From the UHGV virus genome UHGV-2137483: a stretch of 10,960 nt of DNA. The stretch is one strand, 5' to 3'. Of this stretch, positions 1 to 10,960 are shown piece after piece. Source of the stretch: a virus. How positions within the stretch are numbered: the stretch's first letter is position 1; every line of letters starts with the position of its first letter. A model generated the notes under the pieces. The model was given only the letters and a program-made list of their open reading frames with translations. It was not told the origin of the DNA and made no database searches. The translations under genes and the position numbers were made by a program.

Positions 1-1
1 G

Positions 2-589
2 GTCGATGGCCTGAACTTTGCTGCTCAGTATCAGGGTAAAAATGACCGCACTGACGTAACTGAAGCCAATGGTGATGGTTTCGGTTTCTCCACTACTTAT
101 GAGTATGAAGGATTCGGCGTGGGTGCAACCTATGCTAAATCAGATCGCACTGACGGTCAGGTCGCCTATGGTAAGAGCAAATTCAATGCCTCCGGCAAAA
201 ATGCGGAAGTATGGGCTGCAGGCCTGAAATATGATGCGAACAATATCTATCTGGCTACCACATATTCTGAAACTCAGAATATGACCGTTTTTGGTAATAA
301 CCATATTGCAAACAAAGCACAAAACTTTGAAGCAGTAGCACAATATCAGTTTGACTTCGGTCTGCGTCCATCTGTTGCTTACCTTCAGTCAAAAGGTAAA
401 GACCTTGGTGTTCATGGTGACCGAGACTTAGTCAAGTATGTCGATGTCGGTGCTACTTACTACTTTAATAAAAACATGTCCACTTTTGTTGATTACAAAA
501 TCAACTTAATTGACGATAGTAAGTTTACCAAAACAGCTGGTATTGATACCGACGACATCGTCGCTGTAGGTCTGGTTTATCAGTTCTAA
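2..589 (+). CDS. nmpC: outer-membrane porin, OmpC/NmpC family, C-terminal ~195 codons (5' end lies outside the window)
   Basis: Frame is open from position 2 to TAA at 587-589. Translation shows alternating beta-strand pattern and ends in the classic porin C-terminus ...[12 protein letters not shown]. Convergent with Q, as in DLP12-type prophages. Symbol is tentative. Confidence 0.7.
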
Positions 590-610
590 TCTGACTTACG
601 AAAAAGATAT

Positions 611-636
611 GTTGCGGGAGGCTTTGCCTCCGCAAC
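611..636 (-). terminator. long imperfect hairpin, candidate minus-strand terminator downstream of Q (tR'-like)
   Basis: gttgcgggaggc / ttt / gcctccgcaac: about 11 bp stem with a one-base bulge. On the minus strand a T5 run (601-605) follows after a 5-nt spacer, so geometry is not canonical. Confidence 0.3.
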
Positions 637-727
637 ATATAAGTGGAGCCCTCAAGCCACTTCCTTTAGAAGCACTACCTTGCTTCTTACTATATAAACC
701 TTCTGTTATATATTACCCTTTATTTTG

Positions 728-751
728 GGGGCGTTTCCACGCCCCATTTTT
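728..751 (+). terminator. intrinsic terminator-like hairpin plus T-run
   Basis: ggggcg (728-733) / loop tttcca / cgcccc (740-745), followed by ttttt (747-751). Lies between the porin stop and the Q stop. Confidence 0.4.
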
Positions 752-777
752 AATAACTTTTAGTAAACAATTGCATA

Positions 778-1161
778 TCAATTAGAATTATTAGCAACGA
801 TATCCATATCTAACCGGATATCTAATGCCATTAACATCCCTTCAATTATGCCCTCAGCCTTCTGTAACCTTTTCCCGATATAACCATCCGAGCAGCAATG
901 CTTACTTGCCAGTGACATGAATGTCATACCACATACATAATAATCTACTAATAAATCGTGTAAATCGCTGTTGTTCTTTTTCAGACGGGCCATGCACCCG
1001 CAAATGATCATCGCGTCATCGTCACAACATTGCGGGCGAGATTTTACTTTTGAAGGAATTAATCCCTTAAAACCGGCGGCAATGGACGACCAGGTCACAT
1101 CTTCATGATTATTAGCCGCCCACGCACCCCAACGCTCAAGAACCATCTGAATATCACGCAT
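778..1161 (-). CDS. Q: late-gene antitermination protein Q (QuuD / phage 82 type)
   Basis: Translation [26 protein letters not shown]...[18 protein letters not shown]... matches the Q antiterminator family as I recall it. ATG at 1161-1159 is preceded by GGAG with a 7-nt spacer; the ORF-track TTG start at 1176 is probably too far upstream. Confidence 0.85.
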
Positions 1162-1246
1162 CAACTTACTCCACAAAAATCAGACCAGAACGCCAATTAC
1201 AAGCAAAAATCAACAAAACAGTATTAGTTGATTGTTATCTCTGACT

Positions 1247-1387
1247 TCATACTCCTGTTCCTGTCAGGGTTTTGGCGTAATTCTTCAGTATTCGGTAATC
1301 GGTCAAAACAGAACCGAGGAAACGATATAAGCGCAGACGCCCCCAGCGGTGGCGAAGAAGTTCTGCCATATTAAACTCAAACATCAT
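1247..1387 (-). CDS. ylcG: small DLP12-type prophage protein YlcG (46 aa)
   Basis: Below the ORF-track length cutoff. Translation [46 protein letters not shown]. Its ATG overlaps the rusA stop (ATGA at 1384-1387). Confidence 0.55.
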
Positions 1388-1746
1388 TCATTCCCCATTT
1401 CGGTGATGGTCAGTTCCAGCCTCCCACCTTTGGTAACAGGCATCTTCACAACGCGGTAATCAACGACCTGAGCATCATCCAGCCAGAAACCTGCTTTAGT
1501 GAGTGCGTCAAAAGCGGCTTTTTGCAGATTATCCAGGTCACGGCGACGGCGATCCGGCATGTGGCACTCAATGCGGATTTTCACAGGCATAGCCAGGCCG
1601 ATATCCAGCATTGCGTTTTTAATGATTCGGGCGACGTTATCGCGGTATGCCTGCCCCTCTGCGCTGACGTGCGTGCGCCCGCGATTATGGCGGTAATAGC
1701 GATTATTGCTCGGAGGCCAGGGTAATGTGATGCTGTAGGTATTCAC
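1384..1746 (-). CDS. rusA: Holliday-junction resolvase RusA
   Basis: Full-length translation [34 protein letters not shown]... matches RusA as I recall it. Start codon is GTG (1746-1744), overlapping the upstream stop as GTGA. Confidence 0.9.
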
Positions 1747-1871
1747 GCCTTAATAACCCCCTCTTTCAGCCACATAACCTGTGTTCTCGCCATACCTTCC
1801 AGCGCGCATTCTTTTGCATATGCAGCATCGACTTGCTTGGCATGCCCTTTACCGGCAATCTTCTGTATGCG
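1746..1871 (-). pseudogene. ybcO: 3' remnant of a ybcO-like (DUF1364) nin-region gene
   Basis: In-frame translation ...[32 protein letters not shown] matches the YbcO C-terminus from memory. The frame is closed upstream by TAG at 1874-1872 and no frame encodes a YbcO-like N-terminus. Confidence 0.45.
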
Positions 1872-1952
1872 CTAAACCTAGATAGAATCCACTCTGTGCA
1901 CATTGAAGCCCGCTCTATGCTTTCTTTCAGGTATTGAAGGGATTGAGATGGG

Positions 1953-2300
1953 CTAAGCATTATTGGCCTCCTGCATCAGGAGAAAGACAATCATGGCGGC
2001 GCGGAGAGGTCTGGTATCAAATATTGGGCTTACGCCTTTTGCATCCACACACCATTCAGTTAACTGGTCTAAGATAGAAATCCTGTATTTCTCAATAATC
2101 GGCCATGAAGCGCTCGGATCATTGCAGTAGTCAGGCAAATGATTTAATGGCTCAAAAGTTGTATCAGCATTTCCGTAATACCATTTGTTGGTGTTATTCC
2201 CTGATGTTTCCGGTTTACTTGCCCAAAGGCCTTTAAAAATTATGTCTCCTACCATTCTGTTAATTTCAAAATCACTTAACTGTGAATAATCCATTGTCAT
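1953..2300 (-). CDS. hypothetical nin-region phage protein (~115 aa)
   Basis: [39 protein letters not shown].... ATG at 2300-2298 overlaps the ninE stop (ATGA); a second ATG follows at 2294. Family not recognised with confidence. Confidence 0.6.
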
Positions 2301-2473
2301 TTCCTCGCACGATATCTTAGCCACCGGATATCCCACAGGTGGGCTGTGTAATTGAAGGTTTTTACGTCAGATTCTTTTGGGATTAGCTTGCGTTTATTTC
2401 TGGAGCGTTTCGTTGGAAGGTATTTGCAGTTTTCGCAGATTATGTCGGTGATGCTTCGTCGCTGTCGTCTCAT
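2297..2473 (-). CDS. ninE: NinE
   Basis: Translation [58 protein letters not shown] matches lambda NinE as recalled. ATG overlaps the methyltransferase stop (ATGA at 2470-2473). The ORF-track N-terminal extension is rejected. Confidence 0.75.
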
Positions 2474-2997
2474 GCAGCCCTCCTGACGCCCTGCCCGATC
2501 GCCATCAATGCCGCTTTGGATACGGTAGTAAACATCCGTCGAGGACTGATGAACGGTCGCCAAATCAGCAGCATGGAGCCTTTGCTGTTTCCCTTCTTCT
2601 CCAGCCCTGTCGATGGTTCGATAAAATTAATCCGTCCATCAGTGATAATACGAACTTCGTCAACACTCTCCAGAGCCTTGCTGAACCATCCGACAGACAT
2701 ATCCTCTGGCACAAGCATCACTACCGTCTGTCGCTGTTGTATACACTGCTCAGCGGCTTTTTCCACCCACGGCCTGATATTGCTGTACGGTGGGTTATTC
2801 CAGATTGCACCGTGGCTTACCCACTCAGAATTGAGCGCGTCGTCGTCCTCAGTTAGCCAGTGAGCGCACAGAGCATTTTTGTCGCTCGCTGCCGAATCCA
2901 GCCAGAATCCAAACTCAATATCCAGTGCATCAAAAAGCCAAAGCGGCGTTTGCCAGCAGTCCTTGTCGTGTGCTGGCGTATTTGATTTGATAGTCAT
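2470..2997 (-). CDS. phage orphan DNA N6-adenine methyltransferase (Dam-like)
   Basis: Translation [26 protein letters not shown]... contains the catalytic NPPY motif (..[10 protein letters not shown]..) and the N-terminal WQTP block typical of phage Dam-type enzymes. ATG at 2997-2995 overlaps the ninB stop (ATGA). Confidence 0.85.
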
Positions 2998-3434
2998 GCA
3001 GCCCGATCTCCCCATCGCGCTTTCCATTCGAGAGCCAGTCGCGCTTCGTCTGACCACTTAACGCCACGCTCTGTACCGAATGCCTGTATAAGCTCTAATA
3101 GCTCCGCAAATTCGCTTACACGCATCCTGCTGGTTGACTGGCCTATTACCACAAAGCCATTCCCGGCAAGGTTAGGAACAACATCCTGCTGCTTTAATGC
3201 TGCGGTAAACACACACTTCCAGCTTTCTGCATCCAGCCAGCGACCATGCCATTCAACCTGACGAGAGACGTCACCTAAGCAGGCCCATAGCTTCCTGTTT
3301 TGGTCTAAGCTGCGGTTGCGTTCCTGAATGGTTACTACGATTGGTTTGGTTGGGTCTGGAAGGATTTGCTGTACTGCGTGAATAGCGTTTTGCTGATGTG
3401 CCGGAGATCGAATTTCAAAGGTTAGTTTTTTCAT
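2994..3434 (-). CDS. ninB: recombination protein NinB (Orf)
   Basis: Translation MKKLTFEIRSPAHQQNAIHAVQQILPDPTKPIVVTIQERNRSLDQNRKLWACLGDV... is near-identical to lambda NinB as recalled. ATG at 3434-3432 follows a G-rich Shine-Dalgarno. Confidence 0.9.
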   Translation of the reverse strand: MKKLTFEIRSPAHQQNAIHAVQQILPDPTKPIVVTIQERNRSLDQNRKLWACLGDVSRQVEWHGRWLDAESWKCVFTAALKQQDVVPNLAGNGFVVIGQSTSRMRVSEFAELLELIQAFGTERGVKWSDEARLALEWKARWGDRAA

Positions 3435-3450
3435 GACTTCCCTCTCCCCC

Positions 3451-3482
3451 AAATAAAAAGGCCTGCGATTACCTGCAGGCCT
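3451..3482 (-). terminator. intrinsic terminator between ren and ninB (tR2-like)
   Basis: 8-bp perfect stem aggcctgc (3459-3466) / gcaggcct (3475-3482) with an 8-nt loop. On the minus strand it is followed by a T-rich run (complement of aaataaaaa, 3451-3459). Confidence 0.6.
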
Positions 3483-3507
3483 GTTATTAGCTCAGTGATG
3501 TAGATGG

Positions 3508-3798
3508 TCATCTTTTAACTCCATATACCGCCAATATCCGTTTCATCGTGGCACTCTGGCGACACTCCTTAAAAATCAGGTTCGTGCTCATCTTTCCTTC
3601 CCGTTCTTCCTTGGTAGCAAACCGGTAATACACCGTTCGCCAGACCTTACCTTCGATAACCAGAAGACCTGCCCGTGCCATTTTAGCCGCGGCCTGATTT
3701 ATGCTGGTTACTGTTGCGCCTGTTAGCGCGGCAACGTCCGGCGCACAGAAGCTATTATGCGTCCCCAGGTAATGAATAATTGCCTCTTTGCCCGTCAT
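3508..3798 (-). CDS. ren: Ren
   Basis: 96-aa translation MTGKEAIIHYLGTHNSFCAPDVAALTGATVTSINQAAAKMARAGLLVIEGKVWRTVYYRFATKEEREGKMSTNLIFKECRQSATMKRILAVYGVKR matches lambda Ren as recalled. ATG overlaps the P stop (ATGA). Confidence 0.85.
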   Translation of the reverse strand: MTGKEAIIHYLGTHNSFCAPDVAALTGATVTSINQAAAKMARAGLLVIEGKVWRTVYYRFATKEEREGKMSTNLIFKECRQSATMKRILAVYGVKR

Positions 3799-4496
3799 AC
3801 ACTTGCTCCTTTCAGTCCTAACTTAGCTTTAATTTCTGCGATCTTCGCCAGCGCCTGAACACGATTTAGAGGTCTGCCGCCCATGACAGGAAGTTGTTTT
3901 ACTGGTTCAGGTATCGTCTCACCACGGTTAATTCGCGCTGTCATACAGGTCAGTTCATCGGCAGCCTTGCGTCGTAATTCCGCGTCAGTCAGCGCATTGG
4001 CCCGCATGTTCTGGTACAGGTTGGTAACCAGCCAGTAGTGCGCGTTCGATTTCCACGGATAAGACTCTGCATCCGGATACAGGCCTCGCTTCCGGCAATA
4101 CTCGTAAACCATATCAACCAGCTCGCTGACGTTTGGCAGTCCGGCGATAACGGATGCTTCTTCCCGGCACCATGCAACAAACTGCCCGGGTGATGGCAGA
4201 AATGGTCGATTCTGCCGACGGGCTACGCGCATTCCTGCGTTAACCTGTTCCATTGTGGTGATCCCGTTTTCCCGGAAAGCCAGAACCCACTGGCGGCGGA
4301 TTTCGTTCAGTTCGTTCTGGTCACGGTTAGCCAGACTCGCCGGGAAAGTTGCCAGTAACTGGCTGAACACACCGTTGATGATCTGCGCTACCTGCTGTAC
4401 CTGCGGCTTTTCGTCGTACTGTTCCGGCATGTTGTTGGCGATCCGACGCATCTGCTCACGGTCAAAATTAACCATCTGTGCGGCGATGTTTTTCAT
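3795..4496 (-). CDS. P: replication protein P (DnaB helicase loader)
   Basis: 233-aa translation MKNIAAQMVNFDREQMRRIANNMPEQYDEKPQVQQVAQIINGVF... is near-identical to lambda P as recalled. ATG overlaps the O stop (ATGA). Confidence 0.95.
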   Translation of the reverse strand: MKNIAAQMVNFDREQMRRIANNMPEQYDEKPQVQQVAQIINGVFSQLLATFPASLANRDQNELNEIRRQWVLAFRENGITTMEQVNAGMRVARRQNRPFLPSPGQFVAWCREEASVIAGLPNVSELVDMVYEYCRKRGLYPDAESYPWKSNAHYWLVTNLYQNMRANALTDAELRRKAADELTCMTARINRGETIPEPVKQLPVMGGRPLNRVQALAKIAEIKAKLGLKGASV

Positions 4497-5392
4497 AAAT
4501 CCACCCCGTAAATCCAGTCAGTGTTTGTCAGGTCGAGTTTTGGTTTGCAGGCTGTCACACCTGCCTGTTGCTTGTTACGGTTGATTTCGAGCTGGGTCCA
4601 CTTGTCGCGGAGTTTGGCCGGGCTCAGCACGTTACCGGACCAGAAGTTGTCCTGGCATGCCCAGCGGAACAGTACACACATGTCGCGATGGTTACGTCCG
4701 TCACGTTCACGCATCAGGCGGATATCGTTAGCCCACCCTGCAAAATTCGGTTTTCTGGCTGATGGCGCGATGGTCTTCACCATGTCAAACATCCATTCTG
4801 CGGCGGTCAGGTCTTCTGCTGTCCCCCACTTGCTGCCGCTCTGAATTGCAGCATCCGGTTTCACCACAGAAAGGTCGTTTTCTGGCTGGTCAGAGGATTC
4901 GCCAGAATTCTCTGACGAATAATCTTTTCTTTTTTCTTTTGTAATAGTGTCTTTTGTGTCCCCCTGTTTTGAGGGATAGCAATCCCCCAATTTGAGGGAT
5001 GTTTTATCCCTCGTTTTAGGGGATTTTCCCTCGTTTTGAGGGATACACCATTCTGAGATGTTTTTATTTGGTCCAAACATGCCGCCTTGCTGCTTGATAA
5101 TATTCATTCTGACGAGTTCTAACTTGGCTTCATTGCACCGTTTGACGGGTAACTTTGTAATCTCGCTAAGTTGAGAATCGGTGATTCTGTCCATTGGTTT
5201 ATTCCATCCATAGGTTTTACGCAGAATGGCAAGCAGCACTTTAAACTGTCGCTTGGTCAGATCTGCGCCTGAATAAGCCTCAAGCAGCATATTTGATAGT
5301 CTGGCGTAACCATCATCGAGATCTGCCACATTACGCTCCTGTTTGGCAAAGTTACCTCTGCAGAAGTTGAGTATTTTTGCTGTATTTGTCAT
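4493..5392 (-). CDS. O: replication initiator O
   Basis: 299-aa translation MTNTAKILNFCRGNFAKQERNVADLDDGYARLSNMLLEAYSGADLTKRQFKVLLAILRKTYGWNKP... matches lambda O as recalled. The ori iterons lie inside the gene, as in lambda. Confidence 0.95.
   Translation of the reverse strand: MTNTAKILNFCRGNFAKQERNVADLDDGYARLSNMLLEAYSGADLTKRQFKVLLAILRKTYGWNKPMDRITDSQLSEITKLPVKRCNEAKLELVRMNIIKQQGGMFGPNKNISEWCIPQNEGKSPKTRDKTSLKLGDCYPSKQGDTKDTITKEKRKDYSSENSGESSDQPENDLSVVKPDAAIQSGSKWGTAEDLTAAEWMFDMVKTIAPSARKPNFAGWANDIRLMRERDGRNHRDMCVLFRWACQDNFWSGNVLSPAKLRDKWTQLEINRNKQQAGVTACKPKLDLTNTDWIYGVDL
4915..5043. repeat. ori-lambda-type replication origin: four ~18-bp iterons plus adjacent AT-rich region, inside O
   Basis: Four tandem copies of tCCCyc-N-ttGAGGGA at about 4959-4976, 4982-4999, 5006-5023 and 5027-5043. 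The AT-rich tract gaataatcttttcttttttcttttgtaatagtgtcttttgtg lies at 4915-4958. Confidence 0.85.
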
Positions 5393-5401
5393 AATGACTC
5401 C

Positions 5402-5478
5402 TGTGGATTGATCCAGTAATGACCTCAGAATTCCATCTGGATTTGTTCAGAACGCTCGGTTGCCGCCGGGCGTTTTTT
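5402..5478 (+). ncRNA. oop: oop antisense RNA with promoter pO and terminator
   Basis: Terminator at 5453-5478: cgctcgg / ttgccg / ccgggcg then tttttt, which I recall as the lambda oop terminator. Candidate promoter TTGAGT (5367-5372), 17-bp spacer, CATAAT (5390-5395) gives a ~77-nt RNA antisense to the cII 3' end. The 5' end is an estimate. Confidence 0.65.
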
Positions 5479-5716
5479 ATTGGTGAGTCCATCAAGCGCA
5501 TACTTAAAAGCCCTGCTAACTGATGTCTGATGCCATTCCGAAAGCACACAAGACCGAAGCAATAAATCTCCAGTCCGTTCTGCTTATCTTCGATTCATGA
5601 CAGCCAATCATCTTTGCCAGACCGCGCTGGGTAATAGCTGACAGATTGATAAGTAAATCTGTTTCTGCGCGATCAACGTCACGCTGTGATAGTTTGCTGT
5701 AACTTGTTCTTTCCAT
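5425..5716 (-). pseudogene. cII: cII-like transcriptional activator, reading frame broken by a frameshift
   Basis: From ATG 5716-5714 the frame reads MERTSYSKLSQRDVDRAETDLLINLSAITQRGLAKMIGCHESKISRTDWRFIASVLCAFGMASDIS then stops. The +1 frame continues ...EWHQTSVSRAFKYALDGLTNKKRPAATERSEQIQMEF to TGA at 5427-5425; the last ~20 residues equal the lambda cII C-terminus as recalled. Confidence 0.6.
5694..5707 (+). promoter_or_regulatory. candidate CII-binding repeat of a pRE-like promoter (TTGC-N6-TTGT)
   Basis: ttgc tgtaac ttgt lies antisense within the first codons of cII, the position of pRE in lambda. No convincing -10 element was found. Confidence 0.3.
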
Positions 5717-5801
5717 TTCTTAAGATTTCCAATAGTGAATAGTTAGTTGAAAGGTATGCGTGGAAACGCATATGGCCTTAGTTGGTCAGATATCTTGGAA
5801 C

Positions 5802-5847
5802 TCGCTTTTCAGCGACGTAGGACGAATGTCCGTTGTTACAAAGAGCG
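5802..5847 (-). promoter_or_regulatory. nutR (boxA plus boxB hairpin)
   Basis: Minus strand reads CGCTCTTT (boxA, 5847-5840), 24 nt, then tcgc-tgaaaa-gcga hairpin (boxB, 5815-5802). Almost the same arrangement recurs at nutL. Confidence 0.55.
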
Positions 5848-5857
5848 GATCCGCTTA

Positions 5858-6073
5858 TTAAGCGGCTTTGTGTTCCGGCGGGAACACGTCATCAAGACTG
5901 ACTTTTGCGCCTAACTTGTTTAGGCACGCAACAAGAGCACGGCATGTTTTAAGGTCTGGGAAGCGACGACCAGATTCCCAATGTCCGATAGCTCCCTGTG
6001 TGCATCCAACTGCCTTAGCAAGTGTTGTTTGAGAGATATTCAGTGACTCTCGATATTTTCGTAGGTTGCTCAT
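5858..6073 (-). CDS. cro: Cro-like HTH repressor (71 aa)
   Basis: Translation MSNLRKYRESLNISQTTLAKAVGCTQGAIGHWESGRRFPDLKTCRALVACLNKLGAKVSLDDVFPPEHKAA. ATG at 6073-6071 is preceded by GGAGGG (6082-6077). Divergent from cI across the operator region; the ORF-track 128-aa extension is rejected. Confidence 0.8.
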   Translation of the reverse strand: MSNLRKYRESLNISQTTLAKAVGCTQGAIGHWESGRRFPDLKTCRALVACLNKLGAKVSLDDVFPPEHKAA

Positions 6074-6100
6074 ATGCCCTCCATAGTAAACACGAATAAA

Positions 6101-6150
6101 AAAATACAATATGTACTTTGCGAATACAAGTAAAAATACACATTGTGCAT
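6101..6150. promoter_or_regulatory. OR operator region with candidate PR (minus strand) and PRM
   Basis: Minus-strand PR candidate: -35 TTGTAT (complement of 6124-6129), 17-bp spacer, -10 TATTTT (complement of 6101-6106). Operator-like element tacaatatgtactt at 6105-6118 and a related tacacattgtgcat at 6137-6150. The same element recurs at OL. Confidence 0.5.
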
Positions 6151-6190
6151 GGATGGTTCCAGTACAGAGCGTAATAATAAGGACATGAAA

Positions 6191-6844
6191 ATGAAATGGT
6201 ATGAACTGGCTAGATCCAGAATGAAAGAGCTCGGCATAACTCAAGAGAAGTTAGCCGAAGAGCTAGGTATGACGCAGGGTGGGATTGGACACTGGTTGCG
6301 CGGATCTCGTCATCCATCTCTTAGTGATATTGGTGTGGTGTTTAAATACCTTGGTATTGATAACATATCATTCAACCACGACGGGACATTTTCACCTGTT
6401 GGCGAATACTCATCGGCCCCAGTTAAAAAACAATATGAGTACCCTGTTTTTTCTCATGTTCAGGCTGGGATGTTCTCTCCAGAACTCAGAACCTTTACCA
6501 AAGGCGATACGGAGAGATTGGTAAGCACAACCAAAAAAGCCAGTGACTCTGCATTCTGGCTTGAGGTTGAAGGTAACTCAATGACCGCACCAACAGGTTC
6601 CAAACCCAGCTTTCCTGACGGGATGTTAATTCTGGTTGACCCTGAGCAAGCTGTTGAGCCCGGCGATTTCTGCATAGCCAGACTTGGTGGTGATGAATTT
6701 ACCTTCAAGAAACTGATCAGGGATAGCGGTCAGGTGTTTCTACAGCCACTAAACCCACAATACCCAATGATCCCATGCAATGAGAGTTGTTCCGTTGTGG
6801 GGAAAGTTATCGCCAGCCAATGGCCTGAAGAGACGTTTGGGTGA
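6191..6844 (+). CDS. cI: CI prophage repressor: non-lambda HTH N-terminal domain, lambda-like S24 autocleavage C-terminal domain
   Basis: C-terminal ~130 residues ([26 protein letters not shown]...[90 protein letters not shown]) match lambda cI as recalled. N-terminal HTH ([23 protein letters not shown]) is different. Start is uncertain: ATG 6191 follows AAGGA by 7 nt; alternatives at 6185, 6149 and TTG 6143. Confidence 0.9.
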
Positions 6845-6883
6845 TGAAACCACTTTTATCTACAATTTACAGGGCGGTAAACA

Positions 6884-7441
6884 TTGGCAAAAATAGATGA
6901 TTATCAGCCAAGCCAAGTAGAAGTTGATAAAGTACTTTATTGTAAAAAAATAGTTAACTTTTCTGGCGTTAAATGGAAACAGAAACCAAGTCGCTCTGAT
7001 ATGTGGCTACAAGCCCATATCATCCCCTTGGATGAGGATTGTATACCTATACAAGGGCTAAAGTTTGAACTGAAATGGAAACCAGATCAGGATTCAGAAC
7101 CTGATGACCCGATTTCTTACCCTAAAATAAATATTATTGCTTTCTATCATAACAAGAGGGTTTTCGCGGTAGATACCTATCACTTTGACAAACACACGAA
7201 TAGTTACAAGGTCGATCATCCGAAGTACCAAGATATCATTTACGGTGCTCACTACCATGTATACTATGAAGAAGCTGGATACTATAGTGATAGAATAGCG
7301 TTTCCAATCGAAGATGACATAAACCCAGATGACCTGGTAGGGTATTGGAATTACTTCTGTAAACATCTGAACATAACTTACTCTGGGAGAATACCTTTAC
7401 CGCTTGAAGATGAGTCGGGGCAAATGGGGTTTGGAATATGA
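6884..7441 (+). CDS. hypothetical protein, gene A of a two-gene cassette in the rexAB slot (185 aa if TTG start)
   Basis: ORF begins 39 nt after the cI stop with no intervening hairpin. First in-frame start is TTG 6884; the first ATG is at codon 40 (7001). No hydrophobic transmembrane stretch is evident. Contains a His/Tyr-rich segment (GAHYHVYYEEAGYY). Visibly AT-rich. No family recognised. Confidence 0.65.
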   Translation: MAKIDDYQPSQVEVDKVLYCKKIVNFSGVKWKQKPSRSDMWLQAHIIPLDEDCIPIQGLKFELKWKPDQDSEPDDPISYPKINIIAFYHNKRVFAVDTYHFDKHTNSYKVDHPKYQDIIYGAHYHVYYEEAGYYSDRIAFPIEDDINPDDLVGYWNYFCKHLNITYSGRIPLPLEDESGQMGFGI

Positions 7442-8190
7442 TGTGCTCAACAGTGATCTCACAACTAGGTTTCGAATGCCATCCAATAGGCAAGACCTTG
7501 AGAATTATCAGTCCATTCACTTACTGTGATGATGGAGAGCATGTCGGTGCCTTTATCCGTGAAGTCAATGGTAGGTATTTAGTTAGTGACAGATGCGATG
7601 CCTTAATGAATATGGAGGCAAGAGGGATCTCGCTTACCAAAAAACGACTTGATGAGATACGACAATTACTGCTTAAAGAAGGCGCAGAACTCAATGCTCG
7701 AGGAGAAATCATTGCTTGGGCAACAGAAAAGGATGTCGGTGCGATTACATCGAACATAATTAGAGCTGGTATACTCGCATCAACTTTGTCGTTAGACTGG
7801 TATCAGCCAGTTCAAGCTGAAAAGTTTGAAAGTATGGTTATTGATTATCTATATCACACAGAGCTTAGAGACGCACTTTCTCTTCGTGAAAACGTATATG
7901 GCTTGAGTGGACATCAAATTACCGTCCCTGTAACAATAAAAACCGACATACCTAAATACGTTTTTACATCAAGCGTGAAACACGGAGGAAGCTGGAATAG
8001 TGCTTACTCATTGCTTGGGAAACTAATTGATCTTAAAGCTTCAAGTGAGGAGTATAACAACAGATTTGTTGTTATAGACAGCGAAGCAATTGGTGATCAA
8101 ATGCAACAACTCTCCTTACTCTTCCATGAATCAAGCCAAGTTCTACCATTCTCCAAAAGAGAGACTTGGGTTAAGAGACTTGCAGCATAA
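7438..8190 (+). CDS. hypothetical protein, gene B of the cassette (250 aa)
   Basis: ATG 7438 overlaps the gene A stop (ATGA, 7438-7441), indicating translational coupling. Long uninterrupted ORF ending TAA 8188-8190, immediately before a strong terminator. No obvious transmembrane segment. No family recognised. Confidence 0.75.
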   Translation: MMCSTVISQLGFECHPIGKTLRIISPFTYCDDGEHVGAFIREVNGRYLVSDRCDALMNMEARGISLTKKRLDEIRQLLLKEGAELNARGEIIAWATEKDVGAITSNIIRAGILASTLSLDWYQPVQAEKFESMVIDYLYHTELRDALSLRENVYGLSGHQITVPVTIKTDIPKYVFTSSVKHGGSWNSAYSLLGKLIDLKASSEEYNNRFVVIDSEAIGDQMQQLSLLFHESSQVLPFSKRETWVKRLAA

Positions 8191-8193
8191 TAC

Positions 8194-8220
8194 AACCCGG
8201 CCTCAGCGCCGGGTTTTCTT
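8194..8220 (+). terminator. intrinsic terminator ending the cI-cassette transcript (tImm-like)
   Basis: aacccggc (8194-8201) / loop ctcagc / gccgggtt (8208-8215), followed by a T-rich tail ttttcttt. Confidence 0.65.
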
Positions 8221-8408
8221 TGCCTCACGTTCGCCCACCTAAAAACACATAACCAATTATATTTATTGAAAAATAAATAGATGCAACCCACTAAACCACG
8301 CAATTCTGATCTCTCCTTACATCGCCGAGGCAATACATCCACGCTAAAAAACAACACTATTAAATACAAAGCGTTATAAAAAACCACGCCAACTTACAAC
8401 AAATTGTA

Positions 8409-8437
8409 TTGATCTTGTAAAGTACATATCGTACTAT
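8409..8437 (+). promoter_or_regulatory. pL candidate with OL operator
   Basis: -35 TTGATC (8409-8414), 17-bp spacer, -10 TACTAT (8432-8437). Palindromic operator AGTACatatcGTACT at 8421-8435 matches the OR element with the same spacing to the -35. Confidence 0.5.
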
Positions 8438-8482
8438 TTAACCGTCAGCAGGACGCTGGAAGCCAAATGGAACAGACTGGCA

Positions 8483-8528
8483 GGCTCTTTAAACAACGTC
8501 GACTCTCGACTACGTGGCTGAAAAGCCA
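8483..8528 (+). promoter_or_regulatory. nutL (boxA plus boxB hairpin)
   Basis: GGCTCTTT (8483-8490), 24 nt, then tggc-tgaaaa-gcca hairpin (8515-8528). Same architecture and spacer landmarks (AACAACG, CTACG) as nutR. Confidence 0.55.
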
Positions 8529-8626
8529 GATCACCCAACCACATAAGCTGTGGGATGCAATGCCGAAGCAACCGTCTCAGGAGGAGCTTCGAGATTGCAT
8601 CGCCAAAGTTTATTCGGGAGGAATCC

Positions 8627-8899
8627 ATGTCCAGAAAAACAGAATTTAAAGGCACCGCAGCTTCTCGCCGTAGAGCTCGTCGCGCAAATCTGCAAAGTCA
8701 GGAGGCGATCAGCTCCGACAAGCTACACAGGCCAACCCCTTCACGAGTGGTCTTGCAATGCAAGCTCAAACCAGCAATGAGAGCAGAAGTGATAACTCTG
8801 ACAACGTTGACCAGAAAATATGAAGGTTCAACTTGTCTTCCGAACGTAGCTCTTTACGCGGCAGGCTACCGGAAATCAAAACAACTGACGGCGAGATGA
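8627..8899 (+). CDS. N: N-like transcription antiterminator (P22 gene-24 type), 90 aa
   Basis: ATG 8627 preceded by GGAGG (8617-8621). N-terminal arginine-rich motif GTAASRRRARRA; C-terminus ...VALYAAGYRKSKQLTAR resembles P22 gene 24 as recalled. The ORF-track upstream extension from 8555 is rejected. Confidence 0.75.
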   Translation: MSRKTEFKGTAASRRRARRANLQSQEAISSDKLHRPTPSRVVLQCKLKPAMRAEVITLTTLTRKYEGSTCLPNVALYAAGYRKSKQLTAR

Positions 8900-8915
8900 T
8901 AAATTCATTTGCTAA

Positions 8916-9532
8916 TTACTTGTTTTTGCCATGCTTATCCTGAGCGATAAGTTCATCCATAAGGCTGTCTGCCTTCCCGGCAAACCTAATGTAGCACTCA
9001 TGTCTATAGCTTTCAGGGATAACGAAACGGTCGGTATCAGGATATCCAACAGCAGGAGGCCTTCGAACGAGGAGTCCTTTTTTGAGCAATGAAATTGATT
9101 CATGAGNNNNNNNNNNNNNNNNNNNNNNNNNNATTCATGAGCGCCCTTTTCCGTTTGTAGCTGGTTATTAGCGGCTACAGCGAATGCCAAATACGCTCTT
9201 TCTCCAAGAGTTAACGAATCAAACAAATCTTGCACATATTTTTCTTCTTTAGATTTGCGCTTCTGAGCAGCGAATACCTCAATTCTTTCAGTCACAGCGT
9301 GATAAGCGGAATTAACAACGCCGTTAAGCACATAGCTAACGCAAAACAACAGGATGTAATACATCCAGTAATGAGGAAGGATTTCTGGACTATGCAGGTT
9401 TATCCATTCTTTTACGCTTACCGGCATAACAATAATCAATATGATCAGGATGATTAGCATATGAATCAACTGTTTAAGTGTCATTCCTTGCAGGAAAAAA
9501 TGCATTAGTTCCTGCCACCATGAGTTGTTCAT
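8916..9532 (-). CDS. sieB: superinfection exclusion protein SieB-like membrane protein, interrupted by an assembly gap
   Basis: N-terminal part MNNSWWQELMHFFLQGMTLKQLIHMLIILIILIIVMPVSV... is hydrophobic. The C-terminal part is in a different frame from the ORF-track call and reads ...HESISLLKKGLLVRRPPAVGYPDTDRFVIPESYRHECYIRFAGKADSLMDELIAQDKHGKNK to TAA 8918-8916. Convergent with N, as lambda sieB. Confidence 0.65.
9107..9132. other. assembly gap (26 N), probably artefactual
   Basis: Run of N. The 9 bases attcatgag occur on both flanks (9098-9106 and 9133-9141). Confidence 0.95.
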
Positions 9533-9675
9533 CGGCGTTTCTCTTTTGCTCTCTGTAGGGGTGAATAGAGTTTATCCGATTTCTCGTTGTAGGGGTACAC
9601 GAGAACCACCGAGCCTGATGTGGTTAAAAGACAGGCACAATCTTTACTACCGCAATCCACTATTTAAGGTGATAT

Positions 9676-9762
9676 ATGGAAGAAGAATTTGAAGAGTTCG
9701 AAGAGCATCCTCAAGATGTGATGGAACAATACCAGGACTATCCGTATGACTACGACTATTGA
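9676..9762 (+). CDS. small acidic ORF (28 aa) at the position of lambda orf28
   Basis: ATG 9676 preceded by AAGGTGA. Translation MEEEFEEFEEHPQDVMEQYQDYPYDYDY. Same length and position (overlapping the ral start) as lambda orf28 as recalled; sequence identity not verified. Confidence 0.45.
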   Translation: MEEEFEEFEEHPQDVMEQYQDYPYDYDY

Positions 9763-9946
9763 TACAAATCAATGGTGTGGACAATTCAAACGATGCAATG
9801 GATGCAAGCTGCAATCGGAATGCATGGTTAAGCCTGAAGAAATGTTTCCTGTAATGGAAGATGGGAAATATGTCGATAAATGGGCAATACGAACGACGGC
9901 AATGATTGCCAGAGAACTTGGTAAACAGAACAACAAAGCTGCCTGA
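9746..9946 (+). CDS. ral: restriction alleviation protein Ral
   Basis: 66-aa translation MTTTIDTNQWCGQFKRCNGCKLQSECMVKPEEMFPVMEDGKYVDKWAIRTTAMIARELGKQNNKAA matches lambda Ral as recalled. Confidence 0.85.
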   Translation: MTTTIDTNQWCGQFKRCNGCKLQSECMVKPEEMFPVMEDGKYVDKWAIRTTAMIARELGKQNNKAA

Positions 9947-10082
9947 TAGTGGCCTTTATTTTTGGCATAAATAACAGAATAAACACTGCACTGTGTATTC
10001 ATTCCAACGAGTGAATACACGGAGCAATGTCGCTCGTAACTAAACAGGAGCCGACTTGTTCTGATTATTGGAAATCTTCTTT

Positions 10083-10108
10083 GCCCTCCAGTGTGAGGGC
10101 GATTTTTT
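10083..10108 (+). terminator. intrinsic terminator between ral and ea10
   Basis: gccctc (10083-10088) / loop cagtgt / gagggc (10095-10100), then gatttttt. Confidence 0.55.
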
Positions 10109-10128
10109 ATCTATGAGGATATGAATAG

Positions 10129-10497
10129 ATGTCAAACATCAAAAAATACATCATTGATTACGACTGGAAAGCATCAATAGAAATTGAAATTGACCATGAC
10201 GTAATGACAGAGGAAAAACTTCACCAGATTAATAATTTCTGGTCAGACTCTGAATACCGACTCAATAAACACGGCTCTGTATTAAATGCTGTATTAATCA
10301 TGCTGGCGCAACATGCTCTGCTTATAGCAATTTCAAGCGACTTAAATGCATATGGTGTTGTGTGTGAGTTCGACTGGAATGATGGAAATGGTCAGGAAGG
10401 ATGGCCTCCAATGGATGGTAGTGAAGGAATAAGAATTACCGATATCGATACATCAGGAATATTTGATTCAGATGATATGACTATCAAGGCCGCCTGA
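10129..10497 (+). CDS. ea10: early protein at the position and length of lambda Ea10 (122 aa, acidic C-terminus)
   Basis: ATG 10129 preceded by GAGGA. 369-nt ORF between ral and cIII, the size and place of lambda ea10 as recalled. Sequence identity to Ea10 not verified. Confidence 0.55.
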   Translation: MSNIKKYIIDYDWKASIEIEIDHDVMTEEKLHQINNFWSDSEYRLNKHGSVLNAVLIMLAQHALLIAISSDLNAYGVVCEFDWNDGNGQEGWPPMDGSEGIRITDIDTSGIFDSDDMTIKAA

Positions 10498-10569
10498 GCG
10501 CGGCGTTACCGCATACCAATTACGCTTCACTCGAGGCGTTTTTCGTTATGTATAAATAAGGAGCACACC

Positions 10570-10734
10570 ATGCAATATGCCATTGCAGGGTGGCCTGTTG
10601 CTGGCTGCCCTTCCGAATCTTTACTTGAACGAATCACCCGTAAATTACGTGACGGATGGAAACGCCTTATCGACATACTTAATCAGCCAGGAGTCCCAAA
10701 AAATGGATCAAACAATTATGGCTATCCAGACTAA
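10570..10734 (+). CDS. cIII: CIII (FtsH inhibitor, protects CII)
   Basis: Below the ORF-track cutoff. ATG 10570 preceded by AAGGAG. Translation [54 protein letters not shown] matches lambda CIII as recalled. Confidence 0.9.
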   Translation: MQYAIAGWPVAGCPSESLLERITRKLRDGWKRLIDILNQPGVPKNGSNNYGYPD

Positions 10735-10846
10735 ATTCACTATCGCCACTTTTATTGGCGATGAAAAGATGTTTCGTGAGGCCGTCGACGCTTATAAAAA
10801 ATGGATATTAATACTGAAACTGAGATCAAGCAAAAGCATTCACTAA
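10703..10846 (+). CDS. kil: Kil (host cell-division inhibitor)
   Basis: 47-aa translation [47 protein letters not shown] matches lambda Kil as recalled. Overlaps the cIII 3' end in another frame, as in lambda. Confidence 0.85.
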
Positions 10847-10921
10847 CCCCCTTTCCTGTTTTCCTAATCAGCCTGGCATTTCGCGGGCGATATTTTCACA
10901 GCCATTTTCAGGAGTTCAGCC

Positions 10922-10960
10922 ATGAACGCTTATTACATTCAGGATCGTCTTGAGGCTCAG
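10922..10960 (+). CDS. gam: Gam (RecBCD inhibitor), first 13 codons only; continues beyond the window
   Basis: ATG 10922 preceded by AGGAG. Translation [13 protein letters not shown] matches the N-terminus of the short form of lambda Gam as recalled. Confidence 0.75.

Follow-up and report, generated by a model that had tools for sequence, protein, structure and literature searches.

A five-nucleotide deletion in the cII gene of a lambdoid prophage: probable private pseudogenising mutation or assembly error

The cII gene of the virus genome UHGV-2137483 was studied in a stretch of 10,960 nucleotides, hereafter called the window. As written, the gene lacks five nucleotides that are present in intact alleles otherwise identical to it. 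The deletion creates a stop codon, the region of the Phage_CII profile that lies behind this stop is lost from the protein, and the deleted form is absent from every collection that was searched. We consider it probable that this is a private loss-of-function deletion, which removed the tetramerisation helix of CII and is neutral in an established lysogen. In this preferred reading we infer both that the organism itself has the deletion, and not its assembly alone, and that function is lost. Whether a private pseudogenising deletion or an assembly error, it is an event of a known kind in a well understood gene.

Two reading frames of cII

The genes cI, cro, cII, O and P follow one another in the window in this order, as read from the open reading frames and from the annotation of relatives; the relatives lending their annotation are identical to the window except for the five-nucleotide gap, a run of undetermined bases (the N-run described below) and at most one SNP. 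The features needed for the argument are the following.

5516..5716, minus strand: truncated cII open reading frame, 66 codons and a TAG at 5518-5516, the helix-turn-helix part of CII
5519..5520, minus strand: deletion joint, at which TCCGA or CCGAT, codons Pro67-Ile68 of the intact allele, is gone (alignments with PhiR57_1, CFT073, ABU 83972, P27, HK106 and BP-4795)
5425..5515, minus strand: out-of-frame 3' remnant of cII, with intact codons 69-98 and TGA, containing the alpha4-equivalent segment and the lambda-identical tail
6149..6844, plus strand: cI repressor gene, intact by its translation, 231 amino acids, Ala121Thr variant; the repressor maintains lysogeny without CII

The open reading frame list and the translations give a 66-amino-acid, ATG-started product at 5716..5516 on the minus strand (MERTSY...MASDIS, in full MERTSYSKLSQRDVDRAETDLLINLSAITQRGLAKMIGCHESKISRTDWRFIASVLCAFGMASDIS), which stops at TAG. 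A second open reading frame of cII, at 5562..5425 on the same strand, lies in the +1 frame and is translated to its end as ...SRAFKYALDGLTNKKRPAATERSEQIQMEF; its C-terminal end, ...LTNKKRPAATERSEQIQMEF, is identical to that of lambda CII. From the ATG to the TGA, the gene measures 292 nt in the window, which is 3n+1. The preliminary description had recognised here one cII gene spread over two frames, and this was confirmed; its proposal of a truncated CII which keeps the helix-turn-helix and lacks the C-terminal third also holds for the sequence as written, both from the open reading frame and from the coverage of the Pfam profile.

Compared with Phage_CII (PF05269, score cut-off 21.3 bits), the 66-amino-acid product covers profile positions 1-65 of 91 (E=5.6e-22, 78.2 bits) and the +1-frame remnant at 5425..5562 covers positions 64-91 (29.9 bits), while an intact relative covers positions 1-91 with 116.4 bits. 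A complete gene of this family would have a single unbroken open reading frame over the full domain, including the C-terminal oligomerisation helix; in the window there is a stop at profile position 65 of 91 and the rest is in the +1 frame. The lambda CII structures PDB 1xwr, 1zpq and 8igr match the window CII at E=9e-10. The locus belongs to the Phage_CII family, either as a pseudogene of cII or as a truncated allele.

Position and nature of the lesion

Alignment with intact alleles places the lesion between window positions 5520 and 5519, where TCCGA (equivalently CCGAT) is missing. By this loss AGT is fused to TAG, so that the stop codon directly after Ser66 is made by the deletion itself. 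The net effect is the loss of codons Pro67-Ile68 minus one base, and a shift to the +1 frame. Intact cII, of 98 codons, reads ...MASDISPISRAFKYALDGLTNKK...; where the intact allele reads ...GACATCAGTCCGATTAGCAGG..., the window reads ...GACATCAGTTAGCAGG..., which is the sole difference in the alignment with PhiR57_1 and the CFT073 prophage. We name the joint in its deleted form CAGTTAGC; the stretch spanning it is ...CATCAGTTAGCAGG... when deleted and ...CATCAGTCCGATTAGCAGG... when intact. A 401-nt query across cII, used on the INPHARED phages and on 5,426 complete E. coli genomes, gave top matches that are all 98.8% identical, the 401 bases of the query being spread over 406 of the subject.

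Intact alleles of 98 amino acids that are otherwise identical to that of the window are found in phage PhiR57_1 and in the prophages of CFT073, ABU 83972, ATCC 25922 and Nissle 1917. Their product, WP_000442609.1 (98 aa), which is also carried by phages ev207 and ev017, is encoded with 100% nucleotide identity to the window over the gene and its flanks bar the 5 nt, and in the same cro-cII-O-P-ren synteny; in contrast to it, the window has no TCCGA at codons 67-68 and stops after residue 66.

The lesion had at first been placed elsewhere, in 5520-5570, between a conserved DW in frame 1 and an EW in frame 2. The count of 31 nt between these two pairs is correct (GAC-TGG at 5575-5570, GAA-TGG at 5538-5533), but the frame does not change between them: the stretch is 100% identical to intact alleles and is read in frame 1 as RFIASVLCAFGMASDIS. 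The apparent 'SEW' or 'EW' is an out-of-frame coincidence, namely frame 2 of TTC-GGA-ATG-GCA (F-G-M-A), and is unrelated to E59-W60 of lambda. Short motif matches of this kind in another frame can misplace a frameshift, and the comparison with intact cII alleles of related prophages, which the preliminary description had recommended, returned a single 5-nt gap between 5520 and 5519 and none in 5520-5570. The suggested homopolymer error or single-base slip does not agree with the alignments either, which show a 5-nt deletion in complex sequence with no homopolymer at the site. Slippage between direct repeats was rejected as the cause, since no direct repeats of 6 nt or more exist around the site; the microhomology there amounts to 1 nt only.

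Rarity of the deleted form

Along all 10,960 nt, the window differs from ABU 83972 by the 5-nt gap, one SNP (6509, cI Ala121Thr) and a 26-N run. Four independent assemblies (GCA_012876555.1 and, from Logan, ERR6121409, SRR22878066 and SRR35963618) present 0 mismatches to the window over 5.2-8.7 kb, including the Thr121 SNP; their cII is intact and they differ from the window by the 5-nt gap and the N-run only.

The deleted joint was absent from the 5,426 complete E. coli genomes and from the INPHARED phages, both searched by megablast with the 401-nt query and a 70-nt query, the best match always carrying the 5-nt gap. With the 70-nt joint query, this part of cII was found in 1,172 of the complete genomes, again with the gap in every full-length match. 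Exact patterns of 41, 30 and 20 nt across the joint returned nothing relevant in GTDB representative genomes, JGI metagenomes and IMG/VR, the four matches obtained all being due to chance and lying in unrelated sequence; at least 120 contigs of IMG/VR have the intact joint. At the protein level, an exact look-up of the frame-B products that are diagnostic of the deletion (40 aa with a V-start, 40 aa with an M-start, and a 45-aa TTG-started open reading frame) found none on record. The same look-up with the 66-aa product gave 20 contigs, but such a search is biased, as it can return only contigs ending in this codon, and in all ten of the places shown the gene runs off the end of its contig and meets no stop; these contigs were consequently rejected as further carriers. 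The deletion is a singleton, in a sequence that apart from it does not differ from intact relatives.

Real mutation or assembly error

Because no second sequence carries it, a one-off deletion also fits an assembly error. According to this explanation, cII is intact in the organism, with 98 codons, and contig joining, gap closing or consensus calling of a draft removed the 5 nt; the likely cause would be reads of two co-resident lambdoid prophages diverging at a CCG/CCA site inside the missing pentamer. We rate such an error as possible and stop short of favouring it, and it stays a live alternative because the record is gapped. The earlier suspicion of a draft assembly was well founded in this respect, although not in its assumption of a homopolymer error: the window contains 26 N at 9107-9132, inside sieB, flanked on both sides by ATTCATGAG (9098-9141), a sequence that relatives have in single copy and with no gap. 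The pattern suggests that a false gap was placed between two overlapping contigs, or else that a stretch was masked; the duplication of a 9-nt flank that is single-copy in relatives argues for the former, in which case the N-run is spurious and the window a gapped scaffold of contigs that overlap by 9 nt. It was also considered whether the N-run hides the IS3 of ATCC 25922, and this was rejected since that element lies between sieB and ral and not at the gap.

Other observations also fit an error. The deleted joint is in no other sequence searched and its intact counterpart is abundant (the IMG/VR contigs and complete genomes counted above), and apart from the gap the window agrees fully with intact relatives over up to 8.7 kb. 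Furthermore, the pentamer includes a polymorphic base where independent short-read assemblies repeatedly break. Among cII alleles with the same upstream sequence (IMG/VR loci L138-L147), the Pro67 codon is either CCG or CCA, a synonymous polymorphism, and nine of the ten contigs shown from the 66-aa look-up (L004-L012), which are independent Logan/ENA short-read assemblies, end at ...CAGTCC, that is ...CATCAGTCC. Since the base after ...CATCAGTCC is this G/A polymorphism, the site is a recurrent branch point of the assembly graph when two lambdoid prophages coexist, and gap-closing and consensus errors tend to fall at graph branch sites such as CCG/CCA.

Against an error speaks the character of the lesion, as a clean 5-nt loss in mid-contig and in non-repetitive sequence is unusual for any common platform, and no other indel is present in 10.9 kb, homopolymers included (the A6 run of cII among them). 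Its overlap with a polymorphic site is also not very improbable by chance, because the alleles differ at many sites across the 297-nt gene. Finally, one de Bruijn contig, from run ERR912072 and without a difference from the window, stops at the very base that a real deletion would predict, 2 nt before the others. This Logan contig (L013, ERR912072_366765) has 1,119 nt and corresponds exactly to window 5519-6637, including the Thr121 SNP; it ends ...CAGT, up to which the deleted and intact versions agree. Its end is that of the graph branch expected if deleted reads coexist with an intact allele, which is suggestive only; it may be a coverage dead-end, and the contig may come from the same strain or read set as the window.

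The SNP shared by the two is a G-to-A change at window 6509, which turns GDAERL into GDTERL in CI, and G is found at this position in all 33 other loci with this stretch, L013 excepted. Its use as a marker of the window and L013 as one strain was weakened by a look-up of the protein: the exact Thr121 CI occurs on at least 23 contigs elsewhere and adjoins an intact cII in the four that were compared.

For annotation, the consequence of these two explanations is that the locus should be labelled as a cII pseudogene (5-bp deletion frameshift) or flagged for a possible assembly error.

Predicted effect on CII and on lysogeny

Lambda CII binds TTGC-N6-TTGC repeats as a tetramer and in this form activates the promoters PRE, PI and PaQ; its helix alpha4 builds the four-helix bundle of the tetramer and its C-terminal tail targets the protein to FtsH proteolysis. 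The window-type allele could be aligned to lambda CII over residues 13-98, the last 20 being identical. Ser66 of the window product aligns to about Asp65 of lambda CII (PDB 1xwr), and the fragment is without the segment equivalent to lambda residues 66-97 (alignment to PDB 1xwr, 1zpq and 8igr); the helix boundaries given for the window allele were mapped by sequence alignment to PDB 1xwr.

If the deletion is real, as we prefer, a private 5-bp deletion in cII would have arisen in a lambdoid prophage of a phylogroup-B2-type E. coli of the CFT073/ABU 83972/ATCC 25922/Nissle family. Its product would be a 66-residue fragment keeping the helix-turn-helix, without the alpha4 segment and without the tail that carries the FtsH signal. 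Since CII acts as a tetramer and the alpha4 segment is missing, this fragment should be inactive, making the allele a cII-null one by analogy with lambda CII, from which the loss of function of the window allele is deduced. With the alpha4-equivalent segment and the tail gone, both the tetrameric activator activity and the FtsH-dependent instability are predicted to be lost. Polarity is unlikely to play a role for O and P, since the start of O itself is retained, 33 nt behind the original stop of cII.

The literature on C-terminally shortened lambda CII offers an experimental counterpart. Taken together, the work of Datta, Roy and Parrack in 2005 (J Mol Biol), Parua et al. in 2010 (J Gen Virol) and Kobiler et al. 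in 2002 (PNAS), all cited in PMC3053222, reportedly found the alpha4 and C-terminal residues to be crucial to the structure of the tetramer, to stability and to the lysogenic choice. The window fragment is without these residues and without the tail signalling rapid proteolysis; the proteins studied there were engineered or proteolytic fragments of lambda CII. No more than the last 17 residues of lambda CII can be spared without loss of activity, and the known missense cII- mutations map to the left of the overlap with the oop transcript (PMC3349717). The lesion of the window removes 32 residues and also lies left of the oop overlap.

A candidate target of the lost activator is present in the window.

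5694..5707, plus strand (the cI strand): putative CII box TTGC-N6-TTGT, TTGCTGTAACTTGT, inside the first cII codons, the single match in the window

In lambda, PRE has CII-type repeats TTGC-N6-TTGC, overlaps the start of cII and points to cI. The match in the window would thus occupy the position of the lambda PRE -35 region and presumably be the target of the lost activator; the match count alone is not above chance, and its meaning comes from the homologous position.

CII is needed to establish lysogeny and not to maintain it (PMC9986795; PMC3053222). The intact cI would keep the resident prophage in place, and because CII is needed only for the establishment of lysogeny, the lesion would be selectively neutral in the lysogen, a case of ordinary prophage decay. 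After induction, the progeny phage would be expected to form clear plaques and to lysogenise poorly. By analogy, this is the behaviour of the lambda cII- clear-plaque mutants, in which the CII activator of PRE, PI and PaQ is lost and maintenance by cI should be normal. The window differs from these mutants in that its lesion affects a non-lambda allele, like those of P27, HK106 and PhiR57_1, within a prophage resident in a natural isolate, and in that it is a 5-bp frameshift deletion instead of a point mutation. If the deletion is real, such a prophage would be stably kept with progeny unable to re-establish lysogeny efficiently, which is a small step in prophage domestication.

The general course of decay in lambdoid prophages of E. 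coli offers a second likeness, with a one-off lesion inactivating a gene that the lysogen keeps silent, and sister copies with other lesions. The window adds nothing distinctive to it and would be a textbook instance if its deletion is real. In the CFT073 copy, cI is split into a helix-turn-helix piece and an N-terminally truncated LexA-like pseudogene (locus 3930-4631) and an IS3 is inserted between ren and ninB (locus 7370-8583); the ATCC 25922 copy carries a frameshifted IS3 between sieB and ral (locus 9709-10881). Because the sister copies carry these other, independent lesions, prophage decay is evidently ongoing, and this favours a real mutation in the window.

A real deletion with a selective effect seems very unlikely to us. 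The stable, helix-turn-helix-only fragment of 66 residues, deprived of its FtsH-targeting tail and unable to form tetramers, might then be dominant-negative at CII boxes or in mixed oligomers, or else the loss of cII would be favoured. A dominant-negative fragment would, after induction or superinfection, bias the prophage or incoming phages of the same CII type to lysis; selection for the loss of cII could act by removing CII toxicity in abortive induction.

The mosaic end of the gene and the oop unit

Returning to the neutral deletion as the preferred reading, it does not coincide with the mosaic boundary of the gene, at which the preliminary description had located the break.

5425..5487, minus strand: lambda-identical DNA part of cII, encoding LTNKKRPAATERSEQIQMEF and the stop, the last 63 nt of the gene
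5367..5485, plus strand: oop-like antisense unit opposite the 3' end of cII (promoter and terminator scan, near-identity to lambda), left untouched by the deletion

In a three-way DNA alignment, the near-identity to lambda begins at CTCACCAATAAAAAACG, window 5487, and extends through the intergenic region into O. The mosaic boundary is found 32 nt downstream of the deletion in the direction of the gene, so that the frame is not broken exactly where non-lambda sequence switches to lambda-like sequence. Four non-lambda alleles (PhiR57_1, P27, HK106 and BP-4795) all read CAGTCCGATTAG in frame, and the same mosaic allele, with a non-lambda N-terminus and a lambda-identical C-terminus, is found in frame and with 98 codons in more than 1,000 genomes and in many phages. 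Hence the mosaic is an old structure, widespread and in frame, and not the cause of the break in cII.

A recombination joint had nevertheless been offered as the source of the break, the frameshift being the scar of the event that joined a non-lambda 5' part of cII to a lambda-like 3' part. The allele is indeed a mosaic, essentially lambda-identical in its last 63 nt and on into O and diverged in the rest of the gene. However, active phages and those many genomes have the mosaic allele in frame, its boundary is 32 nt away from the lesion, and both sides of the deletion belong to one and the same non-lambda allele. By these alignments a recombination scar is already refuted, and we give it hardly any credence.

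The lambda-like end of the gene may be better understood from the strand opposite. In lambda, OOP is a self-terminating 77-nt RNA overlapping the last 55 nt of cII (PMC3349717). The window presents a pO-like promoter at 5367-5395 on the plus strand (TTGAGT-17-CATAAT with an extended TG) and, at 5449-5476 on the same strand, a strong intrinsic terminator with a 12-bp stem followed by a T-run; a transcript of about 77 nt and an overlap of 55 nt with cII are predicted from them, as in lambda. No Rfam family matched at this unit. The deletion is situated about 40 nt outside the oop overlap with cII. The lambda-identical block of cII starts 8 nt past the oop 3' end deduced by transfer of the 55-nt overlap (5479), and for this reason it is probably the oop-O module, and not the protein, whose conservation or exchange gave CII its lambda-like C-terminus. 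The lambda-identical tail of cII should accordingly be read with caution, as the trace of a conserved antisense unit and not of a fresh joint.

Programmed +1 recoding, in which ribosomes would shift at AGT-TAG, full-length CII would be made and the broken frame would be regulatory, deserves next to no weight: it formally resembles prfB, with a +1 downstream frame and a shift that would take place at a stop codon, but the two-frame arrangement exists in this one sequence only, all relatives having a plain in-frame gene as one open reading frame and leaving no conservation to base a recoding signal on, no slippery motif is present, and the shifted product would lack Pro67-Ile68. The locus should be read neither as a recombination scar nor as a new regulatory arrangement.

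Other features of the window

Scanned with Rfam, the window contains the thermoregulator of the cIII mRNA, Lambda_thermo (RF01804), at 10557-10615 on the plus strand, with 88.5 bits against a gathering score of 50; it is the only match at the gathering threshold over the window. Two further features were transferred from the annotation of a relative (L003). At the left end (window 1-589), an ompC-like porin gene lies directly beside the quuD antiterminator gene. At about 1740-1830 there is a remnant of a DUF1364 gene with its N-terminus missing, and as this remnant is common to all relatives, the late-region junction was rearranged before the cII lesion.

Follow-up and report, generated by a model that had tools for sequence, protein, structure and literature searches.

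A horizontally exchanged two-gene cassette between cI and the tImm-like terminator of a lambdoid Escherichia coli prophage, a candidate repressor-linked anti-phage module

Sequence comparison shows that the cI-type repressor gene of a lambdoid E. coli prophage is followed by an accessory cassette of two genes (positions 6878-8225), self-contained and exchanged horizontally, which occupies the cI-to-tImm slot, the place of rexAB in phage lambda. This prophage makes up the window, i.e., the whole stretch of 10,960 nucleotides of the virus genome UHGV-2137483 that was analysed. The most likely explanation of the cassette is that it is a candidate repressor-linked anti-phage module. A fuller form of this explanation, to which we lean slightly, is that the exchanged cassette is co-expressed with cI and is a candidate for defence or superinfection exclusion, with the product of its second gene (B) as effector and that of its first gene (A) as sensor.

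The operon lies on the plus strand and starts with cI (6149..6844), whose product carries the Pfam domains HTH_3 (E 2e-10) and Peptidase_S24 (E 1e-28) and is named LexA family protein by PGAP (WP_001302016.1). The spacer of 39 nt that follows (6845..6883), as read from the sequence, contains a weak Shine-Dalgarno-like motif, AGGGCGG, at 6871-6877 and then an in-frame TAA at 6878-6880, two codons ahead of the start of gene A. The latter (6884..7441, plus strand, TTG start) encodes a soluble, acidic, beta-rich product of 185 aa. Gene B (7438..8190, plus strand) encodes 250 aa, and its ATG overlaps the stop of gene A (ATGA). The operon ends at an intrinsic terminator equivalent to lambda tImm (8194..8225, plus strand), recovered by a terminator scan, whose 8-bp stem includes 6 G-C pairs and precedes TTCTTTGCCT. 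The coordinates and gene model of the initial annotation are correct, cI ending at 6844 and a stem-loop with a T-run lying at 8194-8225. A search of Rfam over the whole window returned a sole match, the cIII thermoregulator, and none in the cassette.

The proposal that the cassette is a discrete unit, stretching from the cI stop to tImm, is well supported by comparison with other phages. The C-terminal half of cI shares 93% identity with lambda cI as far as its stop, where the homology to lambda breaks off (6845), to return only at the terminator (8194). All 32 nt of this terminator are the same (100% identity) in lambda, at 35795-35826, where rexB ends and tImm lies. In prophages from Yersinia and other Enterobacteriaceae, the common part is restricted to 6878/6880-8224/8225, with about 70% identity and unrelated flanks. 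The left edge of the module can be placed at about 6878-6880, where the homology to these modules starts, and the terminator forms its right edge, the homology to the modules of other genera reaching 8224/8225. Furthermore, lambda, HK542, mEp234 and 2851 share the flanks (cI on one side, tImm/pL/N on the other) but differ in what the slot contains. For example, the slot holds rexAB in lambda and SfI, hicAB plus a hypothetical gene in mEp234 and other cargo in HK542, and some phages carry two unrelated hypothetical genes there. In L003, the same cI allele is followed by a different allele of the cassette. A mosaic hotspot has been described between cI and N, where rexAB and bstA are found (PMC8585504).

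The cassette had also been called a moron, a name that holds in part. A moron, according to Hendrix and colleagues, is said to be an independent accessory transcription unit within a phage genome. The cassette is indeed extra DNA exchanged as a unit between conserved neighbours, and a terminator is present and travels with it, but a promoter of its own was not found in the 39-nt gap after cI. No credible promoter is seen there: the sole match (6866-6894) runs over the start codon, and shuffled sequence gives at least as many hits. The equivalent gap between the repressor gene and gene A spans 100-800 nt in other lineages and could hold a promoter in these. In lambda lysogens, rexAB is expressed from the repressor promoters and the same is presumed for A-B. 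Because of the 39-nt gap and of this lambda precedent, the cassette most likely rides on the cI transcript, like rexAB in lambda.

The AT-richness of the cassette is real but mild, and it is not unique in the window. The GC content of 6845-8225 is 40.0% (38.2% for gene A, 40.6% for gene B), against 46.1% for cI (p=0.008), 49.5% for N (p=0.004), 50.1% for O+P (p=4e-8) and 45.7% for the window minus the cassette (p=7e-5; 45.0% for the whole window). A composition unlike that of the neighbours, another trait of morons, was thus found relative to cI and N (p<0.01), but the right-hand accessory genes are no different (p=0.17-0.47): the right flank 8226-10960 has 42.3% GC (p=0.17 versus the cassette) and 8900-10960 has 41.3% (p=0.47). 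The initial annotation had described an AT-rich island and suggested a sliding-window GC calculation as a check. The cassette does fall among the lowest 2.3% of all 1381-bp windows, that is, 2.3% of these have a GC content equal to or below its own, the lowest beginning at 7059; it lies below cI, N and O+P, but it cannot be separated from the right-hand accessory genes (41-42%). Nor does a likelihood-ratio segmentation of the window by GC content set it apart, the only change points being at 2443 and 4905. The long A/T runs that had been noted by eye are not enriched, with 3.6 per kb in the cassette versus 4.2 and 5.9 per kb in its flanks.

In codon usage, A and B have a GC3 of 0.36 and 0.34, respectively, versus 0.44 for both cI and N, and that of the cassette is the lowest among the coding genes compared in the window; ral (0.37) and DUF2528 (0.35) are at the cassette level. 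As to codon adaptation, the CAI of gene B (0.172) is the minimum of the window, and that of gene A (0.239) equals that of cI (0.246); N has 0.222, all values being calculated with the weights of the Sharp-Li E. coli table. The low GC content of gene A is partly a matter of amino acids, with a GC2 of 0.29 and a protein rich in D, I, Y and K. Composition by itself is ordinary here: the early-left accessory genes of lambdoid phages are generally AT-rich, and the neighbouring accessory genes ral, DUF2528 and sieB are as AT-rich as the cassette.

These data bear on the origin of the cassette, which the initial annotation had read as an insertion from a source of lower GC content. The GC content of the cassette does lie 6-10 points under that of cI, N, O and P, and its GC3 is the minimum among the compared coding genes of the window, but a recent insertion from such a donor genome is highly improbable. 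The GC content of the cassette tracks that of the host over a span of 33-51%, with values of 32.6% for Thorsellia, 36-41% for Xenorhabdus, Yersinia and Providencia, 40-46% for E. coli and Pantoea and 51% for Aeromonas. In all ten lineages (10/10), it is 2.2-7.3 points under that of its own flanks. Synonymous sites are saturated between lineages (pS 0.71-0.89). Since the GC content follows each host and synonymous sites are saturated, the module appears to have resided at repressor loci for a long time, with a lasting AT bias. The equal AT-richness of ral, DUF2528 and sieB, the failure of segmentation to separate the cassette and the codon adaptation of A, equal to that of cI, also speak against a low-GC donor. 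A recent donor of this kind was rejected on the basis of the host-tracking GC content and the saturated synonymous divergence. The module thus appears not to have arrived recently from a single AT-rich genome, and its mild AT-richness is a persistent bias typical of such accessory cargo rather than the mark of one donor.

Both genes are under purifying selection, judging from their pN values (0.13-0.44 versus a saturated pS of 0.71-0.89, for A and B). Gene A lies directly upstream of gene B in 27 loci out of 27, from 10 lineages, and a same-strand HTH/S24 (LexA-like) repressor gene precedes the pair in all of them, with at least seven repressor types. A species-wide genome scan with B gave 8 loci only, and the searches with A and B revealed no non-prophage context. 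From the loci examined, the A-B family is narrow and found only behind prophage repressors. Identical copies (100%) of the cassette of the window are carried by E. coli ATCC 11775, E. coli Nissle 1917 and phages ev017 and ev207. This allele is carried by 277 of 5426 complete E. coli genomes (5%), from extra-intestinal pathogenic and commensal strains. A second allele of the cassette is more widespread.

Such a strict linkage to the repressor gene in every lineage could also be expected if the cassette served the life cycle of the prophage itself, for instance by adjusting induction or the choice between lysis and lysogeny (a role that has been suggested for lambda RexAB), or if it served host physiology, fitness or virulence. 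Its frequency in extra-intestinal pathogenic and commensal E. coli (the 277 complete genomes mentioned above) would fit this role, as would the history of bstA, a gene of the same position that was first tied to virulence phenotypes (PMC8585504). However, the slot freely swaps unrelated cargo while the switch genes remain unchanged, which argues against a core regulatory role. Furthermore, the remote homologues of the pair (PDC-M24, see below) are embedded in loci for restriction-modification, BREX and DISARM and not at a phage switch, and a nuclease-type fold such as that of B would be unusual for a switch modulator. We consider such a role unlikely in comparison with an anti-phage function.

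The proteins themselves offer some indications. It had been noted that gene A lacks an ATG before codon 40 and would need a TTG start; the former point is correct and the latter is supported. The first in-frame ATG is codon 40, and TTG 6884 is the first start-capable codon past the in-frame TAA at 6878-6880; PGAP picks the same start (WP_001062368.1). The N-terminus that follows, M-A-K..D..P.Q..VD, is invariant in 18 homologues, and 9 of the 10 lineages begin the gene with TTG or GTG. Another invariant motif, G-x-H-x-H-x-Y-Y-E, covers residues 121-129. Protein A matches PHROG 2017 (E 6e-67) and bears a distant likeness to Pfam DUF6978 (E 2e-4, under the gathering score). An exhaustive search with A returned only 20 cluster representatives at E<=1e-3 among 1.84 billion, and a profile of A searched against PDB sequences gave nothing under E 0.2. 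According to its AF2 model (pLDDT 82, pTM 0.81), A is predicted to be a beta-rich protein, without an informative structural match. It diverges faster than B, the identities of A versus B being 68 versus 78%, 42 versus 52% and 38 versus 55%.

Protein B, modelled by AF2 with a pLDDT of 83, matches PHROG 1960 (E 2e-106) and, by its N-terminal domain, Pfam DUF1828 (E 5e-8). For the identical protein WP_000968518.1, DUF1828 was reported at 25-114 (probability 99.5) and DUF1829, which belongs to clan PDDEXK, at 155-241 (probability 98.8; PMC13092281 Table S5). The DUF1828 domain has a fold like that of type III secretion chaperones and YbjN, and the C-terminal domain (DUF1829) has a PD-(D/E)xK restriction-endonuclease-like fold, with the alpha-beta-beta-beta-alpha-beta core of this superfamily. 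A canonical catalytic signature, D...(D/E)xK, is not apparent: strand 3 and the beginning of strand 2 carry no invariant acidic residue. Among the polar residues of the domain, those that are invariant are S157, H159, K173, T177, D198 (in the helix that follows), R209, D214 and Q224. As the canonical residues are not evident, the C-terminal domain may bind DNA instead of cutting it, as proposed for the DUF1829 protein of HipAD. A relation of B to the validated DUF1829 protein, DS-6B/HipAD, a defence protein, was examined by profile comparison and rejected (probability 0.3%, no link). A profile of B against PDB sequences gave nothing under E 0.2, its C-terminal half alone had no match in Pfam, and neither A nor B had a match in NCBIfam.

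The compact layout of the pair also raises the question of a toxin-antitoxin or addiction module, in which one protein would neutralise the other and which would mainly stabilise the prophage or the immunity region, without acting directly against phages. An operon of two genes coupled tightly by a stop/start overlap, the first of them with a weak start, would suit such a module; mEp234 has the toxin-antitoxin pair hicAB in the same slot, and a DUF1829-containing protein was proposed as an antitoxin-like partner in HipAD. However, searches of Pfam, NCBIfam and PADLOC matched neither protein to a family of toxins or antitoxins, and A, a beta protein that with 185 aa would be large for an antitoxin, lacks a DNA-binding antitoxin fold. 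This explanation, which we hold to be improbable, partly overlaps with the main one, many prophage toxin-antitoxin pairs acting in phage defence.

A repressor-linked anti-phage module, the preferred explanation, is in line with two predictions. Both proteins were classified as 'Predicted novel defense gene' under accessions of identical proteins, WP_001062368.1 and WP_000968518.1, with mean log-odds of 4.9 and 5.6 (DefensePredictor Tables S5 and S10, PMC13092281); the tested units tabulated in the same work do not include them (PMC13092281). The other prediction comes from PADLOC (see below), and both are computational. In the mechanism that can be proposed, the cassette would be transcribed in the lysogen together with cI from the maintenance promoter, transcription stopping at tImm, as for lambda cI-rexA-rexB. 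Together, A and B would then defend against phages or exclude superinfection. B would be the effector or DNA-engaging subunit, its PDDEXK-fold domain being controlled by the chaperone-like DUF1828 domain. A, scarce owing to its weak start codon and faster-evolving, would be the sensor or regulatory partner, and its engagement by an infecting phage would release the activity of B.

The cassette corresponds to EcN_1292/1291 of prophage 3 of E. coli Nissle 1917, a strain for which an additional factor was inferred to lie behind the resistance to lambda and Stx phages (PMC5987069). A more specific proposal, which should be taken as tentative and rather doubtful, is that A-B is a new repressor-linked abortive-infection or defence system in which A senses the phage, B is a non-canonical PDDEXK-fold effector gated by its chaperone-like domain, the weak start of A sets the stoichiometry of silencing and the pair is the prophage-3 factor in the lambda/Stx resistance of Nissle 1917. 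If the pair is a defence system at all, the cassette would be a concrete candidate for the unexplained share of the resistance of Nissle 1917 to lambda and Shiga-toxin phages, and a function would be assigned for the first time to DUF1828 and to a beta-rich family of about 20 sequence clusters in 1.8 billion. Full-text literature searches on DUF1828, DUF6978 and PDC-M24 did not find a functional study. A repressor-linked defence cassette is in itself an ordinary kind of thing, here with uncharacterised proteins. If A-B is a defence system, it would bring a new protein architecture to the defences found at the cI-rexAB slot, the best-studied locus of phage biology.

The closest positional counterpart of A-B is lambda rexA-rexB, which lies in the same slot and on the same strand, with two genes right after cI and the same terminator sequence (100%, 32 nt). 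The genes themselves differ: tblastn of A and B against lambda 34900-38300 gave no match, and neither protein matches RexA or RexB in Pfam or PADLOC. Moreover, A and B have no transmembrane segment (maximal 19-residue Kyte-Doolittle means of 0.45 and 1.19, respectively), unlike RexB, reportedly an ion channel in the membrane (PMC8585504). As A-B has no membrane component, its mechanism cannot be that of RexAB. BstA from the Salmonella prophage BTP1 is likewise encoded directly downstream of a prophage repressor gene, with a synteny conserved across genera (PMC8585504), but it is a single protein, and A and B matched no PADLOC family besides PDC-M24. B also recalls the PD-(D/E)xK effectors with an N-terminal regulatory domain (such as Can2/Card1, NucS and SfsA), since its DUF1829 belongs to the Pfam clan PDDEXK. 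It differs from these effectors by an N-terminal domain that is chaperone/YbjN-like and not CARF, by a canonical catalytic D and (D/E)xK that are not recognisable and by the lack of a PDB relative detectable by sequence.

Among PADLOC families, A matches only PDC-M24A models and B only PDC-M24B, in the same order, A then B. PDC systems were predicted by their embedding in type I restriction-modification, BREX and DISARM loci (10.1101/2024.01.29.577857, Payne et al. 2024), and PDC-M24 itself is such a 'guilt-by-embedding' candidate, made of two genes. Its cassettes lie in restriction-modification, BREX or DISARM loci, whereas the A-B family is found only behind prophage repressors, and the similarity is remote. 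For A, it is weak and partial, confined to the C-terminal third (E 4.8e-4, residues 104-163 only); at E<0.01, PDLC04536 is matched by 5 of 18 members of the A family and PDLC04538 by 3 of 18, and the remote members match PDC-M24A models only. For B, the match extends over residues 2-249, on positions 4-254 of a profile of 256 (E 4.7e-10), and all 34 members of the B family match PDC-M24B (34/34, best E 8e-12). The arrangement that defines PDC-M24, adjacent and co-oriented genes with A upstream of B, is found in all 27 loci, and the cassette is recorded as FAM_00129>>FAM_00065 in a table of the preprint that described these systems (10.1101/2024.01.29.577857).

The window covers the early part of a lambdoid prophage of E. 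coli. The minus strand carries, in order, a porin gene, Q (quuD), rusA, ninX/E, dam, ninB, ren, P, O, cII and cro, and the plus strand carries cI, gene A, gene B, a terminator, N, ral, a DUF2528 gene and the start of cIII, with sieB lying between N and ral on the minus strand. The coordinates and gene model of the initial annotation are correct: cI stops at 6844, gene A spans 6884-7441, gene B spans 7438-8190, and a G+C-rich hairpin with a T tail (8194-8225) follows. This hairpin is a 100% match to lambda 35795-35826, the end of rexB and the site of tImm. Among 5426 complete E. coli genomes, 277 have a match to 6845-8225, and identity reaches 100% in at least 239, including the type strain ATCC 11775, Nissle 1917 and NU14, as well as in the phages ev017, ev207, PhiR57_1 and PhiR63_2.

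Elsewhere in the window, PGAP labels the N antiterminator (8627-8899; Pfam N_peptide, E 1e-32) only 'hypothetical protein' in both ATCC 11775 and Nissle 1917, and an annotated 60-aa ORF (8467-8649) overlaps the nutL region. Of the Rfam families, only Lambda_thermo, the cIII thermoregulator RNA element (10557-10615, 88.5 bits), passes its gathering score in the window.

The alignments confirm the discrete unit first proposed: the cassette is a real, exchangeable accessory module. The C-terminal half of cI is 93% identical to that of lambda, homology stops at 6845 and it restarts at 8194. With prophages of Yersinia and other Enterobacteriaceae, alignment (about 70%) is limited to 6878/6880-8224/8225, and the module therefore moves from just upstream of the start codon to the end of the terminator. 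In phages whose cI and pL regions are related, the same slot holds rexAB (lambda, SfI, E26), hicAB plus one hypothetical gene (mEp234), two unrelated hypothetical genes (HK542) or yet other content (phage 2851). The cI-N interval is a known hotspot of mosaic diversity, home of rexAB and bstA (PMC8585504). Furthermore, the same cI allele (94.6% through 6927) is also paired with another cassette allele, found in other E. coli, whose proteins (A, 180 aa; B, 258 aa) share 40% and 51% identity with those of the window. This second allele is the more widespread of the two (indexed in 4213 blocks of the collection). The recombination breakpoints of the allele switch lie at 6927, in the 5' end of A, and at 8056, in the 3' end of B (5514 and 6643 in the E. 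coli locus L003, which carries the second allele), away from the module edges.

The cassette had also been described as an AT-rich island with long A/T runs and A/T-ending codons, which stands in part. Its GC content (40.0% for 6845-8225; gene A 38.2%, gene B 40.6%) is significantly lower than that of cI (46.1%), N (49.5%) and O+P (50.1%), the whole window being at 45.0%, and just 2.3% of all 1381-bp windows have an equal or lower GC content. However, the right flank (42.3%, p=0.17) and the sieB-ral-DUF2528 region (41.3%, p=0.47) are similar to the cassette. Likelihood-ratio GC segmentation places change points at 2443 and 4905 only; the immunity and early-left regions therefore form a single 42% segment. 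GC3 of A (0.36) and B (0.34) falls short of the 0.44 of cI and N but equals that of ral and DUF2528. The codon adaptation index, calculated with Sharp-Li weights, is close to that of cI for A (0.239 vs 0.246), whereas that of B (0.172) is the window minimum. A/T homopolymer runs are not enriched in the cassette. Its AT bias is modest, with a small GC contrast, and its composition is not unique in the window.

The proposed origin from a lower-GC source is not borne out. Compared with its own ±3 kb flanks, the cassette is lower in GC by 2.2-7.3 points in 10/10 lineages, and its absolute GC content tracks the host, from 32.6% in Thorsellia to 51% in Aeromonas (flanks 58%). Synonymous sites are saturated in comparisons between lineages (pS 0.71-0.89), while pN is 0.13-0.44. 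The module is therefore old and under purifying selection, which does not support recent import from an AT-rich donor. It has a persistent AT bias resembling that of other accessory cargo.

The TTG start suggested for gene A is upheld. An in-frame TAA (6878-6880) lies upstream, the first start-capable codon after it is TTG 6884, also the PGAP start, and no further in-frame ATG, GTG or TTG occurs before the ATG of codon 40. The 39 residues ahead of codon 40 are strongly conserved, with M1, A2, K3, D6, P9, Q11, V14, D15, L18, K22, W31 and K34 invariant in 18 homologues. The start is TTG or GTG in 9/10 lineages: TTG in the window allele and Aeromonas; GTG in the second E. coli allele, Yersinia, Xenorhabdus, other Enterobacteriaceae, Izhakiella, Providencia and Pantoea; ATG in Thorsellia only. 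This suggests that the weak start is a selected trait. The stop of A and the start of B share an ATGA in every lineage but the second E. coli allele, in which the overlap is 13 nt.

Both proteins are soluble and acidic, and no transmembrane segment was found in either. The family of A is tiny (20 cluster representatives of 1.84 billion). Its AF2 model is beta-rich and confident (pLDDT 82, pTM 0.81) and has no informative structural neighbour; the motif G121-x-H123-x-H125-x-Y-Y-E129 is invariant, and the match to DUF6978 is sub-threshold. The AF2 model of B (pLDDT 83) has two domains, and DUF1828 is detected at its N-terminus (Pfam E 5e-8). For an identical protein, DUF1828 was reported at 25-114 (probability 99.5) and DUF1829, of clan PDDEXK, at 155-241 (probability 98.8) (PMC13092281 Table S5). 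Invariant residues of B include an N-domain acidic cluster (D31, D32, E34, D51, D54, E60) and C-domain polar residues (S157, H159, K173, T177, D198, R209, D214, Q224), among which a canonical catalytic D...(D/E)xK is not evident.

Gene A lies directly 5' of B in all 27 loci carrying B, downstream of a same-strand HTH/S24 LexA-like repressor, with several unrelated repressor and Cro types. Hosts are E. coli, Salmonella-type Enterobacteriaceae, Yersinia, Xenorhabdus, Providencia, Pantoea, Izhakiella, Thorsellia and Aeromonas. In PADLOC-DB, A partially matches PDC-M24A (E 5e-4), B matches PDC-M24B over its full length (E 5e-10; 34/34 members), and neither matches any other family. PDC systems are candidates, proposed from their embedding in type I restriction-modification, BREX and DISARM loci (10.1101/2024.01.29.577857). 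Independently, DefensePredictor gave these two proteins mean log-odds of 4.9 and 5.6 and the class 'Predicted novel defense gene', outside its set of tested units (PMC13092281).

Nissle 1917 carries the pair as EcN_1292/1291 in prophage 3. A study of how this strain resists lambda and Stx phages concluded that prophage 3 must hold another, unidentified factor (PMC5987069). In this prophage (locus L032, 6249-7854), a frameshifted ISEc52 transposase and, beside icd, a fragment of an integrase have taken the place of the ral-to-int arm past sieB; the immunity region and cassette are thus kept in a decayed prophage.

Two other genes of the window differ from their ATCC 11775 counterparts. Compared with the otherwise identical cII of ATCC 11775 and L003, the minus-strand cII lacks 5 bp (TCCGA) at 5516-5520, which creates a TAG stop (5516-5518) and shortens CII from 98 to 66 residues; the prophage of the window strain may be impaired in lysogeny establishment. 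The Nissle cII is full-length (297 nt by PGAP; WP_000442609.1, as in ATCC 11775), so the window comes from another strain. One qPCR primer of the Nissle study (PMC5987069), 1294_fwd, TCCGATTAGCAGGGCTTT, matches the ATCC 11775 cII (window 5420-5716) and spans the site of the deletion. The cloned 'phage repressor pr' (EcN_1294) is therefore a CII-family gene and not cI, the Nissle cI repressor being EcN_1293. Within sieB (minus strand), a 26-N run (9107-9132, in 9098-9141) is bordered by a 9-bp direct duplication, ATTCATGAG, of which the ATCC 11775 sieB has one copy without the insert. The run looks like a masked or collapsed insertion sequence with its target duplication, or a scaffold gap, that interrupts sieB.

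In a lambda lysogen, cI, rexA and rexB are co-transcribed up to tImm. Because the 39-nt gap between cI and A holds neither a terminator nor a credible promoter, A and B would by analogy probably share the cI transcript in the lysogen and end at tImm. The pair probably acts against superinfecting phages. B could be the effector or nucleic-acid-engaging subunit, given its PDDEXK fold, and A, as the faster-evolving partner with a weak start, a sensor or regulator. It is possible that the pair is instead a toxin-antitoxin or addiction module, or that it serves the prophage's own switch. As for the lambda exclusion genes, RexAB differs in sequence from A-B, with no homology, and includes a membrane protein that A-B lacks; the RexAB mechanism is therefore ruled out for the predicted antiphage action. 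Elements of this kind are well known. Both proteins had previously been flagged computationally as defence candidates.

Follow-up and report, generated by a model that had tools for sequence, protein, structure and literature searches.

A two-gene cassette in the rexAB position of lambdoid prophages is a candidate anti-phage module

Background

The rexA and rexB genes of phage lambda, which lie between the cI repressor gene and the tImm terminator, constitute the prophage exclusion system that, to our knowledge, has been known longest, yet it is still poorly understood. Infection by T4 rII, among other phages, is aborted by this system. The two genes are co-oriented, no terminator follows cI, expression in the lysogen is presumed, and RexB is a polytopic membrane protein to which a depolarisation mechanism has been attributed. 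The interval between cI and N is a mosaic hotspot which holds both rexAB and bstA (Owen et al. 2021, PMC8585504). BstA, encoded directly downstream of the repressor gene of the Salmonella prophage BTP1, is a lysogen-expressed defence protein which acts by abortive infection; it is a single protein accompanied by a DNA self-immunity element, aba (PMC8585504).

Two further described systems are relevant to the cassette considered here. DS-6/HipAD is a validated anti-phage system, for which a toxin-antitoxin-like mode of working has been proposed, and consists of a HipA-family kinase and a second protein, DS-6B, with an N-terminal DUF3037 domain and a DUF1829 domain (PDDEXK clan) at its end (PMC13092281). 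The PDC systems are 145 candidates defined by their embedding in BREX, DISARM or type I restriction-modification (RM) loci (Payne et al. 2024 preprint, 10.1101/2024.01.29.577857), and PDC-M24, a two-gene candidate among them, is represented in PADLOC.

The window analysed here, a 10,960-nucleotide stretch of the virus genome UHGV-2137483, corresponds to the early region of a lambdoid prophage. An earlier note had singled out two genes downstream of cI, here termed A and B, as a candidate for a new two-component exclusion or abortive-infection system. The anatomy, distribution, protein families and possible functions of this cassette are described below.

Results and discussion

The A-B cassette replaces rexA and rexB in the immunity region

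Positions 1-9556 of the window are ~99.9-100% identical to the defective icd-adjacent prophage of Escherichia coli Nissle 1917, in which A and B carry the RefSeq accessions WP_001062368.1 and WP_000968518.1, respectively. The A-B segment is 100% identical in the temperate phages ev017, ev207, PhiR57_1 and PhiR63_2. Phages that carry the cassette were reportedly isolated by Brenes and Laub, in work that appeared in Cell Host Microbe in 2025. Along the plus strand the order is cro (itself on the minus strand), cI, A, B, a terminator, operator-like repeats and N, after which a sieB-like gene is encoded on the minus strand (Table 1). The cro-like gene is labelled Cro in phages PhiR57_1 and PhiR63_2. 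The 410-bp amplicon described as the Nissle 1917 'pr' repressor (Bury et al. 2018, PMC5987069) derives from 'prophage 3' and belongs to another locus.

Table 1. Features of the immunity region in the window, and cargoes found at the same position in related phages.
Feature	Position	Strand	Basis or remarks
cro-like repressor gene	5858..6073	-	Divergent from cI; RefSeq CDS 'helix-turn-helix transcriptional regulator' (Nissle 1917)
Operator-like palindrome, cro-cI intergenic (putative OR, PRM/PR site)	6099..6119	.	Function putative, by analogy with lambda
cI repressor, HTH_3 + Peptidase_S24	6149..6844	+	Pfam S24 E 1e-28, HTH_3 E 2e-10; RefSeq CDS
cI-A spacer, 39 nt, without terminator; left junction of cargo swap	6845..6883	+	Terminator scan, folding
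Gene A, 185 aa, TTG start	6884..7441	+	ORF call; RefSeq CDS
Gene B, 250 aa, ATG start	7438..8190	+	ORF call; RefSeq CDS
Intrinsic terminator closing cI-A-B; right junction of cargo swap	8194..8222	+	Terminator scan; homologous to lambda terminator after rexB
Operator-like elements upstream of N (OL/pL region)	8399..8439	.	Inverted matches to the OR-like element
N antiterminator gene, first of pL operon	8627..8899	+	Pfam N_peptide PF25694 E 1e-32; RefSeq CDS
Lambda cIII thermoregulator element	10557-10615		Rfam; right of sieB-like gene
Alternative cargo: 283-aa protein			Phages 2G7b, PhiR11_1; same junctions
Alternative cargo: 173-aa protein			VT2-Sakai, many Stx phages; same junctions
Alternative cargo: NYN-domain protein			Phage 2B8; same junctions

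The lengths of the two ORFs, the gap after cI and the overlap of the A stop and B start codons in an ATGA motif (7438-7441) are all as the earlier note had given them. The note had further placed A and B behind cI with no intervening terminator and closed them by a strong terminator just before OL and pL, and each of these elements was recovered. No terminator was found between cI and A in the scan, and the RNA between the two genes is no more stably folded than shuffled versions of it (z +0.58), while the terminator following B has a stem of eight pairs, six of them G-C (8194-8215), succeeded by a T-run, and a folding energy of -14.6 kcal/mol (z -3.66), with none of 200 shuffled sequences equally stable. 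The OR-like element is 86% complementary to positions 8419-8439 and 92% complementary to 8399-8410, between the terminator and N. No RNA family was matched in or near the A-B cassette in Rfam, and a promoter scan returned five promoter-like sites versus 5.9 expected by chance, and thus no excess. The GC content of the cassette (~39-41%) differs from that of its flanks (43-47%).

The CI protein shares 70.8% amino acid identity with that of lambda, and the C-terminal half of the gene is 93% identical at the nucleotide level (6434-6845). This nucleotide homology ends one base past the cI stop codon (6842-6844) and returns at 8194, corresponding to lambda position 35826, the site of the rexB stop and the tImm terminator; the OL flank (8194-8315) is 90% identical to lambda. 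As the homology breaks at the cI stop and returns at the rexB stop and terminator, the cassette is an exact rexAB replacement, and the segment 6846-8193 stands in for lambda rexA-rexB base for base. The likeness to the cI-rexA-rexB-tImm architecture which the earlier note had proposed is therefore more exact than had been claimed.

The left breakpoints relative to lambda, 2G7b, WGPS8 and 2B8 all fall within positions 6842-6846, and three other cargoes occur between identical junctions in phages sharing this immunity region (Table 1). A second A-B allele occupies the rexAB slot, with the same two junctions, in a prophage of E. coli ED1a in which CI and Cro are 99.2% and 97% identical to their lambda counterparts; its proteins, A' (180 aa) and B' (258 aa), are ~51% identical to A and B. 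These swaps agree with the view, put forward in the earlier note, that the cI-downstream slot is a hotspot for prophage cargo (PMC8585504). Both the anatomy and the interpretation of the slot as a hotspot are well founded.

Like lambda rexAB, the cassette occupies the interval between the cI stop and the terminator that precedes OL, in identical orientation and with exact junctions. It likewise comprises two genes that point the same way, no terminator separates them from cI, and expression in the lysogen is presumed. It differs from rexAB in the ATGA overlap of its genes and in the proteins themselves, which show no sequence or family likeness to RexA or RexB in Pfam, NCBIfam, PHROGs or PADLOC at E-values up to 1. 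Unlike RexB, both A and B are soluble. Neither contains a membrane segment, the highest 19-residue Kyte-Doolittle means being 0.45 (A) and 1.19 (B), as had been anticipated from the sequence, and AF2 models both of them as globular, soluble proteins. A-B cannot act by the depolarisation mechanism that has been attributed to RexB.

A and B form a single co-inherited unit

The distribution of the cassette was surveyed in 102 loci drawn from species-representative genomes, IMG/VR and assemblies. A survey of the cI-downstream slots of related prophages had been proposed as a check in the earlier note. In 102/102 loci A is immediately followed by B in the same orientation, and the two ORFs overlap. 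A repressor gene, coding for an HTH protein that in some cases also has an S24 peptidase domain, is found upstream of A-B in all 102 of these lambdoid loci, and at least 12 repressor clusters can be distinguished, with <50% identity between clusters. The hosts include Aeromonas, Thorsellia, Klebsiella (Rac-like), Providencia, Yersinia, Xenorhabdus and Pantoea. Full-length homologues of both proteins, with 47-84% identity, are found across the Enterobacterales and Aeromonas, and A and B can consequently be considered real genes.

The gene A family is rare, a set of 1.84 billion proteins yielding 20 cluster representatives. A DUF1828 gene comes next even after the most distant members of the family (21-26% identity). 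Two of these distant pairs follow an S24 repressor and two are located beside a resolvase (serine recombinase) gene. A and B have diverged in parallel (r = 0.93 for their pairwise identities, 45 unique pairs). A and B are one obligate unit across the family. In nine of ten lineages A has a non-ATG start codon (TTG or GTG), and the ATG of B is positioned inside the end of A, suggesting that the two genes are expressed at a low level and in a coupled manner.

Of 5,426 complete E. coli genomes, 241 carry the allele seen in the window, Nissle 1917, ATCC 25922 and the type strain among them, while the second allele occurs in 61 further E. coli genomes, among them those of the O104:H4 outbreak strains.

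Protein A carries an invariant Asp/His/Asn cluster

The predicted structure of A (mean pLDDT 82, pTM 0.81) is beta-rich, and no convincing structural match of this model to a known fold was obtained. Eight residues are invariant (R92, D97, H104, N106, G121, H123, H125 and E129), and the Asp/His/Asn cluster among them resembles a site for metal binding or catalysis. Conservation is also seen in the C-terminal tail, although confidence in its model is low (pLDDT <50 for residues 175-185), and the tail may therefore be a partner-binding peptide. No kinase or HipA match was found in A in Pfam, which sets the protein apart from the HipA-family partner in DS-6/HipAD.

Weak matches link A to the first component of PDC-M24. 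The PDC-M24A profile aligns with residues 104-163 at an E-value of 4.8e-4 (profile positions 79-134 of 148, in the C-terminal core of the model), and the matches to PDC-M24A and DUF6978 in general have E-values of ~2e-4 to 5e-4, score under the Pfam gathering threshold and cover only ~60 residues. Each of three PDC-M24A models matches at most 3 of 15 relatives. The weak DUF6978 and PDC-M24A matches do fall on the conserved core of A.

Protein B combines DUF1828 with an endonuclease-like domain

The earlier note had found that neither protein resembles RexA or RexB, which holds, nor any recognised family, which proved too strong for B: Pfam DUF1828 is matched at residues 26-110 with 33.5 bits, above the gathering cut-off of 22. 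Two domains are predicted in the structural model of B (mean pLDDT 84). The N-terminal domain (residues 1-116) corresponds to DUF1828 and is modelled with a type III secretion chaperone-like fold, while the C-terminal domain (residues 128-250) probably corresponds to DUF1829 and is predicted to adopt a restriction-endonuclease fold. HHpred results in Table S5 of DefensePredictor likewise place DUF1829 (PDDEXK clan) at residues 155-241 of B (PMC13092281). In the DUF1828 domain the residues S25-P26, D32, D51, G63 and G89-E90-I91 are kept.

The alpha-beta-beta-beta-alpha-beta core of PD-(D/E)xK nucleases is present in B. The canonical D...(D/E)xK triad, however, is not conserved among B homologues: H159 sits where the catalytic aspartate is expected, and neither K173 nor the acidic residue preceding it is constant in distant relatives. 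A different set of residues is retained in homologues down to 27% identity, namely S157-G158-H159, D198, R209 and an acidic residue at position 214. The lack of a conserved catalytic triad distinguishes B from Can2/Card1 and from the CCGG-family endonucleases PspGI, NgoMIV and Cfr10I. The Can2/Card1-type fusions differ further in their CARF sensor, in place of which B has a type III secretion chaperone- or DUF2170-like domain, and no cyclic-oligonucleotide system occurs near A-B. DS-6B resembles B in that the second protein of the pair ends in a DUF1829 domain, a probable one in B, whereas the N-terminal domain is DUF3037 in DS-6B and DUF1828 in B.

A and B each belong to a PHROG family without an assigned function. 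When the profiles of B and A were compared with solved structures, a match to a designed Kelch-repeat protein proved to be the sum of six weak repeats and was rejected as due to chance, as were the remaining matches (His-tags, interferon gamma and enteropeptidase).

Both genes have been flagged in earlier defence predictions

The second component of PDC-M24 provides a further link between the cassette and a predicted defence system. B matches the PDC-M24B profile over nearly its whole length (E 4.7e-10, residues 2-249 on profile positions 4-254 of 256), and this full-length match is seen in 27/27 B homologues, with E-values down to 8e-12. No PADLOC family other than the two PDC-M24 components is matched by A or B (database dated 2023). 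By these profile matches A-B appears to be a divergent relative of the PADLOC candidate PDC-M24, with which it shares the two-gene order, A then B, adjacent and on one strand as in all 102 A-B loci. The relationship is a distant one, with E-values of ~1e-10 for B and ~1e-4, over part of the protein, for A, and A, at 185 residues, is longer than the 148-position PDC-M24A model. The setting also differs, with A-B located in prophage immunity regions and PDC-M24 in BREX, DISARM or type I RM loci. Two other PDC candidates gave no defence on testing (PMC12409345).

In DefensePredictor (Science 2026, PMC13092281) both proteins exceed the log-odds cut-off of 4, B (WP_000968518.1) with 5.64 and A (WP_001062368.1) with 4.90, and in an ECOR strain the two form one operon labelled 'Predicted novel defense gene'. 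Neither accession nor its cluster representative is among the 94 tested units in Tables S6-S8 of that study. The validation rate was 45% of tested units, rising with score and lower at low log-odds (PMC13092281). Literature searches on DUF1828, DUF6978, PDC-M24, both WP accessions and the PhiR phages returned no functional study, and PDC-M24 was named in no paper that the search retrieved. The A and B domains are not mentioned in a metagenomic-selection study (PMC12366544).

A-B has thus been flagged by two computational screens, PADLOC (through PDC-M24) and DefensePredictor, and the idea of a defence function is not new. The earlier description of A-B as a new system was in this respect only partly right, both genes having already been predicted computationally to act in defence. 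The known hotspot and the prior defence predictions together make A-B a well-founded target rather than a surprise.

Possible functions of the cassette

An anti-phage function is the best-supported reading of A-B. The cassette is most likely a two-protein accessory module of lambdoid prophages, with a toxin-antitoxin-like or abortive-infection action against superinfecting phages. The prediction that it defends the lysogen against phages is assigned a probability of roughly 0.55, and the mechanism outlined here is conjectural. A and B would be transcribed with cI from PRM in the lysogen, as judged from the lambda arrangement. Little A would be made, owing to its TTG or GTG start and a weak Shine-Dalgarno sequence, and translation of B would be coupled to that of A through the ATGA overlap, after which the two proteins would join in a complex. 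The DUF1828 domain of B, with its type III secretion chaperone-like fold, may bind a peptide or protein and the DUF1829 domain, with its restriction-endonuclease fold, may bind or cut nucleic acid, while A would contribute the cluster of D97, H104, N106, H123, H125 and E129, which resembles a metal-dependent catalytic site. A phage cue would then free the activity of the complex, and either phage replication or the infected cell would be halted. The complex, its enzymatic activity and the resulting anti-phage phenotype are presumptive steps in this scheme.

The assignment of roles within such a module is more tentative than the defence prediction itself. The preferred assignment, in which A is the effector and is held back by B, is put forward as a possibility. 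A bolder version, which is rather doubtful, casts the DUF1828 domain as a receptor for a phage protein or peptide which, on binding its ligand, releases A, an enzyme with a new fold; the endonuclease-fold domain of B would in that case serve as a DNA-binding platform rather than as a nuclease.

The reverse roles are almost as likely as the preferred ones. B would here be the effector, a DUF1828 sensor joined to a variant PD-(D/E)xK nuclease which cuts phage DNA, and A would be an adaptor or sensor, or an accessory conferring specificity or preventing toxicity. DUF1829 is assigned to the PDDEXK clan by Pfam, the SGH motif, D198, R209 and the acidic residue at 214 have been conserved as described above, and fusions of a sensor to a nuclease are common in defence, with 13 of the systems validated by DefensePredictor containing PD-(D/E)xK domains (PMC13092281). 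The canonical catalytic Asp and (D/E)xK motif are not conserved in B, however, and A has an enzyme-like invariant cluster of its own, which is never missing.

It is improbable that A-B is a toxin-antitoxin or addiction module which stabilises the prophage or acts on host physiology without real protection against phages. The small size of the proteins, the overlap and translational coupling of their genes and their constant co-inheritance would suit such a module, as would the weak non-ATG start of the upstream gene, which recalls toxin-first pairs, the retention of A-B in Nissle 1917, where the prophage is truncated and defective, and the antitoxin-like role proposed for DS-6B of HipAD, the only validated DUF1829 protein (PMC13092281). 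No known toxin or antitoxin family was matched in Pfam, NCBIfam or PADLOC, however, and the cassette is exchanged with rexAB and the NYN-domain cargo at a defence hotspot. Many toxin-antitoxin modules also work in defence, so that this reading and the defence reading overlap.

The least probable of the functions considered is that of a lysogeny-linked regulator acting on the CI/Cro switch, on induction, or on excision or recombination, for which analogies exist in RexAB, reported to act in the lysogenic-to-lytic transition, and in the excision-controlling factors XisH/XisI. While the repressor gene immediately upstream in every lambdoid locus, the serine recombinase genes which adjoin two distant pairs and a possibly non-catalytic, DNA-binding endonuclease-fold domain in B are compatible with regulation, the very different repressors beside A-B, spanning at least 12 types and including the HTH-only Rac-like ones, argue against a repressor-specific partner, phages of the same immunity manage without A-B, and it was in BREX, DISARM and RM loci, remote from repressors, that the PDC-M24 relatives were defined (10.1101/2024.01.29.577857).

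Comparison with BstA places A-B among cargoes located directly downstream of a prophage repressor gene. BstA differs from the cassette in being a single protein with its own self-immunity element, and it has no homology to A or B.

Conclusions

The natural swap of rexAB for an unrelated soluble pair, which in one prophage lies even behind a cI that is 99% identical to that of lambda, offers a clean isogenic comparison in lambda. Any effect of A-B on phage sensitivity would bear on phage therapy and on the engineering of probiotic strains. If the defence function predicted for A-B is confirmed, it would provide the first function for DUF1828, for the DUF6978-like family and for PDC-M24. Should the DUF1828 domain prove to be a phage receptor and A an enzyme with a new fold, a new type of sensor and a new effector fold would be added to bacterial immunity, and the wider set of DUF6978 and DUF1828-DUF1829 (PDC-M24) pairs would be accounted for.

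Flanking regions within the window

The left end of the window carries a partial gene for an OmpC/NmpC-type porin adjoining the Q-type antiterminator quuD, an arrangement that is also found in the Nissle 1917 prophage. This porin gene is a late-region accessory gene. At the opposite end, the Lambda_thermo element (RF01804), the thermoregulator of cIII, was identified with Rfam (88.5 bits) and extends into the beginning of a cIII-like ORF, which confirms the rightward course of the pL operon. The sieB-like gene is broken by a run of 26 Ns, which reflects either masking or a gap in the assembly and is not a biological feature.

Features of the window and of the comparison loci (L-numbers)
Feature	Location	Details
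Partial porin gene and quuD region	window 119-589 and 778-1176	
cI	window 6149-6844	
sieB-like gene	window 8916-9497	minus strand
26-N run	window 9107-9132	
Lambda_thermo	window 10557-10615	plus strand
cIII-like ORF	window 10570-10734	
DUF3024 gene, 113 aa	L015 5044-5385; L017 5053-5394; L018 5052-5393	Pfam E 1e-26
283-aa protein	L012 1386-2237	phages 2G7b and PhiR11_1
173-aa protein	L013 1789-2310	VT2-Sakai and many Stx phages
NYN-domain protein	L014 1414-2271	phage 2B8

Variation of the gene A and gene B pair

A second allele of the pair, sharing approximately 51% identity with that in the window, is located downstream of genuine lambda immunity genes in E. coli ED1a (L025, CU928162.2). The two genes overlap by 13 nt in this allele, as opposed to 4 nt in the window. 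Among complete E. coli genomes, 61 carry the second allele, O104:H4 outbreak strains among them. In nine of the ten lineages examined (window position 6884 and loci L002-L020) the start codon of gene A is TTG or GTG, with Thorsellia alone using ATG. The non-ATG start appears to be under selection, suggesting that the amount of A has to stay low. In Izhakiella and Providencia prophages an inserted DUF3024 gene separates gene A from the repressor gene and adds another small accessory gene to the same transcription unit.

Alternative cargoes behind cI

The cI of the window is a hybrid gene. Its C-terminal (S24 peptidase) half, as far as the stop codon, shares 93% nucleotide identity with lambda cI, while the N-terminal DNA-binding part diverges (70.8% amino acid identity across the aligned region). 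The conserved 3' end of cI is probably the left recombination anchor in cargo exchange. Behind the same cI, the slot, which extends to the terminator ahead of OL/pL, holds three alternative cargoes. When searched against the PADLOC defence-system database, the NYN-domain protein showed weak matches to HEC-09 and NYN, and the 283-aa and 173-aa proteins matched no family. The latter two slot proteins are themselves uncharacterised candidates.

Follow-up and report, generated by a model that had tools for sequence, protein, structure and literature searches.

The single run of Ns in the window, the whole 10,960-nucleotide stretch of viral DNA analysed here, is very probably a "negative gap", that is, a scaffolding artefact, and the superinfection-exclusion gene sieB in which it lies would be intact. 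The value of this reading is practical. Taken at face value, the record would yield a frameshifted pseudogene in place of sieB, or a 206-residue product with X residues, and the prophage would be scored as being without an intact superinfection-exclusion gene. Once the 35 extra positions are read as padding plus a repeated contig end, an ordinary and fully known gene is restored.

The gap in sieB and its flanking repeat

Reading of the sequence together with a script located the only N-run of the window at positions 9107-9132, with a length of 26 N. The same nine bases, ATTCATGAG, stand on both sides of it: the left copy (9098-9106) makes up the last nine bases of the left contig, and the right copy (9133-9141) the first nine bases of the right contig. 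Both copies align to one and the same segment of the prophage of Escherichia coli ABU 83972 (positions 12103-12111 of our reference sequence L002), and the references are contiguous across the N-run. The two copies are the only ones in the window on either strand, and a repeat scan recovered the pair at a spacing of 35 nt. In shuffled windows 0.20 copies are expected, and two or more copies were found in 3 of 200 shuffles. By arithmetic, nine bases on either side of a gap would be identical by chance with a probability of 4^-9, or ~4e-6. This low probability and the shuffle counts indicate that the duplicate is real.

The mechanically called open reading frame that crosses the gap (8912-9532, minus strand, 206 aa) contains X residues and departs from the SieB frame past the gap, the C-terminal frame of SieB being found as a separate 57-aa open reading frame at 8916-9089 on the same strand. 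The original prediction had described the 9-bp duplicate around the 26-N gap, a 206-aa frame that runs wrongly after the gap, and a continuous minus-strand reading once the N-run and one copy of the repeat are taken out. The sequence read and the script confirmed the duplicate at both coordinates; the wrong frame proved correct as described, with the 57-aa frame as the right one; and the collapsed minus strand reads ...QLQTEKGAHESISLLKKGLLVRRPPAVGYPDTDRFVIPESY... to the TAA at 8918-8916, exactly as claimed. The same prediction expected the collapsed sequence to align to the sieB genes of related prophages, and it is DNA-identical to the gene for WP_001066176.1. The junction word of the collapsed sequence is GAAATTGATTCATGAGCGCCCTTTTCC.

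As written, sieB (super-infection exclusion protein B) occupies 8916-9532 on the minus strand, from an ATG at 9532-9530 to a TAA at 8918-8916, and is split by the gap. Removal of the 35 positions, namely 26 Ns and one copy of the nine bases, leaves 582 bp that encode 193 aa, the length of the sieB product of ABU 83972 whose DNA the collapsed gene matches base for base. Profile search revealed that the collapsed protein matches the Pfam family SieB (PF14163) over residues 24-146, with a score of 77.7 bits (cut-off 26) and an E-value of 9.1e-22. The collapsed coding sequence also matches the 582-bp sieB genes of the lambda-type phage Lambda_2E9, of HK140 and of VT1-Sakai, with a DNA identity of ~95% to lambda-type sieB. 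Moreover, the gene sits between N and ral on the opposite strand in the early-left region, which is its canonical place and orientation. By these matches, the window gene is assigned as an ordinary, already known member of the SieB family.

Restoration of the frame was considered as sole proof of the collapse and rejected, since deletion of the Ns only, with both copies of the nine bases kept, likewise leaves an open frame, of 196 aa, in which the residues HES are duplicated. The collapse is favoured because the collapsed sequence is identical to the references, not because the frame is restored.

Related prophages and contiguity across the gap

The whole window is the early region of a lambdoid prophage, with the gene order OmpC-annotated porin, Q, nin genes, P, O, cII, cro, cI, N, sieB, ral, cIII, kil and gam. 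The prophage is nearly identical in E. coli CFT073, ABU 83972, ATCC 25922 and many other strains, and with Nissle 1917 the match extends over at least the cII-cI part. Compared to ABU 83972, the window shows three differences: the gap, a 5-bp deletion at 5518/5519 and a substitution at 6509. On one side of sieB lies the N antitermination gene (8627-8899, plus strand, 90 aa), the position of which was transferred from 11632-11904 of L002. It is convergent with sieB and ends 16 bases from the sieB stop, and its product in related contigs belongs to the family N_peptide (PF25694). On the other side of sieB lies the antirestriction gene ral (9746-9946, plus strand, 66 aa), an open reading frame whose counterpart in CFT073 and ABU 83972 bears the annotation Ral family protein. 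Scans for promoters, terminators and repeats around sieB gave nothing further of relevance.

The flanks of the gap are contiguous in these relatives. The left flank (window 1-9106) corresponds to positions 3001-12111 of the ABU 83972 sequence L002, with differences only at 5519 and 6509, both far from the gap, and the right flank (window 9133-10960) corresponds to L002 12103-13930 with 100% identity. The two flanks overlap on L002 by exactly nine bases (12103-12111), and CFT073 gives the same result. Against both strains, the flanks are reference-identical right up to the Ns, with no foreign bases at either edge. A 1001-base query spans 966 bases in all 25 of the listed E. coli genomes with 100% identity, and the 35 missing bases equal 26 + 9. 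The best phage records, among them ev017, PhiR57_1 and ev207, also give a 966-base span for the 1001-base query, and the 35-base difference likewise recurs in the lambda-type and Stx-phage alleles at ~95% identity.

We further searched 5,426 complete E. coli genomes with a 2000-base query from which the Ns had been removed while both copies of the nine bases were kept, so that a genome bearing the duplication would rank first at 100%. The best complete genomes reach 99.5-99.6%, each top match needs a 9-nt gap, and none of the best-ranked matches carries the two copies in this context. The ATCC 25922 group tops this search only through the element ISEc52, located between sieB and ral, and has an intact sieB. 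In viral, genome and metagenome contigs, the gap pattern gave no match, be it with the N-run or with a gap of 1-30 bases, and searches for exact copies of the X-containing SieB products (206 aa and 197 aa) were likewise without a match. SieB is intact in every contig shown that carries the cI variant of the window and reaches sieB, its length being 193 or 184 aa according to which start was called. In the complete genomes of this lineage, sieB is found at one place only.

The 5-bp difference from ABU 83972 falls in cII (CDS 5516-5716, minus strand), where the window is without five bases at 5518/5519 (ATCGG on the plus strand). These bases are present in all 15 of the listed best matches among the 5,426 complete E. 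coli genomes (1266-base span for a 1261-base query). Their loss creates a TAG at the junction and shortens CII from 98 aa to 66 aa; it is either a real mutation or an assembly error. A 41-mer across the deletion had no match in the collections searched, and the truncated 66-aa CII was matched only in contigs that break off within cII. Nine of the ten contigs shown (L003-L011) end at the same cII base, position 8522 of L002, which lies inside the five bases missing from the window, and the tenth ends two bases away from it. The cII-ending contigs differ in sample and assembler, with Logan and k119-named ENA contigs among them; because the end recurs across assemblers, it suggests a recurrent mosaic junction or a divergence point.

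The substitution at 6509 falls in cI (CDS 6149-6844, plus strand), where A replaces the G of ABU 83972 and changes codon 121 of the CI repressor from Ala to Thr. At least 23 public contigs encode the Thr121 variant of the protein. Strain CU39ES-1, whose match is better by one difference than those of the other listed genomes, probably shares this variant. The cI gene is annotated as an incomplete pseudogene in CFT073 and is intact (231 aa) in ABU 83972 and the window. The CFT073 sequence (L001, NC_004431.1) contains isolated single Ns at 7611-7737 in the cI region and at 13773-13877 in the exonuclease gene that directly follows bet. At 10557-10615 on the plus strand of the window, just upstream of and into cIII, the Rfam family Lambda_thermo (RF01804), the cIII thermoregulator, matches with 88.5 bits (E = 5e-21), as expected in a lambda-like early-left operon. 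The window starts inside the OmpC-annotated porin gene and ends inside gam, both in prophage modules, and part of it matches these genomes at a second place. On account of these ends, the second match and its odd length, the window may represent a complete short-read scaffold with repeats at its borders.

Proposed origin of the gap and alternative explanations

We propose that two short-read contigs both terminated inside sieB, and that their ends shared only the nine bases ATTCATGAG, which would be too few for an assembler to merge. Read-pair links would have placed the two contigs side by side, and the scaffolder would have written a mis-estimated 26 N where the true distance was -9, thereby printing the shared nine bases twice. 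The real genome would then hold one copy of ATTCATGAG and nothing else in the gap, and the 193-aa sieB of this lambda-like prophage would be whole. We infer both this route of the assembler and the lack of extra sequence in the source strain. The original prediction of an artefact from overlapping contig ends is supported by the nine reference bases that the flanks share and by the agreement of the collapsed coding sequence with a known sieB.

Independent public short-read contigs (Logan, ENA and NCBI drafts) also often end in this part of the gene. Exact look-ups of 5'-truncated SieB fragments found contig ends at 9074, 9076, 9096, 9097, 9104, 9105 and 9106, with no foreign bases at these ends, and five of the ten contigs shown in one look-up end exactly at 9106, the end of the left flank of the window. 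The idea that 9104-9106 is a unique break point was rejected: the look-up at 9104 gave 17 contigs, compared to 7 and 19 in control look-ups at 9074 and 9095, respectively, which shows that breaks are spread over the stretch. An alignment of alleles places the gap within the most divergent patch of sieB, where TTGATTCATGAGCGCCC in alleles of the CFT073 type is replaced by TTGCTTCAGGGCTTCCC in those of the lambda, HK140 and VT1-Sakai types; to the right of this patch, the alleles are almost identical. Being the most divergent patch of the gene, it offers a possible reason for contig breaks in sieB, and the assembly graph would presumably branch here if more than one lambdoid prophage or strain was present in the sample. 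Two points weigh against the artefact. As sieB is single-copy in the lineage, a break in a pure isolate would need low coverage, or else the sample was mixed; and the window has a further private anomaly in the 5-bp deletion in cII, so that its source is more than a plain copy of the references. As to the number of Ns, in L033, a scaffold from an ENA metagenome that covers the same prophage, 10 N at positions 343-352 stand for a single base, corresponding to window 8732 inside the N gene, and the N-run lengths in such scaffolds are thus not real lengths.

It is unlikely that real sequence is hidden in the gap, whether a mobile element that duplicated 9 bp of its target or an insertion of 35 bp, and that sieB is thereby knocked out in this strain; if true, the prophage would have lost its superinfection-exclusion gene naturally. 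The target duplications of IS1, IS10, IS50 and IS903 are 9 bp long, and contigs often break at IS elements that are present in many copies. An element such as IS1, IS10 or IS903 might have inserted into sieB with a 9-bp target duplication and stayed unassembled behind the Ns, leaving sieB disrupted, a reading that we regard as quite unlikely and that, even so, would mean no more than the routine disruption of a gene at the level of the strain. The exact 9-bp direct repeat that abuts the gap has the length typical of IS1, IS10, IS903 and IS50 duplications, and a contig break in a gene that is single-copy in the complete genomes of the lineage needs some cause. Elements do land in the prophage of relatives, as seen from an IS3-family element in CFT073 and ISEc52 in ATCC 25922. 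The former lies between ninB and ren and is absent from the window (~3471-3475), and the latter is absent from the sieB-ral spacer of the window (~9533-9745).

However, contigs that stop at repeats normally extend into them, whereas neither edge of the gap shows a non-reference base. The terminal inverted repeats of an IS element are absent directly inside the duplicated bases, where Ns adjoin both copies, and unrelated assemblies have contig ends at the same bases without IS sequence. In addition, the query with both copies of the nine bases had no gap-free top match among the 5,426 complete genomes, and sieB is intact in all close relatives. The same insertion was not seen among the best complete-genome matches, and the IS elements of relatives lie elsewhere. 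The target consensus of IS10 is NGCTNAGCN; by inspection, the nine bases at the gap are unlike it. A run of 26 N is also far below any IS length (at least ~770 bp), which is a weak argument given that N-run lengths can be wrong.

We consider it very unlikely that the Ns stand for ~26 real bases left unresolved in the assembly, which would make up a 35-bp insertion compared to all relatives, for example a tandem duplication, that frameshifts sieB. By arithmetic, any 35-bp tandem duplication that includes the nine bases would produce the same overlapping flanks plus 26 bases. Such a duplication could defeat a small-k assembler, and 26 N has the look of an estimate, unlike the fixed paddings of 10 or 100 N, for example. 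Against this, an insertion of this kind occurs in no relative in any collection searched, ordinary reads span a 70-bp tandem repeat, and a private duplication is a priori improbable at precisely this position. Moreover, gap-size errors of tens of bases are routine (PMC3504050), as also exemplified by the 10 N in the N gene of the ENA scaffold. Finally, a real in-frame 9-bp tandem duplication (a HES-HES SieB) with spurious N padding between the copies would fit the open 196-aa frame left by N-only removal but is scarcely credible, as the duplication is in no homologue, a 9-bp tandem duplication gives an assembler no cause to break, and two independent oddities would be needed at one base, a rare mutation and a true gap size of zero.

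Comparison with known systems

The window gene shares with the SieB of lambda and P22 the PF14163 domain and the location between N and ral, and it has full-length identity to WP_001066176.1, the SieB annotated in the prophage of CFT073, ABU 83972 and ATCC 25922. Annotated SieB is uninterrupted, whereas the window gene as written has 35 extra positions, which lead to the frameshifted 206-aa product with X residues. In P22, SieB halts macromolecular synthesis midway in the lytic cycle of superinfecting relatives and aborts their growth (PMC10883804).

Similar to the target duplications of IS1, IS10 and IS903, the window has an exact 9-bp direct repeat around an unresolved stretch in a prophage gene. 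It differs from them in having no IS termini at the edges, and 26 N rather than 0.8-1.3 kb between the copies.

The preferred reading places the gap among negative gaps, in which adjacent contigs that should overlap are separated; Sanger validation of PBJelly found overlaps of 1 to 43 bases behind N-gaps (PMC3504050), and ALLPATHS-LG gives negative gap sizes for overlapping contigs (PMC5368935). Most likely, the gap belongs to this well-known class of scaffold artefact, offers nothing new and is not a biological feature. As in the negative gaps of paired-read scaffolds, overlapping contigs are parted by Ns and bases are repeated on both sides, and we see no difference in kind between those gaps and the gap in sieB, the mechanism of which is read here from the sequence pattern alone.
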